From Candidatus Multivoradales bacterium (GTDB taxonomy: Bacteria; Acidobacteriota; Thermoanaerobaculia; Multivoradales; Multivoraceae): 64,000 nucleotides of DNA. The DNA lies in assembly GCA_965223325.1 (NCBI GenBank), contig CBDCWI010000002.1:736001-800000 (forward strand). Reading direction: 5' to 3'. The position numbers were made by a program, and so were the translations under genes. The notes under the pieces are model-generated. The model had not been told where the DNA came from. It saw only the letters and a list, made by a program, of their open reading frames with translations, and did no database searches. Of this stretch, positions 1 through 64,000 are shown piece by piece. Numbering within the stretch: the first letter of the stretch is position 1; the number at the start of each line of letters is the position of its first letter.

Positions 1-250
1 CCCTGCCAGGCGCGAGCTTCGAGATATCGCGGGTGAGGAATCGGTTGAGGGCAAAGCGCGCCTCGGGCCCGGTGACTTCGAGCTTGAACATCGGCGACAT
101 ATCGAACAGCGCCGCACTGGTTCGGATCGCCCAGTACTCCCGCAGATGACTCTGCAGATAGGAAGCGGCCGCCGAGTAGCCGGCCCAGTCATTCCAACGC
201 TGGGCAACCGAGAGACGGGAACTGCGACTGTGGAGAGCGGTTGGACGCAC
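1..250 (-). CDS. aminomethyltransferase (GcvT-like folate-binding family), N-terminal part; runs off the window
   Basis: Manual translation from GTG at 250: MRPTALHSR...WNDWAGY...REYWAIRTSAALFDMSPMFKLEVTGPEARFALNRFLTRDISKL, the typical GcvT-family N-terminus (EY.A.R..A.LFD.S). Follows the HIT gene in the same orientation. Confidence 0.8.
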   Translation of the reverse strand, partial: MRPTALHSRSSRLSVAQRWNDWAGYSAAASYLQSHLREYWAIRTSAALFDMSPMFKLEVTGPEARFALNRFLTRDISKLAPGR

Positions 251-252
251 GA

Positions 253-633
253 CTACCCTTTAGAGCGTGGCCGCTCGATCCCGATCATGCGGCCCAGCGG
301 TGACCCGGCGAACAGATGCAAGTGGAGGTGCGGCACTTCCTGGTAGGCGTTCGGGCCACAGTTCGACAGCACCCGATAGCCCCCGTCGACCACGCCGAGC
401 TGCCGCGCAACCTCGCCCGCGGCGCGCACCCAAGCGGCGATCTCCGCGTCACTCGCCCGGGCAGAAAAGTCCTCGAGCGAAACGTACGGACCCTTCGGAA
501 TGATCAGCACATGAACAGGCGCCTGGGGGTTGATGTCGCGAAAGGCGAGCACGTGCTCGTTCTCGAAGACCTTGTCGCACGGCAGCTCACCACGCAGGAT
601 GCGCGCGAAGATGTTGTTGTCGTCGTAGTTCAA
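253..633 (-). CDS. histidine triad (HIT) nucleotide-binding protein, HinT-like
   Basis: NIFARILRGELPC, FRDINPQAPVHVLIIPK and QEVPHLHLH HIT motif. Confidence 0.95.
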   Translation of the reverse strand: MNYDDNNIFARILRGELPCDKVFENEHVLAFRDINPQAPVHVLIIPKGPYVSLEDFSARASDAEIAAWVRAAGEVARQLGVVDGGYRVLSNCGPNAYQEVPHLHLHLFAGSPLGRMIGIERPRSKG

Positions 634-641
634 GGATTCGC

Positions 642-1748
642 CTACCGTCCGATCACGGTGAGTTCGCGCTCGAAGGTCGTCAAGCTCTCGTTGCCGGTTT
701 CGCCGATCCAGAGATCGTCCTCGATGCGTACGCCGCCAAACCCTTCGAGGTAGAGCCCGGGCTCGACCGTGATGACCGTACCGACGCCGAGGGGCTGATG
801 GTTACCCTCCATCACCGACGGTGGCTCGTGGATATCGACTCCGAGACCGTGACCGGTGCGGTGAGTCATGAACGAAGCGAAGCGAGCCTCGTGGAGGCCC
901 GCCTGCGCTCTAGTGTGGACCTCGTGTGCGGTCGCCGTCGCAGAGGCCGCGGCACATCCCGCGCGGTTGCCCGCCAGGACGGCCTCGTAGACCTCACGCT
1001 GGCGATCGGAGGGTTCGCCGCCAACGAAGAACGTGCGCGTGATGTCGCTGTGATAGCCGTGGTGGGAGGTGCCGAAGTCGATCAGCAGAAAGTCACCGGC
1101 CGCCAGCTCGTAGTCTCCTGGTTCCCCGTGCGGCAAGGCGCTCTTCGGCCCACCGAGCACGATCGGACCGAACGAGATGCCCTCGCCGCCGCCGAGCAGC
1201 AGGCAACTGGAGAGCTTGCCCGCAATCGCGCGCTCAGAAGCGCCAACCCGTACTTCAGCGATCGTTGCCCTGAGGGCCTCTTCGGAGATCGCAATGGCAC
1301 GGCGGAGCGCCGCGGCCTCTTGCTCGGACTTGGCCATGCGAAGCGGTGAAATGATCGGATCGGCCGACTCGAACTGAGCCCCGGTCAGATGACGTGCCAG
1401 GACCGAGTACTCCATGTAGCGCATCGCCAGCGGTTCGATGCCGACCCGCTCCACCGAGTCGAAGCGTGCACAAGCCTGGCGCACCGCGTCTTCGGGACCG
1501 TCTTTGTCGTCCCAGGTGAAGATCGCGTCGACCGCTGGAACGGCATCGGAGAAATTGCCCCGCTCGAGCAGCGGCAACACTGCGACTGGCGGGCCGGTCC
1601 CCGGGACCAGCAGTACGAACAGCCGCTCGTGAGAGGTGAATTCGTGGCCAGCCAGCCAGGTGAACGTCGGCGAGGGGAGGAGCGCCACCAGGTCCAGGCC
1701 GGCCGCCTGTATGCCGTCCTGCAGCGCCGTCAATCTGTCGTTAGCCAT
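642..1748 (-). CDS. Xaa-Pro peptidase (M24B family)
   Basis: Creatinase-like N-domain plus DFG..YHSDITRT, HRTGHGLG, EPGLY and VRIEDD metal-binding motifs. Confidence 0.95.
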   Translation of the reverse strand: MANDRLTALQDGIQAAGLDLVALLPSPTFTWLAGHEFTSHERLFVLLVPGTGPPVAVLPLLERGNFSDAVPAVDAIFTWDDKDGPEDAVRQACARFDSVERVGIEPLAMRYMEYSVLARHLTGAQFESADPIISPLRMAKSEQEAAALRRAIAISEEALRATIAEVRVGASERAIAGKLSSCLLLGGGEGISFGPIVLGGPKSALPHGEPGDYELAAGDFLLIDFGTSHHGYHSDITRTFFVGGEPSDRQREVYEAVLAGNRAGCAAASATATAHEVHTRAQAGLHEARFASFMTHRTGHGLGVDIHEPPSVMEGNHQPLGVGTVITVEPGLYLEGFGGVRIEDDLWIGETGNESLTTFERELTVIGR

Positions 1749-1899
1749 GCCCCTACCCTACCGCGGAGCTGGGGTTGATGAAGGCGGAGTTTCGACCCGT
1801 CCGACCTTCGGAAGACTTTCGGTCAGTGCTCCTCGGACGAGCGCTCGCCAGGCCTCTCGGCGAGCGACCTTGCGGTTCGTGACAGCATGCTTTCCCGCC

Positions 1900-2919
1900 A
1901 TGAGCTACTTCTCCTTGCGCTTCTCGTCCAACCCAACGGCAGCGACCCTGATGATCGCCCTCTGCCTCCCTGGGTGCCTCCCACGGGACTCCGCACCGAC
2001 CGAGACCGCCGACCTGATCGAGAACCGCGGCGAAGGCAAAGACAGCTGGTGGCAGGATCTGCCGCGCCCGGCCTGGCAGGCAGTCGAGGCGCTAGGCGAG
2101 CGTCAGGGTTGGTTCGAGGTCTACCGAGCAGCCCCTGGGGTGTTCGCGATTCATGAACCGGGTCAGTTCGAAGAGGTCACCTCCTACCTGATCACGGGTG
2201 ACGAACGAGCACTGCTCTTCGATACCGGTCTCGGGATCGCCGACATCGAAGCCGTCGTCCGTGAACTCACCGACCTGCCGATCGTGGTGGTCAATTCACA
2301 CACCCACTACGACCACGTCGGCGGCAATCACGCCTTCGACTTCGTCTATGGCGTAGACACCGAGTTCACCCGTCGCCACGCCGCCGGACGCTCGCACCAG
2401 GAAGTCGAGGAGGCGGTGGGTGAAGGCTGGATCTGGAAGGCGACCCCCGAGGGCTTCTCGCCCGCAGACTTCGTAGGCCGACCATTCGAGATCAGCGAGC
2501 AGCTGGTCGACGGTCAGCGCATCGATCTCGGCGGACGCCAGATCGAAGTGCTCTTGACACCAGGCCACGCACCCGACGCGCTCTGCCTACTCGACCTCGC
2601 GGCCGGCCTTTTGTTTACCGGCGACACCTACTACCCGGCGACACTCTACGCCCACCTCGACGGGTCGGATCTCCTCGAGTACCAGGCGAGTGCTCGTCGT
2701 CTGGCGACCCTCGTCCCCGAGCTCAACCTTGTCCTGCCAGCCCACAACGAACCTCTCGCCGCACCCGAGGTCCTGGAACGACTGGCACAGCTGCTCGACG
2801 CGGTCGTCCAGGGCGAGGTCCGCTGGTCGCCCAGCGACGGCAACCGTTTGTACCAGGGTTTCGACCTCGAGATCCTGGTCGCCGAAACTGCTCCTGGTAG
2901 AGATTCACTTCCCCAGTAG
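1900..2919 (+). CDS. MBL-fold metallo-hydrolase, probable lipoprotein
   Basis: SHTHYDHVGG, TPGHAPD, FTGDT and PAH motifs; LPGC lipobox-like sequence; start uncertain (1900 or 1951). Confidence 0.9.
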   Translation: MSYFSLRFSSNPTAATLMIALCLPGCLPRDSAPTETADLIENRGEGKDSWWQDLPRPAWQAVEALGERQGWFEVYRAAPGVFAIHEPGQFEEVTSYLITGDERALLFDTGLGIADIEAVVRELTDLPIVVVNSHTHYDHVGGNHAFDFVYGVDTEFTRRHAAGRSHQEVEEAVGEGWIWKATPEGFSPADFVGRPFEISEQLVDGQRIDLGGRQIEVLLTPGHAPDALCLLDLAAGLLFTGDTYYPATLYAHLDGSDLLEYQASARRLATLVPELNLVLPAHNEPLAAPEVLERLAQLLDAVVQGEVRWSPSDGNRLYQGFDLEILVAETAPGRDSLPQ

Positions 2920-4881
2920 CTGCGGCGGCCGCAGGAGCATGCACGCCCGCTCCACGGCCGCATGATCGCCGACCAGCACCAGGTCGTCTCCGACCTCCAG
3001 CTCCATGAGTGGGTCGGGGTTGGCGTGTGATTCCGTATCGCGAACCACCGCGATCACGGCCGCGCCCGATCGCCGACGCAGATCGAGGCCGCGCAGGGTC
3101 GCGCCGGCCGCCTGACTGCCATCGAGAACGCGTACGATCTCACTGGTCCCCTCGGTGAGGGCATCGAGCACTGCCTGATTGACGCCGGCACCCATCCGCG
3201 CAGCCCGCAACATGCTGTAGTCCTCACCGCGTAGCGCCCTGGTCTGTGCACGAATCACGTTGCGTGGCACATGATAGGCCTCGAGAGTCTCGTGCAACAC
3301 CTCGAGCGCGCTCTCGAAGTCCGACGCCACGATGCGATCGGCACCCAGGCGCTTCAGCGCTTCGACTTCGAGAACATCGTGCACGACTGCAAAGATCTTG
3401 AGGTTCGGGTTCAGGCCCCGGGCAAGCTTGACGATCCGCCGCTCGGCCCGCGGATCGGCCAGTGGCAAGATCAACACCCGGGCGTTCTCGACGCCCAGGG
3501 CCTCGAGGATCGCCACCCGGGTGGCGTCGCCGAACAGCACGTCGTAGTGGGCTTCGCGCGCCGCATCGAGCGCCCCCTTGTTCATCTCGACGATTTTGAA
3601 GTCGATGTGGGCCCGGTCGAGAACCTGCGCGATCGTTCTGCCAATCAACCCAAAGCCCACCAGGATCGTGTGGTTCTCGAGCTCGCCGCCGGAGCGCTCA
3701 TCGGAGCCGTCTCCGAGCGACAGCCGGCGGGCCAGCCCGGGTGCGATCTGAATGGCAAGCGGAGTCAACAGCAGCGATACCACTGCCGCGGCCAGCAGAA
3801 CGTTGACGACCTCCTCAGGCAGCAACTGAACCCGAAGACCAATGGCCAGCAGGAGGAAAGAGAACTCGCCGAGTTGCGCCAGGCCGAGAGCGGCCATCAG
3901 CGCGGGGCGCCTCGCAAAGCCGGTGAGGCGAATCGCCAGAAAGGTCGCCAGCGCCTTCGCCGCCATCATCAACAGTGCGACGGCCAGGATCGTGACTGCA
4001 TCGAGCACCGTTTCCGGGAGCACCACCAGCATGCCAATCGAGATGAAGAATAGGCTGGTGAAGACGTCGCGGAAGGGTCCTACGTCGGCCATCAATTGGT
4101 GGTGATAGGGCGACTCTGCGGCCGCTACGCCGCCGAGGAAAGCGCCCAGAGCAGGCGAAAGTCCGAGCACCCCCGTCAGGTAGGCCATGCCGAGCCCGAG
4201 GAAGAGGGCGCTCAAGAGGAAAGCCTCGCGCGCGCCGGCGCCGGCCAGTGCCGCCAACGTCGGAGGCAGGATGATGCGCGCCAGAACAAAGGCCGCGGTT
4301 GCTGCAACGACCGCCCCACCGAGCCGAAAACCGAGCTGGCTCAGCGTTTCACCGCCGGCGCCGGCGAGAAGCGGCGTCACCACGACCATAGGCACCAGGA
4401 GTAGGTCCTGGAACAGGAGGATTCCAAGCGACAGTTCGCCGTGCACGGTGCGCATCTCCCGGCGCTCGTTGTAGAGCTTGAGGACCACTGCGGTACTCGA
4501 GAGGATGACGAGAAAGGCGATGAAGAGGCCTTCTGAGTAGCTGAACCCGAGCATCAAAGTCGCTAAAAGGGTCAGCGCACCGACAAACAGCGCCTGCAGC
4601 GGTCCACCGACCGCAAACGCGCGACGCGCCCGCGCCAGCTTCTCGAGCGAAAGCTCGAGGCCAATCGTGAACAACAAGAGCACCACGCCGACCTCGGCGA
4701 ACAACTCGACCATCTCGCGCTCTTTGACCAGCGCGGTGCCGGCCGGACCGATCAGAAGGCCGCTCAGAATCAGGCCGACCACCGGCGGAATGCGTAGCCG
4801 CGAACAGGCCACCAGAACAGCGATCGCGGCTCCTAGAACGACCAGGATCTCGTAGAGAGCATGCGCCAGGTGTTCGTTCAT
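2905..4881 (-). CDS. CPA2 cation:proton antiporter (Kef-type) with TrkA-N and TrkA-C domains
   Basis: AEVGVVLLLFTIGLE, LSSTAVV, LLFQD, GxGxxG-like VGFGLIG, GDAT and a C-terminal RCK-C domain. Confidence 0.92.
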   Translation of the reverse strand: MNEHLAHALYEILVVLGAAIAVLVACSRLRIPPVVGLILSGLLIGPAGTALVKEREMVELFAEVGVVLLLFTIGLELSLEKLARARRAFAVGGPLQALFVGALTLLATLMLGFSYSEGLFIAFLVILSSTAVVLKLYNERREMRTVHGELSLGILLFQDLLLVPMVVVTPLLAGAGGETLSQLGFRLGGAVVAATAAFVLARIILPPTLAALAGAGAREAFLLSALFLGLGMAYLTGVLGLSPALGAFLGGVAAAESPYHHQLMADVGPFRDVFTSLFFISIGMLVVLPETVLDAVTILAVALLMMAAKALATFLAIRLTGFARRPALMAALGLAQLGEFSFLLLAIGLRVQLLPEEVVNVLLAAAVVSLLLTPLAIQIAPGLARRLSLGDGSDERSGGELENHTILVGFGLIGRTIAQVLDRAHIDFKIVEMNKGALDAAREAHYDVLFGDATRVAILEALGVENARVLILPLADPRAERRIVKLARGLNPNLKIFAVVHDVLEVEALKRLGADRIVASDFESALEVLHETLEAYHVPRNVIRAQTRALRGEDYSMLRAARMGAGVNQAVLDALTEGTSEIVRVLDGSQAAGATLRGLDLRRRSGAAVIAVVRDTESHANPDPLMELEVGDDLVLVGDHAAVERACMLLRPPQLLGK

Positions 4882-5489
4882 GCGCGGTCACCCGACCGCA
4901 CCGGCTGACGCGCAAACAGCGCCACCCCGGTATCCCAGTTCATCTCGATGCCGACGAAGTCGGAGCGTCTACTTAGGGCCTGGCGCAACCGCACAACGTT
5001 GTGCTCGTGACCCTCGGGCCAGTTCGGCTGGGGCAGGAGATCGTCAATGACGTAGAGACCACCTGGCGCCACCAGATCGAGCGCAGGATCGAGATGGCTG
5101 ATCTTGCCCGGCCAGGCATCGGCAAAGACGAGATCGAAACCACCCGGTGCGCGCGCGGCCAGAGCGCCTCCTTCGAGCAACTCCGCGCCGTCACCAACGA
5201 GAAACTCAACGCGTGGATCGTCGCCGACGACCTCGCGAGCGCTCGCCGACAGCCGCTGATCGATCTCTACGGTGACCAGAGACGACACCTCGCACATGCC
5301 AGCCAACAGGCACACCGCGGCCGAGCCCAGCCCGGTGCCGAGCTCGAGAAAACGACCCTCGGGTCGGGCGGCCGCGAGGACCATCAAGAGATCACCGGTG
5401 GCTGGACTCGAGACCATGTCGAAGTCACGCTCTTTCGCCCGCCTCGAGATCTCGTCCAGGCATCCTCTGCGGTCGCTCTCTCGAATCAA
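4878..5489 (-). CDS. O-methyltransferase (class I SAM-dependent)
   Basis: LELGTGLG, FDLVFADAWPGK and GGLYVIDD motifs. Confidence 0.88.
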   Translation of the reverse strand: MIRESDRRGCLDEISRRAKERDFDMVSSPATGDLLMVLAAARPEGRFLELGTGLGSAAVCLLAGMCEVSSLVTVEIDQRLSASAREVVGDDPRVEFLVGDGAELLEGGALAARAPGGFDLVFADAWPGKISHLDPALDLVAPGGLYVIDDLLPQPNWPEGHEHNVVRLRQALSRRSDFVGIEMNWDTGVALFARQPVRSGDRA

Positions 5490-6220
5490 GGCGAGGTTTT
5501 CTCTCGCAACTCAGCGTTGAGGCACCAGGAAAGCTCAGACAGCCGTTCGAAGTGCGCTGTCCAACCGTGCTCTTCGAGTGCTATCTGATCGAGCTCGACC
5601 TGCCAGAAGAACTCCTCGCAGACTTCATCAGCCAGTGCGGCTCTCCCGTCGCCTCGATAACCGGCCAGGATCTCCTTTTCGGCCAAGAGGTTCTCGAACA
5701 TCAGGTCGCCAACCAGGAAACGACCACCCGGGCGGACCAGTCTGGCCAGTGCGCCAAACAGGGCATCACGCTCGTCCGGCATCAGGTGATGAATCGCATA
5801 GGTACTGACAGCGGCGTCGAACCTGCGCTCTGGTGTTCTAGAGGCCGCGCGATCAACGCAGAACTCGAGGAGATCCTGCGAGCACCACTCAACCGTCACC
5901 GCACGCAACCCCGGGTGCTGCCCACTGCTCTCTAGCGCCTCGAGCTTGCGACGCGCGAGGTCGGTCATCGCGCGTGAAATATCCACCGCGACCACTCGCC
6001 CCTCCCCCGACATCCGGCGCGCCAGCTCGAGGGTCAGGTTGCCGGTCCCCGAGCCCAGTTCGAGGAGCTGACAGCCGTCGTGGGTCGGTGTTCGCGCGGC
6101 AACCCATTCGAGGACCAGGGGGTAGCCAGTGCGAATCGGATCGGCCGAGTTCAGGACGTCGACGTCGTAGCCGTCGGCATCTTCATCGTGATTGAAGCGA
6201 TCTACGTGCTGGGAGCGCAT
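5486..6220 (-). CDS. class I SAM-dependent methyltransferase
   Basis: LELGSGTG, VDIS, STYAIHHL and PGGRFLVGD; start chosen at MRSQH (6220). Confidence 0.88.
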   Translation of the reverse strand: MRSQHVDRFNHDEDADGYDVDVLNSADPIRTGYPLVLEWVAARTPTHDGCQLLELGSGTGNLTLELARRMSGEGRVVAVDISRAMTDLARRKLEALESSGQHPGLRAVTVEWCSQDLLEFCVDRAASRTPERRFDAAVSTYAIHHLMPDERDALFGALARLVRPGGRFLVGDLMFENLLAEKEILAGYRGDGRAALADEVCEEFFWQVELDQIALEEHGWTAHFERLSELSWCLNAELREKTSP

Positions 6221-6245
6221 GTTTTTTTGGTTGCCTTTCCTGGCG

Positions 6246-6641
6246 TCACAGCGCCAGGCGATGGCCGACCCACACGGCGGCCATACCGAGGGCGAGGTGT
6301 AGCCCGATGTAGAGCGCAACCCTGCCCCCGCTGCCGGCCCCGGACCCGGCCTCGAGCAGTCTGAGGGTGTCGAGTGCGAAAGTCGAATAGGTAGTGAAGC
6401 CTCCCAGGACGCCGGTCACCGCAAAGGCTCGCAAGCGAGCGTGCTCGAGCCCGGTGCCATCGAGGTGCCCCACCAGCATCCCGATCGCCAGGCAGCCCAG
6501 GAGGTTCACCGTCAAGGTTCCCCAGGGCAGGAGTGCACCACCCGCAAACCGCGTCACCGCAAGGCCCACCAGGTAGCGCAACGCTGCTCCTACCCCGCCG
6601 CCAAGGGCGACCAGAACCACCATCAGACCCTGCACGCTCAT
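6246..6641 (-). CDS. crcB: fluoride channel CrcB/FluC
   Basis: GGGVGAALRY, PWGTLTVN and GVLGGFTTYSTF signatures. Confidence 0.95.
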   Translation of the reverse strand: MSVQGLMVVLVALGGGVGAALRYLVGLAVTRFAGGALLPWGTLTVNLLGCLAIGMLVGHLDGTGLEHARLRAFAVTGVLGGFTTYSTFALDTLRLLEAGSGAGSGGRVALYIGLHLALGMAAVWVGHRLAL

Positions 6642-6730
6642 AGGCGGAGGATAACGCCCCTGGCTCTTCGCCGTGATGCCGCTCGACGCTTCCTCCTGAC
6701 CCCTGGGCCTGCGCTACTCTACGAACCATC

Positions 6731-7909
6731 ATGGACCTGACCATCTCGAAGAAGTACGAGCCTCTCCGTAGCGAGATTCGCGAGTTCCTCGACGCCCACC
6801 AGAAGCAGGCAGTCTCCGACAACGTCGGCGCTGGCGACGAGGAGGCCGCCCGGGGTTGGCAGAAGCTGTTGTTCGACCACGGCTACGTCGGCCGCACGAT
6901 CCCCGCCGACTATGGCGGCGCCGGCCTCGAACCGGACCTCTTAGAAGCGATCGTGATCGAGGAGGAGTTCCGAAAGGCACGCGTATCGCTCGGCTTGCAC
7001 AACCAGGGCATCGACATGTTCGTGCCGACGGTTCTCCATTTCGGAACCGAAGAGCAGAAACGCGCCTACATCGGACCCACCATTCGCGGCGAGATGATCT
7101 GGTGCCAGGGCTACAGCGAGCCCGGCTCGGGCAGCGACCTGGCCTCGCTGACCACCCGTGGCGAGCTCGACGGAGACGAGTACGTCATCAACGGTCAGAA
7201 GATCTGGACCAGCACAGCCGCTCAAGCCGACATGATGTTCGGTCTCTTTCGCACCGAGAAGGACGCCGGCAAACACGCTGGCATCTCCTACATGGTGCTG
7301 TCGATGGACACCCCGGGCATCGACGTCCGGCCGCTCAAGACGATGAACGGCGACAAGACCTTCAACGAAGTGTTCTTCACCAACGTCCGGGTTCCGCGCA
7401 AGAACGTCATCGGTAACCCGGGACAAGGCTGGGAGATCGGCACCTACACACTGCGCCATGAGCGTCACATGCTGGGTCGACCGCAGGGCTCGCGGCGCTA
7501 CCTCGAGAGCGCCGTCTCTGTACTCACCGATACCGGCAAGATCGACGACCCTCTCTTCCGCGAGCGGCTGATCCGGCTCGAGGCCAAAGTGATGGCGCTC
7601 GAGTTCCACGCCATGCGGCTGGTGACCGACGACCTCCAGAAGCGTGACTCGGGCGTCGCCGGCCTGGTGGTCAAGCTCTACGGCTGCCAACTCAACTACG
7701 ACCTCTGCGCGCTGGCCATCGACGCCCTGGGCGAGCGCGGTCTGCTCAAGCCAGGCTCGCGCAACGTGCGTGACCACGGCGCCTGGCAGCAGAACTACAT
7801 GTACGCCCTCGGCCTCATCATCGGCGGCGGCACCGCCCAGATTCAAAAGAACATCATCAGCGAAGTAGGGCTCGGCATGCCCCGCGAACCCAAGGTTCGC
7901 GCCTCCTGA
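6731..7909 (+). CDS. acyl-CoA dehydrogenase (WCQGYSEP type, large subunit of a heteromeric ACAD)
   Basis: WCQGYSEPGSGSDLASL, NGQKIWTS, FNEVFF and GGGTAQIQKNII. Confidence 0.93.
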   Translation: MDLTISKKYEPLRSEIREFLDAHQKQAVSDNVGAGDEEAARGWQKLLFDHGYVGRTIPADYGGAGLEPDLLEAIVIEEEFRKARVSLGLHNQGIDMFVPTVLHFGTEEQKRAYIGPTIRGEMIWCQGYSEPGSGSDLASLTTRGELDGDEYVINGQKIWTSTAAQADMMFGLFRTEKDAGKHAGISYMVLSMDTPGIDVRPLKTMNGDKTFNEVFFTNVRVPRKNVIGNPGQGWEIGTYTLRHERHMLGRPQGSRRYLESAVSVLTDTGKIDDPLFRERLIRLEAKVMALEFHAMRLVTDDLQKRDSGVAGLVVKLYGCQLNYDLCALAIDALGERGLLKPGSRNVRDHGAWQQNYMYALGLIIGGGTAQIQKNIISEVGLGMPREPKVRAS

Positions 7910-7928
7910 GGCTTCTGGAGCAACACCA

Positions 7929-8981
7929 ATGGAATTCGGCCTCTCACAGCCTCAGACCATGCTGCGCGATGCGATCGCGCAGTACGTGGCCCAGGAAGTA
8001 CCGGTCTCGCGGGTGCGCGAGATCGCCCACGGCCCCGGCTTCGACTCGCGGTTGCTGGCCAGCCTCGGCAGCCAGGGCGTGCTCGGGCTTCTGATTCCAG
8101 AAGAGTACGGTGGCTCGGGCCTCGGCCTCTTCGAAGCTTGCATCGCCGCCCAGGAGCTTGGACGAGGCGTGACCCCGGTAGCCTTCGACCGCCTGGCGGT
8201 CACCACTCCACTGCTCCTGGCAGCCGGTGGTTCAATCGGCCAGAGGAAGACCTGGCTCCCTCGAATCGCCGCGGGAGAAGCAACCGTCGTCCCCGTTCTC
8301 GACGGTGATGTCACCGTCGAGAACGGACATCTCTCGGGCCGCGCGCTCTTTGTCCCACACGGCGCCGATGCCAGTGCGTTTCTGGTGGCCGACAACGAAG
8401 GCGGTGTACACCTGGCCCCGGCAGGTGCTGCCGGTCTCACCTGCCACGCGCTCGACAACATCGACGACACGCGGCGACTGGCCGAACTCGGATTCGATGG
8501 AGTTGCCGCCGAAGCGCTGGCCGGCGACGCGGCGATCGATCGTGCTCTGCAGGCGGCGCGCATCGCACTCGCCGCCGACACCCTGGGCGCGAGCCAGCAG
8601 GCGCTCGAGATCGCGCGCGACTACGCCCTCGAGCGTCAGCAATTCGGCCGCATCGTCGGCTCCTACCAGGCCGTCAAGCACATGTGTGCCGAGGTGGCTG
8701 CCGATTGCGAGCCGGTACAGGCGCTGGTCTGGTACGCCGCCCATGCCTGGGACGAAGACCTCGACCTGACCATCTGGCTAGCCCCGCTGGCCAAGGCACA
8801 CGCCACCGAGGTCGCCACCGAGGCGGTGGCCAAGACCACCCAGGTCTTCGGCGGTATGGGTTTCACCTGGGAGTGCGATATGCACCTCTACTTCAAACGC
8901 GTCGGTCAGAACCGGCAGCTGCTCGGGAGCCCCAGCGATCTGTTCCGCGAGGCCGCAGCGCTTCGCTATCCGGCGGCCTAG
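7929..8981 (+). CDS. acyl-CoA dehydrogenase (small partner subunit)
   Basis: RQQFGRIVGSYQAVKH and QVFGGMGFTWE; degenerate N-terminal FAD motif; tandem with the preceding ACAD. Confidence 0.9.
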   Translation: MEFGLSQPQTMLRDAIAQYVAQEVPVSRVREIAHGPGFDSRLLASLGSQGVLGLLIPEEYGGSGLGLFEACIAAQELGRGVTPVAFDRLAVTTPLLLAAGGSIGQRKTWLPRIAAGEATVVPVLDGDVTVENGHLSGRALFVPHGADASAFLVADNEGGVHLAPAGAAGLTCHALDNIDDTRRLAELGFDGVAAEALAGDAAIDRALQAARIALAADTLGASQQALEIARDYALERQQFGRIVGSYQAVKHMCAEVAADCEPVQALVWYAAHAWDEDLDLTIWLAPLAKAHATEVATEAVAKTTQVFGGMGFTWECDMHLYFKRVGQNRQLLGSPSDLFREAAALRYPAA

Positions 8982-9505
8982 TCGAGGTCGACCAAGACGG
9001 GCGGATGGTCGATCGCCTCGAGGAACCGGACCAGATCGCCGCTGGTGATCGAGGTGGTCATCGTATTGGCCAGCGGATGAAAGTTGAGCGGCTCTTCTCC
9101 CAGGAGGGCGTGCTCGACGATCATCTCGACCAGGCGACCGTGATCGTTGATCAATGCCAACGGCGACACCGCCCCGGGACGCACGCCGAGCACCTCCATG
9201 AGTCGCTCCGGACTGGCGAACGAAAACCGCGACGCCGCAAGCGCGGCCGCCAGCGCTTTCAGGTTGACGGCCTGGCTGGCTCGGCACGAGTAGAGCACCA
9301 GGCGGCCCTTCTTCGTCGACAGGAGGAGGTTCTTGGTGTGGGCACCTGACAACTCACCCCACCGCTCGAGTGACTCGGCGACCGTCCAGATCGGCTCGTG
9401 CTCGACGGTGCCGACCACGATCCCCAGTTCATCGAAGAGACCGAAGAGCTCGTCGGGCCCGACCGGAAGCGAGCCATCCGCCAACCTGTACTCCACGTCC
9501 TTCAT
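8978..9505 (-). CDS. YbaK/PrdX-family aminoacyl-tRNA editing protein
   Basis: HTKNLLL, SFAS, LGVRPGAVSPLALIND and NFHPLAN. Confidence 0.9.
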   Translation of the reverse strand: MKDVEYRLADGSLPVGPDELFGLFDELGIVVGTVEHEPIWTVAESLERWGELSGAHTKNLLLSTKKGRLVLYSCRASQAVNLKALAAALAASRFSFASPERLMEVLGVRPGAVSPLALINDHGRLVEMIVEHALLGEEPLNFHPLANTMTTSITSGDLVRFLEAIDHPPVLVDLD

Positions 9506-9531
9506 CGACAGGAGGCGCGGCCGCTCGAACC

Positions 9532-10617
9532 TCAGTCGTCTGAGGTGCTACCCGACTTCTTCGCCAGCGCCTCACTCTCGAGCAGGCGAGCACCGCGCAG
9601 AATGCCGTCCATGGCGTAGTTGCCTTCGTGGCAGGCGTACTCGTAGACCTTCTCATCGCTGGTGCGCCAGACGTACTCACCACTCCACGGCGCCGTCCAC
9701 ACCGAGGGGTCGTCCATGGTGAAGCGATAGAGCAGATTGCCGTCCTCGAGGCGCGAGAAGCGCTCGGTCACAACCGCGTTCTCGGAGCCCCCACGCATCA
9801 GAGCGTCGGGCCGGAAGTTGGTGGTCTCGACGACCAGCGTGTCGCCTTCCCACCAACCAATCGAGTCACCGAGCCACGAAAGCGTCGCAGCCGGCGCGTG
9901 CTCCGAGTTCATGCGCACGATGCGTGCGTCGTGCACCATCTCGATGAGAATCATCACATGCGTATCGGTCTGGATGATGCGCTTGTAGTTGTTGTAGAGG
10001 CTCGGGAATGTCGGTGCAGCACCCGTGAAACCGAGAAGACAACGCTCGGCGATGCCCAGAGACTCTGGACCATCGTAGGGCCCCGGACCATCGAGCTCGA
10101 GCCACCAGGCGGTGCCATCGTTGGGGCGCCGGAGCTTGGCACGCTCCGCCATCCGCTCGATGGCAGCCTCGGTCGGCGGTGGCATGCGGCCGTCTTTCGG
10201 GTCGGTGATGATCGAGGTGCGGAACTTGCCGTCGACGGAGAACACCTCGGTTCCACGATCGGTCCAGAAGTTGTTGTAGCCGCCCACGTTGCCCGCACCA
10301 CTGACCTCGCGTGCCTCGTCGTCGTATCCGATCGGTGGCGCACCGCCAGCGGGAGGTGCTTCGTCTACCGGGCCGCGATTGCGCTCACGCCGAAGAACCC
10401 GCTGGCGCTCCTTCTCCATGATCTCTTCGGCCGCCTCGCGGGTGAGCTCGAGGTTGGTGCCGAACTCTCTGGGACGCTGAAGCGGCGTGAGGGTCGAGAC
10501 GTCGTAGGTGCCCGAGAGATCAGGACGCCCGTCGGCGGAGCGTGTGCCGGCCTCTTGCGCCTGACCAGGGAGTGCGAGCAAAAGGCCAGCGACCAGAACC
10601 ATCAAGGTGCGAAACAT
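9532..10617 (-). CDS. secreted conserved hypothetical protein (YEYACHEGN family)
   Basis: Signal peptide; GRPDLSG, ERC, GDSIGWWEGDTLVVET and YEYACHEGNY motifs; coding-like codon usage. Confidence 0.8.
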   Translation of the reverse strand: MFRTLMVLVAGLLLALPGQAQEAGTRSADGRPDLSGTYDVSTLTPLQRPREFGTNLELTREAAEEIMEKERQRVLRRERNRGPVDEAPPAGGAPPIGYDDEAREVSGAGNVGGYNNFWTDRGTEVFSVDGKFRTSIITDPKDGRMPPPTEAAIERMAERAKLRRPNDGTAWWLELDGPGPYDGPESLGIAERCLLGFTGAAPTFPSLYNNYKRIIQTDTHVMILIEMVHDARIVRMNSEHAPAATLSWLGDSIGWWEGDTLVVETTNFRPDALMRGGSENAVVTERFSRLEDGNLLYRFTMDDPSVWTAPWSGEYVWRTSDEKVYEYACHEGNYAMDGILRGARLLESEALAKKSGSTSDD

Positions 10618-10704
10618 GTCAAGACCTCCGGTGTTTCGCTCATCCTAGACCAACAGTCATCAACGAGCCGAAGCGCTTCCACTTTGGCTCTTCAAGCAAC
10701 AGAA

Positions 10705-10745
10705 AACCCCGACCCGCGCCGACGAATCGCGGGCGAATCGGGGTT
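10705..10745 (-). terminator. probable intrinsic terminator after the OmpA-domain gene
   Basis: AACCCCGA/TCGGGGTT and CCCGCG/CGCGGG nested stems with a short T run on the minus strand. Confidence 0.5.
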
Positions 10746-10769
10746 CCGTTGAAAAGACGGCGAAAGCCG

Positions 10770-11327
10770 TCAGCGACGGATGTGGACCTCGACGCGGCGC
10801 GCCTCTTCGAGATCACCACTGCCGGTGGTGAAGAGGGGCTTGCGCAAGTCGATACGGTCGGCCGGGACCCCGAGCGCGATGAGCTTGGAGCGCACCGAGA
10901 GCGCCCGGTTGCGCGCCAGCTCGTCGTTATGGGCGGCGTCACCGGTCGGGTCGTGATAGCCCGAGACTGCGGTGATGACGTCGTCGTGTTCGCCCATGTA
11001 GGCAACGATTTCCGCCAGCGTCGTGTCGACATCAGCCGGCAGGCTGAACTCGTCGACGTCGAAGTAGACGCGCGCCGTCGGAACCTCCTCGACATCCACC
11101 AGCCCGCGCAGCTTGTCAACGAACGACGGGCCTTCAGGCTCCGGTTCGGGAGCCGGCACGACGGCCGGTGCGGGCGCCGCGGCGACCGCGGTAGTGCCAC
11201 AGGTGGGACAGTTGCGGCCGCCTGGGCCGTGACCCATGAGCCAGAGGGCGAGGGTTAGTAGCGCCAGAAGAATGGCGACGGTGAGCCAGATGGTCCTGAA
11301 GGAACTGCCTTCTTGATGGTTACTCAT
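10770..11327 (-). CDS. OmpA-like peptidoglycan-binding domain protein with N-terminal TM and Pro/Ala linker
   Basis: VYFDV, SGYHDPTGDAAHNDELARNRA and EARRVEV. Confidence 0.88.
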   Translation of the reverse strand: MSNHQEGSSFRTIWLTVAILLALLTLALWLMGHGPGGRNCPTCGTTAVAAAPAPAVVPAPEPEPEGPSFVDKLRGLVDVEEVPTARVYFDVDEFSLPADVDTTLAEIVAYMGEHDDVITAVSGYHDPTGDAAHNDELARNRALSVRSKLIALGVPADRIDLRKPLFTTGSGDLEEARRVEVHIRR

Positions 11328-11345
11328 TTTTTTCCTTCCTAGCGA

Positions 11346-12029
11346 TCAGCGGCGCACGCCGCCATCGAGCACATCCTGGAGGATCTTCAGAGCCTTCCAC
11401 CGGTTGTAGGCCGCGAGCATCGCCTGCTCCGGCCACGTACCTGGATCCGCGAGTTTGAAGTTCGGTCCCGCGGCGTCGAGAACCCGCTGCAAGCGTGGAA
11501 TCTCGGCCCGGGAAAGTTCCATGAACGTCTTCACACCGTCCTCGTTGAGGAGCTCCTCGATCTTCGGGCCGATTCCCTCGATGATCTTGAGGTCATCGGG
11601 GCCCATGATCTCGAAGCCAGCAGCACGCGCCGCGGCCAGGTCGATGGTGGGTCCGAGCTCAAACGCCTTGAGGCGCGCTTCGAGCGCGGAGATTCTCGAC
11701 AGGTGCGCCGGGTTGTCGACCTCGACGGTCTTCTCGACGATCTTCTCAACCGTCTGCGGAGCACGTGCCTCGAGTTCGGCGATCTTGGCGACGAGCGCCG
11801 GGTTGTCGACCTCGACGACCTTCTCGACCTCGACGATCTTCTCAACGGTGTCGGGCGTACGAGCCTCGAGCTCGGCGATCTTCGCAATGTGGGCAGGGTT
11901 GTCGATCTCGACCTTTCGCTCGACGATCTTCTCCACCTCTATTTGGGGTCGCTTCAGCAAGCCGCTGAGCAACCACGCACCGAGCGCACCAGCAAGGTAC
12001 GGCCAGAGTGCGCAAAGAAAGGAAGCCAT
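11346..12029 (-). CDS. membrane-anchored protein with three KIVE..VEVDNP repeats and a C-terminal helix-hairpin-helix (DUF4332-like) domain
   Basis: N-terminal TM; three repeats of about 30 aa; DDLKIIEGIGPKIEELL...DPGTWPEQA; GGAGG SD before ATG 12029. Confidence 0.8.
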   Translation of the reverse strand: MASFLCALWPYLAGALGAWLLSGLLKRPQIEVEKIVERKVEIDNPAHIAKIAELEARTPDTVEKIVEVEKVVEVDNPALVAKIAELEARAPQTVEKIVEKTVEVDNPAHLSRISALEARLKAFELGPTIDLAAARAAGFEIMGPDDLKIIEGIGPKIEELLNEDGVKTFMELSRAEIPRLQRVLDAAGPNFKLADPGTWPEQAMLAAYNRWKALKILQDVLDGGVRR

Positions 12030-12396
12030 AAATCCTCCATAGGACCCGTCACGATGGACGCACGGCGTTCGCTGCCGGTGAGCCCTCCGATCAGTCCTGG
12101 TCATAGGTTTTGGGGAAACAGACCTCGATGGTAGAGGGGAGCGGTACCCGAGGGCAAGCAAGCATGCTGCAGCCGGCCGCAGAGACAACCGCCCGAGGGC
12201 CGCAAGTCCTTTGGCCCCTTTGGCTTCGTGAGATCGAGCCGCCCATCTCCAGAGGTCAAGCAGAACCCCTCGTGTCAGGCAACAACCCTCACAGGCCGCC
12301 GGCAGCGGGAGTGCCCCAGCAAGGTTTGAGCCGCGTTTCGCGTCCTCTCAAGCGAGAGCCCAATGACGGGGAACCTCAAACAAGGGAGAACACGAC

Positions 12397-12933
12397 GTGG
12401 GAAAACAGCGAGGATTCGGCAGTCGGAAACTGGGGAGCAGCGCGCTTCGCAGAACCCTGAGAGAACAGCGGCGCCAACTCGACGAGATGGTCGAGGCACA
12501 GCGACGGGAACGAGAAGCGTGGCAGAAGCGGCGGGTGATCCACCCCGCAGGACCACTGGAGCCGCCCTGGGAGGACCAGGACATGTGGCGCGAGCTCGCG
12601 TACCAATTGCACCAGAACGAGGCCCAGTCGACCGACGACGACTGGGACGACGATCCCTTCGGGTTCGGCCCCGACGCGTGTCCAACGCTGCGCGAGTACG
12701 AGGTCCTCGAGATCTACGAGCACGAAGGGCTGCGGGTGATGGAAACCAGTTCTGACCCCGAACCCAAGTGTCGTTTGTGGATCCCCGAAGCCGCCGAGTG
12801 CTTCACCGTCGGCCAGCGCTTCAACCTGGGCTGGAACGACACTTCTGTCGGCGTCTGGCCGCCGGCTGGGGACGGGGTCACACCCACCGCACCGAGCGGT
12901 GTCGCGTTCCGCTGGGCACCCGGCAGTAGCTGA
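12397..12933 (+). CDS. hypothetical protein (no recognisable family)
   Basis: 178-aa ORF with GGGAG SD upstream, GC3-rich codons, basic N-terminus and acidic middle. Confidence 0.6.
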   Translation: MGKQRGFGSRKLGSSALRRTLREQRRQLDEMVEAQRREREAWQKRRVIHPAGPLEPPWEDQDMWRELAYQLHQNEAQSTDDDWDDDPFGFGPDACPTLREYEVLEIYEHEGLRVMETSSDPEPKCRLWIPEAAECFTVGQRFNLGWNDTSVGVWPPAGDGVTPTAPSGVAFRWAPGSS

Positions 12934-12980
12934 CCGAGCAGGCAGGCGGCGGTTGGGGCCTCTGGCCCCTCCCCCGCGCC

Positions 12981-13170
12981 CTACGGCTTCATGTGTTCGT
13001 CGTACCAGGCGATCATGCACACCATGCGGCCTTCGATGGAACTCGGCACCGTGAGGCCGTGGAACTGGCCGTCGGGGCTGAACCTCGGGTGGCCCTCGCT
13101 TCCCTTCTTGGTGTGGGTCAGCAGCACCCGAGTCGGACCGTCCGGGCTCACCATGAAGAGATCACTGCTC
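12981..13170 (-). pseudogene. internally deleted S9-family peptidase remnant
   Basis: Manual translation SDLFMVSPDGPTRVLLTHTKKGSEGHPRFSPDG|QFHGLTVPSSIEGRMVCMIAWYDEHMKP*: a TolB/PD40-like N-terminal blade joined directly to the catalytic-His C-terminus. Confidence 0.65.
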
Positions 13171-13175
13171 GCTTC

Positions 13176-13247
13176 AACGAGATCTTCGATGATGGTTTCG
13201 AGAGCGGCGACTCCGACGCGTGGGACGTCATCTGCGACGGTTGCTAG
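13176..13247 (+). pseudogene. orphan 3' end of a secreted-protein gene with an IFxDGFESG tail
   Basis: NEIFDDGFESGDSDAWDVICDGC* with no credible upstream coding region. Confidence 0.55.
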
Positions 13248-14536
13248 AGACCGTATCTCGCCACGCTATATGCCACCCAAAGGATCTGGCTAAGGATCGC
13301 GAACAGGCCAGCAGCAACGAGAAGGCCACGCCGCCACTGAGGTGGGGGGTTGAAGCTTTGGGCTAAGAGCACCGCGACCCAGGGTGCCCAACCCCAGAAA
13401 TACCAGCCCCCCACAGCACCCCAAACGCCAAAAACCTTTCGCTTTCCAACAGCAAAGGCCACGAACCCGATCGCCGCTACGATCAGTCCCGCTATGTGCG
13501 GAATCGTTCCCGACGAAGGCCTAGGCCTTGCGAGAAAAAATAGCACCAGCGTGAGCACGGCGAAGAACACGACAAGCCAGCCGGGTGGACGGATACCACT
13601 CCAGCCGCCTAGCCAGAACGCCGTTTTGAAGAAGGTATACGCGCTATGAGCAAGGCCCTTCGCCACCACAAGTGCTGAGTCCGTGAGTACGACCGAAGAA
13701 TTCAGTTCTAGGGTCCCTCCCCACTGCCACCCTCTCCAAAGCTGAACGGGAAAAACCGCGGCCGTAGCAGCAACCCCAGCGGCGACCAATCGCCAAGAAC
13801 GATCGCGTATCCACTGAGTGATGACCACCGCAGCGACGGGAAGCGCTGTGAGCTTCAAGAGCGGACCCACGGCAAGGAGCGCCACCGCTAGCCATGCCCG
13901 CGTCGCCTTGGGCCGACGTCCCACAATGATCAGCACCACGAGTGCCCAGAAAAAGATTGGCGCATCGTTGGATACTCGAATGAGCGACTCTGACGCTCCT
14001 GGTAAGAGAAGAAGGGCGAGTAACACTGCTTCTGACCCGGGGTGTCGCCGTTCAAGCCGGGGTAACCCAACCCACAAGGCAAGAGCCATTCCCACCACTG
14101 CCGCGAGTCGGATGAGAAGCAGTTGAAGCTCGGGCGATGTTCCACCTGCACGGACAACCCCATAGGCCAACAGATAAGCGAGAGGCGGCTGGTGCGCCTG
14201 GTAGTTCGGATATTTCTCAAGCCTCGGTCCCTCAAGGATGGGCTCCGGACGGAGTAGGTTGAACCCCGACGGACTCTCTTTGTTGAACGGCGGGCAGCCA
14301 AACGCGGCGTTCATATCGGGACCACACGGTCGCGCTTCTAGCGTTGAGATGAGAAGGGGATCGAGGGCGTCTTCGGGGGTTCCCAGCGCTAGGGCACGTA
14401 CCCGCGCAAGATGAAACGGTTCGTCTGGGCCCTCAAAGGCCGGCACCGCCAACGCATGCATCACGAAGATCAGTAGCAAGACGATGCGAACGCCTATCTT
14501 CGTCCTCTCAAAGGTCTGTGGTTTGATTCGTTCCAC
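13244..14536 (-). CDS. polytopic membrane protein, GT-C-fold glycosyltransferase-like (DUF2142-like)
   Basis: PAFEGPDEPFH after TM1, QAHQPPLAY, SNDA and LLKLT; many TMs; visibly more A/T-rich than its neighbours. Confidence 0.7.
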   Translation of the reverse strand: MERIKPQTFERTKIGVRIVLLLIFVMHALAVPAFEGPDEPFHLARVRALALGTPEDALDPLLISTLEARPCGPDMNAAFGCPPFNKESPSGFNLLRPEPILEGPRLEKYPNYQAHQPPLAYLLAYGVVRAGGTSPELQLLLIRLAAVVGMALALWVGLPRLERRHPGSEAVLLALLLLPGASESLIRVSNDAPIFFWALVVLIIVGRRPKATRAWLAVALLAVGPLLKLTALPVAAVVITQWIRDRSWRLVAAGVAATAAVFPVQLWRGWQWGGTLELNSSVVLTDSALVVAKGLAHSAYTFFKTAFWLGGWSGIRPPGWLVVFFAVLTLVLFFLARPRPSSGTIPHIAGLIVAAIGFVAFAVGKRKVFGVWGAVGGWYFWGWAPWVAVLLAQSFNPPPQWRRGLLVAAGLFAILSQILWVAYSVARYGL

Positions 14537-14625
14537 TATTCAGACCAGCCAAACGGTTTGCGATGGTTCAAGGGTAAAGGGAAGCTCACGAGGTAGATCA
14601 CCAGCCTAGGCGGAAGGATGCGGAG

Positions 14626-14700
14626 GTGACCAGTTTTCTCGGTCTTCAATGTGTCGAAGAAGCTCTCGACCACAGCATGATCCCAGCAGTCTCCTCGGCG
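14626..14700 (-). mobile_element. IS3-family transposase scar (integrase core fragment)
   Basis: [22 protein letters not shown] matches the IS3 GNCWDNAxxESFFxTLKxE motif. Confidence 0.75.
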
Positions 14701-14877
14701 ACTCGGAGCCGGTTCGAAGTCTGTTCTGGACTCCACGATCTCGCCCATCGGCGGTCCTGCCGACGTCCGTGTCGGCGCCCGGTCCATCTCACAGATGGAC
14801 CCGGCAGAACCTGACCATCGGGCCTGGCGATTCTCCCCGCCAGACGATCCTGAAGGTAGTTCCGAAGACGACGGTTG

Positions 14878-15006
14878 CTAGCCAGCTTCGACGGCTTTGG
14901 TCGTCGGGGACGGCTCGAAGGGGCGACCTTCGGCAGCCAGCGGCGTCGCCAGAAGCGTGGCCGCTACGGCAGTCGCCGCCAGGGCGATCGTCAGTGTAGT
15001 TCTCAT
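14878..15006 (-). pseudogene. truncated gene start with signal peptide (possibly the 5' end of the S9 peptidase)
   Basis: MRTTLTIALAATAVAATLLATPLAAEGRPFEPS...*, starting a few nt after the upstream gene's stop and ending early at TAG. Confidence 0.5.
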
Positions 15007-15014
15007 GGACGCAT

Positions 15015-16883
15015 TCATTGCCCTTCTCCTTCGAGCAGCCAGCCTTCGGTCAGCGCAGCATGGTGAATCACTTTTCGCGCTCCCTCGTGCTGGCTGTAGG
15101 TGAGATGAATCGTGCCATCGGGCCCCTGATATGACGACGGATAGTGGAAGCGAGCACTCTCGGGTGGCGCCTCGGCAATCGTTCTCCTGGCGCTCCAGGT
15201 GCGGCCCTCGTCTTCAGACAGCGAGGCCGCGAGAAGATGCCGACCATCGGCGAGAGCGTTGTGAAACAGGATCCAGCGACCGCTCTCGAGCTCGAGCAAG
15301 TCGACTCCCGCGCCTGATTCCGGCAGGCCCGGTACGTCATGGGCGATCGTCCAGGTACCGCCGCGGTCGCTCGACTCGGCGGTCAGAACGAGCTTTGGCG
15401 GCGGCCCGTTGTCACGCATGTAGGCAACGACGGTGCCGTCGTCGCGCTGTCCGAACGAGGGCTGCACGGCGCCGCCGCCGATGATCGGCTCGGACATCGT
15501 CCAGGTCAAGCCGCCGTCGTCGCTGGCGCTTGCCGCAGCGAACGAGAAGCCATCGGAGTAGAGCCCCACCAGGAGGCGCCCGTTGTCGAGCTCCACCGGA
15601 TGGGCGCGGGTGAACCAGCCCAGTCGACGGGTCAGTTTGTCGCTGGCCTGGCTGAGGTTGCGAGCGAGCCACGAAGCAGCCGGCTCGGGCGGGTTCTCTG
15701 GGTCGAGGCCGAGGCTTTCGAAGTACTGAAACGTCTTGGCTTCGACCACCGCGGCAAAGTCTTCTCCGGGTTTACCGGGAAGAACACCGGCACGCGACCA
15801 CACCGGCGGCCCCTCGCCAATGGACCAGCCGGAGTCGGCAACGCGGTACTGCAAGAGAGCGCTTTCCCACAGGTTGGCCAGAATCACCGGCCAGAACAAG
15901 AACAGCCGGCCGTCGCCATCGACCATCAGAGTGCAGTTGGTGTCGGGGAAGTCGGGCGTGTCGGCGAGAACGAACGGCTCGCTCCAACCGCTTCTGGCAG
16001 ACCGCTCGGCTCCGAGTCGCGAGGCCAGGATGCGCGTGTCGTCGGCGCGCCGCTCGCCCGAGCCACTGAACCAACTGACCATCAGCGCTCCGTCAGGCGC
16101 CGAGACCACCGACGAACCGTGATTGTGCACGCCAGCCAGCTCGCTCGCAGGCGAGAACACGTCGCGATCGGTGCGCCAGGCAACGTGGCGGCGCAGGATC
16201 TCACCCCACAGGAAGTACCCCGCGTCGCTCAGGTGCAAGCCATCCTGGACAAACAACCCGGCGCGCGGTTTTCCATCGCTCCCCAGCATGGGCGTATCGA
16301 TGTCGACGTAGACCAGCCGAGACTCGCCCTCTGCACGCGCGCTCACACCCTGGTTCACGGCGCGCATCGGCTCGATGAGCTCCCAGCGGGCCAGGCTCGG
16401 CTTGATCGCCACGAAGAAGAGACGGGTGCCTGGAAAGTCAGTCCACAGGCGGGCGGTGAAAGCGTCGAAGTCTGCCAACACCCGTTGCGGAGTCTTCCCC
16501 GCCGCGATGTCGTTGTCTCCGGCGTAGAACACCACCTCACGCGGCGCGTGTGGCACGACCAGCGTGTCGAACCATTCGACCGAATCGGCGATCTCTGAAC
16601 CGCCGAACCCCCTGTTGGTCGCCGGCCAGTCAGGGAAGAAACGCGGCAGGTCCCAGAATCGAATACTCGAGGAACCGAGGAAGAGGACTCCTCCCGGTAC
16701 GGGCGGCTCGGCTCGGTCCTGGGCCTTGAACGCGTCCATCGCCTTCTGCCAGCGCGACGCCGGAGAGGTCACCTGGGTCGGAGATGCGGAGGCGCGGCTG
16801 GACGAAATCGCTGTGGCCGCACCGGCTACTGCAACGAGCGCCACCACCAGTCCCACCGCCTGTCCCTTCGTGCGTCTTGCCAT
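15015..16883 (-). CDS. secreted SGNH/GDSL esterase fused to a BNR-repeat sialidase-like beta-propeller
   Basis: FLGSSS, NRGFGGS, YAGDND and DGLH (SGNH blocks); Asp-boxes SDDGGLTW, SSDRGGTW and SEDEGRTW; C-terminal YP. Confidence 0.88.
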   Translation of the reverse strand: MARRTKGQAVGLVVALVAVAGAATAISSSRASASPTQVTSPASRWQKAMDAFKAQDRAEPPVPGGVLFLGSSSIRFWDLPRFFPDWPATNRGFGGSEIADSVEWFDTLVVPHAPREVVFYAGDNDIAAGKTPQRVLADFDAFTARLWTDFPGTRLFFVAIKPSLARWELIEPMRAVNQGVSARAEGESRLVYVDIDTPMLGSDGKPRAGLFVQDGLHLSDAGYFLWGEILRRHVAWRTDRDVFSPASELAGVHNHGSSVVSAPDGALMVSWFSGSGERRADDTRILASRLGAERSARSGWSEPFVLADTPDFPDTNCTLMVDGDGRLFLFWPVILANLWESALLQYRVADSGWSIGEGPPVWSRAGVLPGKPGEDFAAVVEAKTFQYFESLGLDPENPPEPAASWLARNLSQASDKLTRRLGWFTRAHPVELDNGRLLVGLYSDGFSFAAASASDDGGLTWTMSEPIIGGGAVQPSFGQRDDGTVVAYMRDNGPPPKLVLTAESSDRGGTWTIAHDVPGLPESGAGVDLLELESGRWILFHNALADGRHLLAASLSEDEGRTWSARRTIAEAPPESARFHYPSSYQGPDGTIHLTYSQHEGARKVIHHAALTEGWLLEGEGQ

Positions 16884-17188
16884 CTCCAGTCACCTCGCCA
16901 TTGAAGGCGCCCTTGAAGACGCCATTGGAATCGTGGCCGCGATCCTCTCACGCCCTCATTCTGGGAACGAGGCGCCAAGGGACCGAGGCGATGCCCAGCC
17001 GGCCCGTGAGGGCGCGCACCGGTCGAAGACGCCGGAACTCCAGCCGGGGAGGCTCAGGCCCATCGCGCTCCCCAGCCAGACCGCGGTGACGTAGACTCCC
17101 CGGGCACACTTTCGATACATCCACGATGATCGGTAGCAGAGGCGCTGGAGATCTGCGCCCCGCTGCTTCACCGATGCGGAGAAACATC

Positions 17189-17623
17189 ATGCGCACACAG
17201 AGAGCTGTCATCCTTTCGCTAGCCATCCTCGGTCTACTCTTCAACGTCGCCTGCGCGTCGACTGGCGGTGGTGGTGCTGCGGCCATACCGCCAGAGCAGC
17301 AGATTGAAAGCCTGCTCGACAGCATCACCACGGCCCTGTCCGGTGCCGACATCGAAACCATGATGTCGTACTACTCGGACGACTTCATGTCTGACCAGGG
17401 TCAGGACAAGGCAGCGACCACCACCTTCCTGTCGACGGTCGCCGAACAGGGCTTCCTCGAAGGTGTCGAGATCGACAACACGTCGCGCACCATCGCCGTT
17501 GACGGCGATACGGCAACCGTCGAAGGCGTTGGCCTTTCGGGTGCCTTCGGCGTTCTCACCCTGGGCTTCAAGCTCGAGAACCGCGACGGCAACTGGGTGG
17601 TCACCTACCAGTCCCAGCAGTAG
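17189..17623 (+). CDS. lipoprotein with NTF2/SnoaL-like domain
   Basis: NVAC lipobox, DIETMMSYYSDDF and terminal ENRDGNWVV; GGAGA SD. Confidence 0.75.
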   Translation: MRTQRAVILSLAILGLLFNVACASTGGGGAAAIPPEQQIESLLDSITTALSGADIETMMSYYSDDFMSDQGQDKAATTTFLSTVAEQGFLEGVEIDNTSRTIAVDGDTATVEGVGLSGAFGVLTLGFKLENRDGNWVVTYQSQQ

Positions 17624-17640
17624 ACCGAGAGACAGCGGTC

Positions 17641-17683
17641 GAAGGAAGGGCGGCAGGGGTCACTCTGTCGCCCCCTTCTTTTT
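17641..17683 (+). terminator. intrinsic terminator
   Basis: GGGCGGCAGGG/CTCTGTCGCCC stem followed by CTTCTTTTT. Confidence 0.7.
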
Positions 17684-17745
17684 GGAGTCCTTCTTCTTGG
17701 CGCCGATTCTCCCGGCGACTCTGCGATGGCGGCCGCTCCTCCCGG

Positions 17746-19173
17746 TCACGCCAGCGTTCGCAGGTGGTTCGAGGCGCAGCGGTAGCCACCGTTTCTGATC
17801 ACGCTTTCAGACAGCGGTGGCATGAGTTCGAGGGCATAACCGAATCGCCTGAAAGCCAGAGTTGCCAGCTCATCCCCGGCCGGCAGACCGGAGGCAAAGC
17901 CCACCGCAACTCTCTTTCGGTCCAAGACCTCGAGCACTGTGTTGTTCCAACCCAGGAGGAAGCGAGCGGTGAGTCCTCTGCCGAGCGGTGGTGGTAGAAG
18001 CGCGAGAGGCAGGCGCCCCACCTCGAGACCGAGGCGGGCCAGGTGCTTGGCGATCGAGTCCAGGAAGACCTCGAGCCCGCGGCCTGCAACGCCACCGGCA
18101 GCTTCTACAGCCTCCGCCACCAGGCGCGTGCCAGAGGCGAGGTGAAACGTACGCGCGAGCTCCGCAACAGCCTCCGGCGGCTGACTGGCCAGCAAGTCAC
18201 TGCCCGCTTCCAGGCTGCCAACCAGCGCCGCGGGGAGGGCATGCGCACGCGGCAGAATCGTCACCAGCGAGTCCAGGTCATGACCGGCGCCTTGCCCGAG
18301 GGCGAGAATCTCCCGCACACGCCCCTGCGAAGAGCCCGCGCCTGGAAGACCGTGCACGAACCGAATCGGCCGCCCCAGCGCGGTACCGAGCTCAGCCGCC
18401 GCCCGAGAAACCGCCACCAGATAGCGGCGCAGTCCCGCCGCGGTCTGCAGTGCAGCCAGTGGAATACGCGGCTCGCCCAGGAGCTGCAGCACGCGGCGTT
18501 CGAGGCTGTGCAGCGAGACCCAGGCCGCGCCATCGGCGAGCAGGATCTGGCCGTTGTGAAATGGCGTCGGTGCCGTCGACCACAGCGGGCGACCGAGCCG
18601 CTCCCACATCCGCGATGGCAGTCGGTCGATCAAGAAGGGGGCCATTCTCGAGTCGGCAGCACGACCACGCTGGCGGTTCGGCCGCACCAGAAAGTGCGGC
18701 CGACCGTCCATCGTGAACAGAAAGGTCATCGCGTCGCGCGGCCAGGGCGAGAAACCCTCGGCGGTACTGTCGAGCGGAACCAACTCCAACTCCCCGGCAA
18801 GCGCCTGAAGCTGCGCAAGCAGAGCGCCGTTGGTGAGAACGATCAGCGAGCGCTCGCCAATCGAGGCCTCGCGGACTCGCCGCAACAGATCTTCGGCCCG
18901 CCGGGCGCTGACGAAGCCGTGCGGAAACGAGAACACCGACGCGACGATCGGTTCTGTGTCGGCACTCAAAACCCGTCCGGGTGGCGGCCATACCGCTGGC
19001 TCGTCACTGCGCGAGGGGCGAGACGCCATTTGGGTCATTCGGATGATCTCCGCGGCACCTCCCGCGTTGGCCAGCGTCAGGCAGCCGACCGCTGCGGAAC
19101 CCAGGAACCTTCGGCGACTCGCCGAGGCTGATCCCGCTGGCGAGCATGCTGCCCTCGCTCGGCTCCCGGACAC
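17746..19173 (-). CDS. Tat-exported pentein-superfamily (amidinotransferase/arginine deiminase-like) protein
   Basis: SRRRFL Tat motif; PWPRD, HNGQ, GHDLDS, GWNN and C-terminal NGGYRC motifs; start placed at GTG 19173. Confidence 0.6.
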   Translation of the reverse strand: MSGSRARAACSPAGSASASRRRFLGSAAVGCLTLANAGGAAEIIRMTQMASRPSRSDEPAVWPPPGRVLSADTEPIVASVFSFPHGFVSARRAEDLLRRVREASIGERSLIVLTNGALLAQLQALAGELELVPLDSTAEGFSPWPRDAMTFLFTMDGRPHFLVRPNRQRGRAADSRMAPFLIDRLPSRMWERLGRPLWSTAPTPFHNGQILLADGAAWVSLHSLERRVLQLLGEPRIPLAALQTAAGLRRYLVAVSRAAAELGTALGRPIRFVHGLPGAGSSQGRVREILALGQGAGHDLDSLVTILPRAHALPAALVGSLEAGSDLLASQPPEAVAELARTFHLASGTRLVAEAVEAAGGVAGRGLEVFLDSIAKHLARLGLEVGRLPLALLPPPLGRGLTARFLLGWNNTVLEVLDRKRVAVGFASGLPAGDELATLAFRRFGYALELMPPLSESVIRNGGYRCASNHLRTLA

Positions 19174-19340
19174 TCCTGGGTTTCCTATCTGACGCCGGAC
19201 GACCGCAACGACTCCAGGAAACAGTAGGAGGAGCAAGGAATGCAGCGCAAGGCAAGCGGTGCGAGGGCCGAACCCCTGCCTCGAACACGCAAGAGATAGG
19301 GATCGGATTCGATCCCGGGAAGAGAACCGCTGGCCTGCGC

Positions 19341-20462
19341 TCAGTCCCGAGGTTCTGAGTCGCAGTCCTCGCGGGCAACCAGCGCGGTGCCTGAGGAGTG
19401 CGGACCCCTGAGGATCTCGAACATGTCGATCTTGGTATCGCCGTCGTAGTCGAGCGTGACTGCGCCCATCGAGCCCCATGACGTGCGCGGAAACAGGGGT
19501 TCGGTCTTGTCAACGAATGTCTTGCCGGCCTGGTTCTCGTAGTAGTGGTCGTCGCCTTGCATGTTGAGGAGGAACACGTCGGGATACCGGTCGCGGTTCC
19601 AGTCGACGATGAGCGCATCGCCCGACCAGCTGCCGTCGACGAAGCTGACCTGTTCGGAGACCTCTTCGAACCGCCAACCGCCGAGGTTCTTGTAGAGCCG
19701 CGACCGCTCCGTGCGTTCGGGGTAGCGATGACCGGAGAAGGCGTCTTCGCGCCCGATGTGGTAGCCGCCCGCACCGCGGTTCTCGGTCGTATAGGAGCCT
19801 ACGACCACCGACAGAATGTCCAGCTGGCCGTCGAGATCGAAGTCGAAGAGAACCGGCGCCGATGCGTGCCCAACGTAGTCGACTCCGGCCTCGGCTGCGC
19901 GTTCGCGGAACCTCCCTTCCCCGAGGTTTTCGAACAGCGCCGTCCCCTGGCGCACCGTCGTCACCTAGAGGTCAGGGTCTCCGTCGTTGTCGACGTCGCC
20001 AAAGGTCGCACTCACACTGATCCGCCCGGACATGTCCACACCGGCGCGAACCGTCCAGTTCTCGAAGCGTCCGTTTCCGCGGTTGTGCCACAACTCGTTC
20101 GACCCGATCTGGTTCACGAAGTAGAGATCGGGCAGCCCGTCACCATCGACATCGCCCGCCGCCAGGCCGTTGCCGTGGTCCCAGTGGCTCATCTTCCAGT
20201 ACAGCCCGCCGTCGTCGACGATGCGATGCACAAAGGAAATGCCACTCTCGTCGATTCGATCGGTAAAGGAAAACCCCGGGGCGATTGGGTTCTCCCGACG
20301 CGCGTCTTTCGCCCTCGCGGCAAGCGAGTCAGAAACTTTGTCGCCCTCGGGCACCCTCCATGTCTGCCAGTCCTGCTGCGCAGAAGCGGCATCGGCCGGC
20401 GCCAGAAAAAACGCCCCGGTCACCAACGCTGTCAGCAAAAGATCTCGCGCCCTCACGGCCAC
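19341..20462 (-). pseudogene. CRTAC1/ASPIC-UnbV-type FG-GAP repeat protein with in-frame TAG and 3' truncation
   Basis: DVDGDGLPDLY, DVDNDGDPDL*VTT (TAG at 19965-19967 where Tyr or Phe is expected) and DFDLDGQLD; similarity is lost after DYDGDTKIDMF and there is no UnbV domain. Confidence 0.8.
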
Positions 20463-21196
20463 TGCGCGCTGTTCTTGAGCATGTGCGCAGCGCCATGCGC
20501 GGCGTTGATCACAGCGTTCTCACCGAACAACCGCTCTTTCTGGCCGCCAAAAAGCTCCCGGTTGGCAGCCAGTGGGGCCAACTCGGTCGCTTTCTGCATC
20601 GTCGTGCTCTCGAGCTCCTCGAGGGCAGCGGTCTGCTGCACGAGCCCCGCAGCGAGGGCATCGGCCCCCGTCCAGCGACGCGCCATCTGCACCGTTTCAT
20701 AGAACACATCTGCTCGTAGCTTGTGGCGAAACAGGGCAAGCTCGGGGCTGGGTATGGTCAGCCCGAGTTGCATCTCGTTGGCGCATAGGAAGCCACGGTC
20801 GGCACGCATGATGCGCGTGTCGCAGCACAACGCCGCCATGAGACCGGCTCCGAAGGCGTGGCCGTTGATGGCGCAAACCGTCGGCACGGGGAACGTGATG
20901 ATGCGCCCCATGAGAGCCATGAACTCCGTTCCGAAGGTGTTTCGATCGCCGCCCTCGGGATGGTCATCCGGGGCCATCACCCAATCGAGGTCGAGCCCAT
21001 TCGAAAAGAACTTCGGATCATGCGAAGAAACAACCAGTGCCGCCGCACCCTCGGACGCCTCGACCGCGTCGAGAGCGGAGCTCCAGCGCCGCACGAACGT
21101 TGTATTCCAGCGATTCTGCCCGGCGACCATCGTCAGCTTGTAGACGGGGTCATGGTGTTCGAGATCGATCAATCTCGTCTCCTCGGCGCCAGGCAC
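20453..21196 (-). CDS. enoyl-CoA hydratase/isomerase (crotonase) family, likely delta3-delta2 isomerase type
   Basis: FFSNGLDL, AINGHAFGAG (first Glu absent) and ANE (second Glu present). Confidence 0.88.
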   Translation of the reverse strand: MPGAEETRLIDLEHHDPVYKLTMVAGQNRWNTTFVRRWSSALDAVEASEGAAALVVSSHDPKFFSNGLDLDWVMAPDDHPEGGDRNTFGTEFMALMGRIITFPVPTVCAINGHAFGAGLMAALCCDTRIMRADRGFLCANEMQLGLTIPSPELALFRHKLRADVFYETVQMARRWTGADALAAGLVQQTAALEELESTTMQKATELAPLAANRELFGGQKERLFGENAVINAAHGAAHMLKNSAQWP

Positions 21197-22471
21197 TTAC
21201 GGCTGCTTGATGCTGTAGAGGTTCTCGCGGCCACGCAGCAGAATGCGATCGCCAACCACAACCGGCGAAGCATCGAAGCGATCCTCGAGACGATTGCTTG
21301 CCAGGACTTTGAACTCGTCGGCGGCCTCGAGAACGACGGTTCCTCCCTGGCGACCGGCCATGTAGACCCGACCTGCGGCACCGACCGGTGAAGCGTAGAC
21401 ACCCTTGAGACCTTCAATACGCTGTGGACCGACCAGGTGCTTGCCGGTTGCGGCATCGAGGACGGTCAAGAGAGCGTTGTTGCTCTTGAAGAAATAGAGC
21501 CTGCCCTGGTAGAGCAAGGGCGACGGGACGTACGGCGTGTCGCGATCGAGCGTCCACAGAATGTGCTCGGAATCGGTGATGTCGCCTTTGGCGCCGGCAA
21601 GGCGAATGGCCATCAGGGCGTTGCCGCGGAAACCGCTCATCAAATAGACCGTGCCGTCCTGGGAAACCGGCGTGGGGATGGCGTTCAGGGTCATGCCACT
21701 GGCTTCCCAGATCTCCTCGCCGGCGGCCAGATCGTAGGACTTGATGCGCCTGGTTGCGCTCACGATGACCTGCGGGCGACCCTCGACTTCGACGATGTAG
21801 GGCGTCGACCAGGAAGTCAGCTCGTCGCGCGAACGCTCCCAGGCAATCTCGCCGGTTGCCGTATCGAGCGCCACGATCTTCGAGTCACCCTCGTGATCCC
21901 AGTTGATGACGATGCGGTCGCCGAAGAGCGCCGGCGAGCTGCCCTCGCCGAATGCCATCCGGGTCCGCATGTCGCCGAGGTCGATCTCCCACTGTTTCTC
22001 GCCGTCCATGTCATAGGCGAACAAGCCATACGAACCAAAGTAGGCGTAGATGCGTTCGCCATCGGTGAGTGACGAGGCCGAGGCCCAGGTTCCATCCGGA
22101 TGGGTGCCCTCGATCGGCGTCCCTTCGTAAACCACCTTGCGCCAGAGCTCCTCGCCCGACTCGAGATCGAAAGCCAGGAGCGCCCACTGGTGTTCGTCTT
22201 CCTTGTCGCCACCGCGACCGTCTTCGGAAGCGGTGTTGATCGCCGTGCTGAGGTAGATGCGACCCTGCCAAACGATGGGGGTTGAGCTTCCGAGGCCCTC
22301 GAGGGGGACCTTCCACTCGACGTTCTCCGACTCCGACCAGGTCACCGGCGGATCGCCCTCTGGGGCTTCGCCGGTCCCCAGCGGACCGCGCCATTGCGGC
22401 CAGTCGGATGACCAGGCGGGCACGATGGCGAGAACCACGATTGACAGTACAGAAAGGACCGGTTTGTGCAT
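21197..22471 (-). CDS. secreted PQQ-like beta-propeller repeat protein
   Basis: DWPQWRGP, SSTPIVW, GEGSSP, WSTP, YVPSP and YASPV repeats. Confidence 0.9.
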   Translation of the reverse strand: MHKPVLSVLSIVVLAIVPAWSSDWPQWRGPLGTGEAPEGDPPVTWSESENVEWKVPLEGLGSSTPIVWQGRIYLSTAINTASEDGRGGDKEDEHQWALLAFDLESGEELWRKVVYEGTPIEGTHPDGTWASASSLTDGERIYAYFGSYGLFAYDMDGEKQWEIDLGDMRTRMAFGEGSSPALFGDRIVINWDHEGDSKIVALDTATGEIAWERSRDELTSWSTPYIVEVEGRPQVIVSATRRIKSYDLAAGEEIWEASGMTLNAIPTPVSQDGTVYLMSGFRGNALMAIRLAGAKGDITDSEHILWTLDRDTPYVPSPLLYQGRLYFFKSNNALLTVLDAATGKHLVGPQRIEGLKGVYASPVGAAGRVYMAGRQGGTVVLEAADEFKVLASNRLEDRFDASPVVVGDRILLRGRENLYSIKQP

Positions 22472-22667
22472 TGCTGGCTTCTCCGAAGGGTCAGGGAAGA
22501 GTTGGCCGGTGGTTCGCCGGCGAGTACTCGGGGAAGTCTAGCGGGCGCCGCGATGCGGCGAGGCCGCACGCCTCTTGCTTCTTGCCTCTTGGCTCTCGCC
22601 TCGCGCGTATAGGCTCTACCCTCCAAGCCCCTTCTTTCGGTCGACTCCTCTGTGAGGGCCTCACATC

Positions 22668-24112
<1,445 letters not shown>

Positions 24113-24113
<1 letters not shown>

Positions 24114-25318
24114 TGAGACGCCGATGCCACTGTCAACGTTCATCGTTTCTGGCAGCTCTTTACGGCGGCGCTCTGGCCGCTCTGCTCGCTGGCTGCAGCC
24201 CGGAAGCCGAGCCACCCTCCTCGGCTCTCGATCCCATCGAGGAAGCGCCTCCGGTCTCGATGATCGAGCCATTGGAGCTCGAGATCGGGCCACGTTTGCA
24301 GGCTGTTCAGCTTCTCCCGGGACCGCCGGGCGAACCGGTTGCCCTGTGGGCGAGCGGAATCGACAACCTCTGGCTGCGCCGCGTCGAAGACCAGGTTCGA
24401 GTGCGTGATAAGAAGGTCGCCGATACGTTCTTCGGCAGCGAGCCGGCGCTCCAGTTTCGTGACCTCCATGCCATCGACCCGGAGCGTGCCTGGCTTCTAG
24501 CCTCGGGTGAGGGTGCACTTTCGGCGATCTACTTCACCGCCGACGGTGGAGCGAGCTGGGACTTGCAGTTCCAGAACCAGGAACCTGCAGCCTTCTACGA
24601 CTGCTTCGCCTTCTGGAACGAGCGCACCGGCTTCGTCTTCAGCGATTCCATTCCTGACCCTGTCGACGACCAGAGCGCGCGGATGCTGCTGCGTCGGACC
24701 GTCGACGGGGAGGAGTGGTCAGAGGTACCGGGTGCCTCGCTTCCCGCAGCCCAGCCCGGCGAAGGGGGCTTTGCGGCCTCGGGAGACTGCGCCGCCATCA
24801 TCGGTGACCCCAGTGAAGGCCGCGGGATCGTCGCCATGGGAAACGCACCGCGAGTGCGGGTCCTTCTGACCAGCGACTTCGGGGGCTCGTGGCGAGCTGT
24901 CGAAACAGGGCTCGAGGGTGGCTCGGCGATCGGCCTGACCGCGGTAGCGTTTCGACCCCCGACACCCGGCAAGAGGAGCGACTTCGGCGTCGCGGTCGGT
25001 GGAGTGATCGGCAATCCGGACTCCGAACCCTTCGTGGTGCTCACCAACGACGGTGGCGAGAGCTGGACCCCCGCCTCATCTCTCCCTCCCATCGCGGGCG
25101 CGCTCTACGGCGTTGCCATGGCCACGGCTGACGACGCGACGGGTGACCCACTGATCGTCGTCACCGGCCCCGGTGGCGCCGCGCTCTCAGGCAACCGGGC
25201 CAGGACCTGGGAGCTGATCTCCGCGCAGGACTTCTGGAGCGTCGACCTGTTACCCGACGGACGCGGTGCCCTGGTGGGTCCGGACCAGCGAATCAGCCTG
25301 GTCGCGCTCAGGCGCTAA
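24113..25318 (+). CDS. lipoprotein with BNR/Asp-box repeats (Ycf48/VPS10-like propeller)
   Basis: LLAGC lipobox; TADGGASW, TVDGEEW, TSDFGGSW and TNDGGESW; EGGFAASG. Confidence 0.85.
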
Positions 25319-25377
25319 GGCCTATCGGGCGAACCCCGAAGAACAAAGTTCACGCTACGTGATCACCATCGGGATGG

Positions 25378-25788
25378 GGCAACGGCGCGGTCCTGATCGC
25401 TGCCGGAGTGTTCTTCTACCGCGCGCTTTCGGGGCATGAGGTCAAGGTGCCGCTCGAGAGGCCGCTCTACGCAAGGTGTGCCGTCTTTCTCAACTTGATG
25501 AACACGCGCCTGTACTGGGGGTTGATCTCAAGCGCAGCCGCCAGGAGACAGTACGAACAGGCCTGCCTCGCCAAGGGCACACATGCCGATCTCTATCGCC
25601 TGGCCCACGACCACTTTGGCGTCAGCCTGGCCACCATGGGCTTCGCTTTCATTTTGCTCTCAGCCTTGCCGCTCACCTGTGCCTGGCTCTACCAGGTCAA
25701 TCGTTCAGCGCTCCATGCGGCGGTGCGCAAGTACCTCCTGCAGCTCTCTGGCTGCTTTCCGCGACTTCCCCAGCCGACGCTTCTCTAG
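25378..25788 (+). pseudogene. probable 5'-truncated membrane protein fragment
   Basis: The frame reads GNGAVLIAAGVFFYRALSG...ERPLYA...DLYRLA with hydrophobic stretches; no good start or SD. Confidence 0.4.
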
Positions 25789-27392
25789 GGTGGAATCGGC
25801 ACCGGGAAGAGCGGGTTGTCGTCGGTTTCTCGTTCGAGAATCTCGACCCCCTGGCGCACCAGCTGCGGGTACTCAGCGGCCAGGTTGTGGAGCTCACCAG
25901 GATCTGCGGCAAGGTCGTAGAGTTCCCACCCGGCGCCCGCGCTGGGCAGATCGTCGAGACGCTGGTGCACGAGCTTGTAGTCGCCGAAGCGCACCGCCAC
26001 CTGGCCGCCATACTCGGGGAACACCCACACCATGGGGTTGCGCTCGGGACGTTCGGGTTCGCCCCGAAGCGTCGGCAACAGGCTGATGCCGTCGCCGCTT
26101 GCGAGGGGGCTCCCCAGCAGCTCGGCGAAGGTCGCGAACCAATCGGGGAAGTAGGTCACGTAATGGTTGGTCACGTTGGCGTCGACCTCCCCGGGCCAGC
26201 GCACGATCAATGGAACGCGCAGGCCGCCTTCGTAGACGCTCCCTTTGAAGCCGCGCAGGCTGGCGGTGTCGCTGTAGGCAGTGCTCCTGAAGAAGGGCGC
26301 GTCGACGCCGCCCACTCCGAAGTCCGCATCGCGATCGCTCCCGTGGGTGGTGCCGTTGTCGCTGGTGAAAACCACCAGGGTCTCATCGCTCAGGCCAAGC
26401 TCGTCGAGTTTTCTGAGCACCAACCCGACGTGTTCGTCGAGGTCACTGACCATCGCCGCGTAGCCTGCCCGCGGGCGCGGGTGTGGCGTGTAGCCGGCGG
26501 CGCCACGATAGACCTTCCGGTCCCAGTCCTCGGGATAACGCTCGACCCACTCTTTCGGAGGCTGCATCGCGACATGCGGCTCGACGAAGGGCAGATAGAG
26601 AAAGAACGGCTGCGCGCGATGCTCGTCCAGGAAGTCGAGCGCGGCTTCGACGATCAAGTCCGGTGCGTACTGGTCGGCGAACCAGTCCTCCATGCGCACC
26701 GGACCTTCGGGCTGTCTCATATGGCCCGGCACCGGCTCCTGGTTGATGCTCATCTTGTGGTCATCGACCCAGAGGTGCGGTGGGTAGTAGCTGTGGGCGA
26801 CACGCTGGCAGTTGTAGCCAACGAAACGGTCGAAGCCCTGAGCGTTCGGGTCGCCACTCGAACCCACCGGTCCCAGGCCCCACTTCCCCATCGCTCCAGT
26901 GACGTAGCCATGTTCGCCGAAGAGCTCCGCTAAGGTGTACGCCTCCTCGGGTATCGGCCACTGCCCTTCGACGCGCTCACCCTGGTCGTCGACCGCATCA
27001 AGGTTGCCGCGGATGGTCGTATGGCCCAGATGCTTGCCGGTCAACAACACGTTGCGCGACGGCGCACAAACCGGCGCCCCCGAATAGTTGTAGCTAAAGC
27101 GCATACCCTCCGCAGCGAGGCGGTCGAGGTTCGGCGTGCGGATCTTCTCCTGGCCGTAGCTTCCGAGCTCGCCGTAGCCAAGGTCGTCGGCGAGGATGAA
27201 GACGACGTTGGGTGGCCGCGTCGCTTCGCCGCCACGGCCGTTGGCTAGAGCAACCTTCGGGCCTGGGGAAGAAGAAGCGTCGCCGGTACAGCCGGCGCTC
27301 GCGGCCAGCAACAAGAGAGCGGCCGGCAAGCTCAACCGCTTTCGGTCGCAGAGGGTGCGAAACGATGACAACGAGAACGACGGTTGGAACAT
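25785..27392 (-). CDS. arylsulfatase (Cys-type), probable lipoprotein
   Basis: NVVFILADDLG, CAPSR formylglycine motif, GKWGLG and TSDNG; SAGC lipobox. Confidence 0.95.
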   Translation of the reverse strand: MFQPSFSLSSFRTLCDRKRLSLPAALLLLAASAGCTGDASSSPGPKVALANGRGGEATRPPNVVFILADDLGYGELGSYGQEKIRTPNLDRLAAEGMRFSYNYSGAPVCAPSRNVLLTGKHLGHTTIRGNLDAVDDQGERVEGQWPIPEEAYTLAELFGEHGYVTGAMGKWGLGPVGSSGDPNAQGFDRFVGYNCQRVAHSYYPPHLWVDDHKMSINQEPVPGHMRQPEGPVRMEDWFADQYAPDLIVEAALDFLDEHRAQPFFLYLPFVEPHVAMQPPKEWVERYPEDWDRKVYRGAAGYTPHPRPRAGYAAMVSDLDEHVGLVLRKLDELGLSDETLVVFTSDNGTTHGSDRDADFGVGGVDAPFFRSTAYSDTASLRGFKGSVYEGGLRVPLIVRWPGEVDANVTNHYVTYFPDWFATFAELLGSPLASGDGISLLPTLRGEPERPERNPMVWVFPEYGGQVAVRFGDYKLVHQRLDDLPSAGAGWELYDLAADPGELHNLAAEYPQLVRQGVEILERETDDNPLFPVPIPP

Positions 27393-27396
27393 GGTT

Positions 27397-28272
27397 CTAG
27401 GACTCCTTCGACCTCCAGAGCTCGAAAGCCCAGGGGCCACTTTCTTCGCCGCGCTCGGCGCAGCCGACGATTTCGTGGGTCGCTCGGAGTGCCGACCGTG
27501 ACGGTAGCTCGCCAGCCTCCAGACTCGGGGGGAGGCGGCCACCTTGCCAGGACGAGAGAAGCAAGAGGTCGATCCGTGGTGGAACCGTATTCCACAACCA
27601 CCGGACCGACGATGGCCCGAGCTCGACGGTGGCACGCCGTCCTCCACCACCCGCTTCCACAAGTGCCGTGAGCGCGGTCTCGGGGTTTGCCGGCTCGAGG
27701 CATTCGACCTCGAGCTCGGTCGGGACCGGCCCGCGGTGCTTCGCGAACAGCGCCTGGAGTCGCCGTTCCCCAGCCCGGTCGGTGAGTACGGTGGTGGGCA
27801 ACCCAGTGCCTCCGTCGCCCTGCGCCAGGGCGGGATGGCGGAGGTCGAAACCACGACCCGACGTCAGCACACCGAGCCGAGGCCGGTTGCTTTTGTTCGC
27901 CGTCGGCAGGTGTTCTGCCCGCCAGGACGCGAGTAGAGACGCCGCAACCGGCGCACCTGCCAGGTCGTGGCGAACTTCTGGTTCGGCGCGCAGGATCGAA
28001 CCACTGGTGAGGATGCAGTCGGCGCGCGCGCGAGCAAGCCCGAGGATGAAGCCGTCCAGCACACTCGTCGGAGTTCTCTCGTCGATTGCCATCACCACGT
28101 TGCGTTCGTCGTTTCGCCAGACCGCCGCCACCTGAAGAATGGCGCCCGGATCCAGGAGAAGAGCCAGCGCTCGCTCACCCCACATCGAAGCGACCAGTTG
28201 GTCGACCGCTCGCCAGTCTCCTCTTCGTTCGAGATCGGCCAGGGGCCCCTTCTCCAGTTGCAGTCTCTTCAT
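27397..28272 (-). CDS. RibD C-terminal (pyrimidine reductase/DHFR-like) domain protein
   Basis: RARADCILTSGSILRAE and VELGPS resemble the RibD_C motifs. Confidence 0.6.
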   Translation of the reverse strand: MKRLQLEKGPLADLERRGDWRAVDQLVASMWGERALALLLDPGAILQVAAVWRNDERNVVMAIDERTPTSVLDGFILGLARARADCILTSGSILRAEPEVRHDLAGAPVAASLLASWRAEHLPTANKSNRPRLGVLTSGRGFDLRHPALAQGDGGTGLPTTVLTDRAGERRLQALFAKHRGPVPTELEVECLEPANPETALTALVEAGGGGRRATVELGPSSVRWLWNTVPPRIDLLLLSSWQGGRLPPSLEAGELPSRSALRATHEIVGCAERGEESGPWAFELWRSKES

Positions 28273-28337
28273 GACCGGGACGCTACACTGCCGAGGGTAA
28301 GAGCCCTTGTCAGACTGAAACCGTAGAGGGGAAGCGC

Positions 28338-29573
28338 TTGGACTTCAACGACTCACCCGAACAGGCCGAGTTCCGCCGAGAGGCCAGGGAATGGTTGGCA
28401 GCACATGCACCGACCTTCGAAGTCCCAGCTCACCGCGACAACGCCGCCGTCAACTCCGAGGAAGAACTCGCGCACGCCAAGAAGTGGCAGGCGCAAAAAG
28501 CCGATGCAGGCTACGCCACGATGCATTGGCCCGAGCGTTTCGGCGGGCGCAATCTGCCCCGCATCTACAGCGTGATCTACGACCAGGAGGAAGCACGCTA
28601 CCGCGTACCGCGGGGCGCCTTCTTCAACATCGGCATCAACTTCGGTGGCCCCACCGTCATCGAGTACGGGTCACGTGAACTCCAGGAGCGTCTGCTACCA
28701 CGCCTGCGTCGCGCCGACGACATCTGGTGCCAGCTGTTCTCAGAACCCGGCGCAGGCTCCGACCTCGCTGGCCTGCGCACGCGCGCCGAGCGTGACGGCG
28801 ATGAGTGGGTGATCAATGGCCAGAAGATCTGGTCGACCTACGCGCAATACGCCGACTGGGGCATCCTGGTGACGCGCCACGACCCTGGCCTACCAAAGCA
28901 CAAGGGCCTCACCTACTTCCTGCTCGACATGAAGACCGAGGGCGTCGAACCGCGGCCCATCCAGCAGGCGTCGGGAGCGTCGCACTTCAACGAAGTCTTC
29001 TTGACCAACGTTCGCATCGCCGATGCCTACCGGCTCGGCGAGGTTGGAGCGGGCTGGCAGGTGGCGATCACCACGCTCATGAATGAACGCCTGGGCGCCA
29101 ACTCGGTAGAAGCACCGCCAACCTTCGAGCAGATCTTCCGGCTCACGCGAGCCGCCGAGCTCGAGAGCGGTCGCGCCATCGACGACCCTGCCGTGCGCTC
29201 CGAGCTCGCCGACTGGTACGTCAAGTTTCGCGGCCTCGAACTGGTCCAGCAGCGAACTCTGACGCGGCTGGCGCAGGGGAGACAGCCTGGGCCCGAAGCC
29301 TCGATTCGCAAGTTGGTCGCTGGCGACCTGCAGCAGGAGATCGCCAGCTTCGGCATGGACCTGTGCGAGATGACCGGCAGTAGAACCGACGATGCCGGCG
29401 GTCCCGGTGCGCTCTTCGCACGGGCGCTCCTCGGCTGCCCGGCAACGCGCATTGCCGGCGGTTCCGACGAGATCCTGCGCAACATTCTCGCCGAACGTGT
29501 GCTGGGGCTTCCGGGTGACATCCGGGTCGACCGCGACGTTGCATTCCGTGACATTCCCACCGGCCGGGCCTGA
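28338..29573 (+). CDS. acyl-CoA dehydrogenase
   Basis: WCQLFSEPGAGSDLAGL, NGQKIWS and IAGGSDEILRN. Confidence 0.93.
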   Translation: MDFNDSPEQAEFRREAREWLAAHAPTFEVPAHRDNAAVNSEEELAHAKKWQAQKADAGYATMHWPERFGGRNLPRIYSVIYDQEEARYRVPRGAFFNIGINFGGPTVIEYGSRELQERLLPRLRRADDIWCQLFSEPGAGSDLAGLRTRAERDGDEWVINGQKIWSTYAQYADWGILVTRHDPGLPKHKGLTYFLLDMKTEGVEPRPIQQASGASHFNEVFLTNVRIADAYRLGEVGAGWQVAITTLMNERLGANSVEAPPTFEQIFRLTRAAELESGRAIDDPAVRSELADWYVKFRGLELVQQRTLTRLAQGRQPGPEASIRKLVAGDLQQEIASFGMDLCEMTGSRTDDAGGPGALFARALLGCPATRIAGGSDEILRNILAERVLGLPGDIRVDRDVAFRDIPTGRA

Positions 29574-29587
29574 CATTGGAGAGAACG

Positions 29588-30487
29588 ATGACTGAGTCCT
29601 TGACCCGTCGAGACCTGCTCAAGACCGCTTCGGCCGCCTCGGCTGCCGGAGTTCTCGCCGGCGGTGCCACCTCGGTGCTTTCGGCTCCGGTTTCCCCTGA
29701 AGAGACCGGCGCGATCGAGCGCGTTATCGAGAACGACCGCATCAAACAGTCGGTCTGTCGTTGGTGCTACATGCGCACGCCACTGCCGGAACTTGCGGCT
29801 GCCGCCAAAGCAATCGGCCTGCGCTCGATCGAGCTGGTAGGCCCGAACGACTTCGAGACCCTGCGCCAGTTCGGGCTTACCGCAGCGGTACTCAACACGC
29901 ACAGCATCGAGAAGGGTCTCAACGACCCTGCCCACCACGAGGCCTGCCTCAACGCGATCCGCACCAGCCTCGAAGCCGCAAAGGGCTTCGGCGCGCCCAA
30001 CGTGATCACCTTCTCGGGCAACCGGAACGGCAAGTCTGACGAGGAGGGCCTCGAAAACTGCACCAAGGCGCTCAAACAGGTCGTCGGCGAAGCCGAGAAG
30101 CTCGGCGTGACGATCGTGATGGAGCTCCTCAACAGCCGCGTCGATCATGCCGACTACCAGGCAGACAGCACACCTTTCGGTGTCGAGCTGGTCGAACGCG
30201 TTGGCTCAGAACGATTCAAACTGCTCTACGACATCTACCACCTGCAGATCATGGAAGGCGACGTCATTCGCACGATCCGCGACCACCACGAGGCCATTGG
30301 CCACTACCACACCGCTGGTGTTCCGGGTCGCCACGAGCTCGACGAGAATCAGGAACTGCAGTACCCGGCGATTGTGCGCGCCATCATCGACACCGGCTAC
30401 GAGGGCTACCTCGGCCAGGAGTTCATTCCCGCCGGCGACGACGCACTCCGCAGTCTGGCGCACGGCGTGCGGGTCTGCGACGTCTAG
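29588..30487 (+). CDS. Tat-exported hydroxypyruvate isomerase-like TIM barrel protein
   Basis: TRRDLLK Tat motif; ELLNS, LYDIYH, HYHTAGVPGRHE and GQEF. Confidence 0.9.
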   Translation: MTESLTRRDLLKTASAASAAGVLAGGATSVLSAPVSPEETGAIERVIENDRIKQSVCRWCYMRTPLPELAAAAKAIGLRSIELVGPNDFETLRQFGLTAAVLNTHSIEKGLNDPAHHEACLNAIRTSLEAAKGFGAPNVITFSGNRNGKSDEEGLENCTKALKQVVGEAEKLGVTIVMELLNSRVDHADYQADSTPFGVELVERVGSERFKLLYDIYHLQIMEGDVIRTIRDHHEAIGHYHTAGVPGRHELDENQELQYPAIVRAIIDTGYEGYLGQEFIPAGDDALRSLAHGVRVCDV

Positions 30488-30499
30488 AGAGCCGGTGGC

Positions 30500-31213
30500 T
30501 CAGGTTTCGTACTCGTCGTGGCGCTTGACCCACGACTGACCGAAGGCCAGGTCCGCCTCGTCGCGGCCCTTCGGCAGGAGATCGATGGTGTGGTACGCAC
30601 CGTTCAAACGGTCGAGTCCGCGGGCGTAGGTCGAGTAGGCGTGAAACACCCTCCCGTCGCGCGTTGCAAAGACCGAGACCCCAGGCCACTCTCCCGGCCG
30701 CTCGGCCCGTCGATAGTTGTACTGAACTTCGCCCGCTTCGATCTCCTCCGCGCTGAAGGTGACCCCATAGTCCTGGTTGAACGAAGAGCGGCCTGACGAC
30801 AGCCACGGGAAGCTCCAGCCCATGCGCTCACGGTACGCCAGCAGGGTCTCGAGTGGCGCAGTCGATATGGCGACAAAACGCGCGTCGCGTTGTTCGACAT
30901 GCACCCGAAAGGCGTCGAAGCCATCAGCCCAGAACGAACAGCTCGGGCACCCGGCTTGCCAGTCGGCACCGAACATGAAGTGCTGGACGATCAGCTGGCT
31001 CTTGTCGCCGAAGAGATCCGCAAGCGACACTTCGCCGTCTTCACCATCGAAAACGTAGGGTTCTGTCACCTCGACCCAGGGCAAGGCGCGCAGCTCGGCG
31101 GCAAGCGCGTCGCGCTGTCTGTCGAACGCCTTTTCTCTGACCAGCAGGGCACGCCGAGCGGCAAGCCATTCCTCGCGCGAGACGACGTTCGGGTGGTGGG
31201 GGGTTTTGGACAT
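30500..31213 (-). CDS. DUF899 thioredoxin-like protein
   Basis: VSREEWLAARRALL, HFMFG, GCPSCS and YSTYARG. Confidence 0.92.
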   Translation of the reverse strand: MSKTPHHPNVVSREEWLAARRALLVREKAFDRQRDALAAELRALPWVEVTEPYVFDGEDGEVSLADLFGDKSQLIVQHFMFGADWQAGCPSCSFWADGFDAFRVHVEQRDARFVAISTAPLETLLAYRERMGWSFPWLSSGRSSFNQDYGVTFSAEEIEAGEVQYNYRRAERPGEWPGVSVFATRDGRVFHAYSTYARGLDRLNGAYHTIDLLPKGRDEADLAFGQSWVKRHDEYET

Positions 31214-31329
31214 CTCACTTCTCCTCGTTGACATGAAGACGGTCGGGGCGATGCCTCTCCTCAGTCATGACGAACGACAACAAGAGCACTCGACAGCAGG
31301 CGGCGACATTCCTTCCAGCCGCCTTTGAC

Positions 31330-32610
31330 TCAGGCGACCTCCTTGTCGTAGCCCGTCTCGTCGCGAAAAAAGGCCGCAAACCCGAGCATGGTGACGAGCG
31401 CAGCAACCGACAACGCCCCCCACAGGCCGGTGTAGTTGACCGGCAGACCACCGGTGCCCGGGAACATGTCGACCAGTACCTTGACCGCCAGGCTGGCGGC
31501 CACCGGCCCGACACCGAGGATGATGATGCCGAAGACGGTCTGTGCCGAAGCGCGCACGTCTTCGGGCGCGATGCGATCGACGTAGATGAAAGCGGCGGCA
31601 AAGAAGCAGGCATAGCAGAGACCGTGCAGGGCCTGGCTGGCGACAATCACTTCGGCCGGCAGGGAGCTGGCAAAGATGGCGTAACGCACCACATACGCCA
31701 GGCAGCCGAGGGCAATCACCCAGCGGAACCCGAGCCGGCGCAGCAGCCAGCCGGTCGCGACCATGACCGCAATCTCGGCGAACTGGCCAATGGTCATCGC
31801 CGGACCGATCTGAGAGTCTCGGAGGCCGACGACGTTCGAGAAGAAGGGCGCCGTTTGCATGAAATAGACCTGGTGGATGATCGAGATCGGCAGACTGGCG
31901 AGCACCAGGACCAGCAGCGAGCGTTTGCGCAGCAGAGCAAAAGCCGCCTTCCACGCCAGCGGTTCCGCGGCATCGGTACGCGGTGGCGTGTGCGGCAGGA
32001 AGAGTGCGAAGACCGCGAACAGAATCGAGATCACGCCACTGGCAATCAGTGCGTCGCCGAGACGCCCGGTGACGTTGGCGACCTCAGTGCCGCCGTAGAA
32101 CGGCGGCATCCACTGGAAGTGGACATCTCTGAGGAGCCAGAACAGCGGAAACAACCAGCTGGCGGCGATCCACCCGATGGTTCCCCAGACCCGCACGTAG
32201 GGGAAACCGCGGTCGGGATTCTCGAGGTGTGCAAAGGCCAGCGAGTTGGTCAGCGAAAGGGTTGGCATGTAGACCACGCTGTAGGCGATCGACAGCCACA
32301 GCCAGGCCGAGAAGGTCGTCTGGTACGCGGTGGCGATCTTGATGATGCCGCCAATCACCAGGAGGCCGGCGAGAAAGCGCTCGGTCGAGAAGCGACGGTC
32401 GGCGAACTGACCAGCGATGAATGGCGCGCTGATGGCTCCGATCGAAGCCGCAATCCCGAGAATCGCCGCCACTTGCGCATTGGTGAAACCCAGACCCCCC
32501 TCGTGGGTGCCGGCCTCGAGGTAGCGCGCCAGAATCGGCATCCAGACACCCCAGACGGCGTACTGGAGAAACATCATCAACGAAAGTCGAGTCCAGGGGG
32601 ATCGCTTCAT
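31330..32610 (-). CDS. MFS nucleoside:H+ symporter (NupG/XapB/YegT family)
   Basis: MMFLQYAVWGVW, YMPTLSL, RVWGTIGW and LPHTPP. Confidence 0.92.
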   Translation of the reverse strand: MKRSPWTRLSLMMFLQYAVWGVWMPILARYLEAGTHEGGLGFTNAQVAAILGIAASIGAISAPFIAGQFADRRFSTERFLAGLLVIGGIIKIATAYQTTFSAWLWLSIAYSVVYMPTLSLTNSLAFAHLENPDRGFPYVRVWGTIGWIAASWLFPLFWLLRDVHFQWMPPFYGGTEVANVTGRLGDALIASGVISILFAVFALFLPHTPPRTDAAEPLAWKAAFALLRKRSLLVLVLASLPISIIHQVYFMQTAPFFSNVVGLRDSQIGPAMTIGQFAEIAVMVATGWLLRRLGFRWVIALGCLAYVVRYAIFASSLPAEVIVASQALHGLCYACFFAAAFIYVDRIAPEDVRASAQTVFGIIILGVGPVAASLAVKVLVDMFPGTGGLPVNYTGLWGALSVAALVTMLGFAAFFRDETGYDKEVA

Positions 32611-32995
32611 CACACGTCCTTGGCGAGGGGTTCTGTCTTTCACACAGGGAATGCGGCGCTCATAGTAGCCCGTCGCGCGTGCTTTCCCAGAACCCGACCG
32701 GCCGGTCGGTTGGAATGCCAGACTCAGTCCTTGCTCAGTTCCCGAACCCGGGTAACATGTCTGACACTGTTTCAACAGAACATCTTTTGACGGATCGGCC
32801 GACCGCCGGTTCGGGTCCCCGGACTTTCGTGGCTGAAATGGGGGAGGGACCGAAGGGGAGACGGCGAACAGAGCCGGCGAGGGGGTGCCTCTCCATCTGG
32901 CAACCGTTTCCTGAGCGACCCTCGTGGTCGAGGTGTGGACTTCGTTAGACCCGCGCAACAGGGAACGTCCCGCAACAGGGACAGGAGAGAACCAC

Positions 32996-35593
32996 ATGGC
33001 AGAGACCCCCCCGGACACGACACCCACCCCGCGCTCGCTGAGGCTCCCCACCGGCAGCCTGTTGCTGGCGCTCCTCATCGCCTTCGCTCCTGGCCTCCTT
33101 GCCCAACAAAACGACGCCCCGGTGCGCACCCAGCTACAGCGCGCCATCGGCGACGCGTTCACCCAGAGCGCCCACGCCCGCTCGCTCAACCGTGGCCCCG
33201 GCAAGACCGAAGGGGTCTCGATCCTGCTCGAAGCCGGTGCCGTCTTGCACGACGACGTCGTGCGCGCCCAGAATGGCGCGGTCAGAAACGCCGCCCTCGA
33301 CATGTTCGACTTCGTCGGCGCCTACGGCGACATCGCCCATTCCGACCTCAACCGCGCCCTGCCCTCGGGCAGCGAAATCTTCGCGCGTGCCCAGGCGCTG
33401 CGCCAGCAACACCGTGCGGTTCCGATCGCGATCGCCGCCCTCGACTACGCCACCTGGGGCGAGCGTGCAGCCGAAATCGGCCGTGACGACGATGGTCGGG
33501 TGGTGCTGCCGGCGACCGCCCCGGGTGTCGAACGCTTCGTAGCGGTCGGCGCGATGGCCGACATGCTGCCGTCCTGGAACCCACGCATCGTCTTTCCTTC
33601 CGCACTCGTCATGCGTCAGGGCAACGACCGAATCACCCACCTCGCGGTGCGTGTCAACGGCTCGTCGTGGCAGCGCACCGCCCTCGACCGGGTCCTGACC
33701 CTCGACCCCGCGACCTTCCGCCGCACACCCCGCGACGGGCGCCAGCTGGTGCTCGATGTTTCGATGCGAGTGAACGGTGAGCGCGTGCGCGCTCGCACCC
33801 GCCTCCGCTGGCGCCAGGGTCCGGCCAGCCAGATGATCGCCCAGGGCGACTCACCCGGTGGCCTGCATGGCCTCGGTTCCCCCAGCCGCGATGACCGCGA
33901 CGACCCCCGCGTTTCCGTCCTCGCGCCGCCCGATGAGGGTTGCCCGGTCACCTGCTACGACATGCCGCAGGTGACCGCAGATTTCGCCTGGCCGCCGAGC
34001 AATGGCCAGCGCGGCAAGATCAACCCACGCATCTACACCTCCTCTGGACGCGTCGAACTCGAAAACGGCCGTCGGGTGCCGAAGCTCAGAAACGTTGTGA
34101 TTGCGGTCGATGGTTTCGACGCCTTCAACACGCGCACCCAGGAAGACGTCTGGTCGGACTTCCAGCGCGGCTTCACCGAGATTCTCGAGTGGGGCTTCGA
34201 CCTCGTCGTCGTCGACTACCACAACGGTCGCGACTACATGCAGAAGAACGGCTACGCGCTTCGCAAGCTCGTCACCGACGTCGTCCCTGGATGGATAGAC
34301 CCGGCGTTCGAGGGTCAGCCGCTGATCGTCATTGGTGGCAGCATGGGCACCCAGACCACGCGCTGGGCGTTGCGCACCGCCGAGCTCGGCTATCCCTGGG
34401 GTGATCCAGTCGATCACAACGTTGGGCTGTGGGTCGCCTTCGATGGTCCCTTCCACGGGGCGAACATCGCGATCGGCAACCAGGCCATCGCCGACTTCCT
34501 CAAAGACGAGTCTGACCTCGGGGTGCTCTTCGAACAGGCGCTCAACAGCCCTGCAGCCCGCCAGCAGATGCCACGCACGCGACTGGTGGGGGCGAAACTG
34601 CCGAAGAAGAAGGACTATCGCCGGGGCAACCCCCTCTTGTCCTGGTACGTTCCCGATCCGCTGCATACCGAGTACTACGACCTGGTGAACCAGCCCTGGT
34701 TCAGGATGCCACAACAGCCGCGCACCGCCAGCATCACCAGTGGCTCCGGTACCGGAACTCTGCAGCTCGAGCCGCCGCATCCGGGCTGGCTCCCCACCTC
34801 GATGCTCAACCGCGTGTTCAAGGACAACATCATCGGGCGCGTCAACATCTGGGCACAAACCGACCACGACAACGGCCACATCTTCCACGGTCATATCCGC
34901 AAGTTCCTCTCCTGGCGCACGCGTGATCTCTACCTCGGGCCGGCCGACTGGCTCGACGTCTCGCCCGGTGATCTGCGATCCACACCTCAGCAGATCGCCG
35001 ATGCCTGGAACAACACCGACGGCACCCTCGGCACCATGGAGGTCCCGCTGCCCGTTCACAGCTTCGTGGGCACGAACAGCGCGCTCTATACCGCTGACCC
35101 GTCGCCCTACTACATCGCCGCTGACGACTCGGGCGTCGATCTGGCGATTCCCTTCGACAACTTCACCTGGGGCAAGTGCAACAACGGGCACGCCAATATC
35201 TCGGGCGAGGCCTTGCGCTTCGTGAAGGAAGAGATCTTCGCCTTCGTCGAGGGTCGTGAGTCGATGCATCCACCGCGCTACTCGGAACCCTGCAATCGGC
35301 CCGAGCCGGTCGACCGTTGCCTCCCCTACGTCGACTGGTTCGCGGACCCGAACGCCCCCGAAGACCTCATCCCCTGGTACGACGGTGCCAACTGCTACGT
35401 CACTCCGGTGCCCTCGGGCGAGCGCGGCTTCGTTGCCGAGAACTCCTACTGGGTCGAGCCGCGTGCCGGCCGCTGCCAGGTAGGGATTCCGCGCTCACAG
35501 GGCGGCAACCCGGCCTGCTTTCTGGGCGAGGCTCCCAGGAACATGCGCGCCTTCCTGTGGCACGGCTCGTTCTACTACGACGGCTGGGACTGA
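32996..35593 (+). CDS. large secreted alpha/beta-hydrolase (PGAP1/lipase-like) with Cys-rich C-terminal domain
   Basis: Signal peptide; VDGFD oxyanion motif, GGSMG nucleophile elbow, DGPFHGANI and LNSPAARQ; WYDGANCYV tail; AGGAG SD. Confidence 0.75.
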   Translation: MAETPPDTTPTPRSLRLPTGSLLLALLIAFAPGLLAQQNDAPVRTQLQRAIGDAFTQSAHARSLNRGPGKTEGVSILLEAGAVLHDDVVRAQNGAVRNAALDMFDFVGAYGDIAHSDLNRALPSGSEIFARAQALRQQHRAVPIAIAALDYATWGERAAEIGRDDDGRVVLPATAPGVERFVAVGAMADMLPSWNPRIVFPSALVMRQGNDRITHLAVRVNGSSWQRTALDRVLTLDPATFRRTPRDGRQLVLDVSMRVNGERVRARTRLRWRQGPASQMIAQGDSPGGLHGLGSPSRDDRDDPRVSVLAPPDEGCPVTCYDMPQVTADFAWPPSNGQRGKINPRIYTSSGRVELENGRRVPKLRNVVIAVDGFDAFNTRTQEDVWSDFQRGFTEILEWGFDLVVVDYHNGRDYMQKNGYALRKLVTDVVPGWIDPAFEGQPLIVIGGSMGTQTTRWALRTAELGYPWGDPVDHNVGLWVAFDGPFHGANIAIGNQAIADFLKDESDLGVLFEQALNSPAARQQMPRTRLVGAKLPKKKDYRRGNPLLSWYVPDPLHTEYYDLVNQPWFRMPQQPRTASITSGSGTGTLQLEPPHPGWLPTSMLNRVFKDNIIGRVNIWAQTDHDNGHIFHGHIRKFLSWRTRDLYLGPADWLDVSPGDLRSTPQQIADAWNNTDGTLGTMEVPLPVHSFVGTNSALYTADPSPYYIAADDSGVDLAIPFDNFTWGKCNNGHANISGEALRFVKEEIFAFVEGRESMHPPRYSEPCNRPEPVDRCLPYVDWFADPNAPEDLIPWYDGANCYVTPVPSGERGFVAENSYWVEPRAGRCQVGIPRSQGGNPACFLGEAPRNMRAFLWHGSFYYDGWD

Positions 35594-35635
35594 CGTCTGC
35601 CGGTAGGGCTGTTTTCTACCACCGTTGATTCCCTG

Positions 35636-35670
35636 AACGGGCGAGCGACAGCTCGCCCGTTTTGTTTTCT
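35636..35670 (+). terminator. intrinsic terminator
   Basis: AACGGGCGAGC-GACA-GCTCGCCCGTT followed by TTGTTTTCT. Confidence 0.9.
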
Positions 35671-35747
35671 TTGTTTCTGTGCTGCCAGGTTTCTATGATG
35701 CCGGGTAACAGACCTTGTCAACTTCCCGCTGGAGACACCGAAGCCCC

Positions 35748-37154
35748 ATGGCCACTGAAACCACGATTCAGTTCGAGACCATCATCGAACCCTTCCGCAT
35801 CAAGGCGGTCGAGCCCATTCGTCAAACCACCGCCGCCGAACGCGCCAAAGCCCTCGCCGCCGCCGGCTACAACCAGTTCAAGTTGAAGGCCGAGGACGTG
35901 TTGATCGACCTGCTGACCGACTCGGGCACCGGCGCCATGTCGTCTTTTCAGTGGGCCGGCATGATGCGTGGCGACGAGTCCTATGCCGGGGCGCGCTCGT
36001 TCTACCGCTTCCTCGAAGCGGTCCAGAAGGTGACCGGCTACGAACACGTCATCCCTACCCATCAAGGGCGCGCCGCCGAGCGCATTCTCTTCGGGGCGCT
36101 CGCCAGTGAAGGCGACCTGGTCCCCAACAACACCCATTTCGACACCACGCGCGCCAATGTCGAGGCGCGCGGCGCCGAAGCGCGCGACATACCGATCGCC
36201 GAGGGCCTGGTGCCAGAGCTCATCCATGACTGGAAGGGCAATATCGACCTCGAGGTTCTCGACCAGCTGCTCTCCGAAGAGGGCGAGAAGGTTCCGGTGG
36301 TCATGCTCACGGTGACGAACAACTCGGGAGGTGGCCAGCCCGTCAGTCTCGAGAACCTTCGGGGAGCGAGCGCAATCTGCAGGAAGCATGAAAAGCCGCT
36401 TTTCCTCGATGCCTGCCGTTTCGCGGAGAACGCGTGGTTCATCAAACAGCGCGAAGCTGGACACCAGGACCGGACGCCCCTCTCGATCGCTCAGGAGATC
36501 TTCTCACTCGCTGACGGGTGCACCATGAGCGCCAAGAAGGACGGCCTGGTCAACATCGGAGGCTTCCTGGCTCTCAATGACCCCGAACTCGCCCAACGCT
36601 GCCGCGACAACCTGATCCTCACCGAGGGCTTCCCCACCTACGGCGGCCTGGCCGGCTACGACCTCGAGGCACTGGCCGTTGGCCTCAACGAAGTACTCGA
36701 TCCAGACTACTTACGCTACCGGATTCAGTCGGTGGCCTACCTCGGCAAGATCCTGACCGAGGCAGGCGTTCCGATCGTGCAGCCTCCCGGGGGCCACGCG
36801 ATCTACATTGACGCACGCGCCATGCTCCCCCACATCGAACCGCTCGCCTACCCGGCCTGGGCCCTGTCGTGTGCTCTCTACCTTCTGGGCGGCATCCGCT
36901 CGGTCGAGATCGGGTCGGTGATGTTCGGCCGCGCGCCAAACGGCACCGAACACCCTGCACCAATGGAGCTCGTGCGGTTGGCCTTCCCGCGCCGCGTTTA
37001 TACCCAGAGCCACGTCGACTACACCGCAGAGGTGGTACTCGCCGCCCACCAGCGCCGGGAGCGGATCTCTGGTATGCGCATCACCGCCAGCCCGCCGGCC
37101 CTGCGCCATTTCTCGGCCGACCTGGAACCGCTGGAGGGCTCGTTGTTGGGCTGA
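35748..37154 (+). CDS. tnaA: tryptophanase (beta-eliminating lyase)
   Basis: EPFRIK, IDLLTDSG, HQGRAAE, MSAKKD (PLP Lys) and C-terminal LRHF (tyrosine phenol-lyase has SGKKD and LRFF). Confidence 0.85.
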   Translation: MATETTIQFETIIEPFRIKAVEPIRQTTAAERAKALAAAGYNQFKLKAEDVLIDLLTDSGTGAMSSFQWAGMMRGDESYAGARSFYRFLEAVQKVTGYEHVIPTHQGRAAERILFGALASEGDLVPNNTHFDTTRANVEARGAEARDIPIAEGLVPELIHDWKGNIDLEVLDQLLSEEGEKVPVVMLTVTNNSGGGQPVSLENLRGASAICRKHEKPLFLDACRFAENAWFIKQREAGHQDRTPLSIAQEIFSLADGCTMSAKKDGLVNIGGFLALNDPELAQRCRDNLILTEGFPTYGGLAGYDLEALAVGLNEVLDPDYLRYRIQSVAYLGKILTEAGVPIVQPPGGHAIYIDARAMLPHIEPLAYPAWALSCALYLLGGIRSVEIGSVMFGRAPNGTEHPAPMELVRLAFPRRVYTQSHVDYTAEVVLAAHQRRERISGMRITASPPALRHFSADLEPLEGSLLG

Positions 37155-37802
37155 GACTGGGCGCAAACGCCGACCAGGAAGCCTCCCCTCTCGATCTGCT
37201 AGTCTCCCGGTGGCAGGAGCATCTATCTCCACCGAACACTGGAAGTCCTTGCTTTCTAGCAACTTGCAGCTCGAGAGGAGTCCGCCACCTGGCGGTGGCT
37301 TCTGCAGAATCGACATGCAACGCGGCCGCCCACCCAGCGACCGACTCGACTTTTCACATCCTCCCCGGAGACCGACGGGGGTTCAAAACCAGACAGCATT
37401 CGACGATGAGCCGGGTCCAGAGCGCGTCGCGCTCCCCGACTCTCCAGACTGCAGTCGCGCAATCGGACCCATCGGTCAACCAACGCCCGGTCATTCAGAA
37501 AGAGACCGCAGGCGACCGGAACGAGGAAATCCGACGCTCGCGTAAGGACGCTCTTTGCGAGACCTCTTTGCAAACGGAACGCGGTCACAAGCAGCACGCC
37601 GGTCGAAGGCCGCAAGCGACGCCGCCTGCCCCGCACCTCCCCCCTGTTCGGGGATCATCCCGTTCAGAGACTGGAGGGCCGGCTCGCCGCATGGCTGCCA
37701 ACCCTGATTCAGTTTGAAGTCCCGGTGCCAGTCGCACCGAGATGAAACTCGCAGTTCAATCTGTCCCTACCGCGCCTCGGTCACCAAGAGGACAACCATC
37801 CA

Positions 37803-40121
37803 GTGACCACCAAGCGCATGCTCATCAACGCGCGCAACCCAGCAGAACTGCGGGTCGCGTTGGTCAGCGACAAAACACTCGACGACCTCAAGGTCGACGT
37901 TGCCGAACGCGGACTGACCCGCGGCAACATCTACTACGGCGTTATCTCCAACGTTCAACCGAGCCTCAACGCCGCCTTCATAGACTATGGGGCGGAACGC
38001 AACGGCTTCTTGACGATTCAAGATGTTGTCCCCGAGGCCTACCACAAGAAGTACACCAAGAAGAGCCGGCCGAAGATCGAGGAGGTCCTAGAAGACAGGA
38101 AATCCCTCCTGGTTCAGGTGTCGCGCGAACCCGAGGGCCAGAAGGGTTCGGCTCTGACGACCAACCTGTCGCTGGCCGGCCGCTACCTGGTGCTCACCCC
38201 CTACGACTCGACGCGCGGCGTTTCGCGCAAGGTCGACAGCGACGAAACCCGGCGCGCACTCAAGAAGCTCGCCACCTCACTCGACGTACCCGATGGCGCC
38301 GGCGTCATCGTACGCACCAACGCACTCGATCAGAACAAGACCACCCTCAACCGCGACCTCAATGCGCTCCTGCGCCTGTGGAAGCGCATCTCGACCGAGG
38401 CCGAACGCAACGGTCAGGTGCGGCTCCTCTACTCGGATCAAGACATCGTCTTGCAAGCCCTGCGCGACTATCTCGACACCTCGGTCCAGGAAGTCCTGGT
38501 CGACGAAGTCAACGCCTTCAACAAGGCGCAGGAGTACATTCGCGCCTTCATGCCACGGTCGCGTGTCCAGCTGACGTTCTACGAGGACCGGGCGCCTCTC
38601 TTCGCGCGCTACGACCTCGAGTCGCAGATCGATCGCATCTTTCAACGCACCGCACCTCTGCCGTCGGGCGGCTCGATCGTCATCGACCGCACCGAAGCGT
38701 TGACCGCCATTGACGTCAACTCGGGGCGTTCGACGAGGGCATCGAGCCAGGAAGAGACCGCGGTCAACACGAACCTCGAAGCCGCCGCCGAGGTCGCACG
38801 ACAGCTGCGACTGCGCGACATCGGCGGCCTGGTGGTCGTCGACTTCATCGACATGCGGGCGCGCAAGAACCAGCGACGGGTCGAACGCGCGCTGATTGAC
38901 GCCCTCAAGCCCGACAAGGCACGCGCCACGGTCGGCAGAACCAGCTCCAACGGTCTCGTCGAAGTCAATCGCCAGCGCATCCACCAGGCAATCCAGGTAC
39001 GCACTCAGCGTGTGTGCCCCAACTGCGCCGGCACCGGGCGCGTGCCGAGCCCCGACATCGTCTCACTCCACATCCTGCGCGAGCTGCAAGCACGCTGCCA
39101 GGACGGTTCGATCGAGCGGGTGCGCATTCGTTTGCACCCCGAACTGGCAGACGCCTTCCAGAACATGCGACGCACCGAACTCGCCACCATCGAGAAGGAG
39201 CTCGACGTACGCATCGAGATCCTCTCTTCGATGAAGCTCGGTCCAACCGAACGCGACATCGACTGGTACGCGCGAGCAGCCCTGCGGCGCGGACCCGTCG
39301 TTCGAACCGCGGCGGAGGCAGCCGTTGCCAACATCTCCGAGGCAGCGGATGACGCACGCAGCTCGCGCTCGCGGCCTGCCAAGAAGTCCAAGACCACCAA
39401 GAAACGCAAGACGCGAAAACGACGCACCGACGCGAAGTCGAAGAACGAGGGTACCGAGGCAACCAAGGCCAAGGGCAGTGACGGCGAAGACAACGAGGAC
39501 GAGGAAGCGCCACGGAGGCGGACTCGTCGCCGACGTTTGCGCGGTGGGCGAAGCAGGTCACGGCGTAGCAAGAGCGACGAAACCCCAACCGATGATGATG
39601 CGATCGAGGCAGCAGCGGATGACGTCGCCGAGGGCGGGGACGGCGAGACGGATAGGGACGGTGACGAAAAGCCGGCCCGGCGCCGGCGCCGTTCCCGCGG
39701 TGGACGAGGGCGCGGTCGCAGGGCGTCCGAGAGCGGAGACCCGGGTGACAGCGACGACGGCGCGGCCACCAGCGATGCGTCACCTTCAGCAAACGGGGAT
39801 GAAAAGGAACGCCCCGCGCGGCGTCGGCGCACGCGCGGCGGTCGCGGTCGTGGACGACGCGTTGCGGCGAGCGACGCGGAAGAATCGAGCGCAACGAGCG
39901 GTGACGACAAGCGAGCGGAAGCCGACTCCGACGGTCCTGAGAAACCCGCTCGCTCCAGGAGAAAGACGCGGCGGACCAGAGCTGGCGCTTCCGACACCTC
40001 CGAGAAGAGCGGAGCTGAGACGGGCGCGATCGAGGCGCCTCCCAGGGCCGCCGCCAGCACCGACAGCGGTGCCGGGCGTAGCTGGGCACGCGCCGAGCCA
40101 CCACCCGAAGACCAGAGCTGA
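37803..40121 (+). CDS. rne: ribonuclease E/G family with long disordered C-terminal region
   Basis: GNIY, AAFIDYG, IDVNSG, TNLEAA, LRDIGGLVVVDFIDM and CPNCAGTG Zn-link; Arg/Asp-Glu block tail. Confidence 0.93.
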   Translation: MTTKRMLINARNPAELRVALVSDKTLDDLKVDVAERGLTRGNIYYGVISNVQPSLNAAFIDYGAERNGFLTIQDVVPEAYHKKYTKKSRPKIEEVLEDRKSLLVQVSREPEGQKGSALTTNLSLAGRYLVLTPYDSTRGVSRKVDSDETRRALKKLATSLDVPDGAGVIVRTNALDQNKTTLNRDLNALLRLWKRISTEAERNGQVRLLYSDQDIVLQALRDYLDTSVQEVLVDEVNAFNKAQEYIRAFMPRSRVQLTFYEDRAPLFARYDLESQIDRIFQRTAPLPSGGSIVIDRTEALTAIDVNSGRSTRASSQEETAVNTNLEAAAEVARQLRLRDIGGLVVVDFIDMRARKNQRRVERALIDALKPDKARATVGRTSSNGLVEVNRQRIHQAIQVRTQRVCPNCAGTGRVPSPDIVSLHILRELQARCQDGSIERVRIRLHPELADAFQNMRRTELATIEKELDVRIEILSSMKLGPTERDIDWYARAALRRGPVVRTAAEAAVANISEAADDARSSRSRPAKKSKTTKKRKTRKRRTDAKSKNEGTEATKAKGSDGEDNEDEEAPRRRTRRRRLRGGRSRSRRSKSDETPTDDDAIEAAADDVAEGGDGETDRDGDEKPARRRRRSRGGRGRGRRASESGDPGDSDDGAATSDASPSANGDEKERPARRRRTRGGRGRGRRVAASDAEESSATSGDDKRAEADSDGPEKPARSRRKTRRTRAGASDTSEKSGAETGAIEAPPRAAASTDSGAGRSWARAEPPPEDQS

Positions 40122-40135
40122 AGGGGTCCGCAAGG

Positions 40136-40179
40136 TTCAAATAGAACGGCCCCGCCGCCTGTCTAGGCTGCGGGGCCGT
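40136..40179. terminator. terminator hairpin between rne and the convergent minus-strand RNA
   Basis: ACGGCCCCGC (40146-40155)/GCGGGGCCGT (40170-40179) stem; T-rich tail (TCTATTT) on the minus strand. Confidence 0.75.
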
Positions 40180-40360
40180 GTGCCTGACGATTGGACGTCA
40201 GGGCTTGGCTGCCCGGGAGCTTGGCGGCAGGGCCTTTCGGTCAGAGCGACGGAAAGAGCGCTGCGGAGCCAGGTCGCGAGCTGTGGTTGACTCGAACTGG
40301 TGGCGATGGGTAACCCTTTGAAGCTACGCCACGGCCACCGAATCGGAGCCCGTAGCTACC

Positions 40361-40405
40361 CTACGGGATCGCCACCTCGTTCAAGTCGCTATAAGAATGT
40401 TGCAC
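40361..40405 (-). CDS. putative 14-aa micropeptide MQHSYSDLNEVAIP
   Basis: AAGGAGGT at 40412-40419, 6-nt spacer, GTG at 40405 and TAG at 40361-40363. Confidence 0.45.
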   Translation of the reverse strand: MQHSYSDLNEVAIP

Positions 40406-40544
40406 TCGACCACCTCCTTCATGGGGCGCGTCTCAGGTGTAGCGGGTCCCACCCCGCCCGATTCCAGGCGCCGCCCGAAGCGGTCCAGAACCGCCGCCAC
40501 CGCTGCCCCAGGGAACCTGGTCGGTGACGGATGACGATGACGAC

Positions 40545-40573
40545 ATTGTCTTCATTCGATAGCCTTCTGTCAA
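40545..40573 (-). promoter_or_regulatory. sigma70-type promoter
   Basis: TTGACA (40568-40573), 17-nt spacer, GACAAT (40545-40550). Confidence 0.75.
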
Positions 40574-40598
40574 TAACGGGGAAGAGAGAGAATCAAGA

Positions 40599-41840
40599 AT
40601 GAGCAAGCGACTCGGCATTGGCTTCGTTGGCAGCGGCTTTATCACCAAGTTCCACATCCGTTCCTTCGAGAGCGTGCGCTCGGCGGACGTCCTGGGGGTC
40701 TGGAGCCCCAACCACGAGCACGCCAGCGAGGCCGCTCAGTTGGCTAGTTCACTGGGAGTCGGCGAAGCCAGGGCCTTCTCGTCCCTGCGTGAAATGGCGA
40801 TGGCGCCGGAGATTGACGCCATCTGGCTGTGCGGGCCGAACCACCAACGCGTCCAGAACATGGAAGAGGTCGCGCTGTCACAAGAGGACGGCGCCCGCTT
40901 GATCGGGGTGGCGTGTGAGAAACCGCTCGGGCGGAATGTCGCTGAAGCCCGAAGGATGCTCGAGTTGGTGCGCGAGGCGGATCTTCTCGACGGCTACCTC
41001 GAGAACCAGGTCTTCTCTCCCGCCGTGGTGCGCGGGCACGAGTTGGCCTGGAGTCGCGGCGCCGCAACCAGTGGCCGCCCGTATCTGGCGCGCGCCGCCG
41101 AAGAGCACGCCGGCCCGCACGCTGCCTGGTTCTGGCAGGGTGACCTGCAAGGTGGCGGGGTGCTCAACGACATGATGTGTCACTCGGTTGAGGTGGCGCG
41201 CTACCTCCTCACCGCGCCCGGCGCGCCGCGCAACAGCATCACGCCGCGGCGCGTCAACGCTCAGATCCATTGCCTGAAATGGCAACGGCCCGCCTACGCG
41301 CAAGACCTCGCCGAGCGATTCGGTTCCAGCGTCGACTACCAGCAACGTCCGTCGGAAGACTTCGCGCGGGTGCTCGTCGAATACACCGGTGAGGAGGGCG
41401 AGCCATTGATCGTCGAGGCGACAACCTCCTGGAACTACGTCGGGCCCGGGCTGCGCCTGTCGATGGAGCTCCTCGGGCCCGAGTACTCGATGCAGGCGTC
41501 GAGTCTCGACACCGAGCTGCGGCTGTTTCTCGGGCGTGACCTCCAGCAGGCAACCGGGGAGGACCTGGTCGAGAAACAGAACGCCGAAACCGGGCTCATG
41601 CCCGTCTTGCCCGATGAGTCCGGCGCCTATGGCTACGACGCCGAGAACCGCCACATGGTGCAAAGCTTCCTCGCTCGGCAACGCCCTCGCGAGACGTTCG
41701 AGGACGGCCTTGCGGTCACCGAGCTCCTGATGGCCGCCTACAAGAGCGCCGAAGAGGGACGGCGGATCGATCTTCCCGTCGACGATCTCGAGGGCTTCCG
41801 TCCCGCAGTCGCCCAGGGCACATGGAAGCCCGGCAACTGA
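40599..41840 (+). CDS. Gfo/Idh/MocA family oxidoreductase
   Basis: GFVGSGFI, ACEKPL and GGGVLNDMMCH. Confidence 0.92.
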   Translation: MSKRLGIGFVGSGFITKFHIRSFESVRSADVLGVWSPNHEHASEAAQLASSLGVGEARAFSSLREMAMAPEIDAIWLCGPNHQRVQNMEEVALSQEDGARLIGVACEKPLGRNVAEARRMLELVREADLLDGYLENQVFSPAVVRGHELAWSRGAATSGRPYLARAAEEHAGPHAAWFWQGDLQGGGVLNDMMCHSVEVARYLLTAPGAPRNSITPRRVNAQIHCLKWQRPAYAQDLAERFGSSVDYQQRPSEDFARVLVEYTGEEGEPLIVEATTSWNYVGPGLRLSMELLGPEYSMQASSLDTELRLFLGRDLQQATGEDLVEKQNAETGLMPVLPDESGAYGYDAENRHMVQSFLARQRPRETFEDGLAVTELLMAAYKSAEEGRRIDLPVDDLEGFRPAVAQGTWKPGN

Positions 41841-42382
41841 TCCTCGCCGGAACCGTCGCGGTGGCACTGGTGTCGGCGACCGCAGGCTGCAGCGACTCCC
41901 GTCGAATTGCGCCGTCTGCTGGTAGTTCGGGCGCGGCAGACTCCGTGCGGAGCGAGAGAGCCGGGCAGACCGTCTCGGAACGGCTCGAAGAGGAGACCCT
42001 CCACGAGACCAATCGTCACCGATCGGCGATCGGGCGCACCGCGCTGCCGCGCCACCCACAGCTAGACCAACTGGCGAGAGAACACAGCCGGTCGATGGCA
42101 GCGACAGGAAGCGTCAGTCACGACGGTTTCAAACGACGCTCTCAGGCTGCACGCCAAGCCATCGACGGCGTCGAGTCGTTCGCCGAGAATGTCGCGATGA
42201 GCGGCGGTGAAACACGGCCGGTGGTGCGAACCGTCGAGCGCTGGCTCGAAAGCCCCAGCCACCGCAGAAACCTCGACGATGACTGGAGTGTGACGGGTGT
42301 CGGAGTCGCCCACGATGCGCGCGGAGACACCTACTTCACCCAACTCTTTGCGCGCCTCCATCCCGAGTCGGCCAACAGGTGA
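41822..42382 (+). CDS. CAP (SCP) domain lipoprotein
   Basis: TAGC lipobox; AREHS, SH, AENVA, WLESPSHRRNL and YFTQLF. Confidence 0.9.
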   Translation: MEARQLILAGTVAVALVSATAGCSDSRRIAPSAGSSGAADSVRSERAGQTVSERLEEETLHETNRHRSAIGRTALPRHPQLDQLAREHSRSMAATGSVSHDGFKRRSQAARQAIDGVESFAENVAMSGGETRPVVRTVERWLESPSHRRNLDDDWSVTGVGVAHDARGDTYFTQLFARLHPESANR

Positions 42383-43908
42383 CTGCGGAACGTCCGACAG
42401 GTGGCGCACCAGTGCGCCTGCCTTGGAACGATCGCCAGGCGCTCGCGGCCCTGGTCGTTCTCACGGCGCTCATTCTGCTCCTCTGGTCACCGAGCGCGCT
42501 GGTCAACGGAGACGACGCGATCTACTACCACCAGGCGCGCAACCTCGACTTCAGCGAGCGCACCGTGCACATTGGTTATCTCGTCCCGCTGGCTGCGGTC
42601 ACCGCGCCGCTCCCAGTGCTGCCCGACCGCATCATTCATCTCCTGCACGTACCGCTAGGCGTCGTCGCGGTTGCGCTGCTCTTCCTGATCGCCAGACGCC
42701 TCGACTGCAACACGACAGGTGCCTTCGTCGCGGCTCTCGGAGTCCCGCTCAGTCTCATCGCCGCAGCGCTCGGTCGCGCCGAGGTCGAGGCCGCGCTGCT
42801 GGCCGCCCTTCTGTTCGCGCTGTGGGCATGGCTCGCCGAGCATCCATGGTTTGCCGGCGCGGCGGCAGGGGTGGCGTTCCTGGTCTCGCCGTCGGCCCTC
42901 GTCCTGGCGCCGGCCTTCGCAGCGTTCAGGCCGCGCTGGCGACAGCTCATCCACTTCGCGGTTTCGTTCCTGGTGGTGAGCCTCGCCGGCATCTTGCCGG
43001 TCCAGCGTGACTGGTTTCATGGCCCTCGGGGCGTCCTGGCCGTAGGAGGCGAACGGCCCGGCTTGATGACCGTCGCCTCGAAGGAGGTCAGCGAGCTGCT
43101 TCTCGGCCCGGGCCTCCTGTTGCCTCTGGTCGCAATCGGCCTGCTGGCGATGGTCGCCAAGGGGAGGTACCGGCTGCCCCTTGCCGTCGCCGCCTGCGGC
43201 CTGGTCGGACTAGCCCTCGAAATGGCTCCCGATGTTGCCGTCCAACTTCCTACCTGGCTCCTGCTTTTTGTGGCAGCCGGGTTCGGTGTCGACCGGCTGC
43301 TTGACCCTCCGAGCCATCGCCGGTCGCGCCTTTTGCCAGTTGCCGCGACGTGCGGTGCGGCGCTCGTTATCGTCGTTCTCGTCCTGGCAAGAACCCGCTC
43401 CCTCACGCTAGACCGGGTTCCCATGCCGGTTTTCTGGATCGGCATGGCGGTGCTGCTCGTTGGCACTACCTCGAGCTGGGTTGCCAGAATCGAACACCCC
43501 CAGAGGGCGGCTGCTTCCGCCCTCCTCGCGGTTCTGACGGCTCACGGACTCATCTTCTTGACCGCGCTCAGCGAAGAGAACCGGGCGCTATCCGAACGAA
43601 AGAACGCGGTCACAAGAATGGCAGCCGAGGCCCGGGGCTCCTGGCGGGCTGTCGGGACCTGGACCAACACTGTGCTGCTCGAGCATTGGCTGTTCAACGG
43701 CTCAATCAGCGACGGGAATCGCGTCTTGCGAGCCCCGCTTGCACCGTCCGAGGCCAGGCGTCTGGAGGCCTGGATCAGCGAAGGACACCAGATCTGGCTC
43801 CTCGGTGAATTGCCTGAGGTTGCTTCGCGACTCGAGGAGGCGCGTGGGGCGCCCGAACCGCGGGGACCCTTTCTGGTGTTCGAGGGCCGCCGGCGCGCCA
43901 GCAATTGA
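42379..43908 (+). CDS. polytopic membrane protein, possible GT-C glycosyltransferase
   Basis: NGDDAIYY after TM1, HIGY and many TM helices. Confidence 0.6.
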   Translation: MTAERPTGGAPVRLPWNDRQALAALVVLTALILLLWSPSALVNGDDAIYYHQARNLDFSERTVHIGYLVPLAAVTAPLPVLPDRIIHLLHVPLGVVAVALLFLIARRLDCNTTGAFVAALGVPLSLIAAALGRAEVEAALLAALLFALWAWLAEHPWFAGAAAGVAFLVSPSALVLAPAFAAFRPRWRQLIHFAVSFLVVSLAGILPVQRDWFHGPRGVLAVGGERPGLMTVASKEVSELLLGPGLLLPLVAIGLLAMVAKGRYRLPLAVAACGLVGLALEMAPDVAVQLPTWLLLFVAAGFGVDRLLDPPSHRRSRLLPVAATCGAALVIVVLVLARTRSLTLDRVPMPVFWIGMAVLLVGTTSSWVARIEHPQRAAASALLAVLTAHGLIFLTALSEENRALSERKNAVTRMAAEARGSWRAVGTWTNTVLLEHWLFNGSISDGNRVLRAPLAPSEARRLEAWISEGHQIWLLGELPEVASRLEEARGAPEPRGPFLVFEGRRRASN

Positions 43909-44227
43909 ATCGAGAGGGCAACTCCACCTCCTCCGGACTCCACAGGGAGTCAGCGCAACAGGGTCCTCCAGACCTGATCGCCTTTTCTCCCGCCTGCCTG
44001 CCCGGAGCCCCGTGGTGTCTTTTGAAACTCCCCCTACGACCCCCAACAACCTGCACGCCACCGGTGTCCGGCCACCGATTCACCCAGCCAAGACTCCAAC
44101 ACGGCTGCCGCTCTTTCTAGCGCCCTCGCCAATGACCACTACGACGGCGTAAGCGGTCCGCGGTGCGGGCCGGCTGACTCGGCACTCGCCCTGCACTTGC
44201 CCTCTCTGACTTCGATCAACGTGCGCG

Positions 44228-45133
44228 TCAGGGAGGCGCCTTGCAGAGCCGGGGGGACGCGATCTTTCCCAGGTTTGCGGTAACGCTCTCGTCGAAATGC
44301 ACGTCGACCTGCGGGAAGGCGATCGTGATCTCAGCTTCCTCGAGAGCCCACCAGATGGCCTCGCGCAGGTCCGACTGGCGCTTCCGGCTGTTCCAGGGAT
44401 CTTCGATCCAGACTGAGGCCTCGAAGTCGACCGATGAGGCACCGAAGTCGGCGAGCAGGAGGACTGGCTCCCTCTTCTTCGATCGCCATGCGAGACCGCT
44501 GAGGGACTTCTCGATGACCTTCCGCACCTGCCGCATGTCCGAGCTGTACTCGACTCCCACCACGACACGTAGCCTGTAGAGGCGGTCCCGCAGGGTGAAG
44601 TTCTTCACCGTCGACTGCACCAGCATCGAGTTGGGCAGCACCAGGTCCTCGTCGTTCAGGGTGCGCACGACGGTCGCCCGGATCCCCATGTCGGTCACTC
44701 GGACCACCTGGTCATCGACCTGGAGAACGTCGCCAGGCTTGATGACTCGCTCAGCGAGCAGAATCACGCCGGAAATGAAATTGGCAACGATGTTCTGCAT
44801 CGCGAAACCCATCGCGACGGCGAAGAAGGCGCCGGCGGCGAACAGGGCGCTGAGATCGATGCCAATGTTGTGAACTCCGGCACTGATGCCGACGACCAGG
44901 ATCATGTAGCGCAGGAGCCGGCTGATGACTCCAGCGGTGCCTTCGTCTTTGGCGCCGCGACGCACCAACATGCGCTCCGACGCGCGCTGCAAGAAGCCCG
45001 CGAACCAGAAGGTGACGACAACGATCGCGGCGAAGACGAGGAGAGTCGAGCCGGTGATCGAAGTGCCTGAAAATGAAAACAGCTCGGTCGCGAGCATCTC
45101 TCGCGCTCGAGTGAGGAACTCCTGCCAGTTCAA
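44228..45133 (-). CDS. small-conductance mechanosensitive channel (MscS family)
   Basis: GFAMQNIVANFISG, IGDV-like PGDV, PNS and IAFPQ. Confidence 0.93.
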   Translation of the reverse strand: MNWQEFLTRAREMLATELFSFSGTSITGSTLLVFAAIVVVTFWFAGFLQRASERMLVRRGAKDEGTAGVISRLLRYMILVVGISAGVHNIGIDLSALFAAGAFFAVAMGFAMQNIVANFISGVILLAERVIKPGDVLQVDDQVVRVTDMGIRATVVRTLNDEDLVLPNSMLVQSTVKNFTLRDRLYRLRVVVGVEYSSDMRQVRKVIEKSLSGLAWRSKKREPVLLLADFGASSVDFEASVWIEDPWNSRKRQSDLREAIWWALEEAEITIAFPQVDVHFDESVTANLGKIASPRLCKAPP

Positions 45134-45184
45134 AGGAGCGACCGCAAAGGCGAAGCGACACCAACCAACGAAGCGACCACCCGC

Positions 45185-46588
45185 CTACTGGGCGTCGCTG
45201 TTGGTGATGCGATAGAGGTGGTTTCGGGTGCGGATGACGAGACTTCCCTGCGCAATCGCGGGAGTCGCCATGGCCATTTCGTCGAGGGCATTGGTGCCGA
45301 TGACTTCGAAGTCCTGCGCCGGATCGATGACGTAGGTGTCGCCGTCTTCACTGAGGACGAAGATGAGGCCGTTGTAGGTCCAGGGTGATGCGGTGAAGGC
45401 GCCGGAACCGCGCCCGATGCGCCGGCGGGCTTCTTTGTTCTTCTTCTGGTCGTCGGTGAAGTAGAGCTCCTCGCCGGTCTTGGCGTTGTGCACGGTGTAG
45501 AGACCGCGATCGAGCAACGTGAAGTACCAGTCGCCGAGGACCAGCGGGGTTGGGTTGTATGGCCCGGCGTCAGGCTGGTACCAGGCGATGTACTCACTCT
45601 CGGTCTCGCCCTCGGCAAGGGTGATGTCGCCCTGCGCTCCCGGCTTGACCGCCCACACGGGGCGGACCTTGTCGCCGATGTAGCCCGAGGCGACATAGAG
45701 CAGACCGTGTGCGGTGTAGGGCTGCGGAATGGTGATCGACGACATGCCGGTGAACGACCACAGGAGCTGGCCCTCGAGGTCGTAAGAACGCACCTCGTCG
45801 GTGCCGGGAGTGATCAGCTCGGTGCGTTGGGCGTTCTCCCAGACGTAGGGAGTCGCCCAGTTGCTGCCCTCTTCACGCTCTACGCGCCACTGCTGTTTGC
45901 CGGTCTTCTTGTCGAGCGCCAGCAGCCATGACTGGTCTTCGTTGTCGTTGACCAGGAACAAGAGGTCTTCGAACAGCAGCGGTGACGCGGCGGTACCCCA
46001 TCCGAACCGCGTCTTGACGACTTCGAAACGCTTCTCCCACACCGGCTCGCCGGCGTGGGTGAGCGCGAAGACCCCGAGGTTGCCAAAGTAGGCATAGACG
46101 CGTTCGCCGTCGACCACCGGCGTTTCGGAGGCGAACGAGTTCTTGATGTGGCGCGGGAACTCTGGCGCCGCCTTATGCACCTCGCGCTCCCAGAGCTTGG
46201 CGCCAGTCTCGAAATCAAAGGCATAGACCAACCATCGGTGCTCGTTCTCGGGTGGCTCGAGACGGTTGCCGCCGAAGTAGAGACCCTTCTTGGGCTCTTC
46301 CTCCTCGCCACTCGAAATCACCGTGGTCACGAAGATGCGGTTTCCCCACACCACCGGCGACGACCACCCCAGGCCCGGAACTTCGGCCTTCCAGACGACG
46401 TTCTCAGTCGTGCTCCAGGTCGTGGGTAGGCGCGCATCATCGGCGGCCGCGCTCATAGAGTCGGCGCCGCGGAAGGCCGGCCAGTTCTCAGACGACTCGT
46501 TGCCGGCTGCGACGAGTACCGGCGCGGCGAGGGCAAGCAGGAGAACGGCCAGAAGCGTCGGTCGATCAGAAGAAAGAAAATGTCGCAT
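45185..46588 (-). CDS. secreted PQQ-like beta-propeller repeat protein
   Basis: NWPAFRG, GWSSPVVWG, WGTAASP, NWATP and FTASP. Confidence 0.9.
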   Translation of the reverse strand: MRHFLSSDRPTLLAVLLLALAAPVLVAAGNESSENWPAFRGADSMSAAADDARLPTTWSTTENVVWKAEVPGLGWSSPVVWGNRIFVTTVISSGEEEEPKKGLYFGGNRLEPPENEHRWLVYAFDFETGAKLWEREVHKAAPEFPRHIKNSFASETPVVDGERVYAYFGNLGVFALTHAGEPVWEKRFEVVKTRFGWGTAASPLLFEDLLFLVNDNEDQSWLLALDKKTGKQQWRVEREEGSNWATPYVWENAQRTELITPGTDEVRSYDLEGQLLWSFTGMSSITIPQPYTAHGLLYVASGYIGDKVRPVWAVKPGAQGDITLAEGETESEYIAWYQPDAGPYNPTPLVLGDWYFTLLDRGLYTVHNAKTGEELYFTDDQKKNKEARRRIGRGSGAFTASPWTYNGLIFVLSEDGDTYVIDPAQDFEVIGTNALDEMAMATPAIAQGSLVIRTRNHLYRITNSDAQ

Positions 46589-46782
46589 AGCGGAACTCCG
46601 AAGTGTCGTGTCGGCGGGATCCTGGTGCTCGAGAATCGCGAGAACGCACGATAGCACCGCCCTCGGTCGCGCCATCGCTCTCCCGCCCGTGATCGTCGAT
46701 TCCGGCGCCGCCTATGACGGTGTACGATGCGCCTTCCCCTACCAAACAATGCGCTCTAACCCTGGCGCTAGCGAGGCTGTTC

Positions 46783-48876
46783 ATGGCACAGATCACCGAA
46801 AGTGTACGTCTGGATCAACAAGGACGCGTCGGCGTCTTGGCGATCAACAATCCCCCTGTCAATGCGCTCTCGTTTCACGTGCGTCAGGGCCTGCTCGAAG
46901 GCATTCAGAAGGCCAACGCCGACGATTCGATCGAAGCCGTGGTGCTGATCTGTGACGGACGGACGTTCATCGCCGGGGCCGACATCCGCGAGTTTGGCCA
47001 GCCCCCCAAGGAGCCGAGCCTGACCGCTCCGCTGGATGAGATCGAGAACTCGGGCAAGCCAGTGATCGCGGCGATTCATGGCACGGCTCTCGGAGGTGGT
47101 CTCGAGACCGCCCTCTGCTGCCATTACCGGGTCGCCGTTCCGGCCGCCAAACTCGGTCTGCCCGAAGTGAAACTCGGTCTTTTGCCCGGTGCCGGTGGCA
47201 CGCAGCGCCTGCCACGTGTAGTCGGGGTCAAGAAGGCGCTTCTGATGATGACCTCGGGCAACCCGATCGGCGCTCCTGAGGCGGCCGAGCATGGGTTGGT
47301 CGATCGCGTGATCGAAGGTGGGCATGACGCGTTGCTGGCGGGCGCGGTCGCCTTCGCCGAACACGTGCTCGAAGAGAATCTGCCGCTGGTCAAGATCCGT
47401 GACCGCGAGGATGGCCTAGCGGAGGCACGCTCCGACCCCAACATCTTCGACGAGTTCCGTCGCAAAATCGCGCGCAAGACGCGCGGCTTCCTGGCGCCCG
47501 AGTACAACATTCGCTGCATCGAAGCAGCGGTTTCGAAGCCCTTCGATGAAGGCTTGAAGATCGAGCGTGAACTGTTTGCAGAACTGATGGGCGGCACGCA
47601 GTCGAAGGCGCAGCGCTACTACTTCTTCGCTGAGCGTGAGGCCTCGCGCATTCCCGACGTCCCCAAAGACACGCCGCGCATCGACATCGCCTCAGCGGGT
47701 GTGCTTGGTTGCGGGACGATGGGCGGCGGCATCGCGATGAACTTCGCCAACGCGGGGATTCCGGTGACCGTCGTCGAGCGCGACCAGGAGTCAATCGATC
47801 GTGGGTTCGCCGTGATTCGCAAGAACTACGAGCGCTCGGTCAAGAGCGGCCGCCTGACGATGGAAGACGTCGACAAGCTGATGAGCCTGATCAAAGGTTC
47901 GGTCGACCGCGAAGACTTTGGCGCGGCAGATGTTGTTGTCGAGGCGGTCTTCGAGGACATGGAGCTCAAGCAGAACGTCTTCCGCGACCTCGACCGGATC
48001 TGCAAGCCAGAGGCGCTCTTGTGTTCGAACACCTCGGCCCTCGACGTCAACGAGATAGCCGCCGTCACCGAGCGCCCGGAGTCGGTGATCGGCATGCACT
48101 TCTTCAGCCCTGCCAACGTGATGCGACTGGTCGAGGTGGTGCGTGGCGAGAAGAGCTCGGCGACCACCATCGCAACGTCGATGGACCTGTCGAAGCGGCT
48201 CAAGAAGATTCCGGTGCTGGTTGGGGTGTGCCGTGGCTTCGTCGGCAACCGCATGCTCTTCCAGCGTCGCATCGAAGCCGACAAGCTCATCATGGAAGGC
48301 GCTCTGCCCTGGGACGTCGACCGGGTCGTCGAAGATTTCGGCTTCCCCATGGGACCGTACCGAATGAGCGACCTGGCGGGACTCGACATCGGGTGGAACG
48401 CCGAGACGTCATCGAGCAGTACCATTCGCGAGGTGCTGTGCGAGCGCGGGCGGCGCGGCCAGAAGACCGGTAAGGGCTACTACATCTACGACGCTGAGAC
48501 GCGCGCCGCCGCACCCGATCCTGAGACCGAAGAGATCGTGCTCGAGTTCTCGAAGAAAGGGGGGCACGAGCGCCGTGAAATCGGTGACGAGGAGATCCTC
48601 GCCCGCTGCCTCTACCCGATGGTCAACGAGGGAGCGAAGATCCTCGAAGAGGGCATCGCGATTCGCGCCAGCGACATCGACGTCATTTGGGTCAACGGCT
48701 ACGGCTGGCCGGTCTACCGCGGCGGGCCGATGTTTTGGGCCGACACCATCGGGCTCGAGAAGATCGTCGCGACCTACGACGAGTACAGAGAGCAGCACGG
48801 CGGTGACCACTGGCAGGCCGCCGATCTGATGCGCAACCTGGCCGCCGAGGGCAAGGGCTTCACCGGCGCCCTCTAG
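46783..48876 (+). CDS. bifunctional enoyl-CoA hydratase / 3-hydroxyacyl-CoA dehydrogenase (FadB/PimF-like)
   Basis: NPPVNAL, GGGLE, LPEVKLG, GCGTMG, HFFSPAN and GFVGNR. Confidence 0.95.
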   Translation: MAQITESVRLDQQGRVGVLAINNPPVNALSFHVRQGLLEGIQKANADDSIEAVVLICDGRTFIAGADIREFGQPPKEPSLTAPLDEIENSGKPVIAAIHGTALGGGLETALCCHYRVAVPAAKLGLPEVKLGLLPGAGGTQRLPRVVGVKKALLMMTSGNPIGAPEAAEHGLVDRVIEGGHDALLAGAVAFAEHVLEENLPLVKIRDREDGLAEARSDPNIFDEFRRKIARKTRGFLAPEYNIRCIEAAVSKPFDEGLKIERELFAELMGGTQSKAQRYYFFAEREASRIPDVPKDTPRIDIASAGVLGCGTMGGGIAMNFANAGIPVTVVERDQESIDRGFAVIRKNYERSVKSGRLTMEDVDKLMSLIKGSVDREDFGAADVVVEAVFEDMELKQNVFRDLDRICKPEALLCSNTSALDVNEIAAVTERPESVIGMHFFSPANVMRLVEVVRGEKSSATTIATSMDLSKRLKKIPVLVGVCRGFVGNRMLFQRRIEADKLIMEGALPWDVDRVVEDFGFPMGPYRMSDLAGLDIGWNAETSSSSTIREVLCERGRRGQKTGKGYYIYDAETRAAAPDPETEEIVLEFSKKGGHERREIGDEEILARCLYPMVNEGAKILEEGIAIRASDIDVIWVNGYGWPVYRGGPMFWADTIGLEKIVATYDEYREQHGGDHWQAADLMRNLAAEGKGFTGAL

Positions 48877-48901
48877 ACCACAGACACCCTTGGCACCGCG
48901 C

Positions 48902-50320
48902 GCCCCCCGCCCCCCGGAGCCAGTCGGGGGGACTTTCCCGCCACAATCCATGGGCCGCGCCGCGCTGGCCGGTCTGGCCAGTCGGGGGGACTTTTCGGCC
49001 GCGGGTGGCGGTTCGCGAAAGCTCGTATTTCGGCCCGGTTTTTCCTTCCTGTAGGGCTGCGCAGGCGTTTTGCGTCCCATGTCACATGGGAGCAAAACCG
49101 AGATACGTACCAAACTCCGACCGCGGGTGGGAACCAGTCATGCTCACCGCCCGCATTACGAACGGCACCTTCCTGCTCAAGCCCGACTCTGAGCAGCGAA
49201 ACATCATCAACGGCATCATCGGCCGCGCACAGCGCAAGACCGAGACCCTTATCTACTGCGTCGACTACCAGGTCAATCATCATCACTTCCTCGTCGGCGT
49301 CCGCGACGCCCAGCAGATGGCGGACTTCATGTACCGCGTCCAGCACCAGACGAGCGTCGAGATCCGCATCCGTCACGGCTGGAAGGGCCCGAAGTGGGAA
49401 AGGCCCTACCGACCCTGCTTCACCGGCCGCGACCCGGCCGATGTCGTCAAGCGCTTCCGCTATATCCTGGCGCAGGGGTGTGCCGCAGGCCTGGTGTCCT
49501 CACCTCTGAAGTGGCCAGGTGTGACCGTCGCCCGGGCCCTGTGGGAGGGGAAGCTCGAGCTCGAAGGCGAGTGGGTCGACCACACGGCGTACAGCCGGGC
49601 GAAACGGACGAAGGCGGGTCGTCGGCTGACGAAGAAAGACTTCACCAAGAAAGAGACGGTGGTTCTGTCCAAGCTACCGGGCATGGAAGACCTGAGCGAT
49701 GAGGCCTACTGCGAGTGGGGGCGCGAGATGATTCGCGGTATCGAGCGAGAGACTCTAGCGCGCCACCAGCGAGAGAAAACGAAGCCGCTCGGCCAGTGGA
49801 AGATCGCTCGCATGAGTCCCTTGAGGACTCCGGTGAAGATGGCTCTCGGGCCTTGTCCGCTGGTGATCGCCAGCAACAAGGAGGAGCAGCAACGGCTCTT
49901 GTCTGCCTTTGACTGGGTGTGGAGGGCGCACCGGCTGGCACGGGACCGTCAGCGGGCGGGCGAGCGCGATGTGGTGTTTCCTGAAGGTACGTTTCCGAGT
50001 CCCTTGCCTTTCGAAACGGTGCAGGCGCTACGTGCCGGGCCCTGAGTTAGAGCGCTAGTCAGGTAGGCGAAGAGGGACCGCCCAGGAGGCCCGTGGAGAT
50101 GCGGGCCCGGCGGAGCTGTGTCTGCGTGGGGGGAAGAGTCGTGCAAGGTGGCTGGCGCAGCGTTTGGGAGGGCCAAAAGGGGGTCCTGAGGGGCAAATCG
50201 GGTGGGCAGCGGCACCGCCAGGCGCCGCCGCAGCCGCAGCGCCCGGAAACTCCCCCCGACTGTTGGGGGGTGGTTCGGGGTTCGGAAAGTCCCCCCGAAT
50301 GGGATGGCGGGGCGGGGGGC
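48902..50320 (+). mobile_element. Y1/HUH transposase locus bounded by 37-bp imperfect terminal inverted repeats
   Basis: 48902-48938 versus the reverse complement of 50284-50320 match at 31/37; subterminal copies at 48977-48995 and 50245-50262; inserted between convergent genes; no TSD seen. Confidence 0.75.
49086..50045 (+). CDS. REP-associated tyrosine transposase-like (RAYT/TnpA Y1, HUH) protein
   Basis: LTARI, NHHHFLV (HUH), W..PY, RYILAQ (catalytic Tyr) and AGLV..P..WPG; C-terminal FPEGTF. Confidence 0.85.
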   Translation: MGAKPRYVPNSDRGWEPVMLTARITNGTFLLKPDSEQRNIINGIIGRAQRKTETLIYCVDYQVNHHHFLVGVRDAQQMADFMYRVQHQTSVEIRIRHGWKGPKWERPYRPCFTGRDPADVVKRFRYILAQGCAAGLVSSPLKWPGVTVARALWEGKLELEGEWVDHTAYSRAKRTKAGRRLTKKDFTKKETVVLSKLPGMEDLSDEAYCEWGREMIRGIERETLARHQREKTKPLGQWKIARMSPLRTPVKMALGPCPLVIASNKEEQQRLLSAFDWVWRAHRLARDRQRAGERDVVFPEGTFPSPLPFETVQALRAGP

Positions 50321-51811
50321 CTACTGCACCCGCATCGATTGAATGCGGTGGGGTTCCTCGGGCTCGAGCTCTAGCGTGAAGGTCACTCGACTGCCGTCCT
50401 CGCCTCTGAGGACCATGCTGCCAGTTGATGGGCCCGTCTTCTCGAGGCCCTCTACGGTCGACTTGCTGAGCATCAGCTGGAGCTCCTGCCAAAGTGCTTC
50501 GTGGTCTTCCATGCTGTGGCTATCGAGAAGGCTGGGTGCGAGCATCGCCCTGAGGACCTCGCTGAGTTCCAGGTCGCTCTCGCCGGTCACTGTGCGGTAG
50601 ATCTGCGCCATACGTTGCCCCATCTCCGAGGGCGGAAAGTTCTCGTCCATCTCGTCACCGCTCATCGTGAGCTGAGCCTTCGGCGCCGTAATCTCTCTCC
50701 CGTCCCATACGGCGGCCAGATTCTTCGCCAGCTCTTGGGCGGGTCGATTTCCAGTCCTGCCGAGGACGTAGGCCTGGCGGTCCCCAGTGAGCCTTACGAC
50801 CATGGTGCAGAAACCGAAGTCGTTGCCCCCGGCCACAATCGACGAATCGGTACTCGGCCGCAGCCGAGCTAGTATTTCCTTCCGCGCTGCAGGGGCCAGT
50901 ACCTTCCCGGAAACGACCGCCTGGTCCCAGGCCTGGAGATCACGCGCCGAGGCCACCATGCCACCGTTGCCGATCATCGCCCAAGTGATCTCGGGCCAGA
51001 TGGCCGGTGAGTTGCGCGCGCCAAACGTGCGCATCCCCTCGCCCTCAGCAACCAGGTCTGGCTCCCAGCCGTGCCGATAGAAGCCGGTGGTCTTCATACC
51101 AGCCGGCTCGAGCAGTCGGGCTCGTAGCTCGGAGATGAATGGCCTACCGGTCGTAACCTCCACCAGAATGGCGAGCAGGGTGTAGCCGGAGTTTGAGTAG
51201 GCCCGTCCTTCCCCAGGTGCGAAAAGCAGCTTCTGCCCCAGAATGCGTTCCAACGCTTGGTCGCGTGTGAGCTTGGTGAAGTCACCGTCCTCTCCAGGAC
51301 GATCAATGTAGTCGTCGAGACCCGAGCGGTGATCGAGAAGCTGCCGCACAGTGATCTCGCCCTTCTCGTCCGGCACGTTCTCGAGCAGCTCACCGAGTTT
51401 GTTGTCGAGGCTCAGTTTGCCGTGCGCCGAGAGCTCGAGAACCAAAGAGCGGGTGAATTCCTTACTCACCGAACCGATATCAAAAACGGTCTGGTCCGTC
51501 GTTGGCACGACGGTACCGGGACGCGCCGGGCCGATCCCCCTGGCAAGGACGTCTTCCCCACCAGCGACCAAGAGAACAAAGCCACTGAAACCACTGTCTT
51601 CGGCAGCCGTGAGCTGTGCTTCGAGCGCCTCGACCGGATGGCTCGCAAACGCCACCAGGGGGCTGCTCAACGCGAGGCCCACTGCCACTGCCAACGCCAG
51701 GCGCGCCCCGCCAGACGTCTCCGCACGTGGAGCTGTTCTTGTCAGCCCTTCAAGGGTGCGACGCCACCGATTAGAGATGTCACTGCCGTTTGCGGCGCTC
51801 GATCTGTTCAT
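50321..51811 (-). CDS. serine hydrolase, beta-lactamase/class C-like family, secreted
   Basis: FDIGSVSK (SxxK), LLDHRSG, YSNSGY and GGM. Confidence 0.92.
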   Translation of the reverse strand: MNRSSAANGSDISNRWRRTLEGLTRTAPRAETSGGARLALAVAVGLALSSPLVAFASHPVEALEAQLTAAEDSGFSGFVLLVAGGEDVLARGIGPARPGTVVPTTDQTVFDIGSVSKEFTRSLVLELSAHGKLSLDNKLGELLENVPDEKGEITVRQLLDHRSGLDDYIDRPGEDGDFTKLTRDQALERILGQKLLFAPGEGRAYSNSGYTLLAILVEVTTGRPFISELRARLLEPAGMKTTGFYRHGWEPDLVAEGEGMRTFGARNSPAIWPEITWAMIGNGGMVASARDLQAWDQAVVSGKVLAPAARKEILARLRPSTDSSIVAGGNDFGFCTMVVRLTGDRQAYVLGRTGNRPAQELAKNLAAVWDGREITAPKAQLTMSGDEMDENFPPSEMGQRMAQIYRTVTGESDLELSEVLRAMLAPSLLDSHSMEDHEALWQELQLMLSKSTVEGLEKTGPSTGSMVLRGEDGSRVTFTLELEPEEPHRIQSMRVQ

Positions 51812-52020
51812 TCCGTCCTCCTTGATTGACTCCGAGTCCACCTGAGGCCTCTGATGCACTAACAGTTGGTCCTCGGATCGGTTCCAGATATGGCTGACAC
51901 AAAAGCCAGACCAGCTTCGTAAGGCGAGTCGATATCACTTGCCACCGACTCAAACCCCGACGGCGGCACGGTCCGACTGGCAGACAGGCCAGCCGGATTG
52001 ACCCCACCTAAGGAGCCGCC

Positions 52021-53754
52021 ATGACCACCCACACCACCGAGCAACTCACCCAAGAGCGCTCGCTGCGCCTCTGGCCGGGGCTCATGATCGTCGCGCTCCA
52101 GTGGACGGTGCGCTGGCTCGTGCCCCTGGCCTTCCCTGATGCCCTCGCCGTGGGCGTACTGGCCGGACTACTCGGCGGACTCGGGGTCATCGCCTGGTGG
52201 CTCTTCTGGAGCCGGGTGCCCTGGTTCGAACGCCTAGCAGGCGTCGGGCTGATCGCGGTCACCCTGGCCGTCGCGCGCCTCTTTCTCCATCCCTCGGTTC
52301 GTGACTCGATGCTCGGACTGATGTTTCCGGTGTACGCAGTTCCCGTCGTAAGCCTCGCCTTCGTCAGCTGGGCGGCGATCTCAGAAAGGCTCAGCCCTCT
52401 CCCCCGTTGGATGGCCCTCGCCGTGCTTCTCTTCGTCTCAGGCGGAATGTGGACGCTGGTGCGCACCGCCGGGATGACCGGCTCAGCCGACAACGACTTC
52501 GCGTGGCGGTGGTCACCGACCCCCGAGGATCGCCTCCTGGCACAGACTCCGAACACCCTGGCGGGCAGCGCCAACGCGACGCCACCGACCGAGATTCTCG
52601 CCGAAGCGGATTGGCCGGGCTTCAGAGGCCTCGATAGGAATGGCGTCGTGCGCGGCACCAACATCGCATCCGACTGGAACGACGCACCACCCGTCGAACT
52701 CTGGCGCCAACCGATCGGACCTGGTTGGTCATCCTTCGCGGTCGGGGGCGGAATGCTCTACACCCAGGAGCAACGCGGCGAAGCTGAGGTCGTCAGTGCG
52801 TACGATCTCGAAACCGGCGAACCGGTGTGGCAGCACCAGGATCCGGAGCGCTTCTGGGAGGCAACCGGCGGCCCAGGCCCGCGCTCCACGCCGACCCTTG
52901 CCAGCGGCCGCATCTACTCCTTCGGAGCGAACGGCATCCTCAACGCCCTCGCCGCCGGCAATGGCCACCTCCTATGGACGCGCAATGCTGCCAACGACCA
53001 CGACGCCAAGGTGCCCTACTACGGCTTCTCGAGTTCGCCCCTGGTTCTCGAAGGTCAAGTGGTCATCTCAGTCGCCGGCCAGTTGGTTGCTTACGACGCT
53101 ACGACCGGAGCGCTGCGCTGGAGCGGACCACCCGGCAACGCCAGTTACAGTTCCCCGCAACGTGTCGTGCTCAGCGGCGTCACACAGGTTCTTCAGGCGA
53201 CCACCGAGGGGCTCACCAGCGTTCTACCCGCGACCGGCGAGCACCTCTGGCAGTACGACTGGCCCGGAGGCGTGCGCATCGTGCAGCCGGCCCTTCTCAG
53301 CGACGGCAACCTCCTGCTCAGCGAAGGTGAAGGGCGCGGTCTGCGACGCCTCGACGTCACGCGCAACAGTGCGGACTGGACACTCGATGAACGCTGGACG
53401 AGCACTCGTCTCAAGCCTTACCACAACGACTTCGTCATTCATCGCGATTCGGCCTTCGGCTTCGACGGTAGCATCCTGGCCGCAGTCGACCTCGACAGCG
53501 GCGAACGCCAGTGGAAGGGCGGCCGCTACGGTCACGGGCAGCTTCTTCTGCTCGTTGACCAGGACTTGCTTCTGGTGATTGGAGAGCGCGGCGATCTTGC
53601 CTTGGTCGAGGCCTCGCCCACCGGCTTCAGAGAGCGCGCTAAAGCACCTGCCCTGACCGGCAAGACCTGGAATCACCCCGTCCTGGTGGGAGACCTCTTG
53701 CTGGTTCGCAACGGCGAAGAAATGGCGGCTCTTCGCCTCGCAACCACCGGCTGA
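52021..53754 (+). CDS. membrane-anchored PQQ-like beta-propeller protein
   Basis: Five N-terminal TMs followed by DWPGFRG, GPRSTP, SYSSP and KTWNHP. Confidence 0.88.
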   Translation: MTTHTTEQLTQERSLRLWPGLMIVALQWTVRWLVPLAFPDALAVGVLAGLLGGLGVIAWWLFWSRVPWFERLAGVGLIAVTLAVARLFLHPSVRDSMLGLMFPVYAVPVVSLAFVSWAAISERLSPLPRWMALAVLLFVSGGMWTLVRTAGMTGSADNDFAWRWSPTPEDRLLAQTPNTLAGSANATPPTEILAEADWPGFRGLDRNGVVRGTNIASDWNDAPPVELWRQPIGPGWSSFAVGGGMLYTQEQRGEAEVVSAYDLETGEPVWQHQDPERFWEATGGPGPRSTPTLASGRIYSFGANGILNALAAGNGHLLWTRNAANDHDAKVPYYGFSSSPLVLEGQVVISVAGQLVAYDATTGALRWSGPPGNASYSSPQRVVLSGVTQVLQATTEGLTSVLPATGEHLWQYDWPGGVRIVQPALLSDGNLLLSEGEGRGLRRLDVTRNSADWTLDERWTSTRLKPYHNDFVIHRDSAFGFDGSILAAVDLDSGERQWKGGRYGHGQLLLLVDQDLLLVIGERGDLALVEASPTGFRERAKAPALTGKTWNHPVLVGDLLLVRNGEEMAALRLATTG

Positions 53755-53788
53755 AGCGGGCCGCAGTTCCAAGGCCCACGATCACTGG

Positions 53789-55333
53789 CTACTTACCGGC
53801 CGTCGACGTTCTCTCGACGAACGCTCGGAGCGTATCGCGCCACTGCTCGAGCAGCGACTGCTCGACGTACATCATGTGACCGGCGGCAAAGTCGGCACGC
53901 TCGATGTTGTCCCGCAGATCGGCCGGTAGATTGAGATTGTCGAAAGTCCACACGGCAGCGAAGTAGGGCGTCGCCAGGTCGTAGATGCCGTTGATCAACA
54001 GAACTTCGAGACGGGGGTTGCGCGTCAGCGCGCGCGCCAAGTCGGGCGCAACGTTCGGGCTGGCTCCCGGAAAAAACCCGCCCCCGCCACGCTCACGGTC
54101 CCAGTTCCAGTCCCGCGCCATGCCACTCGGCACATACTCACGTTCGCCGTCGTAGCCCAGCTCAGAGCGCAGGTACTTGTTCCAGGCCGACGTGTAGGCC
54201 GAGCTGATCGCCGACGACTGTGGGTCGTGTTGCGGAGCGCGGCCCTGCGGATCACCGGTCGGACCGGTGAAGCGCGCATCCAGGCGCCCCACGACCAGGC
54301 CTTTGTCACGCAGGATTTCCTTCTCGTACTCGGGAGCCGACACGCGCAAGCTCGAGCGCTCGAGGTACTCCTTGTCGAGACCGGTGTAGAGGTGCATCTG
54401 ATCGAGCGTCTCCTGGCGCTCTGCAGGAGTAGCCGCACTCCCGGCCAGGAGCGTCGTCGCGTAGTCGGTGATCGCCCACTCCTCGACTTCCTTCATGAAA
54501 GCCTCGAGATCCTCCGGCGCGCCGCCCGGCAAGACGCCGTGGTACGCCGAAGTGATCGCATAGGACGGCACGTTGGTGACATAGGGAACGATCGAGCCGA
54601 CGTTGAAGCTGATGGTGTTGAAGTCGAGAACCGCCGACACCAACACGATGCCGTTGAGATCGACATTGGCGCGCTGCAAGTGGGTCGCGAGAACTGCCGA
54701 CCGCGTGGTGCCATAGCTCTCGCCCAGCAGGTAGCGCGGTGAGTTCCAGCGATCGTGCTGACTGAGAAAGCGCCGAATGAACTGGCTCAGCGAACGCGCA
54801 TCTTCGTCGACCCCCCAGAACTCCTTGCCCTCGACTCCGGGTGCCGGGCGCGAAAAGCCGGTGCCTACGGGGTCAATCATCACGATGTCGGCGAGATCGA
54901 TGAGGCTGTAGGGATTGTCCTGGATCTCGTAAGGCGGCGGCGCCTGCTGACCGACCTCGGGAGTCACCACCCGACGCGGCCCCATGATGCCCATGTGCAA
55001 CCAGAAACTCGCCGAACCAGGGCCACCGTTGTAGCTGAAAAGGAGCGGGCGGGCCACTCCCTTCGGACCATTGGTGCGCTGGTAGGCGGTGTAGAAGAGT
55101 TCGGCGGTCGCCTTCTCGGCGTCGTCACGCAGAATGATCGAGCCCACCGTCGCGTCGTACTCGACGACCGCCTCGTCGATTTCAATGCGATGCGAAGTCG
55201 TCCAATTCGAAGGCTCCGGTTCGGGGCCGGCTGGTGGCGCCGCCTTCTCGCCAGCGTCATGCCCCAACAGGTCATGCGCGAACAGCACACACCCGAACAG
55301 AACGATCGACAAGACAGTGAGAAACTTCTTCAT
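53789..55333 (-). CDS. S10-family serine carboxypeptidase
   Basis: NGGPGSAS, IDPVGTGFS, GESYG, DLATP and GHMMY; signal peptide. Confidence 0.93.
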   Translation of the reverse strand: MKKFLTVLSIVLFGCVLFAHDLLGHDAGEKAAPPAGPEPEPSNWTTSHRIEIDEAVVEYDATVGSIILRDDAEKATAELFYTAYQRTNGPKGVARPLLFSYNGGPGSASFWLHMGIMGPRRVVTPEVGQQAPPPYEIQDNPYSLIDLADIVMIDPVGTGFSRPAPGVEGKEFWGVDEDARSLSQFIRRFLSQHDRWNSPRYLLGESYGTTRSAVLATHLQRANVDLNGIVLVSAVLDFNTISFNVGSIVPYVTNVPSYAITSAYHGVLPGGAPEDLEAFMKEVEEWAITDYATTLLAGSAATPAERQETLDQMHLYTGLDKEYLERSSLRVSAPEYEKEILRDKGLVVGRLDARFTGPTGDPQGRAPQHDPQSSAISSAYTSAWNKYLRSELGYDGEREYVPSGMARDWNWDRERGGGGFFPGASPNVAPDLARALTRNPRLEVLLINGIYDLATPYFAAVWTFDNLNLPADLRDNIERADFAAGHMMYVEQSLLEQWRDTLRAFVERTSTAGK

Positions 55334-55430
55334 GGTCTCCTCCTCCGGTAGGCCTTTCGAGGCGTTTCGCGCACCATACCGGAGGCTCCCAGTCCGCAGC
55401 TTCATCGAAGCCTGAAACCCCGCCGTACGT

Positions 55431-56033
55431 CTACGCGAACAAGGTCTGCTGGGTGGTGTTGGAAAGACCAACGATCTCGGTACCCTCGAGCTCGAGGAGA
55501 AACTCCTTGGTCGCCAGTCCACCGGCATAGCCGGTGAGGTTGCCGTTTCTTCCGATGACCCGATGGCACGGCACGACGATCGGAATGGGATTGCGACCGT
55601 TGGCAGCCCCGACCGCGCGTGACGCTGTCGGCCGACCCAGCTGGCTCGCGATCTCACCGTACGAGGTCGTGGCGCCGAACGGAATGCCACAGAGCAACCT
55701 CCAGACAGCTCGCTGAAACGTTGTTCCCTGCGGCGCGAGTCGCAGCTCGAACGACTCCCGCTGACCGCTGAAGTACTCCTCGAGCTGTAGCGCAGACCGA
55801 GCCAGCCACTCGGCGGCCGGGCCCTCTGGCGGGTCGATGGCCGCTTCCTTCCAGTCGGAAGGAGCCGCCCGCAGTGCACCGGTTGGATCGGCGAAGGCAA
55901 TCTCCCGCAGGCCGGTCGCAGTGGCGGCCAGGCGCAGAGTTCCGAGCGGCGTCGGGAGACCGCAGAACTCGATTCGCTCATCGTGGGCGGAGGGCACGCG
56001 CATGTCGATGGCGGAGACCACTTCATTGCTCAT
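55431..56033 (-). CDS. ogt: methylated-DNA--protein-cysteine methyltransferase
   Basis: GTTFQ, SYGEIA, RAVG and PCHRV. Confidence 0.95.
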
Positions 56034-57604
56034 CTCGAACTCCTTCTTGCGTTGGAACGTCTGCTTGTTTCGACGGGCGCCGCGCCCGACCACAACAGGT
56101 GCGCCGCGTAGGAACGCCACGGGCGCCAGGCCTCGGCCCGCTGCTCGAGGTCCCGAACCGACATCTCGCCCTCGGCGACCAGTGCCCGCCGCAGCCAGAG
56201 GTCGCCCGACGGAAAGGCGTCGGGGTCACTGAGGGCTCGCATGATGACGTACTGCGCCGTCCAATCCCCTATCCCCGGGAGAGCCGTAAGCACTTCGTGC
56301 AGTTCGTCACTCGTCTGGGTGCCATCGAAACGCACATCGCCATCTTCGGTGGCCGCGGCCAGGCGGCGCAGCGCCTCGGCCCGCGTCGACGGTAGGCCGA
56401 TGCGCTCGATGGGAGCCTTGCGGAGGGCTCCTGGGACAGGGAACAAGAAGGCCAGGTGACCCTCCGAGTCGACGCCCGTATGGTGCTCACCAAAGCGTTC
56501 GACCAGGCGCTTCGTGAGAGTCGTCGCACCCTTGACCGTCACCTGCTGCCCGAGAATCGCCCTCACCGTGAGCTCGAACCCGTCCCAGGCGCCCGGCGAG
56601 CGCACTCCCGGCTTGTTCGCAAGCCGCCGCGCAACGTCCCGGTCCCCGCAAAACACCGCGGCAACGGCCGATGGATCGACATCGAGATCGAACAGTCGTC
56701 GCACGCGGGTGGTGATATCGAGGAGCAGCGCAGGCTGGAGAGGCCACAGCTGGATCTGGAGCTCTACCTCGCCTGCTGGTTCCATCGCCGACCACGGCCG
56801 CACCTCGAGCACCCCGGCCCCCCCACCCACCCGCACCAGACGCCGCCAGGATCCGTTCCTGACTTCTTCGACTCCTGGCGAGCAGCGCGGCGCAAGGAAC
56901 GACAGCACCGCCTGGGCATCGTAGGGCGCCCGACCGACCAATGTCAGCTCGAGCGTCTCGGGACGCTCCCGGCACTCAGCTCCGCCGTGGCGGGTTCCTG
57001 AGCGCCGGCCGCCACCGGCGACACTCGTGCGTAGCTCCGTCGGCGTTCTGCCCCAGGTGGTGCGCACCGCCTCGTTGAAGCGGCGTACGCTTCCATAGCC
57101 GGCGGCCAACGCGACTTCGCCCATCGGCATCGCAGTCTCATCGATCAGCTGCTTGGCGAACAACAAGCGGCGGGTTCGCGCCACCGCGGTCGGCGAGGCA
57201 CCGACCCACTGCCGAAAGAGGCGTCGCAGATGACGCTCCCCCACGCCCAGCCGTCGCGCCAGGTCGGCGCTGCCGCCTTCGGCCAGGACGCCGTCTTCGA
57301 TCAACCGTAGCGCACGTCGCACGGTTGCCTCGGTTCCCACCCAGGCGGCCGAACTGGGCGCTGCTTCCGGCCGACAGCGCAAGCAGGGTCTCAGACCCGC
57401 CGCACTCGCTGCCGCCGCGGTCTGAAAGAACGCAACGTTGCGCCGCGCCGCGCGTGCCGCCAGCGCACACACCGGGCGACAGTAGATCCCGGTCGACACC
57501 ACGCCCACAAAGAAGCGCCCATCGAACCTTCGGTCGCGCGCCAGGCGGGCGCGTTCACAGGCCTCTGGATCGAGCGGTAGAGGGCGGGTCTCGATGTCTC
57601 TCAT
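56030..57604 (-). CDS. alkA: Ada-AlkA fusion (Zn-binding Ada domain, AraC HTH, DNA-3-methyladenine glycosylase II)
   Basis: GIYCRPVC...PCLRC, Ara[25 protein letters not shown] and WRPWRSYA. Confidence 0.93.
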
Positions 57605-58023
57605 GGTGGATGCAGTGTAGGTGGTCACCGCGGTCGCCGGCTGGCCGCCGGCGGACGTCATAGAAGCACCGAGAAGAGGTACCGAGAAGCGCAAGGTCAG
57701 AAGTCCCAGAAACCACACTCATCTGGCAAGAAACGATTAGTTTGCATACATGTATCTCGTCGGCGTGAACCCCCATCCGCAGGGCGTTCCCCCGCCCCGA
57801 GCGACACCGATACGGCACACCGGTCTCGAAAACGACCGCCCAAGGATAAAATTGGTCCGTACACCCCCAGCAAGAGTGACCGCAGGAGTCGCCGCCGCCC
57901 GGCCCGAGCCGGCGTGTGCGCACGGCCTCCCTGCATGCACGCTGGGCACGCCTTCAACGCCGGCACGCGATCGAGTGGATCGTGACGAGAGCACCGGAGG
58001 CGTGCGGAAATAGGAGTTCCCCC

Positions 58024-58323
58024 ATGGAGATTCTTCCTCTCATCATTCAGCTCATCAGTGGTGCTGTCGGTGGCAACATCGCCGGTTCACTGATGAAGAA
58101 CCTCTCGCTCGGCTCACTCGGTAACTCGCTCGCCGGCATCGTTGGTGGCGGCCTGGGCGGCCAGCTGCTCTCGATCCTCGGTGTAGCCACCGCGACCGGT
58201 GGCGTCGACATCGCCTCGATCATTGGCAGCCTTGCCGGTGGCGGCGTTGGCGGCGGTGTGCTGATGGCGATCGTCGGCCTGATCAAGAACCTGCTCGCGG
58301 GATCCAGCCAGGCCGCACGCTAA
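58024..58323 (+). CDS. small glycine-rich membrane protein (conserved hypothetical)
   Basis: AGGAG SD; LIIQLISGAVGGN...GGGVGGGVL glycine zippers. Confidence 0.8.
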   Translation: MEILPLIIQLISGAVGGNIAGSLMKNLSLGSLGNSLAGIVGGGLGGQLLSILGVATATGGVDIASIIGSLAGGGVGGGVLMAIVGLIKNLLAGSSQAAR

Positions 58324-58449
58324 GCGTCGGGTTCAAAGACGATTCGGCGGCGTGCAGCCACACCGCCGAGGCCACGGAGAGGGCTTCCAGAAATGGAAGC
58401 CCTCTTTCTCTTTGACCGGTCGCAACGAGCAACCGAGAGACACACTCGC

Positions 58450-59832
58450 TCAGTCGAGATCGGGAACTGCTTCGAACCAGCCTCCGAGCTCGTGCAGCAA
58501 GCGGAAGCCCAGGGCCAGCAGTCGATCCCCGGCACCGACCTCCACCACGGTCCCTTCCTTGGCGCCGTAGCCACCTTCGGCGGCCGCAGCCAGGGTTGGG
58601 AAGTAGCCGAGCTCGCCGTTCGCATAGCCCACGAACAAGGTTGGCATCAGGCTCTCGCGACGCAGGCGTTGGCCGAACTCGACGAAGAACTCGCCCGGGA
58701 AACTCACCACCCCTACCTGCACGGGCGCCTGGCGACTACCGAGAACCAGCGCCATCACCTCGGCTTGCTGCTCGCGCTCGAAACGCGCCGCATAGTAGGC
58801 CAGAAGGCGCTCGGCGCCGACGCGCTCGTAGGCCGCGACGACGGCAGGGTCGTCGTAGGACCACCGGGCACTCATGGAGATCTCGCGGCGCTCGGCCGCG
58901 AGCGAACCCGGGTCGGCAAACTCGAGCCGTTCGCGCACCGTCAAGACCTCGCGAGCCACGGCTCGCCCCAGCCGCTCGACCTGAAGGAAGGCGCCGTCGG
59001 TCGGCGCGGTCTTGTCCCAGAACGGATTGATATCGCCCGCTGCGCCCTGAAGAAACATCGCCACGCCGCCGATCTCACCTTCGATCGCCGCCTGCATCGC
59101 GCCCGGCCAGTCGGCCGAGATCTCGAGGTTCAGTGGGCCGAGGACCACCGGGTGACAGGGGTAGTTGACGACCGTAGCCAGCGGCTCACCCGAAGTGTCG
59201 TTGATCGCCAGAACCAGGACGGTTTCATCGACCGGCTCGGTCGCGAGACGCCCGCGGTTGCCCCAACGCATCTCGACCGAGCGATCGGGCAGCACGTGGC
59301 GCCGGTTGTGGCACTCACGGACCTTTCCCTCGCCGACCGCCAGGCGAGCGGGGCGCAGTCGCCCTGCCGCCTCAACGATGGCCTCGGCGACCTGTTTCTC
59401 GGTCGCCGTCAGCCAGGCCTCGTGATGGGGGTCGTCGAAGGTCGGGGTGGAGTGACTGTGCGATGCCGAGAGCAAGACGGCGCCCCAGCCGAGTGATTCT
59501 TCAACCAACGTGCGGATGCGCCGGGTCTGGGCCTTTCGAATCGAACCCAGATCGAGACTGACCAGCGCCGCTTCGGTCTCGCCATCGGACAACACCAGGA
59601 CCTTGGCGTACAACCGGTCATGCACTCCCTGGGAAACGGCATCGCCCCGCGCCCCGTAGCCGTACATGCGCCCGCCAACGGGAGGCGTGATGTCGATGGC
59701 GATCGCAGCAGCACGGAGCTCTGCAGCGACACCAGGCGTCTCGACCAGCCAGATCAAGAGCGCAAACAGAGCCGCCCGCACCAGGATCGTCTGCCAGCCG
59801 TCGCTCCAGAGGCACTGGCGCGAAGCCATCAC
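58450..59832 (-). CDS. neutral/alkaline ceramidase N-terminal-domain protein
   Basis: DITPP, VHDRLYA, ASHSHS, NYPCHP, SADWPG, GAAGDINP and PGE.F. Confidence 0.85.
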   Translation of the reverse strand: MMASRQCLWSDGWQTILVRAALFALLIWLVETPGVAAELRAAAIAIDITPPVGGRMYGYGARGDAVSQGVHDRLYAKVLVLSDGETEAALVSLDLGSIRKAQTRRIRTLVEESLGWGAVLLSASHSHSTPTFDDPHHEAWLTATEKQVAEAIVEAAGRLRPARLAVGEGKVRECHNRRHVLPDRSVEMRWGNRGRLATEPVDETVLVLAINDTSGEPLATVVNYPCHPVVLGPLNLEISADWPGAMQAAIEGEIGGVAMFLQGAAGDINPFWDKTAPTDGAFLQVERLGRAVAREVLTVRERLEFADPGSLAAERREISMSARWSYDDPAVVAAYERVGAERLLAYYAARFEREQQAEVMALVLGSRQAPVQVGVVSFPGEFFVEFGQRLRRESLMPTLFVGYANGELGYFPTLAAAAEGGYGAKEGTVVEVGAGDRLLALGFRLLHELGGWFEAVPDLD

Positions 59833-62084
59833 CGCTCTCTTGAGGCCGCGACGCCTGCTTCCCCATCGCGACGCGGGGTCTCGAACGCCTTGAGCAGGAA
59901 GGCGTACTGCTCGGCGGTGTCGCGGTAACGCTTGTAGCGGTCAGAGGCGCCACCGTGGCCGGCTTCCATGTCGGTATCGAGTAGCAGAAGGTTCGAGTCG
60001 ACCCGTTCGGCACGTAGCTTCGCCACCCACTTGGCCGGCTCCCAGTACTGCACCTGCGAGTCGTGCAGGCCAGTAGTCACCAGAAGGTGCGGATAGGCCA
60101 GCGGCCCGACGTTGTCGTACGGCGAATACGACTTCATGTAGTGGTAGAACTCCTCGTCGCGCGGGTCGCCCCACTCATCCCATTCGCCGGTGGTCAGCGG
60201 AATCGACGAGTCGAGCATGGTGGTCACCACGTCAACGAACGGCACCGCGGCGACGACTCCCTGGAAGAGCTCGGGACGCATGTTGATGATCGCCCCCATC
60301 AAGAGGCCGCCGGCGCTACCCCCGCGAGCAAACAGACGGTCTTTCGACGTGTACCCGTTGTCGACCAGATAGTCGGCGACATCGATGAAGTCGGTGAAGG
60401 TGTTCTTCTTGGCGAGCTTCTTGCCGTCCTCGTACCAGGCACGACCGAGCTCCTGACCACCGCGAATGTGCGCGATTGCAAACGAGAAGCCACGATCGAG
60501 CAGACTCACGATGCTCGACCGGAACGAGGCATCGGTGCTCGAGCCGTACGAGCCGTAGGCGTAGAGCAGGAGCGGGCGAGTTCCGTCGCGCTCGAAGTCG
60601 CGCGAATAGACGATCGACACCGGCACCCTGGCGCCGTCGCGCGCCTCGACCCACAGGCGATCGGTGGCGTAGGCCCGAGGGTCGTAGCCGATGACTTCGT
60701 CCTGTTTGAGGAGGGTGCGCTCAGAACTCTCGAAGTCGTGGTCGTAGGTGGTCGGAGGCGTCGTCAGCGAGGTGTACCGATAACGCAGAGGTGCATCGGG
60801 TTCGACGTTGGCGGTCAACCAGACGTCGTAGGCCGGCTCATCGAACTCGATCTGATAGTCGACGCTCTGTCGTTCGGGGGTCCTTCCGAGAACCCGTAGA
60901 CCGAGCAGTCCCTCGCGGCGCTCACTCACGACGATGTGTTCATCAAAGAGCTCGACGCCCTCTAAGAACACGTCGTCGCGGCCCGCGATCTCTTCACGCC
61001 AGTGCTTGCGACCCGGAGTCTCCTCGGGTGCCGAGACGAGGCGAAAGTTCTCGGCCCCATCGTTGGTGCGCAGGTACCAACGGTCACCGATGTGGTCGGC
61101 TTCGTATTCGTGCTCACCCGAGCGCTCGAGCAACACTTTCCACTCACCGGTGGGATCGCTGGCATCAAGGTAGCGGTACTCCGAGCGCAGCGTATGGGTC
61201 GACGCGATGATGATGTAGCGCTTCGATTTCGAGCGCCCGAGCCCCATGTAGTAGGTCTCATCGGGCTCTTCGTAGACCAGCACGTCCTCGGACGGATCAG
61301 TCCCCAGGACGTGACGCAAGACCTGGTACGGGCGCAGAGTCTCTGGGTCCTGGCGCGAGTAGAAGAGCGTCTTGCCGTCGCTCGCCCACTCTGAGCTGCC
61401 GGTGGTCTGCTCGATGCGATCCGGAAAGTCCTCGCCGGTTGCGAGATTGCGCACCTCTAGCGTATAGATCCGCCGCCCGACGTCGTCACGCGCCCAGCTG
61501 ATGTACTGCTGATCGGGACTCGGTTGGATGCCGCGGACCGACAAGTAGCCACCCTCGGTGAGCGCATTGGGGTCGATCATCACTTCTTCGGGACCGTCGA
61601 GTGAGCGCTTGCGGCAGTGAATCGGATAGGGCTTTCCGTCCTCGGTTCGCTGGTAGTACCAGTAGTCGCCACGACGAAAGGGAACCGTCACATCGTCTTG
61701 TCTGATGCGCCCTTTGATTTCCTCGTAGAGCTCGTCTTCGAGCGCGTCGGTATCGGCCAGCATCGCTTCGGTGTAACGGTTCTCGGCTTCGAGGTAGGCG
61801 ATGACCTCGGGGTTGTCACGCTCGCGGAGCCAGTACCAGTCGTCGACCCGTACATCGCCGTGCAGCTCCATCGCATGCGCAATGCGCTTGGCGACCGGCT
61901 CGCTCGTCGCCTCGCCAGCCGGCACGACATCGGTCGTCGAGCCGGCGGTGGTGTTGCGGTCACATCCCGACATGGCGATCAGACACCCCAACAGCAGGGC
62001 CGACACCAGGCCCAGCCGACCTGGACTCTCCAGACTCGTCTTCCAGCGACGATGGGAGACGACAGCTCGATCACGGTTCGACAT
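59829..62084 (-). CDS. ptrB: oligopeptidase B (S9A), lipoprotein-like N-terminus
   Basis: DDWYWLR, YGSYG, RGGQELG, GGSAGG, DSQV.YWEPAKW and AGHGG. Confidence 0.93.
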   Translation of the reverse strand: MSNRDRAVVSHRRWKTSLESPGRLGLVSALLLGCLIAMSGCDRNTTAGSTTDVVPAGEATSEPVAKRIAHAMELHGDVRVDDWYWLRERDNPEVIAYLEAENRYTEAMLADTDALEDELYEEIKGRIRQDDVTVPFRRGDYWYYQRTEDGKPYPIHCRKRSLDGPEEVMIDPNALTEGGYLSVRGIQPSPDQQYISWARDDVGRRIYTLEVRNLATGEDFPDRIEQTTGSSEWASDGKTLFYSRQDPETLRPYQVLRHVLGTDPSEDVLVYEEPDETYYMGLGRSKSKRYIIIASTHTLRSEYRYLDASDPTGEWKVLLERSGEHEYEADHIGDRWYLRTNDGAENFRLVSAPEETPGRKHWREEIAGRDDVFLEGVELFDEHIVVSERREGLLGLRVLGRTPERQSVDYQIEFDEPAYDVWLTANVEPDAPLRYRYTSLTTPPTTYDHDFESSERTLLKQDEVIGYDPRAYATDRLWVEARDGARVPVSIVYSRDFERDGTRPLLLYAYGSYGSSTDASFRSSIVSLLDRGFSFAIAHIRGGQELGRAWYEDGKKLAKKNTFTDFIDVADYLVDNGYTSKDRLFARGGSAGGLLMGAIINMRPELFQGVVAAVPFVDVVTTMLDSSIPLTTGEWDEWGDPRDEEFYHYMKSYSPYDNVGPLAYPHLLVTTGLHDSQVQYWEPAKWVAKLRAERVDSNLLLLDTDMEAGHGGASDRYKRYRDTAEQYAFLLKAFETPRRDGEAGVAASRER

Positions 62085-62259
62085 CGGAGACCTCTACTTT
62101 CATCACAAGACTGGCCACCGGCTGGGGTGCCGGTGCTTTCTTTCTCAGGCAACTGAATCCCTCACGGCAGACTGGGCTGAATCGAGAAGGTGGGGAGCCC
62201 TATCGTAGCGAGACCAGAGGCTCCTGTCGCCTCACCCGAGGTCCCGGCGTCAGCCGGTC

Positions 62260-63276
62260 TCAGGGATCGAGCGTGATCTCTGCCAACTCGAGAAGTCCGT
62301 GCTGGATGACGTAGTCACGCAGCCCGGTGACCTTGCCGTCGACGATCTCGACTCGTATTGCCCACGCAATTGTTTCTTCCGGCTCACCATCTCGCTGGCG
62401 CAGGCAAACCAAGGCGAGTTCCCCATCGACCTGGGCGACGTGTAGTCGCCAACTGCCCTCGAGCTCGGTGTAGTTGACGGTGTAGCGCTCGAAGATGAGC
62501 TCGGAGGTCCCCTCTTCGAGTACTCCGACGACGTCGAGGCGGACATCCTCTGCCAGCAGTTCGGCAAGCTCCGTCCAGTTCCTGGCGTTGAAACACTCCG
62601 CATAGCGCCCGAGCAGCTCGACATCGGCTGCGGTGAGTTCACGGCTCTCTCTAGGACTCTCACTCGCCGACGAGATCCGGCGTAGACGCGCGCGCGCACG
62701 ATGCAACGCCGACTTGACCGCGCCCACCGAGCAACCGAGGATCTCGGCGCTTTCCGCGAGCGTATGGTCGAGCACGTCTTTGAGTAGAAAAACCGCCCGC
62801 TGGCGGGCCGGCAGTTCGAGCACCAGAACCTCGAGCGCGCGCCCTGCCTGTTGGTCGAGAATCACCGACTCTTCAGCGTCGGCCTCGCGTTCGCTCTCAG
62901 ACGGCGACCTCTCGCGAGGGACCTCTTCTCCACTCTCGAAGCGCCGGCGCCGCAGAATGTCGATGCAGCGATTGTGGGCGATCCGAAACAGAAGCGGCGC
63001 CAGCGGTCGCGACGAGTCGACGGTGTCGAGACGAAAGAACGTCGTGGCCAGCGTGTCCTGGACGACATCTTCACCATCGAGGACCGAACCCAGCATGCGA
63101 CTGCAGTAGCGATGCAGCTGCGGCCTTACGGCCTGAGCCTCGCTCAGGAAACGCCCCTGCGGACTCTCAGGGTCGCGGTAGAGAAGCTCAGGGACCTGGT
63201 TTTCTTCGCCTCTCAGATCGGGCGCTGCTTTGGGCTGGTTCATGGGTTGGTGCTCCAACGTTTCGGTGGTGTTCAT
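62260..63276 (-). CDS. ECF sigma-70 factor with C-terminal SnoaL-like domain
   Basis: LHRYCSRMLGS..DGEDVVQ, LFRIAHN, region 4 VKSALHRAR and a SnoaL-like tail. Confidence 0.9.
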   Translation of the reverse strand: MNTTETLEHQPMNQPKAAPDLRGEENQVPELLYRDPESPQGRFLSEAQAVRPQLHRYCSRMLGSVLDGEDVVQDTLATTFFRLDTVDSSRPLAPLLFRIAHNRCIDILRRRRFESGEEVPRERSPSESEREADAEESVILDQQAGRALEVLVLELPARQRAVFLLKDVLDHTLAESAEILGCSVGAVKSALHRARARLRRISSASESPRESRELTAADVELLGRYAECFNARNWTELAELLAEDVRLDVVGVLEEGTSELIFERYTVNYTELEGSWRLHVAQVDGELALVCLRQRDGEPEETIAWAIRVEIVDGKVTGLRDYVIQHGLLELAEITLDP

Positions 63277-63519
63277 GCGGAGTCTGTGGGCCGACGAAGC
63301 GGCCACAGCAGGGCTTATACGCCTGACTACGAACCAAGGGTGTCCCGGGATACGGCACCGACCCTCTTTTCTGGAGTTCGGGAGGTAAAGCGCCGGGTCC
63401 CGCGGTCTCGCGGTCTCGGTTTCGACAACCCGTGTCGAAGCATCGAAGGAAAGCCGCGAGGCGTCACATTTCCGTCCCCGACACGAATCCTCCGACGACA
63501 TCCAGCCGTGAGCTCTACG

Positions 63520-63542
63520 GTAACCCCGGCAGTAACCCCGGC
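63520..63542. repeat. tandem 11-bp direct repeat in the ECF/DinB divergent promoter region
   Basis: GTAACCCCGGC A GTAACCCCGGC. Confidence 0.6.
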
Positions 63543-63594
63543 TGGGTCTTATGACCCTCACTCGAAACAAACAGGTCTAAGGAGGAAAAGAACC

Positions 63595-64000
63595 ATGCAG
63601 CAGCCCGCCAACCACCACGCTCCACCCGTCTCTCCCCGAAGAGCAACCGCCACCCTCTTCCTCTGCCTCGTCGCGATGACCTTCGCGGCCACGAGCCCGG
63701 CGGCCGCAGTCGATGCCACCGCCACCTTGTCCACCGCAGAGCGCGCAGAGCTCATCGAGCTGCTCCAGAGGTCGCAGGCCGAAACTCTCGAGATGCTCGC
63801 CGAGGTCGATAACGATCAGTGGTTCCAACGCCCTCAGGAGGATCGCTGGTCAGTGGCTGAGATTGTCGAGCACCTGGTGCTTGCCGAGGGCGCGGTGCGC
63901 GGCAACGTCACCGCACTCCTCCAGGGCGAGCCGGATCCCGACTGGCAAACTCGCAAAACGCCGAGCCTCGCCGAGATGGTTCGCCTGGGGTCCGATCGGA
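63595..64000 (+). CDS. secreted DinB-family protein (partial)
   Basis: TAAGGAGG SD; signal peptide; manual translation ...QWFQRPQEDRWSVAEIVEHLVLAE. Confidence 0.85.
   Translation, partial: MQQPANHHAPPVSPRRATATLFLCLVAMTFAATSPAAAVDATATLSTAERAELIELLQRSQAETLEMLAEVDNDQWFQRPQEDRWSVAEIVEHLVLAEGAVRGNVTALLQGEPDPDWQTRKTPSLAEMVRLGSDR

Follow-up and report, generated by a model that had tools for sequence, protein, structure and literature searches.

In this study, we examined the 477-nt gap (40122-40598) between the genes for an RNase E/G and a Gfo/Idh/MocA oxidoreductase in a window of 64 kb, by which we mean the whole stretch of DNA that was analysed, from an uncultured acidobacterium of the class Thermoanaerobaculia, and we tentatively suggest that a stand-alone transcription unit, non-coding and specific to the lineage, lies on the minus strand of this gap. 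Among the explanations considered this appears to be the likeliest, because a promoter match, the polarity of a terminator-like tail and the slightly better minus-strand fold of a central rod agree with one another, and because nothing in the gap looks coding. The original prediction had described a stand-alone small RNA (sRNA) at this place; the promoter-like site, the direction of the tail and the non-coding character of the gap speak for this proposal, while most of the length of the putative RNA is not clearly structured, which speaks against it.

The gap and its flanking genes

The RNase E/G gene (rne; 37803-40121, plus strand) encodes a protein of 772 aa, which matches the Pfam family RNase_E_G with an E value of 2e-94, and is convergent with the putative transcript. 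On the other side of the gap, the gene for the Gfo/Idh/MocA oxidoreductase (40599-41840, plus strand), referred to below as the Gfo gene, is divergent from the promoter-like site on the minus strand. The positions and strands of these genes bear out the predicted location between rne and the Gfo gene and the convergent arrangement with rne.

Two further observations concern rne itself. The C-terminal third of the RNase E protein (39300-40121) is a low-complexity tail rich in Arg, Asp, Glu and Ser with repeated RRRxRGGRGRGRR-like runs, and codon-position GC periodicity is almost nil in the DNA encoding this tail. Upstream of rne there is a second gap of 648 nt (37155-37802), presumably a long rne leader. 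The 405-nt windows starting at 37396-37801 in this leader are among the most stable of the window for their GC content; the leader matches no Rfam family, and it may serve in autoregulation as a type of leader for which no model exists as yet.

A promoter-like site and a terminator-like hairpin

A promoter-like site of the form TTGACA-N17-GACAAT is located on the minus strand and directed into the gap. Its -35 hexamer TTGACA (40568-40573) matches the consensus at 6/6 positions and its -10 hexamer GACAAT (40545-40550) at 4/6, with a spacer of 17 nt, so that the site scores 10/12 against the sigma-70 consensus, a value that reflects consensus match only. When the region 39500-41200 was scanned, one site was found, compared with 0.1 expected in shuffled sequences (per 1.7 kb). 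With the same scoring rules, five sites with a score of at least 9/12 were found on both strands of the whole 64 kb (128 kb of strand), and the site at 40573-40545 was the sole one to reach 10/12. Hence the predicted promoter sequence was confirmed and is the best sigma-70-like match in the window. Judged by consensus match, the gap therefore has a candidate promoter of its own directed into it, as would a stand-alone sRNA gene, and from the spacing transcription is predicted to start near A40538. On the plus strand, no promoter-like site in the gap scores above 8/12.

A terminator-like hairpin and its tail are found on the minus strand at 40138-40179. The stem consists of 10 bp plus 4 bp (arms 40179-40170 and 40155-40146; -31.8 kcal/mol with flanks), and its z-score is -5.08, with 0/200 shuffled sequences folding as well. 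On the minus strand the hairpin is followed by the tail UCUAUUUG, in which 5/8 residues are U and the U run is interrupted; the corresponding plus-strand tail is GUGUGCCU, and the U-rich tail is thus present on the minus strand only. The hairpin (40146-40179) was not flagged in a terminator scan, probably because its stem is interrupted, and classical hairpin-plus-U terminators occur elsewhere in the same window. The proposal of a minus-strand terminator about 400 nt from the promoter was accordingly upheld in part: the hairpin is strong and its tail U-rich, but the scan was silent. Judging from the fold and from a reading of the tail, we regard the hairpin as a putative terminator.

Elsewhere in the window, the two most stable local structures are located at 10643-10773 and 58304-58453. 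At each place, a long intergenic gap contains two or three perfect hairpins whose tails are rich in U, and these clusters are tandem intrinsic terminators.

Folding of the putative transcript

Folded as a 405-nt sequence, the minus strand reaches -198.7 kcal/mol (z -4.20; 0/100 shuffles) and the plus strand -192.2 kcal/mol (z -3.10; 1/100 shuffles). The minus-strand fold contains 14 G-U pairs among 137 pairs, compared with 6 among 136 in the plus-strand fold, and the preference for one strand depends on a small number of G-U pairs. In a native comparison using 405-nt tiles, 4 of 472 windows were equally or more stable for their GC content. Shuffling the sequence part by part revealed that structure above chance is confined to the central rod and the terminator hairpin. 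The earlier description of the interval as packed with stems was therefore an overstatement, as only these two elements, the rod being about 100 nt long, exceed chance.

The 5' third of the putative transcript (40394-40537, minus strand) is GC-rich and can form many alternative stems, with a stability at chance level. For the 5' 147 nt (40394-40540) the z-score is -0.62 and 53/200 shuffled sequences fold as well, so that the stems proposed for the 5' end do not rise above chance. Several of the proposed pairings are present as strings and are unused in the minimum-energy fold, namely GCGGT/ACCGC, AGCTACG/CGTAGCT, CTGCC/GGCAG and the CC-GAAA-GG element that had been read as a tetraloop. A linker (40388-40419, minus strand) follows, which holds AAGGAGGU (40419-40412) and the sole A/U-rich stretch, GCAACAUUCUUAUAGC; this stretch, at about 40388-40405, lies just 5' of the rod and is partly unpaired. 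Beyond the rod, the 3' region (40186-40282, minus strand) forms an irregular long hairpin and a CCUGACG/CGUCAGG hairpin. Of the stems predicted for the 3' end, the latter hairpin is indeed part of the fold, but the region as a whole (97 nt) is only marginally structured, with a z-score of -1.89 on the minus strand (6/200 shuffles) and -2.35 on the plus strand.

The central rod (40289-40387, minus strand) is closed by a helix of 18 bp, made up of 9 + 9 bp with one G-U pair and a 2x1 internal loop. Its arms pair 40387-40379 with 40289-40297 and 40376-40368 with 40299-40307, exactly as the original prediction had stated, including the G-U pair that exists on the minus strand only, the plus strand having an A-C mismatch in its place. 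The pair probabilities in the arms are 0.85-1.0, and the interior of the rod is branched with competing pairings and hence ambiguous. The rod fold (40283-40393) has a z-score of -5.74 on the minus strand and -4.74 on the plus strand, with 0/200 shuffles as stable on each strand, and among 3195 native windows of 111 nt it ranks 4th on the minus and 12th on the plus strand. The three windows ranked above it on the minus strand fall in two spots, both of which are terminator-hairpin clusters; terminators aside, no structure in the 64 kb is therefore more stable than the rod.

As the rod folds well in both directions, the plus strand might be the functional one, in which case the rod would belong either to a long cis-regulatory 5' leader preceding the Gfo operon or to the 3' untranslated region of rne. 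The Gfo gene needs a promoter and a leader and is preceded by the gap, the plus-strand rod is more stable than all of its 200 shuffles, and the 3' part folds slightly better on the plus than on the minus strand. However, the gap has no plus-strand promoter-like site above the 8/12 level, 212 nt with chance-level structure (z -0.09) separate the rod from the Gfo start, and a reading of the sequence between the two revealed no hairpin with a U run. Moreover, no riboswitch or leader family was matched, and the lower rank of the rod on the plus strand, where an A-C mismatch takes the place of one pair of the helix, also argues against this explanation, which we consider highly improbable.

Relatives and synteny

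Relatives were represented by 80 rne loci with 10-kb flanks, taken from a species-representative genome set. The best matches to the N-terminal 532 residues of RNase E are 54-68% identical and belong to metagenome-assembled genomes of Thermoanaerobaculia, and the set contains no relative closer than 68% RNase E identity. Within the 80 loci, the best blastn match to the gap had an E value of 0.012 over 41 nt and nhmmer returned nothing at E<=10. A single-sequence covariance model of the rod, searched against 1.34 Mb, recovered only the rod itself, the next best match having 15 bits and an E value of about 1, and there was no match to the gap in the plasmid and phage collections. The nhmmer and BLASTN search for homologues that had been suggested along with the original prediction thus yielded none in the 80 loci, but the same holds for a syntenic control: the rne leader (37155-37802) shows no nucleotide similarity to the sequences upstream of rne in these loci. 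This indicates that relatives with at most 68% RNase E identity are too distant for intergenic sequence to be recognised, and the missing homologues say little because the syntenic leader is equally undetectable in those relatives.

At the level of gene order, the six closest loci (L044, L005, L003, L001, L004 and L002) share a gene of about 820 aa that is convergent with rne and 78-84% identical among them; the window lacks this gene. Conversely, none of the 80 rne loci contains the Gfo gene. The absence of the one gene here and of the other in the relatives together place the gap at a synteny break. Almost every relative has a different content after rne. In L004, rne is followed by a plain terminator in the orientation of rne, and in L005 a minus-oriented terminator, which lies directly after the rne stop codon, serves a convergent frame for a 72-aa Cys-rich peptide. 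This arrangement in L005 parallels the minus-strand terminator proposed for the gap and speaks in its favour. In L044, the closest relative, a DUF433 gene (11958-12197) follows rne.

Several features of these loci were noted in passing. In L002, a frame that by eye looks similar to the DUF433 gene of L044 was noted. The rne gene of L044 (9998-11937) is split into overlapping frames (9998-10546 and 10543-11937), which could be due to a frameshift or an assembly error. The 72-aa frame of L005 (12127-12342, minus strand) combines a leader rich in Lys with a Gly-Gly motif and a tail rich in Cys. No Pfam family was matched by this frame, which we take to resemble the precursor of a ribosomally made modified peptide. 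In L001 (2527-2725) and L003 (11975-12175), a nested palindrome of about 170-190 nt makes up the gap after rne; it consists of repeated hairpin modules, among them two copies of CCTGGGGTTNNAACCCCAGG, a 20-nt palindrome.

Owing to its location at a synteny break, the gap could be filled with debris. According to this explanation no functional RNA exists: what fills the gap was left over at a rearrangement breakpoint, the promoter match is due to chance or gives rise only to pervasive transcription, the hairpin at 40146-40179 is the terminator of rne or a relic terminator of the convergent gene that relatives have after rne, and the rod is an inverted repeat that arose by chance or is decaying. 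The absence here of the convergent gene found in the six closest loci, the absence of the Gfo gene from the 80 loci and the variable content after rne in almost every relative are all in agreement with this idea, as are the two thirds of the putative RNA that are not significantly structured and the lack of homologues in the rne loci, plasmids and phages. More specifically, a -10 hexamer with 4/6 matches, a 5' part at chance level and a marginal 3' part count against a transcription unit. On the other hand, the single best promoter match in 64 kb is placed within one of the few intergenic gaps, and the rod is the most stable local non-terminator structure of the window. In addition, three independent features, namely the promoter match, the terminator tail and the slightly better rod, all favour the same strand. 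On balance, we regard this explanation, the main rival of a non-coding transcript, as somewhat unlikely.

Repeats and mobile elements

The window contains an ORF (49005-50042) with an IS200-like Y1 transposase domain (Pfam Y1_Tnp, E 6e-6). Within 48902-50320, a 37-nt inverted repeat surrounds this ORF, and a 15-mer is present next to it in four copies (two per side, in opposite orientation); we take this layout to be that of REP-associated tyrosine transposases. At another place, three tandem copies with a period of 90-96 nt and 67-100% identity to the reference copy (11674-11937) lie within a minus-strand ORF (11346-12188), for which only a weak helix-hairpin-helix match was obtained.

The 15-mer flanking the Y1 ORF has no copy in the gap, and the possibility that the rod is a REP of the local transposase was therefore rejected. 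In a more general form, the rod may be an element that acts at the DNA level or as a repeat, such as a palindromic extragenic repeat, a miniature mobile element or a binding site for a recombinase or another protein, with the promoter and terminator being unrelated to it. That palindromes occupy the same position in L001 and L003, that the Y1 gene with its inverted 15-mers shows this genome to host such elements, and that the rod folds well on both strands would all be consistent with this view. However, no second copy of the rod or of one of its arms is present in the 64 kb, which is the part of the genome searched, the rod is unlike the Y1-flanking repeats, and no target-site duplication was seen at its flanks by reading. 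Furthermore, the rod arms are not palindromic, in contrast to the L001 and L003 elements, a pattern that occurs in 2 of the 80 loci and at this position only. We therefore consider a DNA-level or repeat element improbable as an explanation for the rod.

Coding potential of the gap

The longest frame contained in the gap has 75 aa and is on the plus strand; on the minus strand, a frame of 92 aa extends into the Gfo start. Nine stop-to-stop frames of the gap were compared with Pfam and NCBIfam and gave only sub-cut-off matches (E>=0.026), and the 75-aa frame has no homologue in a large protein set. The spread of GC content across codon positions is 0.04-0.09 in the gap, compared with 0.35-0.46 in the Gfo gene, and hence there is no periodicity in the gap. 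The earlier statement that the gap lacks a long ORF was borne out by these short frames without family match or periodicity, and in having no apparent protein-coding capacity the gap is like a stand-alone sRNA gene.

It had also been proposed that the RNA may have a dual function. In this case the transcript would be a messenger for a small protein, encoded either by a 14-codon frame behind AAGGAGGU or by a 39-codon frame (GTG at 40500 to 40381). The former, which starts with a GTG at 40405 and ends at 40361, is the sole minus-strand frame preceded by a Shine-Dalgarno motif; AAGGAGGU is a perfect 8-nt Shine-Dalgarno-like sequence located 7 nt before the GTG in a partly unpaired region, and small genes are indeed found after rne in relatives (DUF433 in L044 and the 72-aa Cys-rich frame in L005). 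However, AGGAGG occurs 54 times in the 64-kb window and is followed by a start codon within 4-10 nt in 17 of these 54 cases, most of which open short frames. Such combinations are therefore common in this GC-rich window, the motif carries little weight, and we judged the 14-codon frame not to be significant as a gene. The 39-codon frame has no ribosome-binding motif and its 39-aa product no family match, nothing in the gap corresponds to the L005 peptide, and codon periodicity is lacking throughout. A ribosome-binding site combined with a conserved or family-matched frame, the signature of a small-protein or dual-function messenger, was not found in the gap; the dual-function proposal is therefore unsupported, and of all the explanations considered here a small-protein messenger seems to us the least credible.

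Possible role of the putative transcript

If an RNA is made at all from the proposed stand-alone unit, RNA polymerase carrying the housekeeping sigma factor would start near 40538 at the near-consensus promoter, continue for about 400 nt toward the end of rne and stop at the hairpin and U-rich tail at 40138-40179. The rod of about 100 nt (40289-40387) would form the stable core of this RNA and might serve as a nuclease-resistant or protein-binding module. The A/U-rich stretch at about 40388-40405 could be a site for cleavage by RNase E or for contact with a partner; a cut at this position would release a 3' fragment of about 250 nt that comprises the rod, the 3' hairpins and the terminator. 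Such an RNA may act in trans as a regulatory RNA.

A more far-reaching proposal is that the unit is the first member seen of an undescribed class of structured RNAs of about 400 nt in the Thermoanaerobaculia, with expression driven by one of the region's strongest promoters and with its branched 100-nt rod as a specific module for binding protein or RNA. We think that this is unlikely to be the case. The unit might then be linked to RNA turnover, as suggested by its location where the RNase E gene ends and by its single A/U-rich entry site.

If real, the unit would be a new and apparently lineage-restricted intergenic sRNA gene with its own promoter and terminator, and as such a gene of a familiar kind. 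The Thermoanaerobaculia are known largely from metagenome-assembled genomes, and in the titles and abstract openings of the literature we found no transcript-level sRNA studies on this group. A real transcript would be among the few candidate regulatory RNAs in this little-studied lineage. The unit is a prediction from a single genome and bears on no long-standing question; its value is that it provides a concrete and cheap target for follow-up work.

Comparison with known RNAs and repeat elements

When the whole window was searched with Rfam 15 at gathering scores, no matches were obtained. With lax filters, the regions 39900-40800 and 40130-40545 gave matches of at most 19 bits (E>=0.14), mostly on the terminator hairpin and all far below threshold. 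This test spans RNase P, tmRNA, SRP, 6S, riboswitches, OLE, GOLLD, ROOL, HEARO and raiA. ARAGORN found no tRNA or tmRNA in the window, permuted forms included. The earlier view that the RNA is not a tmRNA, RNase P, SRP or 6S RNA or a riboswitch is consistent with these searches, and since there is no Rfam, tRNA or tmRNA match, it holds as far as Rfam 15 goes that this is not a known family. The rod domain likewise matches no described family.

Two other candidates were rejected. A tRNA-derived element or attachment site had been suggested by the T-loop-like sequence GTTCGAGTC; its flanks form no T arm, and the ARAGORN search was empty. An attC-like site of an integron was the second: as read by us, the arm ends are a poor fit to the R''/R' consensus of such sites, and a cassette context is lacking.

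With REP/RAYT-type palindromic repeats the rod shares the property of being an inverted repeat after the end of a convergent gene. Unlike such repeats, it is present as a single copy in 64 kb and its arms are not self-palindromic, and it shows no similarity to the local Y1-flanking repeat family. A closer parallel in structure is provided by 6S RNA (RF00013) and other protein-binding rods, in which, as in the gap, a structured domain is enclosed by a long helix with nearly perfect pairing; abundant housekeeping RNAs in turn typically have a near-consensus promoter. However, the unit does not match the 6S model even at E<=10, the putative transcript is about twice as long as 6S RNA, and the rod has a branched junction in its interior rather than a large central bubble.

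Among the stand-alone sRNAs of bacteria, which have their own sigma-70 promoter and an intrinsic terminator, those of the CsrB and RNAIII types are long examples with 350-500 nt. The unit differs from the described sRNA families in that it has no sequence or covariance match to any of them. In its overall organization, on the other hand, it resembles stand-alone sRNA genes: it is intergenic, extends over about 400 nt from a promoter-like site to a terminator-like hairpin with a U-rich tail, shows no coding signal and contains a stable internal stem-loop module.

Follow-up and report, generated by a model that had tools for sequence, protein, structure and literature searches.

The window, a 64,000-nucleotide stretch of contig CBDCWI010000002.1 of a Candidatus Multivoradales bacterium, has an intergenic stretch at positions 40122-40598, and the probable gene for a small RNA carrying a micro-ORF sits inside it on the minus strand. 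The features of the locus, including the two flanking genes, are listed in Table 1. The promoter-like site was found once, compared with 0.1 sites expected in shuffled sequence, and its TTGACA falls in the same alignment block in 11 of 11 loci (the window and 10 relatives). The terminator-like hairpin at 40177-40138 was missed by a strict terminator scan, and its T-run is interrupted; relatives show GC hairpins and T-runs lying nearer the rod in the alignment than those of the window. Taken as transcript ends, these signals predict a minus-strand RNA of about 400 nt, running from ~40537 to ~40138; a search of public sequencing runs listed no RNA run. Readings of the element as the leader of the Gfo/Idh/MocA gene or as the 3' UTR of the RNase E/G gene were rejected: the unit retains a promoter of its own, and its orientation to RNase E/G flips between relatives.

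Table 1. Positions of the genes, signals and RNA elements at the micro-ORF locus, in window coordinates.
Feature	Position	Strand	Remarks
Gfo/Idh/MocA oxidoreductase gene	40599-41840	+	diverges from the RNA element
Promoter-like TTGACA-17 nt-GACAAT	40573-40545	-	
Predicted transcript start	~40537	-	placed from the promoter-like site
Structured 5' domain	40421-40537	-	hairpins P1, P2, P3 and a likely pseudoknot
Hairpin P1	~40530-40494	-	95.5% of cells paired; compensatory changes at 4/5 pairs
Hairpin P2	~40493-40459	-	poorly aligned; 66.8% of cells paired
Hairpin P3 (GGGCGGG/CCCGCU)	~40458-40441	-	98.3% of cells paired; compensatory changes at 3/6 pairs
Likely pseudoknot	P2 loop GGGCG 40476-40472 with CGCCC 40428-40424	-	just 5' of SD1; 86.1% paired; compensatory changes at 2/7
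SD1 GAAGGAGGTGGTC	40408-40420	-	pairs with the 3' tail of this genome's 16S over 13 contiguous nt (2 G-U)
Micro-ORF MQHSYSDLNEVAIP	40405-40361	-	GTG 40405-40403, 14 sense codons, TAG 40363-40361
Rod	40289-40387	-	H1 and H2; the stop-codon hairpin(s) and two more hairpins lie inside
Rod helix H2	GACTTGAAC 40387-40379 with GTTCGAGTC 40297-40289	-	61.3% of cells paired (MAFFT alignment)
Rod helix H1	GGTGGCGAT 40376-40368 with ATCGCCACC 40307-40299	-	99.3% of cells paired
SD2 GAGGTGGCG	40370-40378	-	within the ORF, 15 nt ahead of the stop; 5' strand of H1
Stop-codon hairpin(s)	40349-40367	-	CCC-GTA-GGG (in the fold) or CCCGTAG 40367-40361/CTACGGG 40355-40349
Terminator-like hairpin GGCCCCGC...GCGGGGCC, then GTTCTATTTG	40177-40138	-	predicted 3' end; GC-rich, U-rich tail
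RNase E/G gene	37803-40121	+	converges on the RNA element

The extended Shine-Dalgarno sequence

The minus strand reads AAGGAGGTGGTC at 40419-40408, then GA, then GTG at 40405-40403, and the coordinates given in the original prediction for the Shine-Dalgarno (SD) sequence, the GA, the GTG, the ORF and the hairpin were all exact. The single 16S gene detected in the genome ends in ...GGCTGGATCACCTCCTTTCT; with this tail the 12 nt at 40419-40408 pair contiguously with one G-U, as had been proposed from the canonical 16S 3' end. Addition of G40420 lengthens the run to 13 nt with two G-U pairs. Past SD1 there is a G-G mismatch at 40407, followed by three possible pairs at 40406-40404 that include the G of GTG.

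The pairing of 12-13 nt, described in the original prediction as well beyond a normal SD, is real, and about ten other sites in the genome equal it. Analysis of the window genome (6.69 Mb, 64% G+C) revealed 11 sites with at least 13 contiguous pairs and at most two G-U, a count that includes the window SD1 and the antisense of the 16S gene itself. The length of SD1 alone is not beyond chance inside this genome. A look-alike site on contig C1, with one mismatch, was rejected: it lies in apparent coding sequence and does not have the ORF or SD2 build. Since SD length alone is not unique, it is the conservation across genomes for which the observation is counted as real.

Across 119 non-redundant loci, the SD1 run is 16-19 nt in 114 when G-U is allowed, and most runs hold at least one G-U. 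The window SD1, with 13 contiguous pairs compared with 16-19, is the shortest and weakest of the family, and in the window's in silico fold it is mostly paired (probability of being unpaired 0.25); both points count against reading the RNA as a mini-mRNA. The free N in TC-N-RGTG is C in 84 of the 119 loci and T in 30, and both bases are able to pair with the G of the 16S tail.

Distribution of the element and likeness to rre mRNAs

A DNA search of 41 related genomes gave matches in 14, the window's own included. The element is carried by 10 of the 13 foreign BLAST matches; the other matches (L010, L011 and L013) proved spurious on alignment. All 11 loci have the TTGACA and the set of 5' hairpins, then CCC-AAGGAGGTG(G/A)TCnrGTG followed by an open frame of 14-15 codons, a second GGAGGTGGCG within that frame, the stop in a small hairpin and CGCCACC downstream. 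The module made up of AAGGAGGTGRTCNRGTG, a short ORF and GAGGTGRC is present once per genome in the 10 relatives.

The exact 17-nt SD+GTG pattern was found in 38 of 401 sampled genomes of the window's phylum, each with a single match, compared with 4 matches for the reversed-pattern control; the 38 include the window's genome and the unpublished G189, and the count is 37 of 400 when G189 is left aside. This recurrence of SD1 with GTG across genomes is clearly above chance. Among 29 SD+GTG loci examined, 24 have a 14-16-codon ORF of the same build. GAGGTGGC with a stop 15 nt on occurs in 19 of the 29, and 15-16-codon ORFs ending EVPVT or EVPGT occur in 5; the remaining loci comprise one with a 6-codon ORF and four lying ahead of long ORFs. 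When one mismatch was allowed within the window's class, control matches were as frequent and none of 15 new loci was a family member, so that absence from the other orders of this class means only 'not found with this pattern'.

A wider scan for the exact pattern AAGGAGGTGRTCNRGTG, 15-36 nt and GAGGTGRC, with one genome per species, gave at least 117 matching records, assigned by record title to Acidobacteriota, Planctomycetota, Nitrospirota, Leptospira, Krumholzibacteriia, Eisenbacteria and Binatia. The titles of 80 among these matches comprise Acidobacteria-type labels (40), Planctomycetota-type (12), Nitrospirota-type (6), Eisenbacteria (5), Krumholzibacteriia (4), 'Candidatus Multivorans' (3), Leptospirales/Leptospira (2), Alpha-proteobacteria (2), Binatia (1), 'Proteobacteria bacterium' (1) and unclassified (4). 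By record title, the design thus reaches at least six groups beyond the alpha-proteobacteria.

In alpha-proteobacteria the same SD+GTG letters were found in 16 of 301 sampled genomes, compared with 2 control matches, and the sORFs at these loci have 18 or 21-26 codons. The surroundings of one further match (L163) resemble coding sequence. Among 17 alpha-proteobacterial loci, 11 have a looser, purine-rich motif resembling an SD at -16/-15 from the stop, and 8 have a strict GGAG/GAGG; these counts, made without a chance control, are only a lead.

It is from alpha-proteobacteria that RNAs of this kind have been described. Hahn et al. (PMC5711450) report rreB of the Bradyrhizobiaceae to be a 165-nt mRNA with a 14-aa sORF; 17 nt of it, the G of the GTG start among them, are perfectly complementary to the 16S 3' end. 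The RNA binds 30S subunits tightly in co-sedimentation, and replacing its start codon with a stop lengthens its half-life from 10 to 37 min (PMC5711450). Analogues, including the 18-codon rreR, are reported there from four alpha-proteobacterial orders only, and no function is assigned to rreB. Few natural RNAs have been shown to stay bound to 30S via an over-long SD, and the rre-type mRNAs belong to these few.

Comparison of the window element with rreB and rreR revealed a shared build. The window RNA, like them, has complementarity to 16S that continues across the spacer as far as the G of GTG, has an SD region predicted to be partly paired, and is single-copy in a variable genomic context. 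The rre RNAs are small, free-standing transcripts, and the promoter-like site and terminator-like hairpin of the window would make its RNA another. The core letters AAGGAGGTGATCCAGTG are identical in the sampled alpha-proteobacterial loci and the window family. A GTG start with an sORF of about 14-18 codons, which is an rre criterion, is found in the window (GTG 40405, 14 codons); rreB has 14 codons and rreR 18, and L026, L176 and L177 encode 18-aa peptides.

There are also differences. By the rre criterion, the complementarity spans 16 nt or more, up to the first base of the start codon; in the window it is shorter and interrupted (13 + 3 pairs), compared with the perfect 17 of rreB. The predicted RNA is ~400 nt long compared with 165 nt; unlike rreB it has a pseudoknotted 5' domain, the 3' part of its ORF is predicted to lie in a long rod, its stop is preceded at 15 nt by an exact GAGGTGG, and its peptide has no similarity to that of rreB. 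Tight binding to 30S, weak translation and start-codon-dependent decay are bench properties of rreB (PMC5711450); for the window RNA, binding to 30S is a prediction. The rre kind has been described from other taxa and by Rfam models that miss this locus, which has an extra 5' domain and an exact SD2 in the rod. Any lineage that evolves a super-SD must arrive at a look-alike SD1, and the shared SD1 is therefore no proof of common descent with rreB.

The genes flanking the RNA vary between lineages, and no partner gene conserved across lineages was found in the neighbour analysis of the 10 relatives and about 40 other loci; the wider neighbour scan covered 120 of 345 ORFs picked from 111 non-identical loci. 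These results make it very unlikely that the element acts in cis on a gene behind it, as a leader peptide or attenuator would. The layout is alike in having a short ORF, alternative hairpins and a terminator, and a same-strand RF-1-domain gene follows the RNA in both Rhodobacterales-type loci (L176 and L177). However, the window RNA runs into the 3' end of the converging RNase E/G gene, so that there is no co-oriented downstream gene, and in the 10 relatives and about 40 other loci the downstream genes vary or lie on the opposite strand.

Open frame, stop position and RNA structure

The pattern scan behind the 119 non-redundant loci made no requirement for an open frame. Between GTG and SD2, none of 947 in-frame triplets is a stop, compared with 53 of 856 and 94 of 830 in the other two frames; by locus, 0, 48 and 76 of the 119 contain a stop in the respective frames. 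The GTG-to-SD2 spacer ranges from 21 to 37 nt, and members of a lineage differ from one another by multiples of three. The ORF has 12-17 codons in 124 of 128 loci. These patterns indicate that the ORF is under selection and that its frame is kept open.

In 117 of 119 loci, SD2 is able to pair over 7-8 nt with the 16S tail. The stop follows SD2 at a distance of 15 nt in 85 loci, 14 nt in 26 and 16 nt in 2, which places it at 14-16 nt in 113 of 119. Grouping the loci by the frame in which GAGGTGG is read showed how this distance is kept. The frame giving EVA is used in 91 loci, 85 of them with the stop 15 nt on; the frame one base off (RGG-like) is used in 26, all 26 with the stop 14 nt on; and the third frame is used in 2, with the stop 16 nt on. 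Our analysis thus indicates that the stop is held at one place relative to SD2 whatever the frame. The conserved block is kept as RNA and not as peptide. SD2 also doubles as a helix strand, and its conservation and the fixed stop could accordingly be structural.

An RNA that pairs with the 16S 3' end and is not translated, serving as a 30S decoy or a 3'-tail factor with an incidental ORF, would account for two sites (SD1 and SD2) complementary to the 16S tail, and it agrees with the finding that rreB occurs mainly with 30S and not with translating ribosomes and is weakly translated (PMC5711450). The stop-free frame in 119 of 119 loci, set against the stops in the other frames, the indels in multiples of three and the frame-matched stop position all speak against it, and we consider it improbable. 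Overproduction of the ribosome-binding RNA by 20-fold left growth unchanged in Bradyrhizobium (PMC5711450), which is a further point against such a decoy and weakens the bulk 'ribosome sponge' offered in the original prediction.

The peptides are 12-19 aa long and hydrophilic, with a mean hydrophobic fraction of 0.29. They are nearly identical inside genera, and the family comparison found no motif common across lineages or phyla. Among close relatives, differences at codon positions 1, 2 and 3 number 25, 37 and 55, and 36 of 102 changed codons are synonymous, a pattern that fits translation with a mild peptide constraint inside a lineage. Cysteine makes up 4.4% of residues and is present in 43 of 101 distinct peptides. 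The third-position excess and the cysteine enrichment leave room for a function of the peptide. Together with the open frame and the near identity in genera, they are what favours a micro-protein gene, in which the peptide is the effector and the unusual ribosome-binding site only sets its dose. Against this reading are the missing conservation between lineages, the reading of GAGGTGG in all three frames, the lack of a conserved partner gene nearby and the description of the RreB and RreR peptides as unstructured and without an overproduction phenotype (PMC5711450). On balance a micro-protein gene is unlikely, if less so than the untranslated RNA.

The last residue before the stop is S in 44 loci, P in 30, A in 18 and others in 27 (n=119), and TAG is the stop codon in 75 of the 119. 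The Pro-stop ending, which had been likened to TnaC, is present in the window but not conserved, being found in only these 30 loci. A nascent-peptide arrest element of the TnaC type or a type I toxin would suit a very short ORF embedded in structure that ends in Pro-stop. TnaC-type peptides are conserved in sequence and have an invariant Pro ahead of the stop, and type I toxins are hydrophobic membrane peptides that usually come with an antisense RNA. An arrest peptide is contradicted by a peptide, and even a frame (EVA or RGG), that differs by lineage, and by serine being the last residue more often than proline; the hydrophilic character and the length of the peptides argue against a toxin, which the original prediction had also thought unlikely. 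Arrest element and toxin together are the least credible of the readings weighed here. Two other candidates were weighed by argument: a CsrA-type decoy with two GGA motifs would leave the conservation of GTGRTCYRGTG unexplained, and a tmRNA-like RNA is ruled out by the SD and start codon.

The structure was placed by hand and its pairs were counted on an alignment of 40 sequences (A1, MAFFT). In the whole structure 77.3% of cells are paired, compared with at most 50.1% when the partners are slid. Covariation is 0.198 compared with 0.153 in shuffles, and none of 500 shuffles is as high. H1 (GGUGGCG/CGCCACC) has compensatory changes at 2 of 7 pairs and its sequence hardly varies; the remaining helices are badly aligned, with 56-67% of cells paired. 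The P3 motif was found by regular expression in 52 of 128 loci, which suggests that the 5' domain is specific to some lineages.

Partner swapping gave a further measure for the rod. H2 of the window, at -14.0 kcal/mol, beats every non-cognate tail. For the outer rod helix across the family, cognate partners give -8.1 kcal/mol compared with -6.4 for non-cognate ones, and 21 of 73 loci fall in the best 10%; 40 of 116 loci, in which the 3' arm was undetected or ambiguous, are not part of this comparison. The family-wide signal is modest.

In the folds, the H1 and H2 pairings bear out the proposal that the ORF's codons form the 5' arm of the rod. The hairpin CCCGTAG/CTACGGG proposed over the stop is there in the sequence but absent from the minimum-energy fold. 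In relatives the stop lies in or at the loop of a 3-5-bp hairpin, and only the shorter hairpin (helix 7; 66.7% paired, compensatory changes at 3 of 5 pairs) is common to them. Codons 2-5 are A/U-rich across the family (62% A+T compared with 36% downstream) and are mostly unpaired in the window's fold (0.75).

Conservation among homologs had been named as a check; the SD, the GTG, the ORF length and the stop position are kept, and the peptide is not kept across phyla. Taken together, the comparisons show selection on SD1, on the GTG and its open frame, on SD2 and the place of the stop, and on the rod. What is selected across phyla is a frame free of stops and a fixed distance between SD2 and the stop codon, and not the peptide.

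Proposed action at the ribosome and related Rfam families

Our analysis suggests that the window element is probably the gene for an rre-like mRNA, small, structured and standing on its own, that acts at the ribosome and not through its peptide. A translation-coupled RNA that tethers the ribosome is plausible, and so is the translation-coupled structural switch of the original prediction, given the conserved SD, GTG, ORF and stop and an ORF whose 3' part is the 5' arm of a helix paired in nearly all cells.

Under this mechanism, the 16S 3' tail would pair with the extended SD1, as suggested in the window by complementarity; binding to 30S has been shown for rreB. GUG 40405 would then occupy the P site, with the unpaired A/U-rich codons 2-5 in the mRNA channel. 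The 14 codons would be translated, the importance of the frame being indicated by comparative evidence, and the translating ribosome would melt the rod, the last 9 codons being its 5' arm. It would stop 14-16 nt past SD2 (GAGGUGG), where 7-9 nt separate GGAGG from the last sense codon.

The spacing of the two SD sequences bears on what may follow. The SD-start spacing optimum is usually 5-9 nt. At SD1, GGAGG and the start are 7 nt apart; at SD2, GGAGG and the last sense codon are 8 nt apart in the window, and 7 or 9 nt apart in the other frame classes. Since the 7-nt start gap is close to the 7-9-nt termination gap, a terminating ribosome could re-form an SD helix with the geometry of initiation, and the anti-SD could re-pair with SD2 during termination. 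The RNA would in this way hold a ribosome both when a minimal cycle of translation begins and when it ends, and that cycle would govern how the RNA folds and decays.

Very short ORFs with a strong SD are known from minigenes, and translational-coupling sites have an SD-like element at a start-codon distance before the stop, at overlapping stop/start junctions. The window RNA is unlike both: it is chromosomal, conserved and single-copy, and no start codon overlaps or follows the stop of the micro-ORF.

Two Rfam families bear on how widely this design is spread. The consensus of Ms_IGR-5 (RF02471, an actinobacterial sRNA) reads GGAAGGAGGUGGUCC ... GUGAGGUGGCUGCCCGCUAG ... GCAGUCACC followed by a terminator. 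In order, these parts are SD1, an SD2 whose stop comes 15 nt later, and a 3' strand able to pair with SD2; no GUG stands at the canonical place. The model matches the Binatia member L066 at full length with 46.7 bits (cut-off 45), and matches below threshold lie at the element in L044 (40.8 bits, E 7e-6), L025 (29.5 bits) and L024 (28.0 bits). In the window it matches only the terminator hairpin (model positions 119-178, 13.8 bits, E 1.3, below the cut-off of 45), and a whole-genome search with RF02471 gave no match at the window locus. CC2171 (RF01867, a Caulobacter sRNA) matches at the element with 79.7-101.3 bits in L164, L167, L168 and L171, which are 4 of the 8 alpha-proteobacterial loci given to the search, and weak full-length matches (E 0.12-0.2) lie at the element in L004 (26.3 bits), L012 (25.6) and L027 (25.4). 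With its cut-off of 75 bits, CC2171 has no match in the window or anywhere in the window's genome. Neither model matches 12 of the 18 loci given, the window included, and an Rfam search of the window returned nothing at the element either at the gathering threshold or with E up to 10 over 39900-40800.

The available excerpts treat Ms_IGR-5 as non-coding, describe its expression in Streptomyces and assign no function to this sRNA (PMC8079986, PMC8780764); CC2171 was seen by Northern blot in Methylorubrum and is likewise described there as an sRNA with no known role (bioRxiv 10.1101/2022.01.24.477521). Our literature search found no paper linking either family with rreB or the two families with each other, and nothing joining 'ribosome sponge' with Shine-Dalgarno. 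For rreB with Shine-Dalgarno it returned only the original paper (PMC5711450), and the works naming that paper deal, by title, with other topics.

Judged by their sequences, CC2171 and Ms_IGR-5 appear to be lineage versions of the extended-SD mini-mRNA; two families listed in Rfam as sRNAs thus look like versions of the rre-type design. A wider proposal, which we put forward tentatively and hold to be rather doubtful, is that rreB/rreR (equated with Rfam CC2171), Ms_IGR-5 and the window clade form one widespread class of 'two-SD' mini-mRNAs, in which a 13-19-nt super-SD would capture the anti-SD at initiation and SD2 would capture it again at termination. Such RNAs would sense or regulate free 30S subunits, or the state in which the 16S 3' end is found, and would not be coding genes in the usual sense. 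If this is true, a two-SD RNA retains or marks the ribosome through a whole minimal translation cycle. The spread of the design to further groups, the two Rfam families and the selection on frame and stop position turn what looked like the curiosity of a lineage into a broadly conserved device acting on the ribosome. For annotation, such loci would be better labelled as tiny mRNAs than as non-coding sRNAs.

Sequence downstream of the ORF

Analysis of the family loci in which the block of SD2, the second Shine-Dalgarno-like sequence inside the ORF, is read as E-V-A revealed an anti-SD-like CUCC or CCUC within 25 nt past the stop codon in 48 of 91, compared with 46 of 268 control windows and 1 of 26 loci of the other frame class. 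This motif could pair with SD2 or with SD1, the extended Shine-Dalgarno sequence, to form an alternative conformer. Further downstream, the window's RNA carries extra hairpins that are absent from its relatives, where alignment places the terminator close behind the rod.

Features discussed in this part and their coordinates
Feature	Location	Strand	Remark
Extra hairpins, ~140 nt, rod to terminator	window 40138-40288	-	predicted fold
Anti-SD-like CTCC	window 40343-40340	-	window's instance of family-wide motif
RNase E/G gene	window 37803-40121	+	adjoins element
Four consecutive tRNA genes	L002:5-401	-	near element, one relative
Small RF-1-domain protein gene	L176:1641-2096	+	same strand as element, after terminator
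Small RF-1-domain protein gene	L177:880-1416	-	same strand as element, after terminator
SD1+GTG look-alike AAGGGGGTGATCGAGTG, one mismatch	G000 contig C1, about 891,297	+	apparently within coding sequence

Genes adjoining the element

Among the 10 relatives, 6 have the element 150-230 nt downstream of an RNase E/G gene and in the same orientation as that gene, a layout shared by two named records (loci with this adjacency besides the window: L005, L006, L007, L008, L009, L014, L037 and L042), whereas gene and element are convergent in the window, which suggests a local inversion. Since comparison of neighbours showed the link to be absent in other lineages, the adjacency may amount to no more than synteny at the family level.

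In both 18-codon, rreR-like loci (n = 2; L176 and L177, the latter being the same place as L026), a gene for an RF-1-domain protein, which we take to be ArfB-like by domain and size, is found 3' of the element and its terminator. A ribosome-rescue factor adjoining a ribosome-binding mRNA is suggestive, at two loci only. The tRNA genes near the element in one relative have a parallel in rreB, a 30S-associated small mRNA placed beside a tRNA gene by Hahn et al. (PMC5711450); this is probably coincidental.

Look-alike sequence and peptide composition

The SD1+GTG look-alike on contig C1 lies in apparent coding sequence, has neither the ORF nor the SD2 build, and is a chance match. The family peptides are rich in cysteine, which makes up 4.4% of residues and occurs at least once in 43 of 101 distinct peptides; most alpha-proteobacterial sORF peptides start with MSHCH. 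This richness may reflect either peptide chemistry or the RNA letters of the codons (UGU/UGC).
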